Assembly: GCA_040437565.1 (NCBI GenBank)
Contig: JBDOQK010000015.1
Coordinates: 310,001 to 374,000, forward strand
Direction of reading: 5' to 3'
DNA from: Albugo candida
Taxonomy: Eukaryota
Length of the DNA stretch: 64,000 nt
Below are positions 1-64,000 of the stretch, piece by piece. Numbering within the stretch: position 1 is the stretch's first letter; each line of letters begins with the position of its first letter. A program made the position numbers and the translations under genes. The notes under the pieces were generated by a model. The model was not told the DNA's origin and did no database searches. It saw only the letters and a program-made list of their open reading frames with translations.

Positions 1-965
1 ATTTACCTATAGTGGTGCTGAGTGTTATGATGATGATAAGTGCAATCAACGTAGCCACAGCGGTCAAGACTGTTTTCTTTCTTTGCTTGAGGCTGCTCCT
101 TAATTGAGACATACTGGATTTTCCATCCCACGCCATCTTATCCGTTTAGTTTCTGCGTAGCGTCAAGCAGAAATAATTTTGTTGAATACGCTTATATTCA
201 GAATATAATGCCTCAGATCGTCTAAGGTGCAGTGAAGGGCGGAAGACAAGCAATGTGAGTAATCGGTATAGACAGTTAGACATGTGGCTGCACTAGGGCT
301 AGAACAGAAACGTTGTAGGGAACATTGTCGGCTGTGCGGGTAGCGTAATACCCACGTGTTGTTGTGGTAAAGTAGTCGTAATTTCTGCACTCAGTGGTTG
401 TTAACCCAATAGTAAAGTTTAAAGTAGTAGGTTTGAGGGTGTGGGTTAGTCCTATGCGTCATAATTCCAGCGCCTTGACCGGAATAAGAGTCATACATTT
501 ACACATATTTCTGCTGTAAACCTACTAATCAAGTCCTGATCAGCAACTCTTCCACAATCTTATCAGATCTCAAGTTGTGGTATGCACTTGTAGTTGGCAT
601 ATATTTTATAATCTTGCTATGTATAAAATATTGCCAAGAGATCGAGTGTACTTAGCGGGCAGGAATGCTTGCAAGCTGCTTGGAAAGAAGACGAGTAGTT
701 ACACATCTATAGCAAGACTGATACGCATATCCTTCATGTTATCGGTACGTGCTTTTCGATAGAACGTGCTTCTGCATAGTGCGGCAATGTTGTACGATTA
801 CAAGGAAGGAATGGTGAAAAATATAAAGCGGAAGCCCCAAATGTCTAAATCTAACTCGCAGCAAGGGTTTTATCCGATTGTGCACAGTCAATCAACTATC
901 GACTAGTTCATACAGAGCTTGATTATTGGAAGGTCTCCTACGTAGAGATACGTCTACTCTTAAAG

Positions 966-2557
966 ATGAATTGCGTCGCTTCAACAGCGAATGTAAAAAG
1001 CGAGCATCTAGCTATTGGCAATAATAATGCAGAACTTCGACGTTCCCGACTAACCGAACGAGCTTTCTATGATGACGATAGCTTGATTCATGATCAATCT
1101 TGCAAATTCATCGGGACTATCGATGCAAGTATCCGGGTAGCAGCATCGTTGAATTCGACTATAGAGGACTTCTCAAAATTTACACGGCCATTTTCTTGGG
1201 GATATGGCTGCACCGATGGTGCACTGGGTCATGCGAAAACAAGCGTTATTGAGCCTTTGCGACTGGTCTCAGCCTTCCGCAGTATTGGTGTGAAGCAAGT
1301 AATTGCCGCTGATAGGCTCACACTTTTTCTCACATGTACGCAAAAGATTAGCTAATGTACTTGCTACAATTGTCATCCACATGGCTCTTTAGACCGCGAT
1401 GAGATATATCAGTGTGGTCGTCTGATTTCGTATGATAGTGTGTCAACCATACGCACACCGAGCAAGGTGGATTTCCCACAAAATGGAACAGCATCGATCA
1501 TTTCCATCCGAGCTGCTAACTGTGCATGCTATGCTCTCGACGGTATTCTTTTTCGCTACAGGAATTGTTAGTCTTGAATTATATTTTGTATACAGATTTG
1601 GGGAAGGTCTATGAATGGGGTTGCCTCCTTAAAGCAACATCTAGCTCTCAAGATAAGAGTACGCTAGCAGAAGGAACATCATATGGTCTCGAAATAGGTG
1701 AAGGCTTCTGTAAAAAGAAAAGTAAAAGATGTATGAAGTTTGTGCATCAAGCTCCCGCAATTGTTTCAAGTCTCTCGAATATCATGATCAAAAAGATCAG
1801 ACCCGGTAACGACTTTGTGATTGCTATCGACGATTCTGGAAATGCCTTTTCTTGGGGCCAGAATCGTTTCGGCCAGCTCGGTTTGGGGCACAAATGTGAC
1901 ACGAAACATCCAGAAAAAATTGTAGCAATCAAAGCAATGTTCGTTGTAGATGTTGAAGCCAATTACAATCACGTTCTGGCGATTTTGGGTTAGACCTCCT
2001 TTTCAATTAAAAATGACCGCTGCTGACATGATTTTACAGCTCCACGGCGGACGCAAGGCTTTCTTCTGTACCTTCTTATCTACTCATGGGGTAAAAATCA
2101 ATTTGGTTGCCTTGGAAGAGAGGAGGAGGCGAGTTCCACATACCCCCAGGAGGTGACGTTTTTTAGAGGACTAAATCCTGCTCAGATTGCAACCGGCATC
2201 GACCATAGCATGGTTCTATGTCTAGCTGGATCGCAATCATTTCTATACACATTCGGCGGGAACCAATTTGGGCAACTTGGCACTGGGATTACATGGCAGT
2301 ACTGTGTGCAACCGCAGCTAGTATACTATCTTGCTAAAGTTCCGATAGTAAGTATCAGCGCAGGTTCGAGATACTCAGTTGCCTTATCCGCAAACGGTGA
2401 GCTATTCTCTTGGGGTGATGGAATGTACGGCAAGACTTCCACTCCGGGAGGCGGAATTACATGTGTACCAAATAAAATTTCTTCGTCTCGAAACCAATTT
2501 GTGACGCAAATTTCCGCTGGGAAGTCGCACGTCATAGGACTTTTCCGAAATTGCTAA
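966..2557 (+). CDS. RCC1/BLIP-II repeat protein (multi-exon)
   Basis: RCC1 motifs FSWGYGCTDGALGH, FSWGQNRFGQLGLG, YTFGGNQFGQLGTG and FSWGDGMYGK are spread over ORFs 966-1355, 1526-1993 and 2153-2557. They can be joined by short GT-AG introns (about 1337-1392, 1542-1594, 1989-2039). Confidence 0.85.
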
Positions 2558-2699
2558 GTCCTCACTCGAGTATATTGAGATTGAAATTTACTATCTTGGG
2601 ATCGTTTTTATCGTTCCGTATCAAAAGTGCGAGTGCATCCATCGCCACTGATGCTTTTCTGACTACCTATGATGATGCTACTTGGTTGTGATCAAAGAC

Positions 2700-3240
2700 A
2701 GAGTGAGAGATAGTAGAGCCGTCAAAAGAACACTTCATAGCTGTTTGGAATAGTAGTCTGAACACGTAGATGGTCAGTCTCAATTTCTCGAGTGGGTGTC
2801 CCCTTCGATTTGATCTGATCACTCGTATTTTAATCTCTAAATAAAAGCTACTACAACGAAAGTACATTGGTCACGTGAGACTTCCTCACACTTCAAGTTC
2901 AGTCCACAACTTGATTCGTCTTTGATTTGTCAAAGATACTAGCGAAGCTGTCATACTCAGCATGATTATACATCTGGCGAATTCCGAGCGAGACTAATAT
3001 TCTCGGATTCAGGACTGTTGAATCCATATTGTAACCGGTAGTGGTCCAAGAGATGCGTGTACGACTTAATGAGTCTTGTGTTTTGCGATGTAGTGACACG
3101 TCGATTATATAGACACACTAAACAAGCATTATCTACAGGGCTATTTAACCGTGCTTTGCAATGAGTGATAGTAGAGCTTGAGAAGCGCATGTTCATATAG
3201 AATAAGATGCAATTCTGTGGTGTTGCAGCACCATACAACA
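2700..3240 (-). mobile_element. Possible highly degenerate Ty1/copia integrase remnant
   Basis: Broken minus-strand frames give VSLGIRQMY..YDSFASIFDKSK, KIRVIRSNRRG and QTTIPNS in the order of the copia integrase motifs SLGGxRY..DDYSR..FLKSK, KIKxLRSDxGGE and QTTVPY. There are many stops and frameshifts; match is by eye only. Confidence 0.3.
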
Positions 3241-3328
3241 AAGCGCTACATACGTGTTCGTTGCATTACGTACGTCTGTTCACGGTCAAGCTATTTAAAC
3301 GGATCAATAAGTGCATCCCACTGCATAG

Positions 3329-4273
3329 ATGCAAGAGTCGCATGAAGAGGAGGTGACACACCACCCCTGTATGACGATGCTGATGAATGATGCTCACAAG
3401 CATAGTAACAACGAAACGGTTGAAGTGCCCAAAATTTCGCCACACTCATCGTTGATGGCATCACAAAGTACGGACACAGCCATGGCATCGCTGGCAACCA
3501 CATTGTCGAAACAGGTATCCGATCTCGGTGAACCTGCATTTTCTCCTGGTGTTGTGTATTCGACTGCAAATACGCTTTGGTCGGCAGAAGAATTGCAATT
3601 GCTTTTTCGCGGACTAAATGATTTTCCTGAAGAAAGATACGACAACGTGACCAGGTACATTCACATTGCTTCTTCTATTCCAAGGAAATGTGTTCGCGAT
3701 GTCGCCTTCAAAGTGAAATCAATGAGCATACAGCAAGAAAATCTATTAGCTCAAGCCCAAGATACCGTAAACACCAATCAGTTGCAGAAACGTATGAAAA
3801 TCGAACAGTATAAAGACGTCCAAGCTACAGCCTTGCCCCTTCTCGATCAACGTAAAATGGGGCTTGACCAGCGATGTGATGGACCTTCTGATGGCCTCTC
3901 GTTCTCGACTATTGAAGTACAATTGCATGGGCTGCTCAAAGTAGGCTGATGTAATACTCACAGATCTACTTTTAACAAGTCAAAAAAATAGGAAAATGCC
4001 ATGGTTTTGAACGCAATTCGGAGCAACCTTCTTTCTGGACGAATACAAGACAATCGTAAGCAGATGATGCAATTTCATGGTAACTCCCAAGCCATCATAT
4101 CATCGTAAGTCTTGCTTGACAGCAGTAACATATAAGCCCCGATACTCATGTACACACTTCTGAATAGCATTGGAAATATATCAGCTTCGCTTCCTCCGCT
4201 ACATTTCAAGCTTGATACATCGTTGATTGATGACTCAAAATTGGCGTCGAATCCTCAGCGGCTCAATTTGTAG
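3329..4273 (+). CDS. Myb/SANT-like domain protein with DUF3755-like C-terminus
   Basis: WSAEELQLLFRGLNDFPEERYDNVTRYIHIASSIPRKCVRDVA is SANT/Myb-like. Downstream exons (introns about 3942-3991 and 4106-4168) encode ENAMVLNAIRSNL...LPPLHFKLD, ending at TAG 4271-4273. Confidence 0.7.
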
Positions 4274-5845
4274 GCACAGACAGGATCACGGGTGTGTGGA
4301 CCAAAACCTTATTTTTTTCTTTTATCGTTGTTTCGACGATTCCCACTACGTTTTCGTTCTTCTCGTCTCTTCTGCTCATCTCTTCGATGTTCTTTGTTGC
4401 TCCTTCGATCGCCTCTTTGACCACTCGAGGAGGTGCACTTGTGCCTTTCATTCCTAATTTGATATTTCTCGTTGGATTCGGATTCGACGTCCCGCGAACG
4501 TGAATTTGCAAGCTTTTTGATGGATGCTGAAGGACGATTCGGGCTATGTGTATGATTCGAACAATCTCGCTTTACCTTAACAGGGGCATTATCCACATGT
4601 GTGATCTTAACTCTTTTGGTATACCGATCACCAGATATCGTAGGAGCAGTCTTAGCACCAAGCCCAAGTAATCTATGTCTTGGCTGAATGTCAATTGAGT
4701 TCGTTTCATCGTCCTTGGTTCCTTTCCAGCCCATTCCTCGGAGTAGTGCTGATCCGAATTCTTCTACCGGGACCTTTTCGTATGCATCACTATGAACATG
4801 AAGCTCCTGTGGTCTCATAGAAACATCAAATTGGTACTTCGCGGTCACAGAANNNNNNNNNNNNNNNNNNNNNNNNNNNNNNNNNNNNNNNNNNNNNNNN
4901 NNNNNNNNNNNNNNNNNNNNNNNNNNNNNNNNNNNNNNNNNNNNNNNNNNNNACAGATCTACTTTTAACAAGTCAAAAAAATAGGAAAATGCCATGGTTT
5001 TGAACGCAATTCGGAGCAACCTTCTTTCTGGACGAATACAAGACAATCGTAAGCAGATGATGCAATTTCATGGTAACTCCCAAGCCATCATATCATCGTA
5101 AGTCTTGCTTGACAGCAGTAACATATAAGCCCCGATACTCATGTACACACTTCTGAATAGCATTGGAAATATATCAGCTTCGCTTCCTCCGCTACATTTC
5201 AAGCTTGATACATCGTTGATTGATGACTCAAAATTGGCGTCGAATCCTCAGCGGCTCAATTTGTAGGCACAGACAGGATCACGGGTGTGTGGACCAAAAC
5301 CTTATTTTTTTCTTTTATCGTTGTTTCGACGATTCCCACTACGTTTTCGTTCTTCTCGTCTCTTCTGCTCATCTCTTCGATGTTCTTTGTTGCTCCTTCG
5401 ATCGCCTCTTTGACCACTCGAGGAGGTGCACTTGTGCCTTTCATTCCTAATTTGATATTTCTCGTTGGATTCGGATTCGACGTCCCGCGAACGTGAATTT
5501 GCAAGCTTTTTGATGGATGCTGAAGGACGATTCGGGCTATGTGTATGATTCGAACAATCTCGCTTTACCTTAACAGGGGCATTATCCACATGTGTGATCT
5601 TAACTCTTTTGGTATACCGATCACCAGATATCGTAGGAGCAGTCTTAGCACCAAGCCCAAGTAATCTATGTCTTGGCTGAATGTCAATTGAGTTCGTTTC
5701 ATCGTCCTTGGTTCCTTTCCAGCCCATTCCTCGGAGTAGTGCTGATCCGAATTCTTCTACCGGGACCTTTTCGTATGCATCACTATGAACATGAAGCTCC
5801 TGTGGTCTCATAGAAACATCAAATTGGTACTTCGCGGTCACAGAA
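3960..5845. repeat. Apparently exact direct duplication 3960-4852 / 4953-5845 around 100-N gap (assembly overlap)
   Basis: Same sequence at offset 993 on either side of gap 4853-4952; the ORF track repeats identical peptides. Confidence 0.95.
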
Positions 5846-6366
5846 TCTAATTTCTCCATCCCAGGAACAGCGTTTTGGAAAAGTATGGGCATTCCATCAC
5901 GTGATCTTTGATTCTTTCCTATGTTCCTTTTCACTAGAATATCATCTGAGCCTATCGTGCCTGATTTCATTGCTATCACAAGGTTGTTATCTGTGGATTT
6001 CTGTTGGTTGGAATAATTGATCCGGCCTTCTATTTCAGCCAGAATAGCTCTTGCGGTCTCGGTTTCGCCATCTGTCGCATCATTTCCGATACTCTCAGTT
6101 TCTTTCAATAAAACATTATCTTTTTCATCGACTTTCTTCTTGCTCCACTGATTTTCCTTGATGAGAGGAATAACTAGTTCTGGGGGCTTCGAGGAAACAG
6201 AGGATGAAGCGTCAAATTTAGTGATATAAATTTCGTTTGAGACGTTCTTTTTATCCGTCGATCCAAACGCTTGCTTCAAATGATTCCTATTACTTCCTTC
6301 ATCATCATTTCTTTGCACGTGAAATCCATTCTTTTTTACTTTCTTTAGCGAGAAACCGAGCTTCAT
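5302..6366 (-). CDS. G-patch protein, Spp2/MOS2/GPKOW-like splicing factor
   Basis: YEKVPVEEFGSALLRGMGWKG...RHRLLGLGA is a Spp2-type G-patch; LVIPLIKENQW motif; R/S/D-rich tail. Confidence 0.85.
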   Translation of the reverse strand: MKLGFSLKKVKKNGFHVQRNDDEGSNRNHLKQAFGSTDKKNVSNEIYITKFDASSSVSSKPPELVIPLIKENQWSKKKVDEKDNVLLKETESIGNDATDGETETARAILAEIEGRINYSNQQKSTDNNLVIAMKSGTIGSDDILVKRNIGKNQRSRDGMPILFQNAVPGMEKLDSVTAKYQFDVSMRPQELHVHSDAYEKVPVEEFGSALLRGMGWKGTKDDETNSIDIQPRHRLLGLGAKTAPTISGDRYTKRVKITHVDNAPVKVKRDCSNHTHSPNRPSASIKKLANSRSRDVESESNEKYQIRNERHKCTSSSGQRGDRRSNKEHRRDEQKRREERKRSGNRRNNDKRKK

Positions 6367-6594
6367 AATGTATGGTCTTTGACTGAGAGTATACGTATAA
6401 ATACGTATACTTTTTTTTGTATTAGTGACGAGCCAATCGCCAATGTATCAGTTCAGGGTGTCCAATTGATCAACCGAATCGATATGACCTCACTGCACTG
6501 ACGCAGCACCGTCTATGGGTATTGCGGAAAAGACGGAAACTAATTTATGTCCGCTTTGTTTGTGTAAATAAGTTTTACCGCAGAGCTCAACTCA

Positions 6595-7491
6595 ATGACC
6601 TCTCAAAGTGAAGATTATACAGTAACAGCTGCTTCAACAAAGTGTACTTTACAGAGCATTCAGAGCTCAGCATCTTCCTCGTGTCTTTTTGAAGATGGTG
6701 AGCTCCTGGACTTCATTGAAACTATCTACGAAGATTTCACCAAGTACTCGTGGTCATCGAGGGAGATGGAATCTCCGGAGATTAATAAGTTTTCAACAGA
6801 TGCGCTTTTGCTCGATCTAAGTGTCGATAAATGGTCGACCGAGGGTTGTGCTTCTTCTTCCGTAAGTTTTTTCGATATGCTGCTGACAGATGAACACAAG
6901 CCATATCAACACTTTGAAGAAAATCACTGTAGCACAGTGCACACTTCTTATACTGAAGATGAATTATTCACTCCGTTAGATTATTGGATTTCCAGCTTTC
7001 CGTCGACAGCTCGTCAGTTTCCTAGTGCACACGCTATGGACGACCCTGCTATCAAAGAAATATCGAATAACAAGATCTCAAAGATATCAGAATCCATTCT
7101 CAATCCACGTGTTCTATCATCACGATGTGTGTCTCCAGGATGTTCCAGGACAGAACAAACCAATGGACTCTGTATCCGTCATGGTGGCGGTAGACGCTGT
7201 TCCGTCACAGACTGCAATCGCGGTGCACAAGCGCAAGGTCGATGCAAAAAACATGGCGGGGGTACACGCTGTAAGGTGATTGGCTGCTCTAGAAGCAACC
7301 AAGGTGGTGGATTTTGTCGTTCTCATGGAGGAGGTAAGCTCTGCACATATCCAGGTTGCAAGAAGGGTGTACAGCGTAAAGGCTACTGCTCAACACACGG
7401 TGGCTCTCGCTTGTGCAAGATTACCGGTTGCTCCAGAGTTGACCGTGGCGGTGGTTTCTGTGGTCAACACAAGAAGGATAATCTATTGTGA
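6595..7491 (+). CDS. WRKY19-like zinc-finger repeat protein (C-x4-C...C-x2-HGGG repeats)
   Basis: Five tandem Cys/His units with CIRHGGG, CKKHGGG, CRSHGGG, CSTHGG and CGQH at the C-terminus; single exon. Confidence 0.85.
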   Translation: MTSQSEDYTVTAASTKCTLQSIQSSASSSCLFEDGELLDFIETIYEDFTKYSWSSREMESPEINKFSTDALLLDLSVDKWSTEGCASSSVSFFDMLLTDEHKPYQHFEENHCSTVHTSYTEDELFTPLDYWISSFPSTARQFPSAHAMDDPAIKEISNNKISKISESILNPRVLSSRCVSPGCSRTEQTNGLCIRHGGGRRCSVTDCNRGAQAQGRCKKHGGGTRCKVIGCSRSNQGGGFCRSHGGGKLCTYPGCKKGVQRKGYCSTHGGSRLCKITGCSRVDRGGGFCGQHKKDNLL

Positions 7492-7597
7492 TCTTATGCA
7501 AAATACGCAGACGCTCAATCTGCATGTCGAATACTAACGTAACCAAATTCAGTAGGACATAACTGACATAACAAAGTTGTTGTGCCACTCAGCTTGA

Positions 7598-10244
7598 ATG
7601 ACTCCGACGCAGTCAGATGATCTACTATCTCCTTTGTCACGAGTAGAAAAAGCTCGAAAGTATGCGATGATGGAGCAGAGAGAACGTATAAAATCGCTAC
7701 ACGATCGTCGGGAACATATTATTACTCGTACAGACCCCACCATACCTTCGTCCAATTTCAGTTATAAACGTAAAGTCGGTGACGCAGTATCCGATGCCGA
7801 CCGATATTCTTGGCAAACACAGCATACGTACTCGCCAAGACTGAAATACAAGAGCGCCGGTGTCAAACACATTCATTTCGATGAAGTTTCTATCCAAGAT
7901 AGTAGTAGGACACACAAAAACAAAAGACGGGCGCTTCATAACCAAGAAAAAGAAAATAGTGCGAGATCGCATTATCCATCAGCTCCACAATATATCAATT
8001 GTACCAGAGGTTCCTACGAGCCTGAAGATGCGGGTATTAACTCTTCAGAGTATCGAAGAAGATCATATCTGAGCGGCCGAAGCGTATTGGATGACCCGTC
8101 AGTCAAAGATGCTCAAATGGAACAATGCGAATATGAACGTACTAAATCAAGAATTTATAGAGATAGGGATCTGAGATGCTTTCCCTCCCAGGACATGAAA
8201 ACTCCACGACAGGAAGATAGGATGACTGGTGCGGAGACTGTTGAAGGAAAAGAGATTCTCAGTACACTGCTAGCGACTAGTACTCCTCGTTTTGGAAGAA
8301 AATTTCTATCTGAAAGTAAAAAAGCAGGAAAGGATGACGACAGAATTGAAGCTCGCGTTTTGACTTATTCCTCGTCGGATTCTGAATCGGCTGATTGCGA
8401 GAATTACAACTCGAATCGTCTTGTACCTCCTCGGTCGAATAACAGCCACGTTTCGACTACTCAGTACAATGAACATCCAGGGTACCATAAAAATGAGCTA
8501 GATCCTGATCGAAAGTTTTCTGATACAAGAAGTGAATGGGATGAAAGCACTGGTAAAATAAATGATCGTCTTCGTTTCCGGGGCATTCCCAAAGATGCAG
8601 ACCGAGAGGACTCAAAGCATGACGAACCAACTCCAGATGGTACTGACATAACGGAAAAACCTTTGAATTGGCAGGAATTACAAGGACTTACATGGATTCA
8701 TCTTGTTGCATGGTTCATCGTTGCTTTCCTATGTGCTTGTGCAGCTGCGGTATTGTACCCAGTCATAAATGCTTACTGGACTCCTGCATTACCATATTGT
8801 GCTAGCAAGGAAAGTGATTATGCATATCTTTTGGCCGACGACTCTGAAAAAGGCATCGGGTCAAACCCTCCCAGATCATGGGCAGTTCAGCTGTATCAAG
8901 GGGACGCCACATGCCGTAGATGTCCTTTGTATGGAATATGCGAAAATGGTCATCTGCGGACGTGCGTTCTCCCTTTCGAATTAAAACATGGAACCTGCGC
9001 TAAAAGCGACGTCATCGAACATGAATTTGAACAAGTAGCAGCCTCAATAAGGCACTTGCTGGTAAGGCAAGTCAGCATCGACACATGCAACATCTCGCTG
9101 ACCGATTTCATGTGGGACATTGAGAACGCAAGAAGTAAAGCAGCAGAAAATGCCACAAGTGTTTCCTTGCACTCAATCGAAAGGTATATCAAAAAGCAGG
9201 TCAAAGAGCTTGCAAGCGAGGGTTTGGCACACGAACGAGATGCGCCGTTGGTCTCACTCACATCGTTACCACCTAAATATGTCGTACGACGTGCCCTGGA
9301 CCTTGCCATATCAAAGCTTGATGGAGTGACAGTGCAGCCAAACGAAAATGTCGTATTTATTCCTCAAACGCTGGCGCCACTGATTTGCCGGGGCAAACTT
9401 TATCTATTCGCTAGTCTGAAATTGATTATAACGACCATCATATTTCTGCTAATTGTAGCATTGCTCCGGCAACGTTGGGTATTGAAGCAGACGAATAGGG
9501 CGCTTGTGGAGCGATTATGGAAAGAAGTACGTGCTTGTTTGATGGCACGCGCAACTGAGGCAGAGACGAAAAATAAATACGTAAAGCTCGTTGAGCCTTA
9601 TTGCCCGGTTTCCCACATTCGGGACATTTTATTTGACTCAGAATTGCTGACACAAAACAAAAAGAGGTGGCTGCAGAATGTCATTTGGCCCAAAGTTGTG
9701 CATCTTGTCGAAGCAGATTCACACATCTTGAAATCACGCGCCATGTAAGCTCTTGTCAATGTCCTAAGGCTCATCACTATCACTCTGATGATCGTTCCAC
9801 AGTATACATGGTCAAGATGTGGCGGTATGGCAATGGCTATCCCAACCCGCAGTCATGCCAGCTTATCAAAAGGCTGTTGACTCGCAAAAATTTGCACGTC
9901 CTCAAAATACTCCCTTCGCACCATCATTTCAGACCGACGTGTCGTATCCACGCTATTTTCCAGCTTTTTCCAGACCAAGGGCCGATCAGACTGATTCAAT
10001 CGACCTAACACACCCCTCGTCTTCGCCCAGTAATTTTTCAACATATGCCCAGAACCCATCCACACCGATTCACTCTCGCTACTTACAGCACGCAACACAT
10101 TCGGAAACTCCCTTCGATATCAAACGTGAGCGTCTCAGAGCTCGGTCGGTCGCTGTCGCGGAGCAAGCTGCCAGACGTTTTAATGATCAGAGCAGTCAAC
10201 CTTCTCAAAGTGGATTTTCGCTATTCCGTAATCATTTTTGGTGA
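7598..10244 (+). CDS. Inner nuclear membrane protein with Man1/Src1 C-terminal (MSC)-like domain
   Basis: Disordered N-terminus, TM1 (WIHLVAWFIVAFLCACAAAVLY), lumenal CRRCPLYGICENG, TM2 (LIITTIIFLLIVALL), then VSHIRDILF...WPKVVHLVEADSHI. An intron at about 9745-9801 leads to VWQW. Confidence 0.7.
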
Positions 10245-10918
10245 AACTGGACGCAGGAGAAATATTAGGGATCAGAATATCATTTTTTATTCGCGAAAAA
10301 AAAGATACCTGATGATGACTGCACTTGGGTGAATTTCTCTGTGATAATATTACCGGATTAGATAATCTTCCTTTTTTTGTATTGGAGCAACTTTGTTCTG
10401 TGANNNNNNNNNNNNNNNNNNNNNNNNNNNNNNNNNNNNNNNNNNNNNNNNNNNNNNNNNNNNNNNNNNNNNNNNNNNNNNNNNNNNNNNNNNNNNNNNN
10501 NNNTTTTTTGTATTGGAGCAACTTTGTTCTGTGACTTTCCTTTAACCTCAACTATATTATACATGCCCGAATATCATAGTTCTAAAGGAACGGCTGAACT
10601 CCCGCGACAATCTCAACGCTATACAATAATAGAAACCGATAGCACGACTCAGCGAAAGTCTCTATCGTGCTTTCTGCCTATCACTCATATGACGCTCACG
10701 GCTGCCAAATCATCGAAACTCCCTCTACTCATAAACCAAGGGATTATGCTACTCCTTTACATTTGACATTCTTAGAGAACTTTTACTAATTCTCTGTGGG
10801 TAAGGGTCAACTCGAACTGAGCCATTTGGCTTTTATCCTGACAGGTGCTATTGCTTGATAGCACGTACAGATTGTACAAATTCAGTCACAATAATTATAG
10901 AAGAAGCGTGAAAGAAAT

Positions 10919-13099
10919 TTGATTGACTTGAGTGTCGTTTCATCAGACCCAGTACAGTCCTCATTACACTTTTGCTTGCTGGAGAACACCATGATTCAGT
11001 CTTGCATTACATCACAGATAATCTCACGAAACTATTTCGTGGGTACTCCATATGGATCCAGAGAATTGGTATACGCTGACTACACAGCAACTGGGAAGTC
11101 ACTACATTCAATAGAAGAATTCATTTGCAAACATGTAATGCCGCTATATGGCAACACTCATACCAAAGCTTCCATTACTGGTTGTCAAAGTACACTCTAT
11201 CGAAATGAAGCTAGAGAGATCATTGCGAAAGCGATCAACGCTCATACTGACGGCGACGATGCCAAAGATGCTGTCTTTTATTCGGGATCCGGTGTAACTT
11301 CGGCTGTAAATAAACTTATCACAATGCTTGGCCTCACTCATTGCGGCCAAACTCGTCGATTTTCGAGTGACCGACCAGTTGTCTTTATCGGACCCTACGA
11401 GCACCATTCTAATATTTTACCTTGGCGTGAAAGTAAAGCTGATGTTGTTCATGTGAGAATGACGGACGATGGACACATTGATATGACTTATTTACGTCGA
11501 AAACTGAATCAGTACGTCCGACGTCCACTTAAAATCGGGGCTTTTTCCGCAGCTTCAAATATCACTGGAATTCTCACTGATGTTGATGCTATCACAGCAC
11601 TTTTGCATCAATTTGGGGCACTTGCTTTCTGGGACTATGCTACGGCAGCCCCATACGTATCCATGGACATGAACCCACCTGGGCAAGGGGAATACAAAGG
11701 AAAAGTCTACAAGGACGCAATCTATTTCTCTGGGCACAAATTCGTCGGTGGCCCTGGATCTCCAGGCATACTCGTCGTCAAAAAAAATCTTGTGCGGAAT
11801 CAAGTTCCGTCCGCTCCAGGTGGAGGCACGGTATTGTACGTCACGGAATCAAAACACTCCTATCTGACTGGACTGGAAGAACGGGAAGAAGGAGGAACAC
11901 CTGATATTCTAGGAAGTATCCGGCTTGCATTGGCCTTACAAGTCAAGCAGCAAATTGGTTCGGACCTTATCATGCGTATTGAAAGCGAACAAGTGGCATA
12001 TGTGCGTGAGTCGTTACGTGCAAACTCGAACATCTTACTACTCGGTGATCAAGAGGCTGATCAACTACCCATATTTTCCTTCCTGATTATATGTGGTGAT
12101 CGATATTTACATTACAATTTTGTGTGTACGTTGCTCAATGATTTATTTGGAATACAAACACGAGGCGGATGTGCCTGTGCAGGACCCTACGCCGCATCAT
12201 TATTAGGCATTTGGCAAAAAATGATCAATGAATACACAGCTGCGCTCGAGGATGGACTCATGCTACTCAAGCCCGGTTTCACTCGATTTAGTGTGACTTA
12301 TTTCATGGAAAACGACGAAATTGATTACATTCTTAAAGCCATTCATTATGTGGCTGATCATGGCTGGAAATTTCTGTCACAATACCGCTGCTGTCTGAAG
12401 TCAGGAGATTGGGTTCACATATCGACAACCGTCGATTCTTTAAAACATCTTAATCAGTTTCGTCCAACAACCATCAAAGATGCTGGACATTACGAGCCGG
12501 AGCCCGAGCAGGTACAGCAAGAAGATGTGATATTTTCACGGGACCAAAATTTCGAGCTGGCACGAATGCATGCCGAAAAGCATAAAATTGATTGCGATGA
12601 ATCCGTCATCTATCACGATGTCTTGAACAGAAAGTATGCATCGCTCAAATGGTACGCGGCACCTGACGAAGGTGAGCGTCTTGCAAATACGGCCCCCAAG
12701 CCGTTCTGGGGACATACATCGCTTAGTTTAGGGCGATCAGGTCGAGCTGATCTATCGCCTGTCCAAGTTCGCCATACTATGACGAATTCAAGTCATATTT
12801 CCAGCGAATCCTCCGCTAAACACTGGATGGAATGGGTAGATATATTTCGAAGAAAAGAAGAGGGGAAGAAGGACAAAGAGCCAATTCCTCGGAAATCTCT
12901 AGCCTCCTCTTGTGTCTACCCGAATCTGCGAAATGAAGACACGGATCCAGACTTGATACCTCTTGATTCATTAGAGGCTCACAAAAATTGGCTTCAAAGA
13001 ATATCGAGCAATTTCAAGCACAAAGACGAGCGAGTGAAGAGAAGGTCAAACTTTTTTAGAGCGCACACGCAAAGGGAGCGTCTTACGATATTCACATAG
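10919..13099 (+). CDS. Class V aminotransferase / cysteine desulfurase-like PLP enzyme (stand-alone)
   Basis: YADYTATG, YGNTHT, GPYEHHSNILPWRE, WDYA, PLP-lysine motif SGHKF, EEGGTP and RGGCACAGPY. The first in-frame ATG is 10991; the true start may lie in an upstream exon. Confidence 0.9.
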   Translation: MIDLSVVSSDPVQSSLHFCLLENTMIQSCITSQIISRNYFVGTPYGSRELVYADYTATGKSLHSIEEFICKHVMPLYGNTHTKASITGCQSTLYRNEAREIIAKAINAHTDGDDAKDAVFYSGSGVTSAVNKLITMLGLTHCGQTRRFSSDRPVVFIGPYEHHSNILPWRESKADVVHVRMTDDGHIDMTYLRRKLNQYVRRPLKIGAFSAASNITGILTDVDAITALLHQFGALAFWDYATAAPYVSMDMNPPGQGEYKGKVYKDAIYFSGHKFVGGPGSPGILVVKKNLVRNQVPSAPGGGTVLYVTESKHSYLTGLEEREEGGTPDILGSIRLALALQVKQQIGSDLIMRIESEQVAYVRESLRANSNILLLGDQEADQLPIFSFLIICGDRYLHYNFVCTLLNDLFGIQTRGGCACAGPYAASLLGIWQKMINEYTAALEDGLMLLKPGFTRFSVTYFMENDEIDYILKAIHYVADHGWKFLSQYRCCLKSGDWVHISTTVDSLKHLNQFRPTTIKDAGHYEPEPEQVQQEDVIFSRDQNFELARMHAEKHKIDCDESVIYHDVLNRKYASLKWYAAPDEGERLANTAPKPFWGHTSLSLGRSGRADLSPVQVRHTMTNSSHISSESSAKHWMEWVDIFRRKEEGKKDKEPIPRKSLASSCVYPNLRNEDTDPDLIPLDSLEAHKNWLQRISSNFKHKDERVKRRSNFFRAHTQRERLTIFT

Positions 13100-13229
13100 G
13101 CAATACAAATTGAGTCGTAGAGCATTTTCTGTTAGGCATATCAAATACACCACGTCGTTTGTTCATCAATCTATTTACATCCAAAGCAATCGAACCATAC
13201 TCTCACCCTTTCGATTGAAGTCGGGAGTA

Positions 13230-14960
13230 ATGCACAATTTAGGCTTACTTCCCAAGCATGAAGAGGAAGGAATGTTGAGAGTTGATGTGCAAAGCGAAAA
13301 AAGTCGGAAGAATGCTTGCATATATGATTCAACCGGAAATGGTGAGCATATTACGAGACATGGATCCCAAGCTCCCATCGACGCTTCCTTGCTTGCGAGG
13401 AAACACAAATTGGGTACTTTTGCGACTATCGTGCATCTGTGCAAGGGAAATGTCGGACCAGGAGCCATGTCTTTACCGTATGGATTCGCTAGAACGGGTA
13501 CATATCTATCTCCACTGTTTTTTGCTTTGGTAGCTTCTATTTGTACCTACAATATGGATCTCTTGCTCTTTTGCAAATCCGCTGTAAATAATCAAATGCC
13601 AATGTCCTTTGGGCAAGTGGGAGGAGATATAATTGGGAAACGGGGTCAGGTTCTTATAAACTTTTTCTTGGTGGCAATGCAGCTTGGAATTTGCTGCGTT
13701 TACTTCACCTTCATTGCCACAAATCTGTATGCAATCATACCTGAAAGGCAAGTCGATTATGCTTGTCCGTGCATTATCATTCAGATTGCATTGTAGAATC
13801 CAAGCAGTGGTACATGAGCGCCATATAATCATTTTTATATTTCCATGCATCCTGCTGCTCTCTTGGTTCCGAACATTAAAACGAATCATTCCTTTCTCTG
13901 GCCTCGGTAAAATTGATTTTCTTACACACAGAACAAGTAACACCGTATGTCTTTGTGGTAGCCAACGGAGCCGTTGCAATGGGAATTATAATTGTTTTCT
14001 ATCTATCGATTCGACACGAATCAAAAGCAGCGATGAGTTTTTACCAAGCAAATTGGGCTGCGATTCCAGACTTTTATGGTACGTTCGAATTTGAATTAAG
14101 TCGATCTGGTTTTTGATTTCTCTAAACGAGATTTCGATTTCATAGGAACTGCTGTTTATAGTTTCGAAGGAATCGGATTGATATTACCCCTTCAAAACGA
14201 AATGCGGCACCCACAGAGATTTCGATCAATATTGTTAGGTTGTATGTTGTGCATCTTGATCCTATTCATTTTCATTGGGGAGATTCCAGCAATTGCGTTC
14301 GGTCAGATTAGTAGCGGTAGTATCACAGCCGTTCTGCAATTATACGCGCAAGATGCACATGGTCTCGTGGTCGCTGCAAATATCTTGCTTGCTTTTGCCT
14401 GCTTGCTATCATTTCCAATTCAGTTTTTTCCAGCAATACAAGTCCTCGAATCCTCCCTTAGTGACACTAGCAATAAACGCATGCAAACAACGGTATCGAA
14501 AGGCAATAATGAAGATCTTACGGACAATACAGCACTGGAGAACCAGCGATTAATCACGTCCCTTCGAATTGTAGATCAGAAGAGGAAAGTGACAACGAAT
14601 CAATCCAAGCCGTTTTTCATCACCCCGAGCGAGTTGAACCGTACGCTATTCCGGACAATGATATGTCTTTGCTTGATGATTGTGGCTATCTGTGTGCCGA
14701 ACGTCGGACTCCTGATTAGCCTTTTCGGAGCTGTCTGCTCAAGTATGTTGGCTATCATCCTTCCTCCCATTATGTACCTCCGCTTATGCAGAACCCGCTC
14801 GATTTCCATTCCATTTTACTCTTGGTTGGGCCATGGTCTAATTGTAGTTTTCGGCATTGCTGGAATGCTGGCTGGAACGTTCCAGGCACTGAAAGAGATC
14901 ATCGCTTCTCTAACTACTGACTTGAATATCAACAGAATACAGAACAGCGTAACATTGTGA
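13230..14960 (+). CDS. Amino acid/auxin permease (AAAP, SLC36/PAT-like) transporter, multi-exon
   Basis: HLCKGNVGPGAMSLPYGF, QLGICCVYFTFIA, GTAVYSFEGIG (spliced), LPLQNEMRHP and LLISLFGAVCSSMLAIILPP; many hydrophobic segments. Confidence 0.9.
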
Positions 14961-15063
14961 ATAACGCGTCATGAACGTCTTTATTTGATTCTAAGCTAAG
15001 TGGCTTATCTCCCGCCGGGCCTACAATATCTTGCTCTAACATTCACAAATTCAACCATGACTT

Positions 15064-17965
15064 TTACTCGCATTTGATATTTCGATATATCCGTCTTGTG
15101 AATGCACTACTTCCCATGTACCCAACCGTTCCACACATCAGAAAGAATGCAAAGCAAAACAAGCTCCTACATAATCGCAGCACCGATTTGGTTAGTTGCA
15201 GCGATAAAACCAGCATTGTTAGACGTACATGTATCCAAAGTAGAAATATGTTTGTAAAAATCCGGACATGTTGGTTTTGTAGAAGTAAAAGTAGATAGAG
15301 TAAATGAAAACATAAATGGCTGTGCTTCCTCCAGCTGCAAAACTCGTCCAGTGCCATTTGTAATTCTCAGCATTTAGCGATACATATGTGCATACAATCG
15401 TAACGCAGAGCGTTACGACTAACAGTATCGTGAAAACCAATAACATAAATCCGTAGACGTAATAAAACTTGTAATTCCAGAACGATGCGAATATGAAATA
15501 CATCTCGATAAAGATGGAGCCAAAAGGAAGGATTCCTGTCATCCAAATCAGCGACCCAGGACGATAGTACCATCGAGCTGATGGGATTTCGCGAGGAAAC
15601 TTATTAACCCGACATGGAAATCCGCTTTTAGCGACTCCGTGACGTCCCAAAATGGTGCCCAAAACTGCCAGCGGACATGATACAAAGAACCATATCAAAA
15701 TCACTTGTACGATTGTTACGAAAGGAATTGCATAGGTTGTTCCGTACAGAACAGCTAGAGCATTGATGAAAAAGACCGATATATAAATCACGGTCGGTAA
15801 CAATGCTGAGGATAAACACATGGCCCGGATCCAATCTTTCGATACGCGTGGATAAAAGAATTGATGATAAAATGCTCCACTTGCATAGCCATTAGTGAGT
15901 GAAGACAAGGCATACACAGTCAAACCAGCAGAAACGATCCCACCCGGTTGCTTGTATAATGATGAGATTGCTGCGATAACCATCACGCTGAAAGATAATA
16001 CCAGCAGTTGTGATCCAGTACCAATCAGGGCAGAAAACAAAAGCAAATACGGTGGAGCACGAAAAACATCACCATGAAGTAATTTCCATCCGGCATTAGC
16101 ATCATCGCGAAGCAAGCTACTGGTACTTTCTAGCATCAGTTCTTCAGCATCCTCTTCGGCGATTCGGGCGTAGTCATTGCGCAGCGTGCGTAACAAAATC
16201 AAGGCCACTAAGCCGACAAGAAATATAACCATCATGAACGAATTGAATATCGAAAACCAGTGAATTTGATGTTCAAAAAACCTAGTGTAAATGAAAATCC
16301 GTAAGTAGTCAACTTCACTAGCAAAAAGAGACCTACTCATCTTCCAAGAAGCGATTGAATCGATCCTCGAATGTGATATCTGTGGTAGTCCATTTGACCT
16401 CATAGGTGAACTCGACTTTTCTATTTGGCACATTTTTNNNNNNNNNNNNNNNNNNNNNNNNNNNNNNNNNNNNNNNNNNNNNNNNNNNNNNNNNNNNNNN
16501 NNNNNNNNNNNNNNNNNNNNNNNNNNNNNNNNNNNNNAAATCACGGTCGGTAACAATGCTGAGGATAAACACATGGCCCGGATCCAATCTTTCGATACGC
16601 GTGGATAAAAGAATTGATGATAAAATGCTCCACTTGCATAGCCATTAGTGAGTGAAGACAAGGCATACACAGTCAAACCAGCAGAAACGATCCCACCCGG
16701 TTGCTTGTATAATGATGAGATTGCTGCGATAACCATCACGCTGAAAGATAATACCAGCAGTTGTGATCCAGTACCAATCAGGGCAGAAAACAAAAGCAAA
16801 TACGGTGGAGCACGAAAAACATCACCATGAAGTAATTTCCATCCGGCATTAGCATCATCGCGAAGCAAGCTACTGGTACTTTCTAGCATCAGTTCTTCAG
16901 CATCCTCTTCGGCGATTCGGGCGTAGTCATTGCGCAGCGTGCGTAACAAAATCAAGGCCACTAAGCCGACAAGAAATATAACCATCATGAACGAATTGAA
17001 TATCGAAAACCAGTGAATTTGATGTTCAAAAAACCTAGTGTAAATGAAAATCCGTAAGTAGTCAACTTCACTAGCAAAAAGAGACCTACTCATCTTCCAA
17101 GAAGCGATTGAATCGATCCTCGAATGTGATATCTGTGGTAGTCCATTTGACCTCATAGGTGAACTCGACTTTTCTATTTGGCACATTTTTCATATGAAAA
17201 AATGAATACACCATTTCGACTAATAATAATATACTGATTTGGCGTGATGGCTGTAGGGCGCTCCGAGTAAGTGAGATTGACGTGAATTATATTTTCTCCA
17301 TTATACGATATGGAGAATTTTTTATGTGTATACAGCACATGAGTTCCCACGGGAAACTAGATCGTAATGACTTATGAAATCATTGGGGAAGGCGAGACAA
17401 GAATCGAGAATAGTTTACCTCTTTCAGCAGTTCTGGCTCATCTTCAGGTTTCATGATCTTACCGACGAGCCCCCACACCGGCAGATCATCAACACTCAAT
17501 TGATACCAATAATGCTCATCAACCTGACATTGATAGTATCAGAAAAATAACAAAGGAAGTACTGCGTCGCTACGTACTGCAGCTGCAAATTTCAGTGCAT
17601 CTGCATCAGAAAGTATCTGGGAGCATAGAGTAGTATTTTCCGTATCAATTGCAAATCTTGTGATTTGGCCAGAGTTGAAAAGCTCATTTCCCTCCAAAAT
17701 CTCACCGATACCAAGTGCATGAGCTTCGGGTTCTTCCATTCCGATCGGCTTGCAAAACGGTAAGCTATTGTACGTATATGTCTCTTGTGGATTATTGTAT
17801 GGCCCGATCTTATTCACCCAGATTATGACATCGTCACCAACTCGATACTACAATGACAAAACTCGTACTCGAATTTTTCATCTTTAGGGAGGCACTTACT
17901 GCGTGATCGTCCATGTCCGCGCAGGTTTTTGTAAGAAAGAGAATCAATAGAGGTAAACAAGACAT
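15064..17965 (-). CDS. Transmembrane 9 superfamily (nonaspanin/EMP70, TM9SF3-like)
   Basis: Signal peptide MSCLPLLILFL, NKIGPYNNPQETY, EHQIHWFSIFNSFMMVIFL, GWKLLHGDVFR, GILPFGSIFIEMYFI and C-terminal KCE. Several introns; an internal segment is artefactually duplicated at gap 16438-16537. Confidence 0.93.
15785..17190. repeat. Apparently exact duplication 15785-16437 / 16538-17190 around 100-N gap
   Basis: Same sequence at offset 753 flanking the gap. Confidence 0.93.
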
Positions 17966-18100
17966 GAGGTACCGACGGACAGAGCACCTTGTGCTGTGGG
18001 GCTCGCATCGAGAAAGAAGCTCATGCATCTCGAATAGTTTGACACGTGTGAGATATAGCACAAAAAACAATTCTTTAGCAATTATATTAAGTTATAGGAT

Positions 18101-20013
18101 TTATTTAGTGACAGTGGAAGACGCTCGGTAGCATGGGAATCGCTTCAAATAAGGCATGTTGTCCAGTGCGCTAAGCGCCGCAAGCGACTTTGTGTTTGGT
18201 GTTAGCCAGTCGTCCTTTAGAAGCCCTTCCACAAAGTGCCCTTTTCCATCGCATGAGTTATACTCATAAGCATTCTCCGGGTTTAACGACCACATAAATC
18301 CTCCAGCATACCCTTGTTCCTTCATAATTTGGATCGTATACTCCACGGTACGCTGAATCGTTTTCATTGGGTGTCCATCGAGAGCATATAGACCTCCAAA
18401 CTCTCCCAGCAACACTGCGGAATCACGTTCGTCAGCCAGATAACCAAACATATCGTGCATGGTGCTTTCAATATTGTTTTTTAACGTTGCATTGTCCAAT
18501 TCTTCGCAGATGCCTTCAGTAGCATAAAGCGGTCCGTAAAAGTAGGGCTGCGGTGCAACTGCAGTCGTATAGTAATGTGGTCCCCACACCAACTTATTCG
18601 GAATCCCAAAGTGTGGCCGTACGGTCTTTGCTTTTTGCAATCCACCTCCCCACCAGTCATAATATTGCATCTTGTTACCTTCTGCCACAAGAGTATGCTC
18701 CCCTGCAATACCTTCAACAATGCCAACCCAACGTGGACATGCACGATGCATCACAGCGGCAATCATTTCAGCTCCTATCACAAAATCGTCTGAGGAGCCT
18801 GTTCCCCATGTTGCTTTATAAGGTTCATTTTTCAAGTCCAAGCCCATGACGTTCCAGAATCTGCCTTTGCATAGGGACGATGAAATTATGTCAACAGCAT
18901 TCAAATAATCCTTCTGAGATATACCGAGTGTTGCATCATACCAATTACCACTATCTTTCATGTTTGTCAGTCTATGTAAACTAATGAGAACACCCAATCC
19001 GTGCTGCCCCAAGCCGATGATGATCGATTTGAGTGTACTGATGAAATTGCGAATGCTAACCGCACGGTTGGTAGCCATGTTTATGATACCATCTGCTGGA
19101 GGGCTGTTACGCAATATATTCTCAATCGAAACTGGAATTCGCACAGCATTGAATTTGTTTCGAGCAAGGAATGCGCCTATTTCATATAATGTTGTTCCAT
19201 TTTGTGGGTTCTCCCACATCCCTAAAGGGATTGAAAGGGATGTTTCCATCCCGGACCAATTTACGCCTTTGATGTGCAACGGCGTTTCCTCTCCACCAGG
19301 TCCAACGGCCACGAGGTACCCACCCTTGCTCTGATAATCCGATAACGCACAATGTTGATCGGGGAAGTATTTTGGATTGCCCATCTGCCCGTCATCCGCT
19401 ACATCAAAAATCACGTCGCTTTTAGAGTCTCTGATTTTTCGCCTGAGTTGCTTATTGTATGACGCGATTAGAGCTTGCCTATGCCTTGCCCAATAGTGAC
19501 TGGAAGCGCCAAGAAAGAGACCACCTATAACTGCCATTGTGACAACAAGAAGAAATAATATGCCCGGCCATCGCTACAACACATCACATTACAATTATCA
19601 TTGAAACTCGGAAGCAACATGCCTACCTTGAGCCGACCATGAAAATCACGTGGTGTTTCTTTCGGAGAACGATCTTTTCCCACACGTAGTCCAATAGGAA
19701 ATTGATCACGACCTACTGAACCAGGCGTGCTCGCTAAATGTGCGGAGAGTATGTGTGTCGATGGAGTCACTGGACACACTAATTCCGTAAGTGGAGTCGG
19801 CACGAAGTTGGACTCTGTGTACGTGCACGTTGACCGAGTTTGAGGCCGTGAAAATATGCCGGATGTCGCATCTGGTACCCGAGAATTAGCGCTTTCTCCA
19901 CTCAAAGTCGGATGGCTCTCGCTAGCAACAGGTGGCTGTCTGCTATTTGCCTCTTGTTCATCGATCAACAAATCCTTACTTAAATTTCGTATGCTCAAAA
20001 CTTTATTGTGCAT
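18101..20013 (-). CDS. Glycoside hydrolase family 5 (endo-beta-glucanase/cellulase-like) with N-terminal membrane anchor
   Basis: IKGVNWSGME, FNAVRIP, acid/base motif DLKNEP, nucleophile motif LGEFGG and WSLNP. Intron 19574-19626 joins the N-terminal ORF to the TM segment RWPGILFLLVVTMAVIGGLFLG. Confidence 0.9.
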
Positions 20014-20175
20014 TATCTTCCTCTATCTGCTGCCACCTGGCTACTTCAAAGCAAACAGGTACGCTAAAGGTCTTTTGCGTCTGCTACTTTTTTGTTACTG
20101 CGTCGATTCTAAACCCACAACACCCACAAGAGCGTTCTATCGATCATTCTGTTGCAAAAAGTAGTACCATCCACA

Positions 20176-23100
20176 TCATTTTTTGTCACAAATAGACGAT
20201 TCTTTTACTGTACTGAGAATCCGATCTCGCGTTACATTGAGAGATCCGTACACATGGTCATCCAGTAGTGGAACAAGGGCTCGCCGAATGCAATGAAACA
20301 TCTGTGGAAGTAGAGTTTCTTCTTGCGCCAGTAGCTTCTTGACTCTAGCCCGTTCCTTTGGCTGCTCAAAACATGCCGGGCAATTTTCGTTTATAACTGG
20401 AAGTCGAGCGTCTGAAGCAAATTTTTGCAGTAGAAATTCACGAACGTAGATTAGCGGACGGATGATCTGAATATCGCGTGCATGATTCCAGTAATTGGCC
20501 TTCATTGTGCGTAGCTGACCATTGTGAAACAAAGACATGACAAAACTTTCGGCAATATCGTCTAAATGTTGACCAAGGACTAGCTTATTGTATCCGTTGG
20601 AACGACAACACTGATATAATAGACCTCGCTTCATCCGTGAGCAGTAGCTGCATATGGAAGTCCCATTCAGCTCACAGCTCGCGCGCTCAATAATGTTTTC
20701 TGACAAGTAATGATACTCCACACCAAGGGCCTTCATGTAATCCTTCAACGGGCTTGGATCGTATGACGCCGTCTGTGGATCCACTGTGGCACAAGCAAGA
20801 TCAAATTTAACTGGAGCACGCTTTTGTAGATGCAGGAGAATATGAAGAAGGCTGAGAGAGTCTTTTCCTCCAGATACACCGAGCAGCAGCCGATCTCCAT
20901 TTTGAATCATCTCCCACTGGAGAATTGCCTCGCCCACAGAATGAAGAATTTTTTTCGGAGGCTTTGGAAACAGCGTGACAGCGCTCATTGTCCTGGTAAT
21001 AGCCACGATCGCCTCATTGACTCGCAAAAAAGCCGTCTGGTTGGTTTTAGCATCACTACGAAGGCGAAGCGGATACTTCCCACCTTGAAATCGCTCTCTA
21101 TCAAGCATCAATCCATTAGTTTTGCAAATCGAGGTTTCGGGCACAAATGACTTTGATACAGGGCCATGGTCTTGTTCCGGCTTTTCCAAGCCATCTGACT
21201 CCCACTGCTTGTGCAAGGATCTTGCACGATAACGATCTGGTTGAATAGGCCCTACGATAGGCCTCAATCTTGGAATCCCACAAAAGTCTTCCTGCAAAAG
21301 GCAAACAACTTCAAAAGGATACACAAACCATCGCAAACTCTCGTACGATTCGTCCAGCATCCAAGCTGCCGACGGAGCAATCGGAGACTGTCTCGCCAAC
21401 CGAATGCAATCATCCGCCAGACAGTTTGCCATGTCCAAAGCCTTCTCAAACTCGGAGTTTATACTAATATCATCCTCCGAATTCGAACTCATGTTGGATA
21501 GAGCAGGATCAGAAAAGAAATGAGAAAGCCATTTTCGATCGTAGTGTTTTGTGAACCGAGTCATGTGCTTCCATTCTCCGCTTTTATGATTGAAGCGATA
21601 ATGAACCAAGAACTTCCAGCCGTGATTTGCAATAAAATGTATTGCCTTGAGAATAAAATCAACTTCTACATCTTGCATGAAATATGGAAAGCTAAGTCGA
21701 GTAAACCCAGGTCGGAGAACTTCTTTCCGAGAAAGCAAAGCCTGCTCTATTGCAAGAATATCGTTCTTGGCAATTCCCAACAAGCGCATGCTGTAAGGAC
21801 CGGCACAAGCACATCCACCACGAGATTGGATACCAAATAGATCGTTCAAAAGCGCACAGACAAAGTTGTAATGGAGAAAATGTTCATGGAAGCGGATAAG
21901 AAACGAGATGATAGGAAGTTGACGAACACCAGTTGGAGGTCCTAGTACGACAATGTTCTCATTTCTGTCTAAAGATCTTCGAACCTCAAGCACATGCTTT
22001 TGCTCAACTTCGGCAATTCGCTGGGTTCCGATGCGGTGTTTGATCTCGAATGCAAGACCAAGGCGAGCGCTTCCCAGTAAATCTGGACTTCCTCCTTCTT
22101 CTCGCTCTTCTCGGTTCGATAGATACCGATGATCTGATTCCGTCACGAAAAAAACAGTCCCACCACCTGGTGCAGAGGGAACCGGGTTCCTGACAAGTCG
22201 CTTTTTGACTATAAGCACGCCAGGTGAGCCTGGTCCACCAACAAATTTATGCCCGGAAAAAAAGATTGCATCCTTATACAAATACGGTCGGTCCTCTACA
22301 TTGGTGCATTCGATAGGGTTCATATTGATTGGAACATATGGAGCAGCCGATGCGTAATCCCATATAGCTATTGCTCCAAATCGATGTAACATCACTGTAA
22401 TCGCATCCACGTCAGTCAAGACACCAGTCACATTAGATGCAGCAGAAAAGGCACCAATGCATAACGACCGCGAGGAGTACTCGGTCAGCTTTTTCTTCAA
22501 GTCCTCTAGATCGATAAGCCCATCCTGGTTTTCGTTGATTGTCACGACATCTGCTAGAGTTTCTCGCCACGGAAGAAGGTTGGAATGGTGCTCAAAAGGC
22601 CCCACAAATATGACTGGCCGTGTCGGCACGGACGATATAGACGAACACGATTCTAACCCGAGAAGACTGACAAGTTTATTGACAGCTGCAGTGGTACCCT
22701 GACCAACAAGTAAGACACAGTCTTCGGCACTTTTTCCTGTCACAGCAGCATTGACGGCTTGAGCAATTATTTGACGTGCTTCATGACGGTAGCATGTGCT
22801 TTGTAGTCCCGTAATAGAAGTAGTCGTATGCGTGTTGGCGTAAAATGGCATGACTCGTTGATAAATATGGCGTTCGATACATTCAAGAGACCTGCTGCTT
22901 GCCGTGTAGTCCGCATAACAGATAAGCTTTAGCCCAAAAGGAGACTCGAAACGATGGTTCCGACCAACTAGTTGAGAATTTATCCATTCGGGTGTGCAGA
23001 ACCTCGAACCTACTGCATCTTCACGCAAGCTTGAGTGAGTTGTCGATTCCTGCATTGTTGCCTTCTGGGTCGTTGTATCTTCTAGCTCATCACAGAAGTA

Positions 23101-23271
23101 GCGTGCGACTGATTTGGACTCTATCAGTGCATTATGTTGATTTTGGATCAGCATACGTCGGGTTTCAGCTCTTCTCAGCCAATGATAATTCAAGTAGTAC
23201 CTGCAGCGATCAGTACACTGTACCGAAACTACACTTCCCCAACGCGTTCTTTTAACACTGTAAGGAATCAT
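20176..23271 (-). CDS. Fusion: class V aminotransferase/cysteine desulfurase-like domain + TtcA-type tRNA 2-thiocytidine sulfurtransferase
   Basis: One stop-free 1031-codon frame with SGHK (22246-22257) and RGGCACAGPY (21793-21822), then PP-loop SGGKDS (20857-20874), CSYC (20641-20652), GQHLDD, IIRPL and CPAC (20371-20382). The start may be 23154 or 23055. Confidence 0.9.
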   Translation of the reverse strand: MIPYSVKRTRWGSVVSVQCTDRCRYYLNYHWLRRAETRRMLIQNQHNALIESKSVARYFCDELEDTTTQKATMQESTTHSSLREDAVGSRFCTPEWINSQLVGRNHRFESPFGLKLICYADYTASSRSLECIERHIYQRVMPFYANTHTTTSITGLQSTCYRHEARQIIAQAVNAAVTGKSAEDCVLLVGQGTTAAVNKLVSLLGLESCSSISSVPTRPVIFVGPFEHHSNLLPWRETLADVVTINENQDGLIDLEDLKKKLTEYSSRSLCIGAFSAASNVTGVLTDVDAITVMLHRFGAIAIWDYASAAPYVPINMNPIECTNVEDRPYLYKDAIFFSGHKFVGGPGSPGVLIVKKRLVRNPVPSAPGGGTVFFVTESDHRYLSNREEREEGGSPDLLGSARLGLAFEIKHRIGTQRIAEVEQKHVLEVRRSLDRNENIVVLGPPTGVRQLPIISFLIRFHEHFLHYNFVCALLNDLFGIQSRGGCACAGPYSMRLLGIAKNDILAIEQALLSRKEVLRPGFTRLSFPYFMQDVEVDFILKAIHFIANHGWKFLVHYRFNHKSGEWKHMTRFTKHYDRKWLSHFFSDPALSNMSSNSEDDISINSEFEKALDMANCLADDCIRLARQSPIAPSAAWMLDESYESLRWFVYPFEVVCLLQEDFCGIPRLRPIVGPIQPDRYRARSLHKQWESDGLEKPEQDHGPVSKSFVPETSICKTNGLMLDRERFQGGKYPLRLRSDAKTNQTAFLRVNEAIVAITRTMSAVTLFPKPPKKILHSVGEAILQWEMIQNGDRLLLGVSGGKDSLSLLHILLHLQKRAPVKFDLACATVDPQTASYDPSPLKDYMKALGVEYHYLSENIIERASCELNGTSICSYCSRMKRGLLYQCCRSNGYNKLVLGQHLDDIAESFVMSLFHNGQLRTMKANYWNHARDIQIIRPLIYVREFLLQKFASDARLPVINENCPACFEQPKERARVKKLLAQEETLLPQMFHCIRRALVPLLDDHVYGSLNVTRDRILSTVKESSICDKK

Positions 23272-23649
23272 TAAGGCTCATTCGCAGTCACTGAGCTCAT
23301 ACGACATCTCTATCAACCTCTCTATGAGTACAATTGTACCAGTCAATCATAAAATCTCATCAGTTGCCGATAGAGAAGATGTGTTTTTCTAGACGGTGAG
23401 GTCATGGGATGCTCCAATCTTCTACTATTTTGCCATAACGAGCACTTCATCAAGATTTCAGCTCTAGATCATTTTTTCATGAGCGCTAACGCGGCGACAT
23501 CGGGTTCCTGATATTTTCTGATACTTCCCAGTTATGCTATCTGGAAATGCTCAGTGGCAATCCTGGAAGCTGCGCCGGTGTTTTTGTTAGGATGGGGGCT
23601 GTAAGACATGCTTGATTACATTGAAGACGAAACCAATACCTTTATGCAT

Positions 23650-24400
23650 CTGATGTACGCAACAGACCGTAATAGCATGCTATCTCATGGATGCTAGATA
23701 TAAAATTTTGTCAAGCCCACGCACGTGAGATTGAATTGTACAGCGTTTGCCATAGAACGCATGTGTCAATTGACCTTTTAGCGTATAGCTCAGCTGAAGT
23801 GTACACCCCGATTCGCAACATGGCTGAAGTATCGTATAACACACCACGCTATCTGCTAACACAGATCGTGAGGAACTTTACATGAACGTTCCGAATGAGA
23901 CGCCTTGATAAGCGATGTTCCGCGTACTCGACAATCGTCAACAAGTGTTGAAGCTACAGCTCCTTGCGCCGAATGATAGGAACTTTAGATTGTCTGAAAG
24001 ACTACCCGACACAGCCTGATTGGCGTGCACCCAAGAGAAAACTGACAAGCTTGATACGAGATCTTTAGCGTGCCATGCCATCATCTAATCTCCTCACAAT
24101 CAAGTCAGGTACGCTACTAAGAATACTTGGATTGAGATATAGCTATCTTGTCACCATAATCAGTACTGCACGGAAATATTCCACGATATTGGCACAAGAG
24201 CGTTGAAAGGGCACAACAGTCGAAATACAAAACATGTTAAATTTCTTCCCTGAACATTTTATATAGTGATAGCTCTTTTTACACTCCAAGAAAGCCAACA
24301 GATGTTCAATATGTTCTGTGAGACACCCACTATAGATTTGAAGTCTAACAGCCTGCGTCGATACTGAAGATTTGTTCTATTGTGTAGAAGTAGAGAATTA
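23650..24400 (+). mobile_element. Possible degenerate Ty1/copia RT-RNaseH remnant
   Basis: Fragments ARYKIL, EVYTPIRNM, DIA, LYSDS, RKPT and TIDLKS occur in the order of copia RYKARLV, ETFAPVARM, PDIA, YSDADW, RKST and ISWKS. Frames are broken. Confidence 0.3.
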
Positions 24401-24656
24401 CTCATTTACCTGTTACCGCGTCCTTATTCATGATAGATAGAACACGTATATACGATATGATTGCATTATTATCTAATTCTACGGGAGCCATTCAATAGTA
24501 CTCAGTATCGCATACTGATTTCGATTACAAACCAGCTGACACTGCAGACGGCATGTGCATTTCTACACATTCCGAAGGTGCGCCTCCTTCGTGTATTCAG
24601 CTTGAGCCTCATACCTTCGCATAGATGCTGCAATCGAGAAAAGTCAATTCATTCCC

Positions 24657-26486
24657 ATGAAAAGTGTTCCTTCACGAAGCAGATCACAGCGCACAAAGTG
24701 CGAATCAGCTACACAACAAAATCACGAATGCAGCGGTAGTACATGCTCTAGTACAATCGCAAATCGAAGGAGTGAAAACTCATTGGAGACACTCTGTGCA
24801 CGTTTCTGTAAATTGTACAGCAACGAGACCGAACCACTACAGATTGACGTCGCAGCGTCAAAGCTTTGTGAGTAATATTATCACACCAGCGTTGACATCG
24901 CTGACTTACCTGGATGCATAGGTATTCAGCGCCGAAGGATGTATGAGATCTTCAACATAATTCAAAGTGTTGGGCTCATAGCGCGAATTCGGACTGGTCT
25001 CTATCAATGGCAAAGCAATGAGATTATGATTGCAAAGCTCGTGTCTCTCAAACGCTCAGGCACGGAGACGTTTAAGAAGTGGAATTTAGGGGAAAGCATA
25101 ATCACGAGCGGAGCGAAAACTATCAATCGAAAAAAGGCCATTTCGACGCTGATGGGTGAATGCTTCCTTCAAGTGCTGCTGTCTGAGGTACGGCTGCTTC
25201 CGTCCAAAGATCTTTGACGAGCTCAGAGATGAGAATTCTGTAGAAATTTCCACAACCGATCGTGCTGGAAGACGTGGCTGACATAGTCGCATCTTTAGTT
25301 GGTGGTACAAAACATATATGTTTGTATTGCATTTATAACTTCTGCATGTTCGCTGGTATTTATGCATTCTTTTCTCCATACAGCGTGCTCGAGGCGCTTG
25401 TACGATATCGCGAATGTTTTTTGTGGCCTCGGGTTGCTGAATAGAACCGCTCTGAAGCTCACCACTGACAGAAATTGCCGCAAGCGGCGAATGTTCAATT
25501 GGTGTGGTCCGATAGTTCTTTCAAGTCTTTCTGATCAAAATCCATTATCTTGTTCGAAATCATCATGTGGATCAGTCACTCAAACGACTTCTCCATCAGG
25601 AGAGAGTCAAGAGTCACAAAGTAAATCAGTCTCGGGCCTGCTCATCAACGAGGATAGCTCCTCTGAGCTAGCTATTCCAGTACCTCCAGAATCGCAAAAT
25701 AATGTCATGAATCTTTGTGACACTCGAGAACATAGAAGAAGCATTAGTGGTAGTGACATTCCGAAATCATCCGACGAACTCAAGTTGCAGGTCAATTCAT
25801 TGATAAAAGCGCTAGAAGACGCCAAAGCTAGGGAAAGGAAGCTTTTGAAGCGCATCCATCTGCTTGAAAATCGTATTACAGAATCATCAGGCGCTGAGTT
25901 AGATACTCCATCGAGCCCTATTGTACAACTTCATAAAGAGGAAATTATCCGACCAACAACTATAGGAGGCAAAAGACTTTTCAGTCCCATGCTATCGCAA
26001 GAACTATCCCCTGTAACGCAGCAAATACTTGGGGAAGGATGTACCCAAGATCAGCTGAGGCAATATGTTGCATTTCATATATCACCCCTGATTTTGACAT
26101 CACTCAAGTCTGGAACCAAAACCCATCTCATGGAGCCACAGAGCCTTGCCTCAAATGAAAACATCCAAACGAAACGACGCAAAATACGTGTTGGACCTAG
26201 TCTTGTTGACCCAACCGAAACCGACAGCTTGAAAAACAATACTGACACTTTCACGCGTACAAACTCAAGAATGAGCTACTCCGAGTGTGGAAAACATAAG
26301 TGTAGCTATAATTCTGAGCGAACTGGACAAGAACAAGACAACCATCGAGAATGCTCAACTCAAAATTCTCAATCAAGCATTAACTCTAGTAAATCAAGTG
26401 CGACGATGCTATATCCTCACTCATCAGTAACTCTCTCTCCATTAGCAAATGCATCCTCTTCAATACACGATCAGCAGGCATCGTAA
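24657..26486 (+). CDS. Atypical E2F (E2F7/8/DEL-type) transcription factor with two winged-helix DNA-binding domains
   Basis: RRSENSLETLCARF...RRRMYEIFNIIQSVGLI and a second RRLYDIANVFCGLGLL...FNWCG; introns including about 24869-24921. Confidence 0.8.
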
Positions 26487-26599
26487 GTTTTTTTGCAACA
26501 TCAAACTAGCTCTTAGTTGACCATGCTTTTCAGTAGAAACCATAAGCTTCAGTGTTCCAGTGCACCCAAATCCTCAACACTAGCAGTACAATTCTCTCA

Positions 26600-28300
26600 A
26601 CATTTCTTGCTGGAGTCACCGTCGTCAATAGCTCGAACATTTGACGGCCTTTCGTCACCGTGATTATGGCAGAAGCTGAGTGAAACTAAGCATCGAAAAC
26701 ATTTGGAAAAAAATTGGCACGACGAGCTCGAGCGTCCCAACGTGTCGTATTTTGATGTAGTGTCCAGAATATTGCTGATTGCTTCTATCAATTATTGCAG
26801 TTAAATTTGGTTGTATCCAATTTGTTTTACGGTTTACACCGTTCGGCATTTCATATATGTAGGAGCTGTATCACTCATGATCGCATGAGAACGATATCCT
26901 AGCGCTATTTAAGCTTTTGGCATTATGAGGGTAGTCTGGGTGCTCTCCACCTTGATTGGCAGCCTTCATAATGCTTAGGCGTCACAACCTAAAGCATTTT
27001 CGAAACGGAGCGGTCTGGGAACTTTGTACTGCTGGATTGCCTTCGACTCCGCTCTCATTGTAGCAGGATGTGATATAGAAATCGTCCACTCGATACACGC
27101 TGTGGACTGGACTGAGAAAAAGCACTTAGAGCACTTTTGAAATGGCTCTTGTTCTTGTGACGCATGCGCCATTCTAGCTATGAACTCTCTCACAAAACTT
27201 ATGGGATTGTTTATAAAAATGACCTTGGACCCTTGGTGCTTTGGTGCTGGTGTTAGCTCTGAATCCAGCTTGCAGGTCAGGCCGTCGATAGGAAATGACA
27301 ATACGGACACAACCTTTTAGCTGTACACCTTAACTTTATTGGATCCGTCGTCCCGTGGTGAAACGTTGCTCAGCTCACTCGTGCTTGTCGTGTATTGCCT
27401 GTCACCTGAGCTGTTAGATATACTTTTGATATTTGTTTTAGTCTTCTTCCAGTTATGTCTTGCATATAGCCTCCCAAAAACTTGCTCACGCTGATATCGT
27501 CGATGCGTTACAAATGGCCCAATGTTACGCTGATCGCCGCAATATGTTTTTCAATTATCTCTAGCAGCTGGCCTTTCGATCCTCGATGCGCTTGCTGTGC
27601 ATAACTTCCCGTCAATGAAACTCAACCGCACGCGTCCTCCTTCCTTTAGATATGCCTCAAATCCAGCAGTAGATTAAGGAGAGATTCCTGCCTAAAACCA
27701 ACTTAGTTGACACTTTCCGTAAATCTATCGGATGTGTGATTCAGTTAATAGCTTCTGAATGAAGAAATGACAATATAATGTGATCAAAGTGAACATAAAG
27801 TCAAATCATCCATCTGCATTAAATAAATTGGCTAAAGCGAACAATGAATTCGAATCTCAGCAACGGTCGTACTGAGCCAGAGGCCGAAGGTTCTTGGTTC
27901 CTGCAATACTTACCTGCCCTATGTAGATGGAGCACTCGAATTTGCTTTTGGTGCAATCGAGGGATTAAACACGTAGCGTAGATGCGAACAATGTCCTTCT
28001 CCGAGGGCTGTAAGCGGTGAAATGACCGCAGCTCTTTGTGTAGCGTTCCAGACATATGCTTGGCAATCCTGAATAACGGCCGCCTAAACTCATGCATCGC
28101 GCTAAAAGCTCTTGTTGAAGTCACGTTGATCCGGGCACATGTTGTTTGGCTGCATGCACCATGTCTTTTCGTGCATAATCTGCACCGAGCGAAGAATTGC
28201 ATGTTTTGCTACGCTATCTTCATATATGCCATTTTTTTTCAACGCGTCTCCAATAGCAATCCCGCAGAGATCAATCTGCACAGACAATTGTGGAATGACT
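26600..28300 (-). mobile_element. Possible degenerate Ty3/gypsy pol remnant
   Basis: SVQIDLCGIAIGDAL, HEK, AMHEFR and HRAGK resemble RNase H motifs (VxCDASxxAIG, HDKE, ALxxFR, HRPGK). FVREFIARMAHASQEQ and NILD lie downstream. Very degenerate. Confidence 0.25.
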
Positions 28301-30171
28301 GTATTTGAAATTTTTTAGCGCTTCTTGGTCAGCGATTAGAGAGATAGACGTGCTACTTCCGAACACTTCTTTCATGCCGTAACAGAGCATGATACCGGCC
28401 AAATGCGCTCATCTACCACGATTGTTCATGAATTATATGACCCTAGTGGTATCATCCATTCAAAAAGCACTCAACATAAAGAATAGGATGATAAAGTTCT
28501 TTGTTTGTTTTTTCTGTTTATTTAGATATAGCAGCCTGTACCCAAGAAGCTCGACAGATTTGTAGCCGATATTTTCACTCGCTTTATTAGTCAGACTTCT
28601 AGAGTCTCATACTCTTGAAATACGCTACATCGTATTCATCTGTACGTATTATTTAACGCCTATTTCTCTGATGATACTGCATTCATAAGTAAGGTGGCTG
28701 TATGTAGCATTCAGTAAGACGATTGCTACAAGTGCTGCCAACTATATCCGGCATTTGTACGAAACAGTTCGCCGGAGACGTGGCTTACAAGCAGAAAGAA
28801 GGGTATGTCGCTCGTGAGATCAGACACGATGTAGCACCTCCTGTGACACTTTTTGTTTTCGAATTGTACAATACTGTGGTCAAAAACGTCGCTGCGTTCG
28901 TGATTTTTCTCGGAGTGATGGCAGACAAGTCAATTGGTACATAATATTGGTTTCCGGTACAACTACATACATACTTTATTACACATCACACTCTCACCCA
29001 TTATTCTTGTCTGTGATACGATCACGTGCTTCTTGGAGTTTTTCACGAAAGTTTGACACGTATAAATTCTCTTTGTCTTATTTCTAAATGTTAGTTTCTA
29101 TAGACTATCAGAGTAGATAGACCGCACGACCGAAGACTGTAGACGATCGTAGCTGTGGTGCTGCTCCGAAGCTAAAAGCTGTCAAAAGCCTCACGAACGC
29201 ATTACAAGCTAGTGCTGAAGTCCCTCGTCAGACATAACGGTATGATAAGCCAGAAAGAGCAGCGCCGATGTAAGCGTCGACTACTCTTACAGTGCGCGGA
29301 CAACATGATCCGAGAAGTATGGAAGTACAAATACAGTCAATCAGATTGAAAAGCGGTATCAAGCCAAAAGCTGTTCGTTTTTCGAGATAGACGATTAGAT
29401 GTGGAATCGCCACAATTGCAGTCTCACAAGAAATAAAAATTGATGAATTTTTGCCCAAAATCACACAACCGGACAAGTTTGGATGACAAAAGAATCTTCA
29501 TATTGACTAGCAAATGACTGATAAGCCATGCGGATATAGCAATCATAAGGATGCAAGACAAAAGGCTCGCAACTCTGTTTACATATTAACAGCATGGCTA
29601 AAGGGCCGGCGGTCGGACAGAGACTACGTGATTTCCGTCAAAACCGGCTCACCCTACCGAATGCGGATTCTGGCCAGTGCTGTAAATGAGAAGCGACACT
29701 AGTATGACTCCTTTATTGAGCTCTATCATGTCTGTTTTACCCCGGCACAATCAAGATTATGAAAGCTGCTAGAGTTAATTAGCAGGAAGTGTGTAAAGTC
29801 GCCGAAAGCAATGGAGCTGGGATCAACTGCTATCTTATCCGTATGCGTGAATATCGAATTCATATTGCAAGAAGAATACCACGGTAGTCGGATAGGCATG
29901 ATACGAGCAGCAGCTTGACACCAATATTCTCACAAGGCTTGCGCTACTTTGAATGTGTTACGCACGCAAATCTGATCTTCTGGAAGATAGTATCATCTCA
30001 GACCATCGACGGGACCTTACATATGTTCTTTGAGATTTTGGTATGATCTCTGCACTTAGCATCAACGTGATCGGCAAGCTTTACGAACATATTACCCTTC
30101 TATTTTTCTTTTCACATGTCCTACACGTGGCAAGCATTCGTCCAAGTTCAGTGATCATTACATCTATGCTT

Positions 30172-31848
30172 CTAAGTTGGCTTTACAACATACACATTCA
30201 TTGTCAACTGTCCTTTTCCTTCTCCAAAAACGTGCGGAACCCAGAATAACAATGATCCACCAATTGTGAGTGAAACGCCACGATAATAACGACGCCATCG
30301 ATCTATATATAGGGTTTTATCCTGTAGTACATGAAGGAACTCGGTCCATTTATGGGTGGTACCCGGTTGTATAGGGATCTGCTTGTAAGCTGTCCCACCT
30401 GAATGTATATTGACTATGACTTCTACGTCATCTTCATTGGCAAATTGAATTGTAATGTTTCCATTATTGAAGTTGGGTCTCCATCTTGCATCGTCATGAT
30501 TAAATGCGGTACCATCGGCCACTACTACAAATTTTGTGGCCAGCTCTTGTGACAGCCGCACGAGTTTATTGGTGTCCTTGATTTCAAAACACTTTACACT
30601 GAGAAGCGTTCGTGCGATTCTTGTCAGCCCAGAAATATCAAGTAAGGGAATTGCGTCTAGTATCCCAACATAGAATGCATTTTCGAACAATGTTTTTACG
30701 GTCGCACCGCGGTGTTTCAAATAAAGCTTTGCTTTATCGATCCAGGTCAAGGAGTTCGCGTATGCTTCCGCATGTATTGCAACAGCAATTGCGTCGAGCG
30801 CTTCTTGTTCGTCTTGAGAAAGTGGACTCTTTGTTGTTCGTAGTTTTCTTAAAATCGATTTGACTGTTTTTATACCATCCATATTAGTCTGCTCATTTGC
30901 ATGCTCCTTTATGTGTTCATAAGCCGCTTCAAGGTCTTTACTGATCCCAAGCAATTCGGAGGGTGAATCAAACGAGAAACTAACATGATTTTGGACAAGT
31001 GTTCGCTCCTCTTTAGATAGCCCATGCAGAACCTGATCTAAGTTGAAGGCTCTTAGGAAATCCAAGATTTTTCCCATAATCTGACTTATTTCTCTTTCTT
31101 CCTTGTCGACAACACGTGTGTACGCTCCCGATGGTCGATCACGTCGAGAAAAATAGGTGGGTACTTTCGTTACCAATCCGGTTGATCGAATCGATGTTAA
31201 AGAAGAAGAATCTGCTTTGGCACCCAAAATCTTGAGAATGATCCGTGAGTAAAACACAGCTTTGTTGCTATCAAGCATCTCGTCACTCGGTTGTAGCGGC
31301 CAATAGTTGTCAAGATTGTGTCCTCCGCAAGCCCTCATCATGTGCTCAACGCGAAGTACGAATATAGGTGTACATAGTGACGCGACAAGTCGCTGTTTGA
31401 ATGGAGCATAATCTGCATCAGTATCAAATGTCGCTGCAAATTGTTGATATGACTTGATTGTGTACTCTATAAGGTCGTGTGCGTAATACAAGCACTGCAG
31501 CGATGGCCGAATGCGTGCGAGAAGCTGGAAAAAGACAAATCCACTTGAAACTCCTCGTAAAGCAGCTCCAGCAACCGCTCCTATCCTGGAGATGAAAAAG
31601 TATTTGCAGTCTGAACTTTGCGGAAGGCAATACGGTCCGCACTTGACAGGGTAATTGAATGGACACATTGAGATACAGGCGAGTGGAAACCCTTCCTCCG
31701 ACTGACACGCCGCCTTTTTTATAGATGATCGTATGCAAAAAGGGAAGTGTGGGTCCGGTTTCAATGGCAGTATTGGCTCATGCCTAATTTTGCCGTATAC
31801 GATCCAAGCGGAAGCACATAATGCTACAACCAAGCTGCTGGATACCAT
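30172..31848 (-). CDS. Secreted Cys-rich protein of an oomycete-type family (candidate effector)
   Basis: Intronless 558 aa. Hydrophobic N-terminus MVSSSLVVALCASAWIVYG; CISMCPFNYPVKCGPYCLPQSSDC; C-terminal LQDKTLYIDRWR...GGSLLFWVP...GQLTMNV, a motif pair I recognise from oomycete secreted proteins. Confidence 0.7.
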   Translation of the reverse strand: MVSSSLVVALCASAWIVYGKIRHEPILPLKPDPHFPFCIRSSIKKAACQSEEGFPLACISMCPFNYPVKCGPYCLPQSSDCKYFFISRIGAVAGAALRGVSSGFVFFQLLARIRPSLQCLYYAHDLIEYTIKSYQQFAATFDTDADYAPFKQRLVASLCTPIFVLRVEHMMRACGGHNLDNYWPLQPSDEMLDSNKAVFYSRIILKILGAKADSSSLTSIRSTGLVTKVPTYFSRRDRPSGAYTRVVDKEEREISQIMGKILDFLRAFNLDQVLHGLSKEERTLVQNHVSFSFDSPSELLGISKDLEAAYEHIKEHANEQTNMDGIKTVKSILRKLRTTKSPLSQDEQEALDAIAVAIHAEAYANSLTWIDKAKLYLKHRGATVKTLFENAFYVGILDAIPLLDISGLTRIARTLLSVKCFEIKDTNKLVRLSQELATKFVVVADGTAFNHDDARWRPNFNNGNITIQFANEDDVEVIVNIHSGGTAYKQIPIQPGTTHKWTEFLHVLQDKTLYIDRWRRYYRGVSLTIGGSLLFWVPHVFGEGKGQLTMNVYVVKPT

Positions 31849-32108
31849 TTAAGTATTGATTCTTGTATTGTAGCTTGACCTATAACGGTGAGATGGTAAA
31901 AAGACTTGCCAATCAATGATGGATTTGTGGTAAAAAAGCCTTGGAGAAAATTCAGTGGACATCCTTATTTTTCCACCTGTAGTGAAGATAAGGATGTGCA
32001 ATTATTGAATGATTTTCCCGTCGTGCAGAACATGGTTTTAGAGTGGGACGACGGACAATTGATGAAAGTGGACATTTTTGTCAGGTCTCGTACTTAACCG
32101 AAAAGGCT

Positions 32109-33442
32109 ATGTCCATCGACGTGGAGCTTTCGCAGGTTTGAGCGCGTTCTTCAGATCATCAGCCTCGCCTAATACGTGTATAGATTGCGTCTCTTACAGA
32201 TCAAAAAGATAAATTGCAGGCGTACAAGGTACGCATAGACCACGTACTCTATAATTTTGCCATGACCAACACTGTCTCCAGTCATTGATCAGTAAGGCTT
32301 TACACAGCTATGAGGAACTGCAGTCGATCATCAATCATGGTACTTATCAAATCGAGGCATCACAAGTCGGTTCATTGAATATTTTATTCGTTCCAGCTCT
32401 TGAGGATGATGTTTTGGTCATTTCTCGCACCATTATGATCCATTTGGCGACAATTCTTCCACAAATTGAGGCGGGACAGCTAGAAGGGAAGAAGCAGCTT
32501 ATTCTATCATGTCTAAATAAAATTAGACCAAGGATTCTATCGTTCGAGGAAGCGGATGTTTTATTGCGGGAGCAATTGGCTGAGCTATTCATGATGGAAG
32601 AAGAGTACGTACAAGCTGCTAAAGCACTGGCAGCGATCAATTTGGAAAGTGCTGGTCGACAATACTCCGACGTACAAAGAGCCGAAAAGTATGTTACAAT
32701 TGCTGAATTATTTCTTCAAGAAGACGAGACCGTGGACGCCGAGAATTATATTAATCGGGCATCTCGATGCATCCATAATGTGGAAGATTGGGCACTCAAA
32801 CTGAGATATCAAGTGTCTTATGCGCGTATCTTAGACGCCAAGCGAAAATTTTTGGATGCCGCGCTTCGATATTACGAATTTTCTCAGTCCAAACCAGATC
32901 AGGTTGACCCTGAGGATCTACAAGAACTTCTTGAGAAGGCTGTAATATGTGCCATTTTAGCCTCTGCCGGACCACAGCGTTCGCGGTTGCTTGGTACCTT
33001 GTACAAAGATGAGCGTGTTAAAGCCAGCGAACATATTGGAATATTAGAGAAAATGTACACTGAACAACTGATCCGACGTCCAGAGCTTTTTAAACTAGAG
33101 CAACAGCTACTGCCTCATCAAAAAGCTATTCTAGCAAATGGTTTCACAGTTCTGGAAAATGCGTTCTTGGAGCACAACTTGCTTGCGGTCAGCCGTGTGT
33201 ATAGCACTGTTTCTTTTCAAGAGCTTGGCAACTTACTTGAGATTGATGCTGAAAATGCGGAACGTGTTGCCGCCACGATGATTGGAGAAGAGAGGATGCG
33301 AGGAAGACTGGATCAAAGCACACAGTTCATAGAATTTGAAGACGTTGAAGCAGACGCACTCGCGAGCTTCGACCGATCCATCAATATGTTTTGTTTGCAT
33401 GTGAATCATTGCGCAGAAATTATCCGGAAGCCAATCAAGTGA
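32109..33442 (+). CDS. CSN4: COP9 signalosome subunit 4 (PCI domain)
   Basis: PRILSFEE, AENYINRAS, YARILDAKRKFLDAA, ILASAGPQRSRLLGTLYKDER, LLPHQKA and EHNLLAVSRVY. Short 5' exons start at ATG 32109. Confidence 0.95.
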
Positions 33443-33741
33443 TTGAACCGACAGTTTAATATCGCACGCATTTGCATATTGTCCCACTGACGTCACAAAA
33501 TCTATTGTAGCATAGAGCGCGAATGATAGGGCTTCATATAAGCCAATCATATACTCTACCTCTTGCGAGTTTTCGATGACGCCAGAAGCTGATGTAGTTT
33601 TTCTAATAAACCTCGCCTCAATTCATCAGATACAGCTACGATCGCATCTTCTGATAATACTCTCTTCATAGCGTTATTGCTATGTACCAGGATTGCTTTC
33701 TGTAACTTGGTGAGAGCGGACAGAGTGCACGTAATCTCCGC

Positions 33742-36700
33742 ATGAAGACTGAAGATGACCTCTACTATGATGCGATTCCGATGCTCGATGCTTCGCAAAG
33801 ACACACTGGCAAGGTCATCAAAGTTTGTACGCACGCAATAGAAGCTCTTCATAGATCTCCACATAAGAAAAATCGACGTAAGAAAAACAATCTTATAGGG
33901 AATGAGGCAATAGATACNNNNNNNNNNNNNNNNNNNNNNNNNNNNNNNNNNNNNNNNNNNNNNNNNNNNNNNNNNNNNNNNNNNNNNNNNNNNNNNNNNN
34001 NNNNNNNNNNNNNNNNNCAATAGATACAGATCACAAAAAGTCAAGGCAGTATTGCCAAAGTTTTTTCAAGACTTTCGACGACGACATTTTGGCGACGAAC
34101 AAGCACTCTAGAATGCTCAATGCTATCAAACGTAGAGAAATGCATGGAAACTTTGACGCTAAAAACAAAAAGCTGGTAGATACGCAATTCACCGGGCAGT
34201 CCGTGCCTCAAGCCCAATACAACAGCGAGATATATTCTCCTAGAAAACTGCCTTTTTCTTTCAGCACATGGAATGTTTTGTATGCTGGAGTGCTACAAAA
34301 ACAAGGCTCCTGGCGACAAAATTGGAAACGTGTTCGTAATTTGTTTCTTGAAAGAGTTGATTCGTCTTATATCTGATTTTTATTTTCTAATAGCGATATT
34401 TTATTCTTCGCAATAATCTTCCGAGTCTGTGTTATTACAAATCGAAGGAAAAACTAGATTTGCTGGGGTACACACTTATCAGTCGTGACACTCTTGTTTT
34501 GGACCGATCTAGCAAAACGCAAGAAGGTACCTTCCAGTTTCGCTTTCAAGTTCGAGGAGAAAATCGAAGTCTAGCCTTAAAGACCGATAGTACAGAAAAT
34601 CTCACGCGTTGGATCAGCAGTGTGCAGAAACTTGTAGACAGAGTGAGAGAAGCCCACTTTCGACCGACAGTGCAATCTACTCATCTCGAGACACTTGCAA
34701 CGGATGGGACTGAACCTGCACATACATTAGACGCTGAACAAGATCTGAGGAATGAAGAGTCTCGTGAAGGCACAGAACACCAACAGCTCCCAGAGAATCA
34801 CGAACTGCTCACAAAAATGATTGAAAATGATGCTTGTGATCGAGTGAGAGGAGATAAATTGCTGGGAACCAAATCCTCGAAAAGTGGATTGTATCAAAGT
34901 CTAGAAAAGAAAGGAACCGCATTGAGTCGCCAGATCAACATGTACCGCCTTAAGAAACGAGCTAGTTCTGGAGAAAAAGATGTTTGCGTGGACATACTTC
35001 TAGGATCGCGATGTCAATTTCTTCTAACGGATGTCCGCAATGATAAGACAGCATGTTTTGTCAAATTAGTCGGAGTTTTACACGCTTCTAATGCGAGCGA
35101 AGAAATTGCCGTCACTGATGCTGTACAGCTTGTTTCAGCAGAACCCACCTATATCAAGAAAACTTCGGGTATCACGATCTCACAAAATTCATTTTCCGGC
35201 AATGTTGTGCGCTTATCGTTTTCCCTAGTGGTCTCTTGCGACTTACAAATGTATCGTTATGTCAAAGCGATCGTCTACCGCTGTTTTATCAATCAGAATG
35301 TTGAATTATCTCAACAGTGTATTGGTGCTGGAACCGGTATGGTTATAAACTCGTGCGCATTGGCTATCCCAATTGCTGAGTCGTCAACATGTCATGAAGC
35401 CCTCGAAATCGGGAAAAAATTCCGAGTAGATTCGTACAACACTCCCTCATCATGTAACAATGTAAAGATTGTACCTTTCAAGGAAGATAGCATGCAAGTC
35501 TATCTACATTCCTTCCCAGCCCATCTTTCACAAAATATCCTTCCTACATCCGGTAGAAGTGTGGCTTACATGAAGTATCGATTTTTGGCTCGGGTGGTCT
35601 CCACAGCAGACTCAAAGTATATGCTCGAAGAAGCACAGACTCCGATGGAAAAGCTGAGGCGATCCTATAATTTGTTGGAGTGGTCTCGATCACTTGATGG
35701 CTTGCATATTCCTTCTGATAAGCGCATGTGCGCGATTGAAGAGATTCTTCGAACTCCTCATAGCACATTTGGTCTACCCGTTGCGTTCTTGGATTACTTG
35801 GAAACCAAAGTGCTTGAGAACACACGAGCTATTCGAGTGTTGTTGATGGATACACGGAATCAAACCGGACATGCTCAATCGCTTCTGAAATATGAACTCT
35901 GTTATCATGAGATGAAGGAGAAGGAATACGTCCAGCAGCGCCAGTTTCTATTGAAACAGGAAAAGCAGCTGATGAAAGATGACCAAGGGCGATCAGTCAT
36001 GAAGACGTTGAGAATCGGTACTCCATCCATAACAGCAAAAAATCACAAAAGTGCAATATTCAAAAGAAGCGTATATCGGAATATAACAGAATGGCAGTTT
36101 GTTCCGACCAATATGCAGAATCAGTACATGTGTCTGTATCAAACGCCAGAGATCCGGAAGGCTGGTGAGGAGGAGGCAAGTCAGCAGCAAGACTCTGACT
36201 TGTGTCTGGTATGGCACACTATGACAATGGGTTGCCCAGCTGCTCACACAAAAGGGTTCTCCGTTCATGGCAATTGGTCCGAAGTGCTAAAACAAGCGCC
36301 GCCCAAACGCATTGTTCGCACTTTTTTGGGCAGTGATTCAACTCAAAGAGATGATGCTGTAACACATGATACTTGCACCCATGATCGGAACTCTCTCAAC
36401 TTAGCATTAGCAGGACCTACTTTGTTTTCGAGCAAAACAGCGGAAGAATCCATGACCGAGCTGAAGCATCGTCTGGAGATCAGAGAGCGGCTTCATATTG
36501 TAAGTTGTCAAATTTTGTCGGCTGCAGTGGCCAATATTCTGGCGTCCTTGGACTTGGCTGTATTGGGTAGTCAATATCATCAGATGCAATTAAATAACGC
36601 CTGTGACTTTGGATACCTTCTTAGCTTTGAGTCTCTGCTCAGCACGAAAGGCAAAGAAACCGGAATGCTGGAAGATTTCTCGGCCGCTGTCAAATGGTTA

Positions 36701-37495
36701 CGCAACGTGCATGTCCAATTTCGAAAGCATTATTCTTCTGGCAATACGTTTACTGTTCGAGATCACACATCTCTGAAAGACTCGCGCTGTGCGATAGAAG
36801 CGTTGGGGGTCCTCCCTGTTGCATACACTCGCGAACAAATTGGGAAGAGTAGTCAAAGGTCAATTATGGTCACCATTGGGATTTCCATGGAGCAAATGAA
36901 GGTATTGCCACTGGAACTAAGACAATGTGCTTCATTCCGTCTTCGTGCCGTGTTGTTTACGCAAGGAATCAATGAGAATCAATCGCTGGCAAACACCATC
37001 AAGTCGAGTGCTGTGAAACTGCAAGAGAAAATAAATCAGGAAAATTTATTGGAACTGCGTTATATATACATTCGGTATCGTCGGCTGCATGATGATACAT
37101 CTGCGCATTCATTCCAGGCCATGGACCTTCTACTGAGTCGAATTCAGAAGCATGTTGCGACCTCTTCCAATCATTACAGAAAAACATTCGATCTACTCAT
37201 CGACACATCAGATTTTTGTCGTGAGCTGGGAGCGGCGCGTGTCACAAGCTGTAAAAGCGGCAAAGATCGAACAGCGATGTCAGTGACTATGGAACAGACT
37301 CGGATTTGCGAAAAGGAACTACATGCTGTGAACCCGAAATTGCTCTGTCATAATATGCGACTCTATGGAGTACGTAGGAAGAATGTTTTCATGAATATTG
37401 GAACGTGGAGCTTTGCATTCAATGAGATGCAACGTAAATTGCTTCCGGATTGCTATAAACCACCTGCTGGATCGTATAAATCTGGGAAGACGTAA
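33742..37495 (+). CDS. PH-domain inositol polyphosphate 4-phosphatase (INPP4-like)
   Basis: PH motif GVLQKQGSWRQNWKR/RYFILR (intron about 34332-34393), FVPTNMQNQ, MGCPAAH, FESLLSTKGKETGMLED, VLFTQGINE and catalytic CKSGKDRT. Collapsing the 10-nt overlap CAATAGATAC at gap 33918-34017 restores the frame from ATG 33742. Confidence 0.9.
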
Positions 37496-37568
37496 ATGAT
37501 ATATTAGAGGTAGATTACTTTTATGTGAATATTATATTACAAAGCTATCAAGGTCAAGTTGCAAAACA

Positions 37569-38364
37569 ATGAAAGGCAAGGCGTCCGCGGGTCTTAAAGA
37601 CGCAGATATCCAGCGAGAAACGCAATTGCAAGCAGTGATTTTTGCAGAGTTTGGCACGGATTCGTTTCTCCCAATCACTTTAGAAAAGCCAAAAGTTTTG
37701 ATACCCGTAGCCAATGTGCCAATGATCGAATACGCGATGGAAGCCTTAGTCAGCTCTGGCGTACAGGAAATCATCGTATTCTGTTCGCAACATTATGCAT
37801 CCATTAAAAGCTATATAGATGAAGTATCTCGCATTTCCAAACAGATAAGCGTTCGATGTATCACGAGCTGTAATTGTCTTACTGTCGGCGATGCTTTACG
37901 CGATATCGATCAACAGCAGCTGATTCAGTCAGATCCTTTTATTCTGATGAGCGGTGACGTCATCACCAACATTAATTTGAAGACTGCTATCGCGAATCAT
38001 CAAAAAATTAAAAAAACGGATCCGCATTGCATTATGACATCCATTTTCAAGGTGGTTCCATCTACTTTTCATCCGAGAAGCTCTTTCAACAACACAAATA
38101 TTCGTGCGTATGATGATGAGCTCGTAGTTGGACTGAATAGCGATACCAAGCAGCTTATTATGTACCAGAACGATCCGAAAAGTTCGGGCATGGGCCTAGC
38201 TACTGATATTATGGTAAAACACGAATCATTGTCAATCCGATCCGATCTCATGGACTGTTATATCGATATTTGTTCTCCAGAAGTACTGCTGAAATTTACG
38301 GAAAACTTTGATTATGGTGATATTCGACAAGATTTTCTCCATAATGAGGTTCAAAATTACGAGT
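37569..38364 (+). CDS. EIF2B5: eIF2B epsilon subunit, copy A (5' part, truncated by gap)
   Basis: LQAVIFAE...FLPITLEKPKVLIPVANVPMIEY, VGDALRDID, FILMSGDVITN and DCYIDICSPEVL; open until gap 38365. Confidence 0.9.
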
Positions 38365-38621
38365 NNNNNNNNNNNNNNNNNNNNNNNNNNNNNNNNNNNN
38401 NNNNNNNNNNNNNNNNNNNNNNNNNNNNNNNNNNNNNNNNNNNNNNNNNNNNNNNNNNNNNNNNGTGGGAAGAATGTTTTCATGAATATTGGAGCGTGGA
38501 GTTTTGCATTTAATGAAATGCAACGTAAATTGCTTCCGGATTGCTATAAACCACCTGCTGGATCGTATAAATCTGGACGTAAATGATATATCAGAGGTAG
38601 ATTACTTTATGTGAATATTAT

Positions 38622-40883
38622 ATGCAATCAAGGTCAGCTTGCAAAACAATGGAAGGCAAGGCGTCCGTAGGTCTCAAAGACGCAGACGTCCAGCGAGAAA
38701 CGCAATTGCAAGCAGTGATTTTTGCAGAGTTTGGCACGGATCCGTTCCTCCCAATCACTTTAGAAAAGCCAAAAGTTTTTCTACCCGTAGCAAATGTGCC
38801 AATGATCGAATACGCGATGGAAGCCTTAGTCAGCTCTAGCGTACAGGAAATTATCGTATTCTGTTGGCAACATTATGCATCCATGAAAAGCTATATCGAT
38901 GACGTATCTCGCATTTCCAAACAGATAAGCGTTCGATGTATCACGAGCTGTAATTGTCTTACTGTTGGCGCTACTTTACGCGATATCGATCTACAGCAGC
39001 TGATTCAGTCATCTCCTTTTATTCTGATGAGCGGCGACGTCATCACCAATATTAATTTGAAGATTGCCATCGCGACTCATAAAAAAAAAACGGATCCGCA
39101 TTGCATCATGACATCCATTTTCAAGGTGGTTCCATCTACATTCCATCCGAGAAGCTCTTTCAACAACACAAATATTCGCGCGTATGATTATAAGGTCGTA
39201 CTTGGACTAAATAACGATACCAAGCAGCTTATTATGTAGCAGAACGATCCGAAAAGTTCGGGCATAGGCCTAGCTACTGATATTATGGTACAACAGGAAT
39301 CATTGGCAATCCGATCCGATCTCATGGACTGTTATATCGATATTTGTTCTCCAGAAGTACTGCTGAAATTTGCGGAAAACTTTGATTATGGTGATATTCG
39401 ACAAGATTTTCTCCATAATGAGGTTCAAAATTACGAGTTGGGCGACAACTTTTTTGCATATATTGACGAAAGGGACTCATTTGCTAGCCGCATTGTTGAC
39501 CCAAGAACATATAGTGGTGTCACCCACGCAATATTGCAGCGATGGGTCTATCCATTGGTCCCGGATAATAACTATCTCAGTCCGAATGATACAAATTACA
39601 GCTACCACCGCAATTTTATTTATAGAGATGAGAATGTCAAAGTGCCGCGATCCAGCTGCATTGACCGAGAATCGATTATTGGGAGTGACACGTGCTTTGG
39701 AGAGAATTGTTACGTGAGTAAGAGCAGCATTGGACCCAGTTGTACCATTGACAACAACGTTCGGATTGAGAATAGCTTTTTGTGGGGTCATGTTCGGATT
39801 GAAGACAATGTAATTATCAAAAATTCGATCCTTTGTGACAATGTTTTGATATGTGAAGGATCGAATATTTTGAATGGAGGGATTCTCTCATTTGGTACCC
39901 GCATTGGGAATAATACAACTCTTGCATCATTTGTAAAAGTTACGACCCGCAAACAGTTGCGAGAAAGAAATTCCTCTGATTTTGGGAATGAAGCATTGCA
40001 AGAAAGCGAGTCTAAAAATGCTCTCCAAAAGGACGACGTCTTAAAATGGGATCCCCAGGAAGTTGGAGAGAATGGAATAGGCCGAATTTGGTCACTAGCG
40101 GAGAATCAGTTCGAGGTTGATCCCGAAGACTATAGCGACCACGAAAATTTGGAAGAAGCGAAGCGTAGAATAGTGAATTTACAACTCGTAAAACTGAAAG
40201 CTTCTATGATCGGTGCTGACGACTTGGTCACCGAGCGAACGAAGAAATGGAACGAGTGGGAAACTCGGAGTCTTGAAGAAGATGATGATGAACTAGAAGA
40301 TCTACCTGACGGATTCACGACGAAAAATCCTTCGTTTGAGCGTATCTTGCATGATTTGATTATCACTGGTGATCGAGAAGGCCACGATATAGACGATTTA
40401 TTTATGGAAATTAAGAGCTGCAAATTTGCACACAATAGCACTTTTGCGGACGTTATCCATGCATTGATTTCAGCTCTACTGGATTCGGTCGAACTAAATG
40501 AGAATGAGATCTGTATAATTTTGGAGAATGTACGCTCTAAGTTCGAGAAATGGCACAGCGTGGTAGAGCGCTGTTTATTGGACGATTGCGATCAATTTGC
40601 GGCCTTAGAAGCGCTCGAGAAGTATGCCATTGATCCGCTCCATTCCATAAAATGGAAGAAATGGTTTCGATACCTCCTTCAAATTGTGTATGAGCGAGAG
40701 TGGTGCTCGGAGAATGTGATATTGGAGTGGTACAAGTCTCGAGAAGACTCTTCAGCCGACTCCAAAGTGCTTGAATTAGTGCATGATGACAAAGTAGTGG
40801 AATTTATCGAATGGCTCAGAGATGTGGACGAAGCTAGTGAGAGTGATGGAAGCAGCGATGGAAGCGGGGCAGATGCGGGATGA
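38622..40883 (+). pseudogene. EIF2B5: eIF2B epsilon copy B, full length but interrupted by in-frame TAG at 39237-39239
   Basis: Diverged copy of 37569-38364 with TAC>TAG. The downstream frame (39285-40883) carries hexapeptide (LbH) repeats and a W2/HEAT domain (YEREWCSENVILEWY, FIEWL). Confidence 0.7.
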
Positions 40884-41092
40884 AGATATAGGATCGTCCA
40901 TGCTCTGACAGCCGAAGATTGTGTGTNNNNNNNNNNNNNNNNNNNNNNNNNNNNNNNNNNNNNNNNNNNNNNNNNNNNNNNNNNNNNNNNNNNNNNNNNN
41001 NNNNNNNNNNNNNNNNNNNNNNNNNNGAAGCGGGGCAGATGCGGGATGAAGATATAGGATCGTCCATGCTCTGACAGCCGAAGATTGTGTGT
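40861..41092. repeat. Exact 66-bp overlap 40861-40926 / 41027-41092 around 100-N gap
   Basis: GAAGCGGGGCAGATG...GATTGTGTGT is repeated on both sides of the gap. Confidence 0.9.
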
Positions 41093-41250
41093 TTACACAC
41101 GTTAGGATGGCTCGATATAGAACAAAAATAAAAGTAAGCAATGACTATCATACTTACCTAATTGAATTTTTCGCTTAAGTTCAAATCCGCGTAGAAGTGA
41201 CAAAATTCGACAATAGTGGAGCATCAGTAGCGTTTCGAGCTTGTTCCGAG

Positions 41251-42000
41251 ATGAATTGGTCAGCTTCGGTCTCGCTAAATTCTTCCCGAGCGAGATCGTA
41301 TGGGTCGATGTCCAACTGTTCGACCCAAGCAGCATCACTGAGTCAAATACCCGAGAATCATTGTGTCCTACAATTTACGTCGCCTAAAATTAAGTACAAT
41401 GAGAAAGTGTACGCTAAATGGAACTCGGTCGTGCATCCGACGAAGGTGACTGAAAGTCCAGAGGATGAAATTTCTGTAACTGGTATACAGCTTGCTCAGC
41501 CACTCATCTGGACACAGGCCTACAGCAAGCAATACACCCAATGCAATCCTCCATCCTCAAACATGAATGGGATTCCCTGGGCAAAACATGGGTCACCACA
41601 GGATTCCATGGGCAAAATGGCGGAAACTGAAAGCAGTAATGATCAAGAAAACTATCCAATCACTCCGATTGAAAACTATTCGCCAAATTATTGGATGCAG
41701 CAGCGAGAGAATCTTCGAGCGCAAAGAGAAACTACGAATCGACAACGTGCATTGTCTCGAGTGGGATGCTGCTCTTCAATAGCTGTAACCAGCGCGAACA
41801 TGTCACGAAAACGACAGACTATGGCGCTCGTATTCGGTCTCCCAATCATCTCGCTCTCGATCTATCTCCTTGTTCTATTGTTTAACCGCTCAGCTTTGCC
41901 GCTGACACTGTACACGCGCTATGTGCAAACGGCTGCGTCAAGCACTTGGAGAGCCTCATCAAATTATAATTATATCAAGAAAAGAGAATCCAAGATCTGA
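41251..42000 (+). CDS. Hypothetical protein with C-terminal transmembrane segment
   Basis: Long ORF (ATG 41251) with hydrophobic MALVFGLPIISLSIYLLVLLF; no recognised domain. Confidence 0.5.
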   Translation: MNWSASVSLNSSRARSYGSMSNCSTQAASLSQIPENHCVLQFTSPKIKYNEKVYAKWNSVVHPTKVTESPEDEISVTGIQLAQPLIWTQAYSKQYTQCNPPSSNMNGIPWAKHGSPQDSMGKMAETESSNDQENYPITPIENYSPNYWMQQRENLRAQRETTNRQRALSRVGCCSSIAVTSANMSRKRQTMALVFGLPIISLSIYLLVLLFNRSALPLTLYTRYVQTAASSTWRASSNYNYIKKRESKI

Positions 42001-42404
42001 TACCATATTGCAAATATTTCAGCATGGAGAGCCAGCAATCTCCCTTTTTGAGAAAGACCACAATGCCTCATCAATTTTCATTGAGAAAAGTAGTATGCGC
42101 GTGTTATTGTCCGAGTCAAATGATGTATCACCAATAAAATTCGATTTATCAAAAATGACGCATAGTATCAGGTATCAAACATTACAATTGTATGCGATTT
42201 GAAGATGTATGCATACACTTAACGATAGTGGAATAGAAAAGCATCATGCTCTCCCTTTTGCAATCGATTTCTATGCACACTTTTTTCTACCAATCTGAAA
42301 CTCACAACATATATCCGCGTTTTTTCTGCTCGCACGCACGCAATTGAAATCGCACATCGAGCATTTGTTCGTGTCAGCAAAGTTTAACTTGCACACGTTG
42401 AGAG

Positions 42405-44344
42405 ATGTATTCGTCCTACTGGATGCCGAAAAACGGAAGGGAGTCCACTTCACTCTTGGACCATGACGCATTGAGGCGCGATGAAGCTACCCACAGATCG
42501 ATTCAGTCTGAAGAAACGCAATTACGACGAATCGACTTGGAAACCATCATGTCCTCGAAAGCAGCGGTCAAGTATTGGTATCTCCATCGTCCTAAAACAA
42601 TGGAATGTGTACACAGAAATGCAGTCAAAATTCAGTCTATTGGACGCTCATTCGCTGTCCGTCAGCTCATCAAAAAATATGGTATCGCGTACACTGTGGA
42701 ACTTGCCAAAGCGGACGCAAAGAAAAAACATGAGGAGCGGATGGCTGAGCTATCACCAGAAGATCGAGAAGCTACAGAACGACACATTGTAGAATATGAA
42801 GAGCGTGTCGCTGAGGCTCGACGAAAAAGAAGAGAAGCGCTGCAAATCGAACAAGCTCAAGAAGAAGAGCGATTAGCAAAGCAAAAACTTCAGATGGAAG
42901 AGGTTTTGGCCGCTCAGAAGGAGAAAGAGCGACTGGAAGCTGAAGAACGCGCTCAACAAGATGCGATTCAGAGGGAATATGAACGCCTAAGGGCTGAGAA
43001 GGAAGAGGAAGAGCGTGTGAAAGCTTTAGAGCAACAGTAAGACATCAGCGATGGAATGATGTAGGGAGCTTATAAGTTTTTGTGTAGACGAATCATTGAT
43101 GTAGCAGCCGAACGCAGGCGATTAGAAGAGGAAGCAATTGAGATGGAGATTCTACGCAAGCAAGAAGAAGAAGAGCGGGAGCGAGAAGAGTACGAACGGC
43201 AGCAGAGAGAAGAAGAAGAAAGACTTGAACAAGAGCGATTGCGACGGGAAGAAGAAGAAAGACTAGAGCAAGAGCGACTCCAGCGTGATGAGGAGGAGAG
43301 GCTGGAACAAGAACGAATCAGGGAAGAGCAATTTGAGAAACTTGAGCTGCAGCGCATTGAACGCGAAGAGGAAAAAGAGCGAAAGGAACAAGAAGACAAT
43401 CGACGTCGGCAAGAATCTCAGCGTCGGATGTTTGAAAAGGAGATGGCTCGATTGGCGGTTGCGGAAGAAGCAGAACGCATCAGAATGGAAGAAATCAAAG
43501 CACTTCAATCAAAAAAATACAGCGAAGCGTACTCCAAAGATGTTCCAGTCGCAGTCCGGAATCTCGGTATTGGCCGCATAATTGATTATGATGGACAGAG
43601 TGATCAGTATCGGGTTCGCCTTGGCAAAGCCAACGGAAATCGTATAATCACCGTCCCATTCGATGATGTGAAGCTGGACGAAGATCGAATCTTATCACCA
43701 CGAACTCAGGTCGATACTCCTTTTGGAGTTGGCGAAGTTATTGGAATGGATCCTCATGTAGGCTGCTACGCGATCAACACGGAGATAAACGCCGCAGAAG
43801 GATCGCAAATTGTAGCTTTCGTGCAAGTACAAGATGTCGCTGTTTATGCAGAGGAAGTGGAAGAGCGAGCCATTGTTAATGAAGATCTACCACGTAAGCA
43901 CCTCGCTTCAGTCTATTGACTCTGTTCTCCCACTGACTTTTGCTCCTAGTTCCTGATGAAATCGGATTGCTGTCTGCTTCCGTTGTTGCTTCCAGAGTGA
44001 TTTCTAGAACGGGAAAAAAGTTTATTCAATACCAACTGGAGATCAAAACCAACAATTACGGAACGGTGTATTGCTGGAAGCGTTACAGCACCTTCCGTAC
44101 ACTCTGCGACCGACTTCACAAGGAAAATCGTATCAAACGAAAAGACATTCCCGAAATCCCTCCACGACAAATCATAGGCAACTTCTCGCCAAGCACCATC
44201 GAAGAACGAGCGCAGAAATTGAATCGATTTTTAGATGCAGCAGTCAAGGCAGAGCATTTACAATGGGGAATTCGAGTCGATGACCGTGTTGCTGTGTATA
44301 AAAGACGAGTTAGAAAAGCACCTGGTAATCGCCGCTTTTGGTAG
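42405..44344 (+). CDS. IQ motif + long E/R/K-rich helix + PX domain protein
   Basis: IQ motif AVKIQSIGRSFAVR, E/R/K-rich helix, and PX domain YQLEIKT...WKRYSTFRTL...PEIPPR...IEERAQKLNRFL. Introns about 43037-43087 and 43894-43949; the start may be 42549. Confidence 0.85.
43205..43325 (+). repeat. Coding tandem repeat, about 3 x 39 bp (EEEERLEQERLRR)
   Basis: EEEERLEQERLRR / EEEERLEQERLQR / DEEERLEQERIR. Confidence 0.8.
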
Positions 44345-44422
44345 ACATAGACTCGTGAAACTCGTAGAATGAGCATTGTACAAATATACGCAACAATTGG
44401 GCTGGTTTTTCATTGAATTCAA

Positions 44423-45766
44423 TCAACTTGCAAAGGCTGCAGCTGGCTCTTGTTCTTCCGAAACAAACTGATGCGCCTGCCACTTGGCCAGTTGCTCTTT
44501 ACGATATTGATCCACATGCTTTCGATTGTACTTGTAAAGTTTGTTTGTGTTGGAGCATGAGTCTACACATCCCGAGCAAATGGAATCATGACAAGGAACT
44601 TCATTTCGCGCACATTCGCAATACCGCGAGGAATGACAATTTTTTTCCTCGAAAGCCACTTTTTTCGCGAGTGCCATTAGTTCTGGTTTGCTCTGCTTGT
44701 TTGAGAAGGGAACCTCGTACAATTCAAGAAAACCGTGGAGTTTTTTCATATTCATCTTGGAAACTTTCTTGACCAGATCCCCACATGAACAACCACAGTC
44801 GTCTCTGGATTCTCGGATCGTTGTGAATTCATCCAGTTGCTTCACCGAAAGATACGAAAAATCCTCCGAATCGGAAGAATTGGATTCATTTTTCTCTTTC
44901 CTGTTTCGTCGTCTACGAGAAGAGTTATAATGATCTTCGGTTTCGTCTTGCTCGAATGATCCTTTTCTTACGACCTCGGTGAAAATTTTCTTTCTCTCCA
45001 ATTCAGTGAGTCTCATGAAAAGGGGGTTTCGTGCACCCCGACGATAATCGAATTGACGCGTCTCTCCTTGACGGACGTAATGGCGTTGTGTCTTCGATAG
45101 CTGTTTCGCTCGCGTTTGCAGCTCCTCTTGGCGTACTGCATCCATCTCTTGCACAAAACCAAGCCGCACGTCTCTAATCCGATCACCCAATCCCAAAGCC
45201 CATGATCCATCATAGGGAATAGCACCTCCACCACCCGGTAAGCGTTTGAATTCACGCGCAGAAACTGTCCCCCAAGTCACATGCTTTTGTGTACCAAAGG
45301 AGACGGATCGAGCTACAGGCAATTGACGGGCGATCTGAGTTGTGTGCAAACTTTTACTCCGCGTTTTTCCTGCAGCGTTTCTGGACGATAATTTGTCATT
45401 CTTTTCCCCATTGGATTTTTTTTTATTTCTCTTCTTTTTGCTTTTCAAAACCGCTTCAGAGCCTTTTACTGAGTCGTTCGCATCAGACACTTCGAATGTG
45501 GACTCAGTTCCAATTTCAGAATCCGTTTTTTGAGCTACTTGAGACACCTTCATCTCTTTCGCACGAGCGTGGGAGGATGGTACGCATTCTATCTGATGTT
45601 TTTTCCACGATAAACGCTGACAGATCTCATCGCAAAAATAAACTCGACGACATCCTCCACAGCGATTTCGAGCTACTTTGTTACAATGAAGGCAATACCG
45701 AATTTTCTTTCGTTGCGTATCATCACATTTTTTTGTAGTGGATTCGTCGTTCTGCTTCTTGCACAT
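44423..45766 (-). CDS. MYND zinc finger + CSRNP-like Cys-rich domain protein
   Basis: MYND CLHC...CGGCRRVYFCDEICQRLSWKKHQIEC; then HVTWGTVSAREF...AIPYDGSWALGL, IRESRDDCGCSC and CECARNEVPC...CSGC. Confidence 0.75.
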   Translation of the reverse strand: MCKKQNDESTTKKCDDTQRKKIRYCLHCNKVARNRCGGCRRVYFCDEICQRLSWKKHQIECVPSSHARAKEMKVSQVAQKTDSEIGTESTFEVSDANDSVKGSEAVLKSKKKRNKKKSNGEKNDKLSSRNAAGKTRSKSLHTTQIARQLPVARSVSFGTQKHVTWGTVSAREFKRLPGGGGAIPYDGSWALGLGDRIRDVRLGFVQEMDAVRQEELQTRAKQLSKTQRHYVRQGETRQFDYRRGARNPLFMRLTELERKKIFTEVVRKGSFEQDETEDHYNSSRRRRNRKEKNESNSSDSEDFSYLSVKQLDEFTTIRESRDDCGCSCGDLVKKVSKMNMKKLHGFLELYEVPFSNKQSKPELMALAKKVAFEEKNCHSSRYCECARNEVPCHDSICSGCVDSCSNTNKLYKYNRKHVDQYRKEQLAKWQAHQFVSEEQEPAAAFAS

Positions 45767-46177
45767 TGAGCTATCGAAGGTTGCGTTACCGATGCAATAG
45801 TATAATATCTACTCTATTAGAAGATTGCAGTGCGCACTATACACAATGACGCCGGAAATGATGATACTATACGTTTGTACTTTACGACTCTATTAATTAT
45901 GTGCGCGGAATGTCAAGCGGATAGTCCAATTTTTTTAGAGCGATTGAAGGTAGAATTGGCAGTATGGAATCATGCAACGTCGTCGTTTTGTAGCTAATTG
46001 TCAGAGGCTCAAGATCATGCCGTTCAGTCAGATTAGTGGCGTTTGCCAAAAACGCATTAATCAAGAGGCGTAGAGTGTATGTTATAGAGATTAAGTACTT
46101 AAGCGTGCTCTCTGACGGTAAAGAGCGCAAAAATCATGTCCTATTTACACGGATGCGTTCTAATGATAGCTACGAAT

Positions 46178-48312
46178 CTATCTTCTTCGTCGAAATACAC
46201 TTGGAGCAGATGATAATGCTGTGTTCAGACGATTGAACGACTCTGAAGAATCGAAATTCTCTTTCCACCTGCCACCGGACGAATACTTCTGATGTTTTGT
46301 GGATTTTGTGTGTTCAGACATATACTCTGAGTCTGGATTTCCGTGATATCCATTCGAACTGTATGAAGATCTGTCATTTCCAGAGTTGTATACAGGCCTT
46401 GAGCGCTTCCGGCTTTTATCACGAGTTTCGATTTTCGGGCAAGTACTCGAGATGTGACCGTAACCATCACATCGATAGCATTCACCACCTCGAGTTTTGC
46501 TTCGTTCGCTGCATTCTGCCGCGATGTGACCCATGCGGTTACATATGAAACACTTGACGTTGGAGGAGCCGAAAGACGTTATAACATCGCTCAGACGAAT
46601 ACCTTCGCGACGATTTCGGCATCGCTGTGTAAAGTAATTAGTTTGGCGGATTGGAAGACGAACAGCGACCGCACCTTGAGACGATGATTGCCAGCACAAT
46701 TGGGACAATAAAGCCGACGATCAGAAGGTTGTGGAAGTGGTGTGCAATGTGAATGGCCGCTCTTCATGCAGATCATGCATTTAATAGACTTGACATCCTT
46801 GCTTTTTAGGTCGCAAGACTAGAAAATGTGTGAGGTGATGAAGCGTTTATCCAGAGTGAATATATTTACTTCCTCAGTGTGTCCAGCACGTCCACAAACG
46901 TTGCAGTTATTCAGTTGGATTGAACGATTCGAACAGCGCTAACACAAATATGATATCAGATTGCGTTGAATGGATTCTACCGAACATACACTTGCGTTAT
47001 GACCAATTTGTAAACACGAACCACATGGTGTTCTTGGGCAAGCGTATGAGTTGTGACCCGAAATTCCACAGAAGTAACAAGGTTTGAGTAGCTAAAGAGA
47101 GTCGTCAGTGCGCAAGTAATATCGTGGGCTACCTTACCTTTGAATTGGTGCACGCATTCGATAAATGACCTGTCTGACCGCAATTGAAGCATTTGGTAGA
47201 AAGATCTGTCACAAAGTACCGCCTATCAGGTCGCTAGAAAGAAATTAGGCGATGCAACATATGTACAATATTATTCCTACCTTCCGAGTATATGTGTCGC
47301 CCGTTGTTGCTTCTTCTGCGGCGCTCTTCGCATCTAATGGTAGTGGAGGACCGACACAGAGGTCATATTCCGTTGATATATCTTTATCGTCGCTAGTTGT
47401 GTCTTGATTGGCTTCTTGAGACTCTTCTTCAGTAAAGTTGCGAACTCGAGTACCAAAGTCAGATAAAATATGATCATTCAGCGGCTCTATCGGCAGCTCT
47501 TGTAGTTTGCTTGCTAGCATTTCTTCTCTTCCTTTTCGCGAAGTCAAAAAACGTTCTATGGCCCACTTCGAAAGTTTCACAGTGCTTTCCGCAAACTTTT
47601 CTTCAGGCACATCATCTAATTTTTTCTCCTCTACTTCTTCACTTTGTTCTTCCTTATCCTTGCAACTCCTGAATGCCGCAACGCCATGGGACCGTGGATC
47701 CGATGGATCCAATAAATGATCGATTTCAGCTTCTTCTCCATCCTCCACGTCNNNNNNNNNNNNNNNNNNNNNNNNNNNNNNNNNNNNNNNNNNNNNNNNN
47801 NNNNNNNNNNNNNNNNNNNNNNNNNNNNNNNNNNNNNNNNNNNNNNNNNNNGTTGCTTCTTCTGCGGCGCTCTTCGCATCTAATGGTAGTGGAGGACCGA
47901 CACAGAGGTCATATTCCGTTGATATATCTTTATCGTCGCTAGTTGTGTCTTGATTGGCTTCTTGAGACTCTTCTTCAGTAAAGTTGCGAACTCGAGTACC
48001 AAAGTCAGATAAAATATGATCATTCAGCGGCTCTATCGGCAGCTCTTGTAGTTTGCTTGCTAGCATTTCTTCTCTTCCTTTTCGCGAAGTCAAAAAACGT
48101 TCTATGGCCCACTTCGAAAGTTTCACAGTGCTTTCCGCAAACTTTTCTTCAGGCACATCATCTAATTTTTTCTCCTCTACTTCTTCACTTTGTTCTTCCT
48201 TATCCTTGCAACTCCTGAATGCCGCAACGCCATGGGACCGTGGATCCGATGGATCCAATAAATGATCGATTTCAGCTTCTTCTCCATCCTCCACGTCCGA
48301 GACGTCACTCAT
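46178..48312 (-). CDS. CCHC zinc-knuckle protein (Air1/2, ZCCHC7-like), multi-exon
   Basis: RYFVTDLSTKCFNCGQTGH, CNVCGRAGH, CMICMKSGH, YCPNCAGNH, CFICNRMGHIAAEC and CYRCDGYGHISSTC; acidic N-terminus from ATG 48312. Internal artefactual duplication at gap 47752-47851. Confidence 0.8.
47306..48297. repeat. Apparently exact duplication 47306-47751 / 47852-48297 around 100-N gap
   Basis: Same sequence at offset 546. Confidence 0.92.
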
Positions 48313-48471
48313 CTCAACACATAAAACAGGTACATCCTCGCCTATATATCCCAACATGCTATCTCGGGCCAACGATTGCGACGCAAATAGGTCTTGACAG
48401 ATTGGACAAAAGTGTGAGATATTATCAGCCAATCCAATTCTAATTCTTGCAGTGCATTTGGAGGCCGCAAA

Positions 48472-48750
48472 ATGACGTCAATTGATGAACCTTTAGATCT
48501 GGTTAAATTGAGTATTGGAGAACGTATTTATGTGAAATGTCGTGGAGATCGTGAATTGCGTGGCGTACTCCACGCTTATGATCAACATTTGAATATGGTA
48601 CTTAGTGAAGTCGAAGAAACAGTCACAGTACAAGAACTCGATGAAGAAACTTATGAAGAAATCATCAAGCAGTCCAAACGACAAATAGAAATGCTTTTCA
48701 TACGAGGAGATGCAGTTATCCTCGTGGCTCCACCACTACGTACAACGTGA
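48472..48750 (+). CDS. LSM3: U6 snRNA-associated Sm-like protein LSm3
   Basis: [39 protein letters not shown]...[15 protein letters not shown]. Confidence 0.96.
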
Positions 48751-48787
48751 TGGCATCAAGAGAGAAATATCGCCATCTAAATTCGAT

Positions 48788-49486
48788 TTAACATTCATCA
48801 AATTTCCTTTCTCTACGAGCTTCAAGCACCCGTTGTTCAAATTGTAAAATCTCGTGTTCAACTAACCGAGAATAGAAGTCTCTTTCGTTCTTCTCTTTTA
48901 TCTTCTCTCTTGTGGATAATTGCGAGCAAGACTGTGAGTGTTTTGAGCGCGATCGAGTTGATGCAAAAGATTCTATGGAAGCCACCGAGGCGGAGGCAAG
49001 ATTGCAGCCAGTCGGTGTCGTGCGTGAGTTTCTCTTCAATTCTTTGTTAGCGTCAAATATCCAATGATTACTCGCCCTTAGACGTTCCTCCTTCGCTTTT
49101 GTTTCACTCAGTAACATTCGTCGTTCCAAATCGATTGCCTCGCGAAGTTTTCTTCGTACATTGATGTCGTACACAAAATCCACCGGCAAGTCGACCATTG
49201 TTTTCTTAGTTGGAAGAGCTGGTGCCGGTATCTTCTTGATGCGCGCACGAGTTTTTCTGACTCTGCTTGGGCAATGCGCTTTAGAGACAGGAGGGACAAA
49301 ATCGTCCGAGATCCGCACCATTTTTCCAAAAGCTGTGCGTGTCCATTCCAGTCTCTTCTCGGTCAATATTGCTTCCTCTATCTCGTCTTGTCTATTGCCT
49401 ACACTCAGAGCAATATCAGTCAGTTTAGTTGGACTCCTTCTCCGGTATGAGAAACACCTTTGTTGCTCAGATCTCGCAACGTCCAT
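48788..49486 (-). CDS. Hypothetical basic protein
   Basis: 232-aa ATG-initiated ORF filling the gap between LSm3 and the next gene; no recognised domain. Confidence 0.55.
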   Translation of the reverse strand: MDVARSEQQRCFSYRRRSPTKLTDIALSVGNRQDEIEEAILTEKRLEWTRTAFGKMVRISDDFVPPVSKAHCPSRVRKTRARIKKIPAPALPTKKTMVDLPVDFVYDINVRRKLREAIDLERRMLLSETKAKEERLRASNHWIFDANKELKRNSRTTPTGCNLASASVASIESFASTRSRSKHSQSCSQLSTREKIKEKNERDFYSRLVEHEILQFEQRVLEARRERKFDEC

Positions 49487-50423
49487 CCTCGAGCATACTC
49501 GAAATCATTTAGCTCTACGATGAATGCGTCAGAAAATTCTCATCGTGTTATGTCGATATTGGTACCTTTGGAGGAGCTTGGTCGCGAAGATTTCGTCATG
49601 GTGAGGTTCGGACGATTGTTATCTATAAAAAGGTAACTAGACGTAACGTCGGGGTTCAAAAGTCTTGAGGCTTTCAGTCACAATAATTTCCGAGTGAATT
49701 GGCCAAATGATGGGACTTGGAAGTAAAGATGTATCCGATCCATCGTCTAGACAAAGAAGTGACACGAGATCTTTCCACTCTGCGAACGAAATGCCAGTAG
49801 ATAACTCGAGATTCAAACGATCTTGAGCGTGTGAAGAATAAAAATGTTCCCAGAACCAAAGTAATTTGCGGAAATTCAAAGCTTCGGGTTCTCGTGCCTT
49901 GANNNNNNNNNNNNNNNNNNNNNNNNNNNNNNNNNNNNNNNNNNNNNNNNNNNNNNNNNNNNNNNNNNNNNNNNNNNNNNNNNNNNNNNNNNNNNNNNNN
50001 NNTCCATCCTCGAGCATACTCGAAATCATTTAGCTCTACGATGAATGCGTCAGAAAATTCTCATCGTGTTATGTCGATATTGGTACCTTTGGAGGAGCTT
50101 GGTCGCGAAGATTTCGTCATGGTGAGGTTCGGACGATTGTTATCTATAAAAAGGTAACTAGACGTAACGTCGGGGTTCAAAAGTCTTGAGGCTTTCAGTC
50201 ACAATAATTTCCGAGTGAATTGGCCAAATGATGGGACTTGGAAGTAAAGATGTATCCGATCCATCGTCTAGACAAAGAAGTGACACGAGATCTTTCCACT
50301 CTGCGAACGAAATGCCAGTAGATAACTCGAGATTCAAACGATCTTGAGCGTGTGAAGAATAAAAATGTTCCCAGAACCAAAGTAATTTGCGGAAATTCAA
50401 AGCTTCGGGTTCTCGTGCCTTGA
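49482..50423. repeat. Apparently exact duplication 49482-49902 / 50003-50423 around 100-N gap
   Basis: Same sequence at offset 521. Confidence 0.92.
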
Positions 50424-53400
50424 GATGGACTTTGGCGTCAGAGCGCTTTTTTCCAATTTTGTCTAATGTGGGTACCAAGCAACCTTGACGATGCTGAAGG
50501 ATCAGTATCAGTATTGCAGTGTTCAAACAGCTCATATTTCGGTAGCTGACATCTTCAATTGAGACAGTATTCACGAGGTCGTACACTATCGAGGCCGCAT
50601 TTACATGTAAATAGCCACTCACTTGCTTCATAGATACGTGGAATTGATCAATGTCAAAGTGATCGATGAATACACATTGACCAAGAGTGTCGAGTAATTC
50701 ATCCGAGGCTTGTATATTACGCGCGCGTTCCGCCGCAAGGTACATAGATCGAAGTAAAAGATTGGATTGAAGTAAATTGTCCCTCACCATCGCTGCATTT
50801 GAATGAAGTATGCATGAGCAATGGTTAATAAAAGAAGTGAGCACGTACCCACAATGTTCTTGAAGTGATCGTTTGACTCACTTAATAATATCGGTAATGC
50901 GATCCAGTCTCCTTTGATCAGTTCGCCTAGCACATCAAGCATATGGTGGATGGATGGCTTTGTTTGGATGTAATGCACGCTTGCATTTAAGGTCGTGAAG
51001 CGTGAGATTCGAGGCAATGCCCTGCGAGTCAAAAACAGCTTTTCCTCCACACTTGCTTGCCTCATGATTGCTTGGATGCAGATAGACAGCCACGCCCAAT
51101 GCACAGACTCCCTCGGCTCACGAACGAATCTCCGAATGAGTTTACATAGAAGCTTTTTCTTCTTCGCATTGCATGAAGTTGCTCGAGGATGCTTTTCCCC
51201 ACTATCCTGATATCTTGAGCCGTAGAAATCGGCATTCATCATGCCGCATTCGCAGACAACGAGAAGCAGCTGGAGATATTGCATCTTTACACGAGCATCC
51301 TGGCAGCATTTGCACGAACTTTCATGTGGTATCATATCCCCATTACCGAAACATTTAGACTTCCAGTCCACGTGGTCAAAGTATATGTTCATTATCTCCA
51401 TAAAGCCCATAGAGATAAGACGCTGCTTGAAATCTACTTTGCGATTTCCGCTGAGTAAAATCGATAGAAGAAATAACACATCCACCCGAAATGCCGAAAG
51501 ATAAGTGGCTTTTAAGAACAAAGGTCGATCCGGGCTTTCGGAAGAAAATCGCAGGTGACTTAAACTGTCTGATAATTCCAAATCGGAGCCTACTACATGA
51601 TTGCCGGAAAGCATTCTTTGTGAGATAGATTCCATCATTTCCCAATCGTCACGTTCGTGGTCTTGGTCATAATATGGCATGATACTGGTTGAATTGAGGA
51701 ACAAGCCGAAAGAGCTGTCATTGGCAGCTAGATCTGTAAACCAACACTGAGCCTTCAGAACCAGCAGAACGCGCTGGATTGTCAGTGAAGAATTATAAAT
51801 GAGCGCATGGTTGCGGTCAATCACATTCTTTATTCGTAAAAGTCGTCTCCTTCGTAGCCTCAACCATTCAATCGACCTGACTTTATCTATCGTCACAGTG
51901 AAGAGTAATAAATTCAAGACATTCTGTCATTATTAAATAACGCACGTACTCGGGTTCTCCATCAGTTGCCGATCTCTCGGGTCAACCAAAATGAGTCCAA
52001 GAATCCGACAAAAAGAAGCAAATCGATGTGACGGAAGTGAGCGAATGAGTGTATTGAAGTTGGCTGTATGTAATAGCACTTTGATCAGCACTTGCAAAAT
52101 TTCATAGCTTTTAGGCACTTACGAACAGAGCAGAGATCGAATGGATTTTTACGAACAGCAAAGACGAGTTCCAATAGCATAAATACTGGTTGGTATAGTG
52201 CGTCGGAGTCCAAGAAATGAAAAATGTATGCAACAAATCCATCCTTTTCACTTAGCCATTCTGATACTTTGACTGACGTCTGACAGAGAGTCAGCAAGAT
52301 CAACTATCGAGGCAAACAAGACCATGAAGCACCNNNNNNNNNNNNNNNNNNNNNNNNNNNNNNNNNNNNNNNNNNNNNNNNNNNNNNNNNNNNNNNNNNN
52401 NNNNNNNNNNNNNNNNNNNNNNNNNNNNNNNNNGTATGCAACAAATCCATCCTTTTCACTTAGCCATTCTGATACTTTGACTGACGTCTGACAGAGAGTC
52501 AGCAAGATCAACTATCGAGGCAAACAAGACCATGAAGCACCGATGAGGAAGAAATAAAGTCGAAAACGTACAATTGTATACTTCGTGCATACTTCATTCG
52601 AATGGTCTTGATTTTGCTGGTAGGGATCCAGGTTCGATGAGGCGAACGGGTTATCCCAAAATGAACGAATATCGTTCCGATTAAGCATATTTCGGTGTAG
52701 AATATGTGAGTCATTTGTTGCTGAATTGTTTTTAATTTGACAGCCATTTTCGAAAAGACTTGCCGTATGAGCTCGCTTTTTATTTTCCTGACGAATCATA
52801 AAAAATGTTCGTAACAAGCATTCGACGCCTCCAAGTAAAATAAACTCCTCGCAAGAAGCATGCACCGGAACTCTGGTTCTTGATTGAGGGTCGGAGGAAG
52901 CACCTGTTGAATCGATGGAAGATTTGGTGATCACATTGTCGACGTCGACCAGCAAGCTGGTCAGTGACATCAAAACGGAGCATGAAGGCATTTCATCCAG
53001 AATGTCATAAATGTCTCGAATGAGCCTCAAACAGGAATTACATAGCTTTTGTCGTAAAATGTCTCTTCCATATGCTGAATCATTGACAGAGTGCAGCCAA
53101 GTGGAAGTGTTTTGATCGTCCGTTTCGTAAAAGACAACAAGCGGATACCTGGGGGAAGGATTTTCATACCAGTGAGAGTCTGATTTTGGTAAGGATTCTG
53201 TTTGAATCACAGCCAGTTCATTTTCGATGGTATATTGCATAAACGAATGAGATAAATCAGCAATCGTCTGCACTTTGATTCGACGTCCACGTAGCTTCCA
53301 CGATGTTCCTTCCGCAATGTAATGAATTGGTAGAACGCTACTACCAGTCTTTTGCATCTCATTGACCAGACGAAACATTGTATACTTCTCCGCCTTGGCA

Positions 53401-53447
53401 TGATTCCTGAGCTTGCTCGAGCTGGCCCTCAAGCTGCAGCGTTCCAT
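50158..53447 (-). CDS. TRPC4AP/TRUSS-like (DUF3689) protein, multi-exon
   Basis: KMQYLQLL, LDVLGELIK, NMSCLNTAILILIL and NFRKLLWFWEHFY...DRLNLELSTGISFAEWKDLVSLL match the conserved TRPC4AP C-terminal pattern. Confidence 0.75.
52226..52541. repeat. Exact overlap 52226-52333 / 52434-52541 around 100-N gap
   Basis: Same sequence at offset 208. Confidence 0.9.
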
Positions 53448-53700
53448 TTCGAATGTTGTCCCTCACTCATTTTATATATAGATACATAATGTATGCGATG
53501 TGAAAGTATATAAAACGCTGACTACTTTACAGTAGTNNNNNNNNNNNNNNNNNNNNNNNNNNNNNNNNNNNNNNNNNNNNNNNNNNNNNNNNNNNNNNNN
53601 NNNNNNNNNNNNNNNNNNNNNNNNNNNNNNNNNNNNATAAAGATACATAAACTATGCGATGTGACCATATATAAAACGTTGACTATTTTACAGTAGTGCC

Positions 53701-54826
53701 ATGGATGTGGAAATCACCGCACCGCCGACCGACGGAATTACTTGTGTGCGATACTGCCCAAATAGCAAGAAATCACTCTTGTTAGTATCATCATGGGATT
53801 CCTTCCTCCGTGTATACGATGGAGCGAATCTCCACACGCAAATTGAGCTCGAAACCGCGCTTTTATCATGTTGTTTTGGTGCTACCGATTCCGAAGCATT
53901 CACCGGCGGATTGGATGGGACACTATATCGAGTGGACCTTTCCACGCGAGGAAGAAAATCAATTGGCTCGCACAAAGGCACTATTCGACACGTACACTAC
54001 ACAAATGACTATCATCTCCTCTGTACTGGTGGCTGGGATTCCATGATTCAGTTTTATGACGTGCGGAACAAAGATGCGTTTGCATCGAGTACAAAATGCG
54101 ATGGAAAAGTATTTGGAATGGATGTGAGAAGCCACCTCGCTGTCGTTGCGACCTCAGAACGGAAAGTGAGTGTTTACGATTTGAGGCAATCGAAACAGCC
54201 GGTCGAAACGTATGAGTCGCCTTTGAAGTATCAAACGAGATGCATCAGTATTTTTCCATCTTTGGATGGGTACGTTATTGGATCGATCGAAGGACGCGTG
54301 GCGCTGGACTTTTTCTCAGATCGACAAAAGGAGGACAGTGACGAGCAAAAGGAAGAAACAAAAGCGACAAAAAAACTCTCCTACGCATTCAAATGTCATC
54401 GTACCAAAATCGATCAAGATCAGGTGTTGGTGTATCCAGTGAATGCGATCGCTTTCCATCCCGTACATGAAACCTTTGCCACTGGAGGATGCGATGGCGT
54501 CGTGAACGTGTGGGACGGTCAGAGCAAAAAGCGCATCCATCAGCTGAGTAGTTATCCCACGAGGTACGAACACTTGCATTGTGTGCGATTCTTCATTCAT
54601 GTTATTGTGATAGTATTGCGGCTATGGATTTCAATTCGGACGGTTCGACGTTGGCGATTGCATCTTCGTACACGTATGAAGAAGGAGAAAAAGAGTACGT
54701 TCCCATCGTCACCTCAGCAATATTGCCATTAACATGTGTGATTTTAGTCACCCCAGCGATGCAATCTTCCTTCATACTGTGCAAGAAGGCGAAGTTCGAC
54801 CAAAAAAGAAGGCTGTCGCTGCCTAG
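53701..54826 (+). CDS. BUB3: Mitotic checkpoint WD40 protein Bub3
   Basis: LLVSSWD, ESPLKYQTRC, GSIEGRVA, YAFKCHR and YPVNAIAFHPVHETFATGGCDG. Two 3' introns; ends ...EVRPKKKAVAA at TAG 54824-54826. Confidence 0.92.
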
Positions 54827-54985
54827 ATGCTTGTGCATGGCAATAGGATCGGACATTAATTTAAATAGAAATACTTTGAATGGCCATGAAATCCTCAACT
54901 CGATGCTTTCTATCTCTGGACGATCGTATTCCTGCTTGATTCTTGTAACCGATGATGCGTCCAAGCGTCGGCAGATGAAGAATCG

Positions 54986-57973
54986 ATGATGGAATCTGAA
55001 GGAAGACACGGAACAATGTTCATCATGAACGGAAAGGGAGGTGGGGAACTGACAACTCTGCATCAATTCCAAAACGAAAACGTTTCCGGAATGTCAGGTG
55101 CCTATGGATCAATCGCCATACTTACAGATGCTCCCGAATTGATGTGGGTCATCCGCCACCCAGATCATCACTACAAAGCGGTTGAGGATGTCCAAATTCA
55201 GCAAATCGCTTTCGGGAGATCACATATTTTGATGCTTTCAAATGGAAAAGTGTATTCTTCTGGATCTGGTCGAAAAGCGGCCTATCGAATCCACTTTCTC
55301 GGAAAAGTACGAGCCAAAACTCAAGCAATCATTGATGTTCAGAATAGGACGCAGGATGCGCTGATGAAATGCATCACAGAGAAATTCACCTGCAAATTTA
55401 TTAAAATCGCTGCTGGAGCGTATCACTCTGCTGCCATCACTGAAAATGGGGAATTGTACACTTGGGGACGGAATTTTGAAGGTCAGTTGGGCCACGGAAG
55501 ACCAGAGCTTCACAAGGATCATTATATTGGAATTGGCTTTTGCGCCTGGCCAAAATACGTCCAGGCATTCTACTCCAAACCTGCTGTGCAAGACGTTTGT
55601 TGTGGCGATGCCTTTACAATGGTATTGCTGCGTAGTGGAGCTGTCTATCGATTTGGTGAGCATATGGCTGGAAGCGGGAAGGCGAGAGATTGCAAGGACG
55701 AAAACAGCTCTCATCTTTGTATCGTCATTGAGAAAGGATCAGACAATGCGCCATTTTGCAAAATAACCGCTGGATCCAACCATGGTTTATTACTGACACG
55801 GAATGGGGAAGCCTTTGCTACTGGTTTCAATACATCTGGTCAGTTGGGAGTTTGTCAGGATCGAGTTCCAGTAGTGATTTTGCACGCCGTCCGAGTTGAT
55901 TCCACACAGATTTGGAGAGATGTCTTTGCGGGTGGCAACACAAGCGCGGCAATCACAGATGACGGAAAAGTGTTCCTGTGGGGTAGCCATACGTTCTCTA
56001 AGTCCGGTCGCCACAAGCCTTCTTGCGCACACAATTGGCGGTGTGTCCCCACAGAAATCAAAGCTCTGCAGTCCGCGTATATCTCAAAGGTGCTATGTGG
56101 TCCGAATGGAGTTCTTTTCTTTGCGCCCTCAAATATAATGTCACTTGAGCCTACTTGTGGAGATATCGCCGGAGGATACGAACTGATAATTCGTGGAAGT
56201 GGCTTTTCGAGTAGCGAAAGTCTCACCGCTCGGTTCATTCCACTGACAGAAGGACGGCTTGTGCGTGGAAGTGTGGCTGAATACAATGCTGCATCTGGCA
56301 CAATACGATGCCAAGTACCGTCATTCAAGGTGCCCGGCCGATTTGCTGTGGAAGTCGCTTTGAACGGGAAAGACTTTACCGGTAATGGGTGCATTTTTGA
56401 GGCGTATGAAACACCGAAAATCGTCGGAATGGCAATCGCTGAGACCAGAATCAGTGAAAAGGAGTCTTTTTGGCTCAGAACCGCAGGACCCGTACCAGAG
56501 TTCCATCCTCCATTGCTTCGATTGGTGGCAGCTGCAGAAAGTAAACAATCTTTGAAAGGATGGCCTCTTTCGTTGGAATTGGTAGGCAATATCCAGCGAA
56601 TGGACAAAGAGGAACATCTGGCAATGAATGAAAAGATCTATTTCACTCTTTCAGAATGGAGCCACGTTCAGCTTGACAATTACTCGCCGCCGGGAATGCT
56701 GTACAATCTCGAGCTATCTTTCAACAGTGGCGCTCAATTTCAACCCATTCTATGCAACAAGAAAGCCGACAGTGTGGTCGCACAGTCTATTTACATGCAT
56801 TCCACGCAGATTGAGAGAATCAGTCCGAATGCATTCGTACTCGATCTCTCGCATGAATTTGATGTGATTCTCAGTCATTATGATTCCGTACTCGTAATCA
56901 CAAGCGCTGAGCTTCGATCTCGAGAGGACATGTGCAAAATCCCACTGCGAGTCGATCGCATGGAGCAATACACACTCAAATGCAGCCTTACTGAAATGGA
57001 TCAATGGGATATTCCAATAGAAATAGAGTCGGTCGATGGGAAGTTGGCTGCAGCGGAGAGATGGATTCAGCTCTGGTGCCAGAAAGGCATGCAGTGTCTT
57101 CCATTTTATATCCATGTTGCCGTGTGCGATCGAAACGTGAGCCTGCCCACAAAATCCATTCAGTCGTCGACAGTTTATGGCATTCTGACCACAGACACTC
57201 CGCCGACTATAATGCCGAATTGTGGCCCATTTACCGGAGGAATAAGTGTTCGCATGTACTCGGCATCCTTTCAGTTTATCGCTGATAATGTGAAAATAGC
57301 GATAGCGGCAGATGATAGTCGAATTGAAATCGATGCGATTTGCGCCTTTGAATCGAAAAATGCCATATCGAGCCATTATGTCGTCTTCGAGATGCCATCG
57401 ATCACAGCGCTGGACACGAATGATGGTCAAATAGAAGATGCGAATTCGGCTCTTGCTGGTAAGAAAGAAGTCGTCGTCTCTGTAGCTCTCGATGGGCAGC
57501 ATTACGCGGAGACAAACGTGGTCTTCACTTATTACAATCCTCCGACACTGCTTGCTTTGGATCCTCGCAAAGTCAAAGCCAGCACAAAGGTGAGACTCAC
57601 AATAGCGTCAGAATTAGCGCCAACAGAAGCATCTCGAGTGCGTCTTACATCCGAAACAAGCGATATCTGCTTAGTAAGAGCTATATGCAGCACGATTTGT
57701 ATGATGTTTTACTTATTTTGAACTCAGGTTGTTCCCATTGCGGTGGAAGAAACGTGCGGATCTGTCAGCTTTTTAATGCCCGAGATACCTAACGTGAGCT
57801 CTCCCGATAATATTTCAGTTGCTTTTGCACTGAATGGACAACACTTTGTGACCACAATGATGGAAGCGACAGCAATAAGCACTAAAAAAACACAGCCACC
57901 CTTGCATGAGAGAACACAACAGACGCAAAACGGGTTGAATCAAGTTCAACCACTTCTGATCTACGAGACATAA
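54986..57973 (+). CDS. RCC1-repeat + IPT/TIG domain protein
   Basis: RCC1 motifs IAAGAYHSAAITENGELYTWGRNFEGQLGHG and ATGFNTSGQLG; IPT motifs LEPTCGDIAGGYELIIRGSGF, VEVALNGKDF, PNCGPFTGG and VSVALDGQHY. Last intron about 57673-57728. Confidence 0.8.
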
Positions 57974-58662
57974 CGCAAGGACACATNNNNNNNNNNNNNN
58001 NNNNNNNNNNNNNNNNNNNNNNNNNNNNNNNNNNNNNNNNNNNNNNNNNNNNNNNNNNNNNNNNNNNNNNNNNNNNNNNNNNNNNNTTACTCTGAGAGTT
58101 GACAGAGCATCGACAGTGTGTAGCATAAGCGCCTATGCTACGGGATATCGAAGCGAGGCGAAGAAGGGTGTTGTCAACGTATCCGGGATCACGGGATCCA
58201 TGATCTTAGCTCTTAAGAAAAGGTGACGAAGGTTTTTCGCACTCTCTTCCCTCGTTTTCGTGTCCATTGTCATTGATCCTATGGATGAATTCTGTCCAGT
58301 GCAGCATCTTAGGATCAGAATGCTCTATGCGCCTTTGTGATGAGACGGCGTAGAAAACCGCATGTTATTTCTGGAAAGTCACTCATGTGTGGGTACTAAA
58401 CCTTACTTCTGAGATGTAGAAATCAGGAATACAACCCACATACAATTTACATTATCTACGCTGCTGTTAACAAGAAAAAACTATAATCTTCTACAGAATA
58501 TATCAATAAAGTATACTTTTGTCAGAATATTTGTGCATATGTTCTGTACACACTCCTTCCTATCCACGTGTATGATGGCCGATTTTTACATGCGCCTCGA
58601 CCAGCTGCTCGCCATATGTTGACGTCAATTCCAAGCATGATACTCCACCCCACAATTTATCA

Positions 58663-58677
58663 TCATTTCGAAATTTT
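58663..58677 (+). promoter_or_regulatory. Putative oomycete initiator/FPR core promoter element
   Basis: TCATTTCGAAATTTT fits TCATTYBNNNWTTY, about 20 nt upstream of the GH81 ATG. Confidence 0.4.
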
Positions 58678-58695
58678 ACTTAAAAAGGAAGAGAC

Positions 58696-61008
58696 ATGCG
58701 ATTTTGGTGTTTAGTACCTCTCTTTCATCAGTTCCTGGCAGCTATCCACGGATTTGGGATCTCATTAGGCGATCTAGATATTGAACTTCCGGATTTTTCT
58801 CCAGTAGAAAATGACAGTGGGCTTGAGTCTGCGTTCAACCAAGAAGAGCCGACCGACCCGCTCGTAATTGATGGGCGAAAAAGTATTTTGGAACCATACA
58901 GCACAACAGAACCATCGAGGAAGCTTTTCAACAGAACCGATAAAATCTTGGATGTAGCTCCACCTTTAAACATCGACTTGAAGGCAAAGCACGGCCCCAT
59001 ACCGACTAACGAATGGTGGGGTAATGCGCTCACGAACAATATGTCAAGCGACGAATTGGCGGGTGCAATATGGGCGAATCCGTACACACTTCGAATCAAC
59101 AAAACGCTTCCGTTGGGTATCCAAATCTGTTATTCGTACTTCCATAGGGTTATTGCGCCAAGAGTCAACGGTACCGTCAAATTCTACACCCATAATATCA
59201 CGAATGATTTGATGTTGTCGGGGAAGGAGCTATCCAAGAAAGCGTACCAGCTTTCCAATTGGACTGAATTTGGCGTGACTTTGCGTATCCAAGGGGCAAG
59301 GGGGTACATCGAGTCACATATGGTACAAGGAATGGCGTTTGTGACAAGCAAATATGCAGGAATCACGCCAATAATCATGTCGGAAAACAACATTTCCAGC
59401 TTCGAAAGGGACGATGACAAATATATTATAAGCTTCACCAATAAGCTAGTTTGGGTCATGTATCTGATCGGTGACGATAACATCAACTTCACGCAGAAAG
59501 ATAAGCACACAATCGTCGCCCATCAACCATACAATGGACTCATTCGTGTAGCCGTGTTGCCTAAAAACGCAGATCCCGATACGTATGACGCGTATGCTGG
59601 ATGTGTTGTACTAGGTGGTCGTATTGATGCGTTTTCCGAATACGATTACGTTTTTGAATGGGAAGTTTCCGGTATTACATGTGGTGCCGCTGGATTGCTT
59701 CACTTCTCTTTACCACATCATCGCGAAGTTCTGAGCAGAGACTCTCTGGTGGATTCCGAAATCATACTTTACTCAACTGTTCGTGGTCAAATGGTCGGAC
59801 AAATTGGCAGGGTTGAACAAGGCTCTCGATACGTTGTGTGGAAGATGCTTGAAACTGGCGTGCTCCCCAAGATCGGATTCATGCCCGATTGTGAGATCTC
59901 GTCCAAAGTTGTCGACGATACAAAGCTTTTGAAACTCCTGAAACTTGATATCGACGAGGATTACGCATCGCAAATGACGAGAGGGCTTTACTTCAATGGG
60001 AAAAAATACCAAAAGTATGCTGGTTTATGCTTGATGGCAAACGATTCAAAAATTGTGAAGGGAGATAAATCCTTGCTCAAGAAGTGTCTGATCAAGCTGA
60101 AACAGTTGTTAATACCATTCGCCTCCAACAATATTTCCTTCCCACTCGTATACGACACAGTGTATGGCGGCATCATCTCCAGCGAAGGATTGAACAAATC
60201 CAATCCTTATGCCGATTTTGGTAACAGTCTCTACAACGATCACCATTTCCACTTTCCATATTATTTGTATGCAGCAGCTGTTCTACGATTGCTTGATCCT
60301 GATTATCCGATTGAGTTTGATGAGATGTTCTGGACGCTCTTGCGAGATTACGCGAATCCAAGCATTCTCGATCCATATTTTCCTGCATTCCGATCGTTCA
60401 ACTTTTTCATTGGATACTCATATGCGCGTGGTGCAACGCTGTTGGAAGACGGAAAAGATGAGGAAAGCTCGTCTGAAGATCTGAATTCGCTGTACGCAAT
60501 ACTGCTTTGGGGTATGGTCACAAAACGGGAGAATGTTGAGAAGCTGGGTTATCTGATGCTGCAAATCAACACGCGTGTAATTAACACATACTTTTTGATG
60601 AAATCGGACAATACGGTGCACCCTCCTGCGTATGTGGACAATCGTGTCGTTGGTATCTACTTTGACAACAAATGCGAGTACAGGACGTGGTTTTCCCCCG
60701 AAGTGTACACTTTCCACGGCATTCAGATGATTCCAGCAACACCAATGTTGACGCGTGCTCGTTCACTGGAGTTTATAAGAGAAGAATGGCACGACATTCT
60801 ATCCAAACAAGACATTATCGTCAAGAAGGAACTCACAAATCCGTGGATATCGTTGCTAAATGTAAATTACGCAAGACTCAACCGAAAATCTGCAATAAAA
60901 ATTTTGCAGAGATGTGAATTAGATGATGGACTCGCACGTTCTTGGGCAATTTACATGGCTGCTACCGGGGGCCCCACTTCCTGTGAAGAGCCTCGTGAGA
61001 CGTCATAA
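58696..61008 (+). CDS. Secreted glycoside hydrolase family 81 endo-1,3-beta-glucanase
   Basis: Signal peptide; PIPTNEWWGN, GMAFVT, YFNGKKYQKYA, DFGNSLYNDHHFH, catalytic DGKDEESSSED and HGIQMIP. Confidence 0.95.
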   Translation: MRFWCLVPLFHQFLAAIHGFGISLGDLDIELPDFSPVENDSGLESAFNQEEPTDPLVIDGRKSILEPYSTTEPSRKLFNRTDKILDVAPPLNIDLKAKHGPIPTNEWWGNALTNNMSSDELAGAIWANPYTLRINKTLPLGIQICYSYFHRVIAPRVNGTVKFYTHNITNDLMLSGKELSKKAYQLSNWTEFGVTLRIQGARGYIESHMVQGMAFVTSKYAGITPIIMSENNISSFERDDDKYIISFTNKLVWVMYLIGDDNINFTQKDKHTIVAHQPYNGLIRVAVLPKNADPDTYDAYAGCVVLGGRIDAFSEYDYVFEWEVSGITCGAAGLLHFSLPHHREVLSRDSLVDSEIILYSTVRGQMVGQIGRVEQGSRYVVWKMLETGVLPKIGFMPDCEISSKVVDDTKLLKLLKLDIDEDYASQMTRGLYFNGKKYQKYAGLCLMANDSKIVKGDKSLLKKCLIKLKQLLIPFASNNISFPLVYDTVYGGIISSEGLNKSNPYADFGNSLYNDHHFHFPYYLYAAAVLRLLDPDYPIEFDEMFWTLLRDYANPSILDPYFPAFRSFNFFIGYSYARGATLLEDGKDEESSSEDLNSLYAILLWGMVTKRENVEKLGYLMLQINTRVINTYFLMKSDNTVHPPAYVDNRVVGIYFDNKCEYRTWFSPEVYTFHGIQMIPATPMLTRARSLEFIREEWHDILSKQDIIVKKELTNPWISLLNVNYARLNRKSAIKILQRCELDDGLARSWAIYMAATGGPTSCEEPRETS

Positions 61009-61098
61009 TCGATACACTAGGTGAGTAGAAAGTTGTAGGATGAGGTCAATCTGATTGTCCATGGAATTGTTAGTCAGTCAAGCCGACTTCAAGAGTCG

Positions 61099-62027
61099 TT
61101 ATATTGCGTTGCCATTGTGTGTTTGAATTGATGTTGGTGTTTGCATGATTTTATCAATAAAAAGTATTCTGAATCTTGCAGCCAGATTTTTGTTAACAGG
61201 TATCCCACGGGTGATGCCGAGTCGATTGTCAAGCTTTCCAATTCCATCTTTATCTTGTTTTCTGAAAATCCATCCACCAGTCCACATATAGCTTGCAGTA
61301 CAAAAAAGCGTCGTTGTAGATTGATCCAGATTCATGATAAACTGTTCATATGACTTGAGTTCTAGGGCCTTCACCTTCAGGTATCCGAATCGATTGACAC
61401 CCAGAAAAGCACCTGATAACTCACTTTGGAATCCCCACACGTTAATCTCAGAATCCACGGAAAATGCCCGAAAGGTGCAGCCATCTGAAATAACATCAGC
61501 ACTAAAACGCTCTCATGAAACTGACATTGATATACAGGCCAACATTCATACCTCAACAATGGTTCTCCTCCAACATCTTGCAAAAAAGCCTTGGTCGAGA
61601 GCTCTTGCAAAGCACATCGAAAGCTGTAAATGGGATGATCAGTCTTTGATCCCAGCAAACGTTTGGATTGTAAAGCTACTATTCTCATGTCGTCATTTGT
61701 GCGATCCACTTTATCATCAATTCGATCCAGCTGTTTATTCTGGGTGTCAAGAGCATAACCCATCGCCAATGAAGCATGTTTGAGTTCCTCAAGACTCGGT
61801 GCTAGCGCTGATAAATAAGCTTCGTGTACATCAACCATTCCGAAATTCGATTTGGTATCCTTCTTTACATCCGCTTCTTTGTTTGTCATTCTTTCACAAA
61901 TTTCTTCGTTCTCAGATTTCCATTTATTGGAGCTGAGTGCTGGTGTGTCATGTTTACTTCGGTAATGTGTCATAAGAAGCAAATCAGATCCAAACGCAAT
62001 CTTACACTCGGGACAGATAAAACCCAT
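61099..62027 (-). CDS. C2H2 zinc finger + t-SNARE (Qc-type) coiled coil + beta-rich C-terminal domain
   Basis: GFICPECKIAFGSDLLLMTHYRSKH; LEELKHASLAMGYALDTQNKQLDRIDDKVDRTNDDM. Intron 61502-61551 joins to WGFQSELSGAFLGVNRFGYLKV. Confidence 0.75.
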
Positions 62028-63273
62028 TGTGATCTGAACAAAACGAATAAAAAAAATTCCGGGTACACAGTGATGAGATTGCTATACTTTGTTTTCCGCT
62101 GTTTTGACGCTCCGAGTGCCCGAGTCCACGAATCGATTATAAAGCCAGCCTGACCACGCCATACCGCTATGAAATGAGAGTGAATATCAATTTATTTTCA
62201 CTTGTGCGTTTTTCTACCGTATGATACGTTTGGACGTATCGATCGCGCTCTGAGCTTGGTCAAGGTCTCGTTCGGTCTGATCGAGTTGTTCTGTATCGAG
62301 AACGCTATGAAATTCTATCTACTGGAAGAGGTATAGTATAATTACTTGCCTGATTGCAAAGATATCATTTCTGAAGTTCCACATGCTATCTCTAAAGTCT
62401 CTGAAATCTGTCGCAGTGATTCTTTGTGACGATTTTCCCATTCATTCTTTCCGTTTACGGATTCCATCTTCAATGTGCTTTCAGTGCGCAAAATGTGGGC
62501 AACATTAATATAATTCAATTTAAGGTGCCGTGGTACACGCTATTTGCACATTTAATGAGATCTTGTCTTATAATCGGTCTTGAAAATGTAGCAAAAATTA
62601 AGTCGTTCCATTCATATCTTATTTTACACTTGAAACATGTGAAATTTGATGAAAAGAACAGCTCAAACTGCCACAAAATTGGCTGCTAATGAGTTTTCAG
62701 GCGTTGGTGCTAGTATAAGGGACACACGAAATGTCGCCTTCTTTCCTGATGGCTTCCAATAATAACCAAACACGACCTCTATCGACTATACAGCTTTGTC
62801 ATAATGACTTCAGCGCCTGCTCGCTATCATGTCACAGCGCAACGATTGCGCGATGCTGTTACATACCTCCTTGTAATAAGGTCGCGAAGGGATGCGCCAT
62901 CATGAGAATCTACAGCGAAAGCCGCCAGGAGGCCACCGGTCATCCTAACGACAAAATTCAATCATTTACGTCTCTTGATTTTTTTACAGCGTCTACTATC
63001 AAACACAGTATGAAGGTCAATATCTTGCTCCTACTGATATCGCTGATGTGGCATTCACATAGGCGAGTTAATAATGCCATTGACTCGTCTTCTCCACCCA
63101 GCTACACAGAGCTAGTAGTGAAATTAGTTGACGTATTGAGGTTGAAGAGAATGTGATGTAGGACGCTGAATGTGAAGCTTGACGCAAAATTCTTTTTTCT
63201 CTATAAATAAAAGCAGAACAATGCAGTAGGCTTGCTTCCATGCATGCTAATGGACTATTCGACTACAAGCTGT

Positions 63274-63681
63274 TCAGACTGGCACACGACGATCCACTGA
63301 TAAACTGAGCCTTCGTGACATTGCAATCTCTGAACTTTCCATCAAATATCGGAAAATGCGCTTCTCGCTGAGCCCCGCACGCGTCAGCATAGCAGCTCGC
63401 TCGCAAGGTTTGAGCCACCGTACTTTTCTCCGGCGTACACTCACTCCGCGTTTTGCTTTAACCCTATCGATATGCACTCGTTTGCTCTTCTTCACTTTTT
63501 CCCGCCCACATTCCCATTCATTTTGACCCGCATCTGCTTCATTTACCGTCGTCTTCCAAACACACTTTGGTTTACGTGCCAAGCCGACAGAAGGACCCCC
63601 ATGTTTCGGAATCGCGCTACCTCCAAGTGCCACTCCAAACTCATACACTGTGATCGTAGACCATCGCACGCATTTCGTCAT
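63274..63681 (-). CDS. Small basic protein with CSRNP-N-like / RVxW motif
   Basis: From ATG 63681: KCVRWSTITVYEFGVALGGSAIPKHGGPSVGL...WLKPCERAAML. Confidence 0.65.
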   Translation of the reverse strand: MTKCVRWSTITVYEFGVALGGSAIPKHGGPSVGLARKPKCVWKTTVNEADAGQNEWECGREKVKKSKRVHIDRVKAKRGVSVRRRKVRWLKPCERAAMLTRAGLSEKRIFRYLMESSEIAMSRRLSLSVDRRVPV

Positions 63682-64000
63682 TTCCGTTTGTAAATGCTTT
63701 TCCTTACTTGTGGTTGTTCTTTTTCGTGAATGAAAGTTTTCGGAATTCAGAGAGGGAAGGGGAGGGGGGAATCTCTCCTTTTTTTTATTACTTCTCTGTG
63801 TCTCAATACACAAAATGAAAGCATTTTGATTGGAAAAGCACCTGGCCAAACCCACGTTAACTACTGGGCTATTGAGACGACTGACAAGAGCACATACCGT
63901 ACTGACTTGATTGGAAGTCGAACTCCCGAATTTTTACTTGTTAGACCTAGGAATAGCTCGAGGATATCGTGAAATTACCGGTTATAATGAAGTAATACGG

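What the first reader, a model, noticed from the sequence alone, without database searches (positions are those of the whole stretch)
20176..23271. Cysteine desulfurase-TtcA fusion: candidate self-contained tRNA thiolation enzyme in a eukaryote
Seen: one uninterrupted frame joins a class V PLP domain (SGHK lysine; RGGCACAGPY at the position of the SufS RxGHHCA persulfide loop) through a linker to a PP-loop domain with SGGKDS, CSYC, GQHLDD, IIRPL and CPAC, and without the flanking zinc fingers of Ncs6/CTU1/TtuA. Established: that layout is TtcA-type, the [4Fe-4S] enzyme making s2C32 in bacterial tRNA, which depends on a separate desulfurase (IscS). s2C32 is not a canonical eukaryotic tRNA modification. 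Inference: this protein may mobilise sulfur from cysteine and channel it intramolecularly to tRNA (or use selenium, or another RNA target), implying an unrecognised modification pathway in this lineage.
Basis: partly seen in the sequence, partly recalled or inferred. Interest (0 to 1): 0.88.

Follow-up and report, generated by a model that had tools for sequence, protein, structure and literature searches.

The report
Fused cysteine desulfurase–TtcA tRNA thiolase gene
This white-rust oomycete gene really does join a sulfur-releasing enzyme to a bacterial-type tRNA-thiolating enzyme in one expressed protein, but the same fusion is widespread in eukaryotes and was noted in sea-slug work in 2026, so it is an interesting new member rather than a new kind.

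Summary
An uninterrupted 1031-codon frame (20176-23271, minus strand) encodes a SufS-like class-V PLP domain and a TtcA-family PP-loop domain. An RNA-derived contig covers the whole frame without splicing.

The catalytic residues are present and nearly invariant in 121 homologous fusions:
- PLP Lys K342.
- Persulfide Cys C489, aligned on the SufS catalytic Cys.
- PP-loop S800-S805.
- Cluster ligands C874, C877 and C967, aligned on the essential Cys of E. coli TtcA.
- No flanking zinc fingers.

The "linker" is mostly a confidently folded helical module; only 698-725 is disordered.

The PP-loop domain scores best as TtcA (207 bits; TilS 67, TtuA 48, NcsA 31) but below the E. coli-type cut-off. 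It is 53-60% identical to a TtcA subfamily of sulfur-oxidising Gammaproteobacteria.

The fusion is not lineage-specific. It occurs in many stramenopiles, Ostreococcus, sponges and arthropods. A September 2026 preprint already described it in molluscs together with the first eukaryotic s2C32. No enzyme of this type has been tested biochemically.

Most likely function: a self-supplying s2C32 tRNA thiolase (about 0.7). Verdict: a new member of a known kind, of moderate interest. A stand-alone paralogue of the desulfurase module lies 8.5 kb away.

The parts
20176..23271 (-). Whole ORF, 1031 codons plus the stop at 20176-20178. Single exon.
   Evidence: An RNA-derived contig covers 19627-24266 without any joint.
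22975..23271 (-). N-terminal region, residues 1-99. It is not conserved and is modelled as disordered (1-86). An alternative start, M40, is at 23152-23154.
   Evidence: occupancy 0.1 for residues 1-40; residues 1-39 have 9 K+R and 2 D+E.
21292..22974 (-). SufS-like class-V PLP cysteine-desulfurase module, residues 100-660. It includes a family-specific C-terminal helical extension (541-660).
   Evidence: Pfam PF00266. SufS subfamily HMM 124 bits. Foldseek top hits are SufS, target TM-score 0.83-0.87. The window's stand-alone paralogue aligns across residues 100-654.
22246..22257 (-). SGHK motif. K342 is the predicted PLP Schiff-base lysine.
   Evidence: Aligned to the SufS 'fsghk' motif. K is present in 121 of 121 fusions.
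21793..21822 (-). RGGCACAGPY loop. C489 is the predicted persulfide-forming Cys, C487 is a second invariant Cys, and R484 is invariant.
   Evidence: C489 aligns on the SufS catalytic Cys. C487 is present in 121/121, C489 in 120/121 and R484 in 120/121. GGCxCAG is present in 41 of 42 fused and stand-alone family members.
20965..21291 (-). Fusion-specific connector, residues 661-769. The disordered part is 698-725 (21097-21180). Helix 740-764 leads into the TtcA domain.
   Evidence: Low conservation. pLDDT is below 50 only for 698-725. Coordinates.
20179..20964 (-). TtcA-family PP-loop ATP-pyrophosphatase domain, residues 770-1031. It is collinear with bacterial TtcA-family proteins of about 250 aa.
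   Evidence: NF007972 TtcA 207.5 bits over 762-1006. 53-57% identical to 14 bacterial proteins end to end. 33% identical to E. coli TtcA. The fold is nearest to NcsA and TtuA.
20857..20874 (-). PP-loop SGGKDS (S800-S805), the ATP-binding and adenylation motif.
   Evidence: 121 of 121 fusions. Aligned to the same motif in E. coli TtcA.
20641..20652 (-). CSYC. C874 and C877 are predicted [4Fe-4S] ligands.
   Evidence: Aligned to E. coli TtcA C122 and C125, which are essential ligands, and to CSYC of TtuA PH0300. Each is present in 118 of 121 fusions.
20371..20382 (-). CPAC. C967 is the predicted third [4Fe-4S] ligand. C964 is the counterpart of the dispensable Cys.
   Evidence: Aligned to the second CxxC of E. 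coli TtcA, which is C210/C213 in the RefSeq protein. I take this pair to be the paper's Cys219/Cys222. C964 is present in 118/121 and C967 in 117/121.
10991..13099 (+). Stand-alone paralogue of the desulfurase module (702 aa). It has the same RGGCACAGPY, SGHKF and EHHSN motifs and no PP-loop domain.
   Evidence: tblastn 52% identity over 565 aa. ORF. Pfam finds Aminotran_5 plus a weak Aminotran_1_2 match and no PP-loop domain. It nests in the oomycete clade with the fused genes.

Best explanation
The gene encodes one polypeptide that is both a sulfur mobiliser and a tRNA thiolase.

Inferred mechanism:
1. The N-terminal SufS-like module binds PLP at K342. It removes sulfur from L-cysteine and forms a persulfide on C489 in the GGCxCAG loop.
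2. The C-terminal TtcA-family domain holds a [4Fe-4S] cluster on C874, C877 and C967, with one open iron site.
3. That domain adenylates C2 of a tRNA cytidine through the PP-loop (S800-S805) and replaces the oxygen with the cluster-bound sulfide. The expected product is 2-thiocytidine, most probably at position 32.
4. The fused desulfurase is the dedicated sulfur donor, within one chain or across a dimer. This removes the dependence on a separate IscS/Nfs1-type enzyme.

Shown here:
- The gene, its expression as one unspliced unit, the two folds, and the conservation of the catalytic residues.
- The family placement and the wide eukaryotic distribution.

Inferred:
- Desulfurase activity, cluster binding, the substrate and position, the direct hand-over of sulfur, and the cell compartment.
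For: Gene structure and expression:
- Uninterrupted 1031-aa ORF.
- Contigs of runs X1 and X6 carry GT..AG intron-skipping joints in the neighbouring genes. The DNA contig of X10 lacks them. One such contig spans 19627-24266 with no joint inside the ORF.

Desulfurase module:
- Pfam Aminotran_5, E 2.2e-38. SufS-family HMM 124 bits.
- Alignment to solved SufS puts K342, H228/H229, R484 and C489 on the SufS PLP-Lys, EHH, Arg and catalytic Cys.
- Fold match to SufS with target TM-score 0.83-0.87.
- K342 121/121, C489 120/121, R484 120/121, R525 121/121.

Thiolase domain:
- TtcA is the best NCBIfam model at 207.5 bits, against TilS_N 66.7, TtuA 48.2 and NcsA 30.7.
- TtcA is also the top hit in 9 of 9 diverse fusions, at 132-216 bits.
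- BLASTP to E. coli TtcA gives E 9e-47, with C874/C877/C967 on the essential ligands.
- PP-loop 121/121; C874, C877 and C964 each 118/121; C967 117/121.
- Only two CxxC motifs in the protein, so no zinc fingers.
- The nearest solved folds are the [4Fe-4S] thiolases NcsA and TtuA.

Is the bacterial sister subfamily a TtcA equivalent?
- It is the only strong TtcA-family match in 5 of 5 genomes checked.
- In a sample of 201 genomes of the class, 98 have an E. coli-type match over the cut-off and 60 have only the sub-cut-off type.
- 153 of the 158 matching genomes show a single match.

The fusion is under selection as a unit:
- All 120 best full-length relatives carry both Pfam domains.
- The window protein is collinear with a sponge fusion at 44% identity, including the interdomain LRWF.YP motif.
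- The full-length model has pTM 0.84, with only 698-725 disordered between the modules.

Product:
- A preprint reports s2C32 in Aplysia tRNA-Lys(UUU). It names the homologous fusion as the protein its BLASTP search with E. coli TtcA retrieved (passages read).
Against: - The PP-loop domain is below the curated TtcA equivalog cut-off (207.5 against 272) and only 33% identical to the tested E. coli enzyme. In my tree it groups apart from the E. coli type. My literature searches found no tested member of its subfamily, so position 32, and even cytidine, are extrapolations.
- The N-terminal module is far below the SufS and CsdA cut-offs (124 against 475.1) and has Cys-x-Cys where SufS has His-His-Cys. 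From my own knowledge, type-II desulfurases normally need an acceptor protein (SufE, SufU or CsdE). None was looked for, because no genome is held.
- No tRNA modification data exist for any stramenopile in the searched library.
- The enzyme-to-s2C link in Aplysia rests on homology only.
- I could not measure the distance between C489 and the cluster site, because model coordinates are not exposed.
- None of 80 bacterial loci has a desulfurase-like gene within 6 kb of the TtcA-like gene. The pairing therefore has no prokaryotic operon precedent.
Confidence: 0.7

Rival explanations
1. Same chemistry, different target. The PP-loop domain thiolates another nucleoside or position (for example a uridine, or cytidine outside position 32), another RNA class, or organellar tRNA rather than cytosolic tRNA C32.
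For: The domain scores below the TtcA equivalog cut-off and belongs to a subfamily distinct from the tested E. coli enzyme. Its nearest solved folds act on U34 (NcsA) and U54 (TtuA). If translation starts at M1, residues 1-39 are basic (9 K+R, 2 D+E), which could be a targeting peptide.
Against: The TtcA model beats the TtuA, NcsA and TilS models by 140 bits or more. The zinc fingers of TtuA and Ncs6 are absent. The bacterial sister subfamily largely replaces E. coli-type TtcA in genomes rather than co-occurring with it. s2C32 was found in an animal whose BLASTP hit to E. coli TtcA is this fusion. The basic N-terminus is not conserved, and the A. laibachii gene model starts at M40.
Confidence: 0.15
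2. The N-terminal module is not the sulfur donor for the thiolase. It could be a selenocysteine lyase (giving 2-seleno products), a C-S lyase or desulfhydrase with another role, or a module that builds or repairs the domain's Fe-S cluster. Sulfur for tRNA would then come from elsewhere.
For: Scores to the SufS and CsdA models are low (124 bits or less against cut-offs of 475-661), and there is a weak hit to selenocysteine lyase SclA (41.9 bits). The Cys-x-Cys loop differs from SufS. The same module exists alone in oomycetes, plants and bacteria, so it has uses other than TtcA.
Against: All SufS catalytic positions tested by alignment are kept and nearly invariant. SufS-family models score above the SclA model. 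From my own knowledge, SufS/CsdB enzymes act on both cysteine and selenocysteine, so the SclA hit is not specific. Class-V desulfurase domains fused to other thiolation domains recur in nature (MnmA, ThiI and PAPS_reduct clusters). This fits a donor-acceptor logic.
Confidence: 0.1
3. Gene-model or assembly artefact: two adjacent genes read as one, or a polyprotein that is always cleaved into separate enzymes.
For: The preprint raises post-translational cleavage in the variable linker as a possibility for the Aplysia protein. The window protein has a disordered loop at 698-725.
Against: There is one frame without a stop. An RNA-derived contig is continuous across it. The same architecture appears in all 120 best relatives from independent genomes and transcriptomes. 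The interdomain helices are modelled with confidence and the model's pTM is 0.84. Cleavage after translation cannot be excluded with these tools.
Confidence: 0.03

Closest known systems
Aplysia californica 'IscS-TtcA' fused protein (LOC101861551, 1177 aa), described in bioRxiv 10.64898/2026.09.27.754811 (passages read)
   Same: Same order of domains: a CsdA/SufS-like domain followed by a TtcA-like domain. The PLP Lys is conserved, and two conserved Cys two residues apart are proposed as the active residues. The PP-loop is SGGKDS, and the Cys arrangement CSxC ... CPAC is the same. RNA-seq supports one transcript. A stand-alone paralogue of the desulfurase domain is present in the same genome.
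   Different: The animal gene has introns, and the authors call its 405-aa linker poorly conserved and flexible. Here the gene is intron-less, and most of the interdomain region is folded and shared with paralogues. I could not align the Aplysia sequence itself, because it is not held. My animal comparison is with the sponge Oscarella. The preprint did not identify the catalytic Cys by alignment to IscS. Alignment to SufS does identify it here. The preprint does not mention stramenopiles or algae in the passages I read.
E. coli TtcA, tRNA cytosine(32) 2-sulfurtransferase (Bouvier et al. 2014, PMC4081106; abstract and passages read)
   Same: PP-loop, the CxxC ... CxxC cysteines with three essential cluster ligands, no zinc fingers, and collinear over 239 residues.
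   Different: Only 33% identical, below the equivalog cut-off, and in a different clade. E. coli TtcA is a separate protein that depends on IscS and IscU. The window protein lacks the roughly 55-residue C-terminal tail of E. coli TtcA.
TtcA-family proteins of about 250 aa in sulfur-oxidising Gammaproteobacteria (for example Thermithiobacillus tepidarius, Thiohalocapsa, Candidatus Thiodiazotropha)
   Same: 49-61% identical to the C-terminal domain end to end, with the same motifs. They are the sister group in the tree.
   Different: They are stand-alone, and none of 80 loci has a desulfurase-like neighbour. My searches found no tested member.
SufS/CsdA type-II cysteine desulfurases (for example PDB 8d8s, 5zsk, 1i29)
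   Same: Fold, PLP Lys, EHH motif, Arg, and the catalytic Cys in the C-terminal loop.
   Different: 22-26% identity. The loop reads GGCxCAG instead of GHHCA. About 120 extra C-terminal residues (541-660). Scores are far below the family cut-offs.
TtuA and NcsA/Ncs6/Ctu1 [4Fe-4S] tRNA 2-thiouridine synthetases (PDB 3vrh, 5mkp, 6scy)
   Same: Nearest solved folds (query TM-score about 0.70). The PP-loop and the CSYC ligands align exactly.
   Different: The window protein has no N- or C-terminal zinc fingers. HMM scores are 48 and 31 bits, against 207 for TtcA.
Other natural desulfurase-thiolase fusions (Atlas clusters): Aminotran_5+MnmA in Myxococcota, Aminotran_5+ThiI in Bacillota, Aminotran_5+PAPS_reduct in Methanobacteriota
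   Same: The same design idea: a class-V PLP domain joined to a PP-loop-type sulfur-inserting domain.
   Different: Different acceptor domains, and prokaryotic. These are leads from feature similarity only (scores 0.83-0.87) and were not examined further.

Membership tests
TtcA (tRNA 2-thiocytidine synthetase; NCBIfam NF007972) | PP-loop SGGxDS ATP-binding motif | tested here: met
   SGGKDS at 800-805, aligned to the E. coli motif. Present in 121/121 fusions.
TtcA (tRNA 2-thiocytidine synthetase; NCBIfam NF007972) | Three Cys that ligate the [4Fe-4S] cluster (the paper's Cys122, Cys125, Cys222) | tested here: met
   C874, C877 and C967 align on them. They are present in 118, 118 and 117 of 121 fusions. 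Equating the paper's 219/222 with RefSeq 210/213 is my inference from their order in the sequence.
TtcA (tRNA 2-thiocytidine synthetase; NCBIfam NF007972) | Score at or above the curated equivalog cut-off (272 bits) | tested here: not met
   207.5 bits. 132-216 bits in 9 of 9 other fusions. The protein is therefore a member of the TtcA family in the broad sense, not the E. coli-type equivalog.
TtcA (tRNA 2-thiocytidine synthetase; NCBIfam NF007972) | TtcA is the best-scoring model among the PP-loop thiolase and TilS models | tested here: met
   207.5 bits against 66.7 (TilS_N), 48.2 (TtuA), 30.7 (NcsA) and 22.6 (LarE).
TtcA (tRNA 2-thiocytidine synthetase; NCBIfam NF007972) | No flanking zinc-finger CxxC pairs (distinguishes it from TtuA and Ncs6) | tested here: met
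   Only CSYC and CPAC occur in the whole protein. Pfam reports no zinc-ribbon family.
TtcA (tRNA 2-thiocytidine synthetase; NCBIfam NF007972) | Makes s2C at position 32 of tRNA; binds an oxygen-sensitive [4Fe-4S] cluster; is a dimer | not testable with these tools
   Needs tRNA mass spectrometry, spectroscopy and biochemistry.
Type-II (SufS/CsdA-like) cysteine desulfurase | PLP-binding Lys in the S-x-H-K motif | tested here: met
   K342 aligns to the SufS motif. Present in 121/121.
Type-II (SufS/CsdA-like) cysteine desulfurase | Catalytic Cys in the short C-terminal loop after a conserved Arg | tested here: met
   R484 and C489 align on the Arg and Cys of SufS 'RxGHHCA'. Each is present in 120/121.
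Type-II (SufS/CsdA-like) cysteine desulfurase | Class-V aminotransferase fold resembling SufS | tested here: met
   Foldseek E about 1e-24, target TM-score 0.83-0.87, to SufS structures.
Type-II (SufS/CsdA-like) cysteine desulfurase | Score at or above the SufS subfamily cut-off (475.1) or the CsdA cut-offs | tested here: not met
   124 bits for TIGR01979 and 56-58 bits for the CsdA models. This is a separate subfamily marked by the GGCxCAG loop.
Type-II (SufS/CsdA-like) cysteine desulfurase | Works with a dedicated sulfur acceptor (SufE, SufU or CsdE) | not tested
   No genome is held for the window. The feature itself is recalled from my own knowledge. In this protein the fused TtcA domain is the proposed acceptor.
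TtuA / NcsA / Ncs6-Ctu1 | N- and C-terminal zinc fingers flanking the PP-loop domain | tested here: not met
   Scores are 48.2 and 30.7 bits against cut-offs of 450 and 500.
TilS (tRNA lysidine synthetase) | Score at or above the N-domain cut-off (93.6 bits) | tested here: not met
   66.7 bits.

The most novel reading that the evidence does not exclude
The fusion marks an old, broadly distributed eukaryotic route in which a distinct 'GGCxCAG' family of cysteine desulfurases supplies sulfur directly to a TtcA-type thiolase. This family occurs fused to TtcA and also stand-alone in oomycetes, plants and chytrids. Under this reading the route is independent of the mitochondrial Nfs1/IscS-type desulfurase. 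s2C32 would be a common but overlooked tRNA modification in stramenopiles, prasinophyte algae, sponges, molluscs and arthropods. The stand-alone paralogues would be unrecognised sulfur donors for other pathways.
Probability: 0.3. Interest if true: 0.75.

Novelty: new member of a known kind. Interest (0 to 1): 0.52.

Why it matters
- If the protein works as inferred, one polypeptide carries out the whole path from free cysteine to a thiolated tRNA base. That would make it a compact system for studying how a persulfide is handed to an Fe-S-dependent thiolase.
- It would show that s2C, long regarded as a bacterial and archaeal modification, is made in several eukaryotic supergroups.
- For oomycetes it identifies a conserved enzyme of bacterial type. 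Whether animals or plants hosting these parasites have a counterpart was not examined here.
- The stand-alone paralogues suggest a further family of eukaryotic desulfurases with no assigned role.
- The value is tempered. The architecture is already in databases, with names such as 'tRNA 2-thiocytidine biosynthesis protein ttca', and in a 2026 preprint.

Tried and rejected
- Complex prediction on residues 87-697 against 726-1031 scored 0.00 twice. That is no verdict, so it says nothing for or against docking of the two halves.
- The look-up of sequencing runs listed no holder on record as RNA. X1-X4 were only guessed to be RNA. I treated X1 and X6 as RNA only after one search showed intron-skipping joints that the DNA contig of X10 lacks. 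X1 and X6 look like one data set filed twice, so they count as one source. Run X5 covered only fragments.
- No whole genome is held for the window. I therefore could not look for Nfs1, Ctu1/Ncs6, SufE-like acceptors or tRNA genes with C32. The window itself has no tRNA gene.
- Outgroups. The control genomes of the genome search are only tallied. No TtuA, NcsA or Ctu1 sequence could be put in the tree, so the exclusion of those families rests on HMM scores and motifs, not on phylogeny. Both trees were 'quick' searches rooted on very long outgroup branches (TilS, SufS). Their deep branching and roots are unreliable.
- Bacterial operon origin: tblastn of the desulfurase module against 80 bacterial loci gave no hit. 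Rejected.
- Single against multiple origin of the stand-alone paralogues. In the N-domain tree the fused and stand-alone labels interleave (10 changes). At least one 'stand-alone' row (P0320) still contains SGGKDS and is probably a truncated fusion, so I draw no firm conclusion.
- Literature. Searches found the fusion only in the Aplysia preprint. Its supplementary files (gene information, species list) are closed and were not seen.
- A 96-sequence NCBIfam scan was over the size limit and was replaced by 9 proteins.
- One search failed because I gave out-of-frame coordinates; it was redone.

Full report
**What is there.**
The minus strand carries an open frame of 1031 codons from 23271 down to the stop at 20176-20178. 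Pfam finds two families at E<=0.01: Aminotran_5 (residues 119-538, E 2.2e-38) and the PP-loop family ATP_bind_3 (795-960, E 1.5e-16).

**Is it one expressed gene?**
- No run is on record as RNA.
- When contigs of four runs were laid on 17000-27000, runs X1 and X6 showed twelve short GT..AG (or CT..AC) skipping joints in the neighbouring genes. X1 and X6 are probably the same data filed twice.
- The 89.8-kb contig of X10 runs through all of those joints, so X1/X6 behave as RNA assemblies and X10 as DNA.
- One X1/X6 contig (6129 nt) covers 19627-24266 without any joint, which includes the whole ORF and its interdomain region.
- Contigs cannot exclude rare isoforms. This one also merges with the downstream gene, so it shows continuity rather than transcript ends.
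- The 1 kb upstream of the ATG (23272-24266) is in the same contig but has no ORF longer than 64 aa.
- The A. laibachii orthologue (84% identical) starts at the position equivalent to M40, and residues 1-40 have almost no counterpart in homologues. M40 may therefore be the real start.

**The N-terminal module.**
- phmmer against solved structures finds SufS-type desulfurases (best E about 1e-26).
- That alignment puts K342 on the PLP lysine, H228/H229 on the SufS 'EHH' motif, and R484 and C489 on the Arg and the persulfide Cys of 'RxGHHCA'.
- The full-length AlphaFold model (96-sequence alignment, mean pLDDT 83.5, pTM 0.84) matches SufS structures with target TM-scores of 0.83-0.87.
- In my alignment of the window protein with its 120 best relatives, K342, C487 and R525 are present in 121/121, C489 and R484 in 120/121, and H228/H229 in 119/121.
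- The module is nevertheless a subfamily of its own. It scores 124 bits on the SufS subfamily model (cut-off 475.1) and carries Cys-x-Cys in place of His-His-Cys.
- It extends to about residue 660, with conserved helices that the stand-alone paralogues share.
- That R525 corresponds to the second substrate-binding Arg of SufS is my recollection. It was not aligned here.

**The C-terminal domain.**
- Among NCBIfam models, TtcA is by far the best (207.5 bits over 762-1006). TilS_N scores 66.7, TtuA 48.2 and NcsA 30.7.
- TtcA is also the top hit in 9 of 9 diverse fusions (132-216 bits).
- Against the authentic E. coli protein (fetched), BLASTP gives 33% identity over 239 residues, E 9e-47.
- In that alignment C874/C877 fall on C122/C125, and C964/C967 fall on the second CxxC pair.
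- Bouvier et al. (PMC4081106; abstract and passages read) showed that Cys122, Cys125 and Cys222 are essential and ligate a [4Fe-4S] cluster, while Cys219 is dispensable.
- The RefSeq protein numbers the second pair 210/213. I equate the two numberings by their order in the sequence.
- The protein has only these two CxxC motifs, and its alignment to TtuA begins after TtuA's N-terminal zinc finger. The Ncs6/TtuA layout is therefore excluded.
- A separate model of the domain (pLDDT 81) is closest to the [4Fe-4S] thiolases NcsA and TtuA (query TM-score about 0.70), then to TilS. My sequence and fold searches of the PDB returned no TtcA structure.

**Which TtcA?**
- All scores are below the curated equivalog cut-off of 272.
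- The domain is 53-57% identical, end to end, to bacterial 'TtcA family' proteins of about 250 aa.
- In one genome per species, 480 of 566 candidate stretches encoded relatives. The best 80 (49-61% identity) are mostly sulfur-oxidising Gammaproteobacteria, including Chromatiaceae, Sedimenticolaceae, Thiotrichales and Thermithiobacillus.
- In 5 of 5 such genomes this protein is the only strong TtcA-family match (200-228 bits), with no E. coli-type copy.
- In a sample of 201 genomes of that class, 158 have a match at E<=1e-20. Of these, 98 are over the cut-off (305-495 bits) and 60 have only the lower-scoring type (about 200-237 bits).
- 153 of the 158 show a single match. Of the 5 genomes with two matches, G070 has two over the cut-off. 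The second matches of the other four are not in the listed rows.
- The two types thus mostly replace each other. This fits equivalent function but does not prove it.
- In a quick IQ-TREE of 65 PP-loop domains, the groupings were:
  - E. coli-type sequences: a clade on a very long branch (13 rows, SH-aLRT 98).
  - The bacterial short type: one clade (28 rows, 88).
  - 21 stramenopile and prasinophyte-related fusions: one clade (99).
  - The two Oscarella sponge proteins: another clade (94).
  - The base of the tree is unresolved, and the TilS root is unreliable.

**Distribution.**
- All 120 best full-length relatives carry both domains. Named ones include:
  - Oomycetes: Phytophthora, Pythium, Globisporangium, Peronospora, Bremia, Plasmopara, Saprolegnia, Aphanomyces, Achlya and Albugo laibachii.
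  - The brown alga Pylaiella.
  - Chrysoparadoxa and Paraphysomonas.
  - The labyrinthulids Hondaea and Mucochytrium.
- Further look-ups add Tribonema, Spumella, Epipyxis, MAST-4 (with an extra thioredoxin-like domain), Ostreococcus mediterraneus and two Oscarella sponges.
- The protein atlas shows clusters with the same two families whose commonest known phylum is Arthropoda.
- The sponge protein is collinear with the window protein at 44% identity, including the interdomain LRWF.YP motif. This favours one origin of the fusion.
- None of the 80 bacterial loci has a desulfurase-like gene within 6 kb.

**Prior knowledge.**
- Six full-text searches found the fusion only in bioRxiv 10.64898/2026.09.27.754811, of which I read passages.
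- It identifies a 1177-aa CsdA-TtcA protein as the hit retrieved with E. coli TtcA. It finds the fusion in 28 mollusc species and, as data not shown, in birds and insects.
- It notes a stand-alone CsdA-like paralogue.
- It contains no enzymology, and stramenopiles are not mentioned in the passages I read. Its supplements are closed.
- Database names such as 'tRNA 2-thiocytidine biosynthesis protein ttca' (Globisporangium) show that annotation pipelines already see the architecture.

**Mechanism.**
The best reading is a self-supplying s2C32 synthetase. Cysteine is converted to a persulfide on C489, with PLP bound at K342. The sulfur then passes to the open iron of the [4Fe-4S] cluster on C874/C877/C967 and attacks adenylated C32. 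The last step is the scheme that Bouvier et al. propose for TtcA.
- The fold, the residues, the expression and the conservation of the fusion are shown.
- Activity, substrate, position, direct hand-over and compartment are inferred.
- The docking test gave no verdict, and I could not measure distances in the model.

**Surroundings.**
- A 702-aa stand-alone paralogue of the desulfurase module lies at 10991-13099 on the plus strand. It is 52% identical and has the same loop, Lys and EHH motifs.
- Judging by adjacent or nearby locus tags and accessions, such paralogues sit close to the fusion gene in A. laibachii, P. nicotianae and P. oleae.
- In the N-domain tree the Albugo stand-alone genes fall inside the oomycete clade that holds the fused genes (SH-aLRT 98). 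This suggests duplication of the module within oomycetes.
- The downstream neighbour is a GH5 cellulase-like gene.

**Verdict.**
This is a real and well-conserved gene. However, the enzyme belongs to a TtcA sister subfamily, is not specific to this lineage, and its kind is already in print as a preprint. I rate it a new member of a known kind, of moderate interest, because no member has been characterised biochemically and nothing is known for stramenopiles.

Noticed in passing
window 10991-13099 (+): Stand-alone 702-aa paralogue of the desulfurase module. It is 52% identical and has the same RGGCACAGPY, SGHKF and EHHSN motifs, and it lies 8.5 kb from the fusion gene. Similar linkage is suggested in other oomycetes by neighbouring locus tags.
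   Followed up: partly
window 23272-24266: About 1 kb upstream of the fusion's ATG lies in the same RNA-derived contig, but it has no ORF longer than 64 aa. It could be a long 5' leader, or overlap with the divergent plus-strand gene that starts near 24258.
   Followed up: partly
window 18101-20013 (-): The two ORFs 18101..19537 and 19525..20013 are joined in RNA contigs by removal of a 53-nt intron (19574-19626). They form one GH5 cellulase-like gene whose upstream exon begins only about 160 nt below the fusion's stop.
   Followed up: partly
window 17032-17900 and 24575-26537: Neighbouring genes show runs of very short introns (47-64 nt) with GT..AG ends in RNA-derived contigs. At 26482 there are two alternative acceptor sites 3 nt apart.
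   Followed up: no
proteins P0059, P0060 (cluster includes MAST-4 stramenopile proteins): Some fusions carry an additional thioredoxin-like region (Pfam PF00085, PF08534, PF13905, PF13098 and PF00578 are listed). This could be a built-in reductant.
   Followed up: no
proteins P0274 (Cladochytrium), P0309 (Zopfochytrium): Stand-alone family members from chytrid fungi nest among Phytophthora stand-alone paralogues in the N-domain tree. This could reflect gene transfer or contamination.
   Followed up: no
E. coli TtcA, L001:11017-11949 (-) = P0242: The paper's cysteine numbers 46, 200, 219 and 222 do not match the RefSeq protein, which has Cys at 45, 191, 210 and 213. Numbers 122 and 125 do match.
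   Followed up: yes
protein atlas clusters: Class-V aminotransferase domains fused to other sulfur-inserting domains appear in prokaryotes: PAPS_reduct in Methanobacteriota, MnmA in Myxococcota, and ThiI in Bacillota.
   Followed up: no
window 1-64000: ARAGORN finds no tRNA gene in the window.
   Followed up: yes
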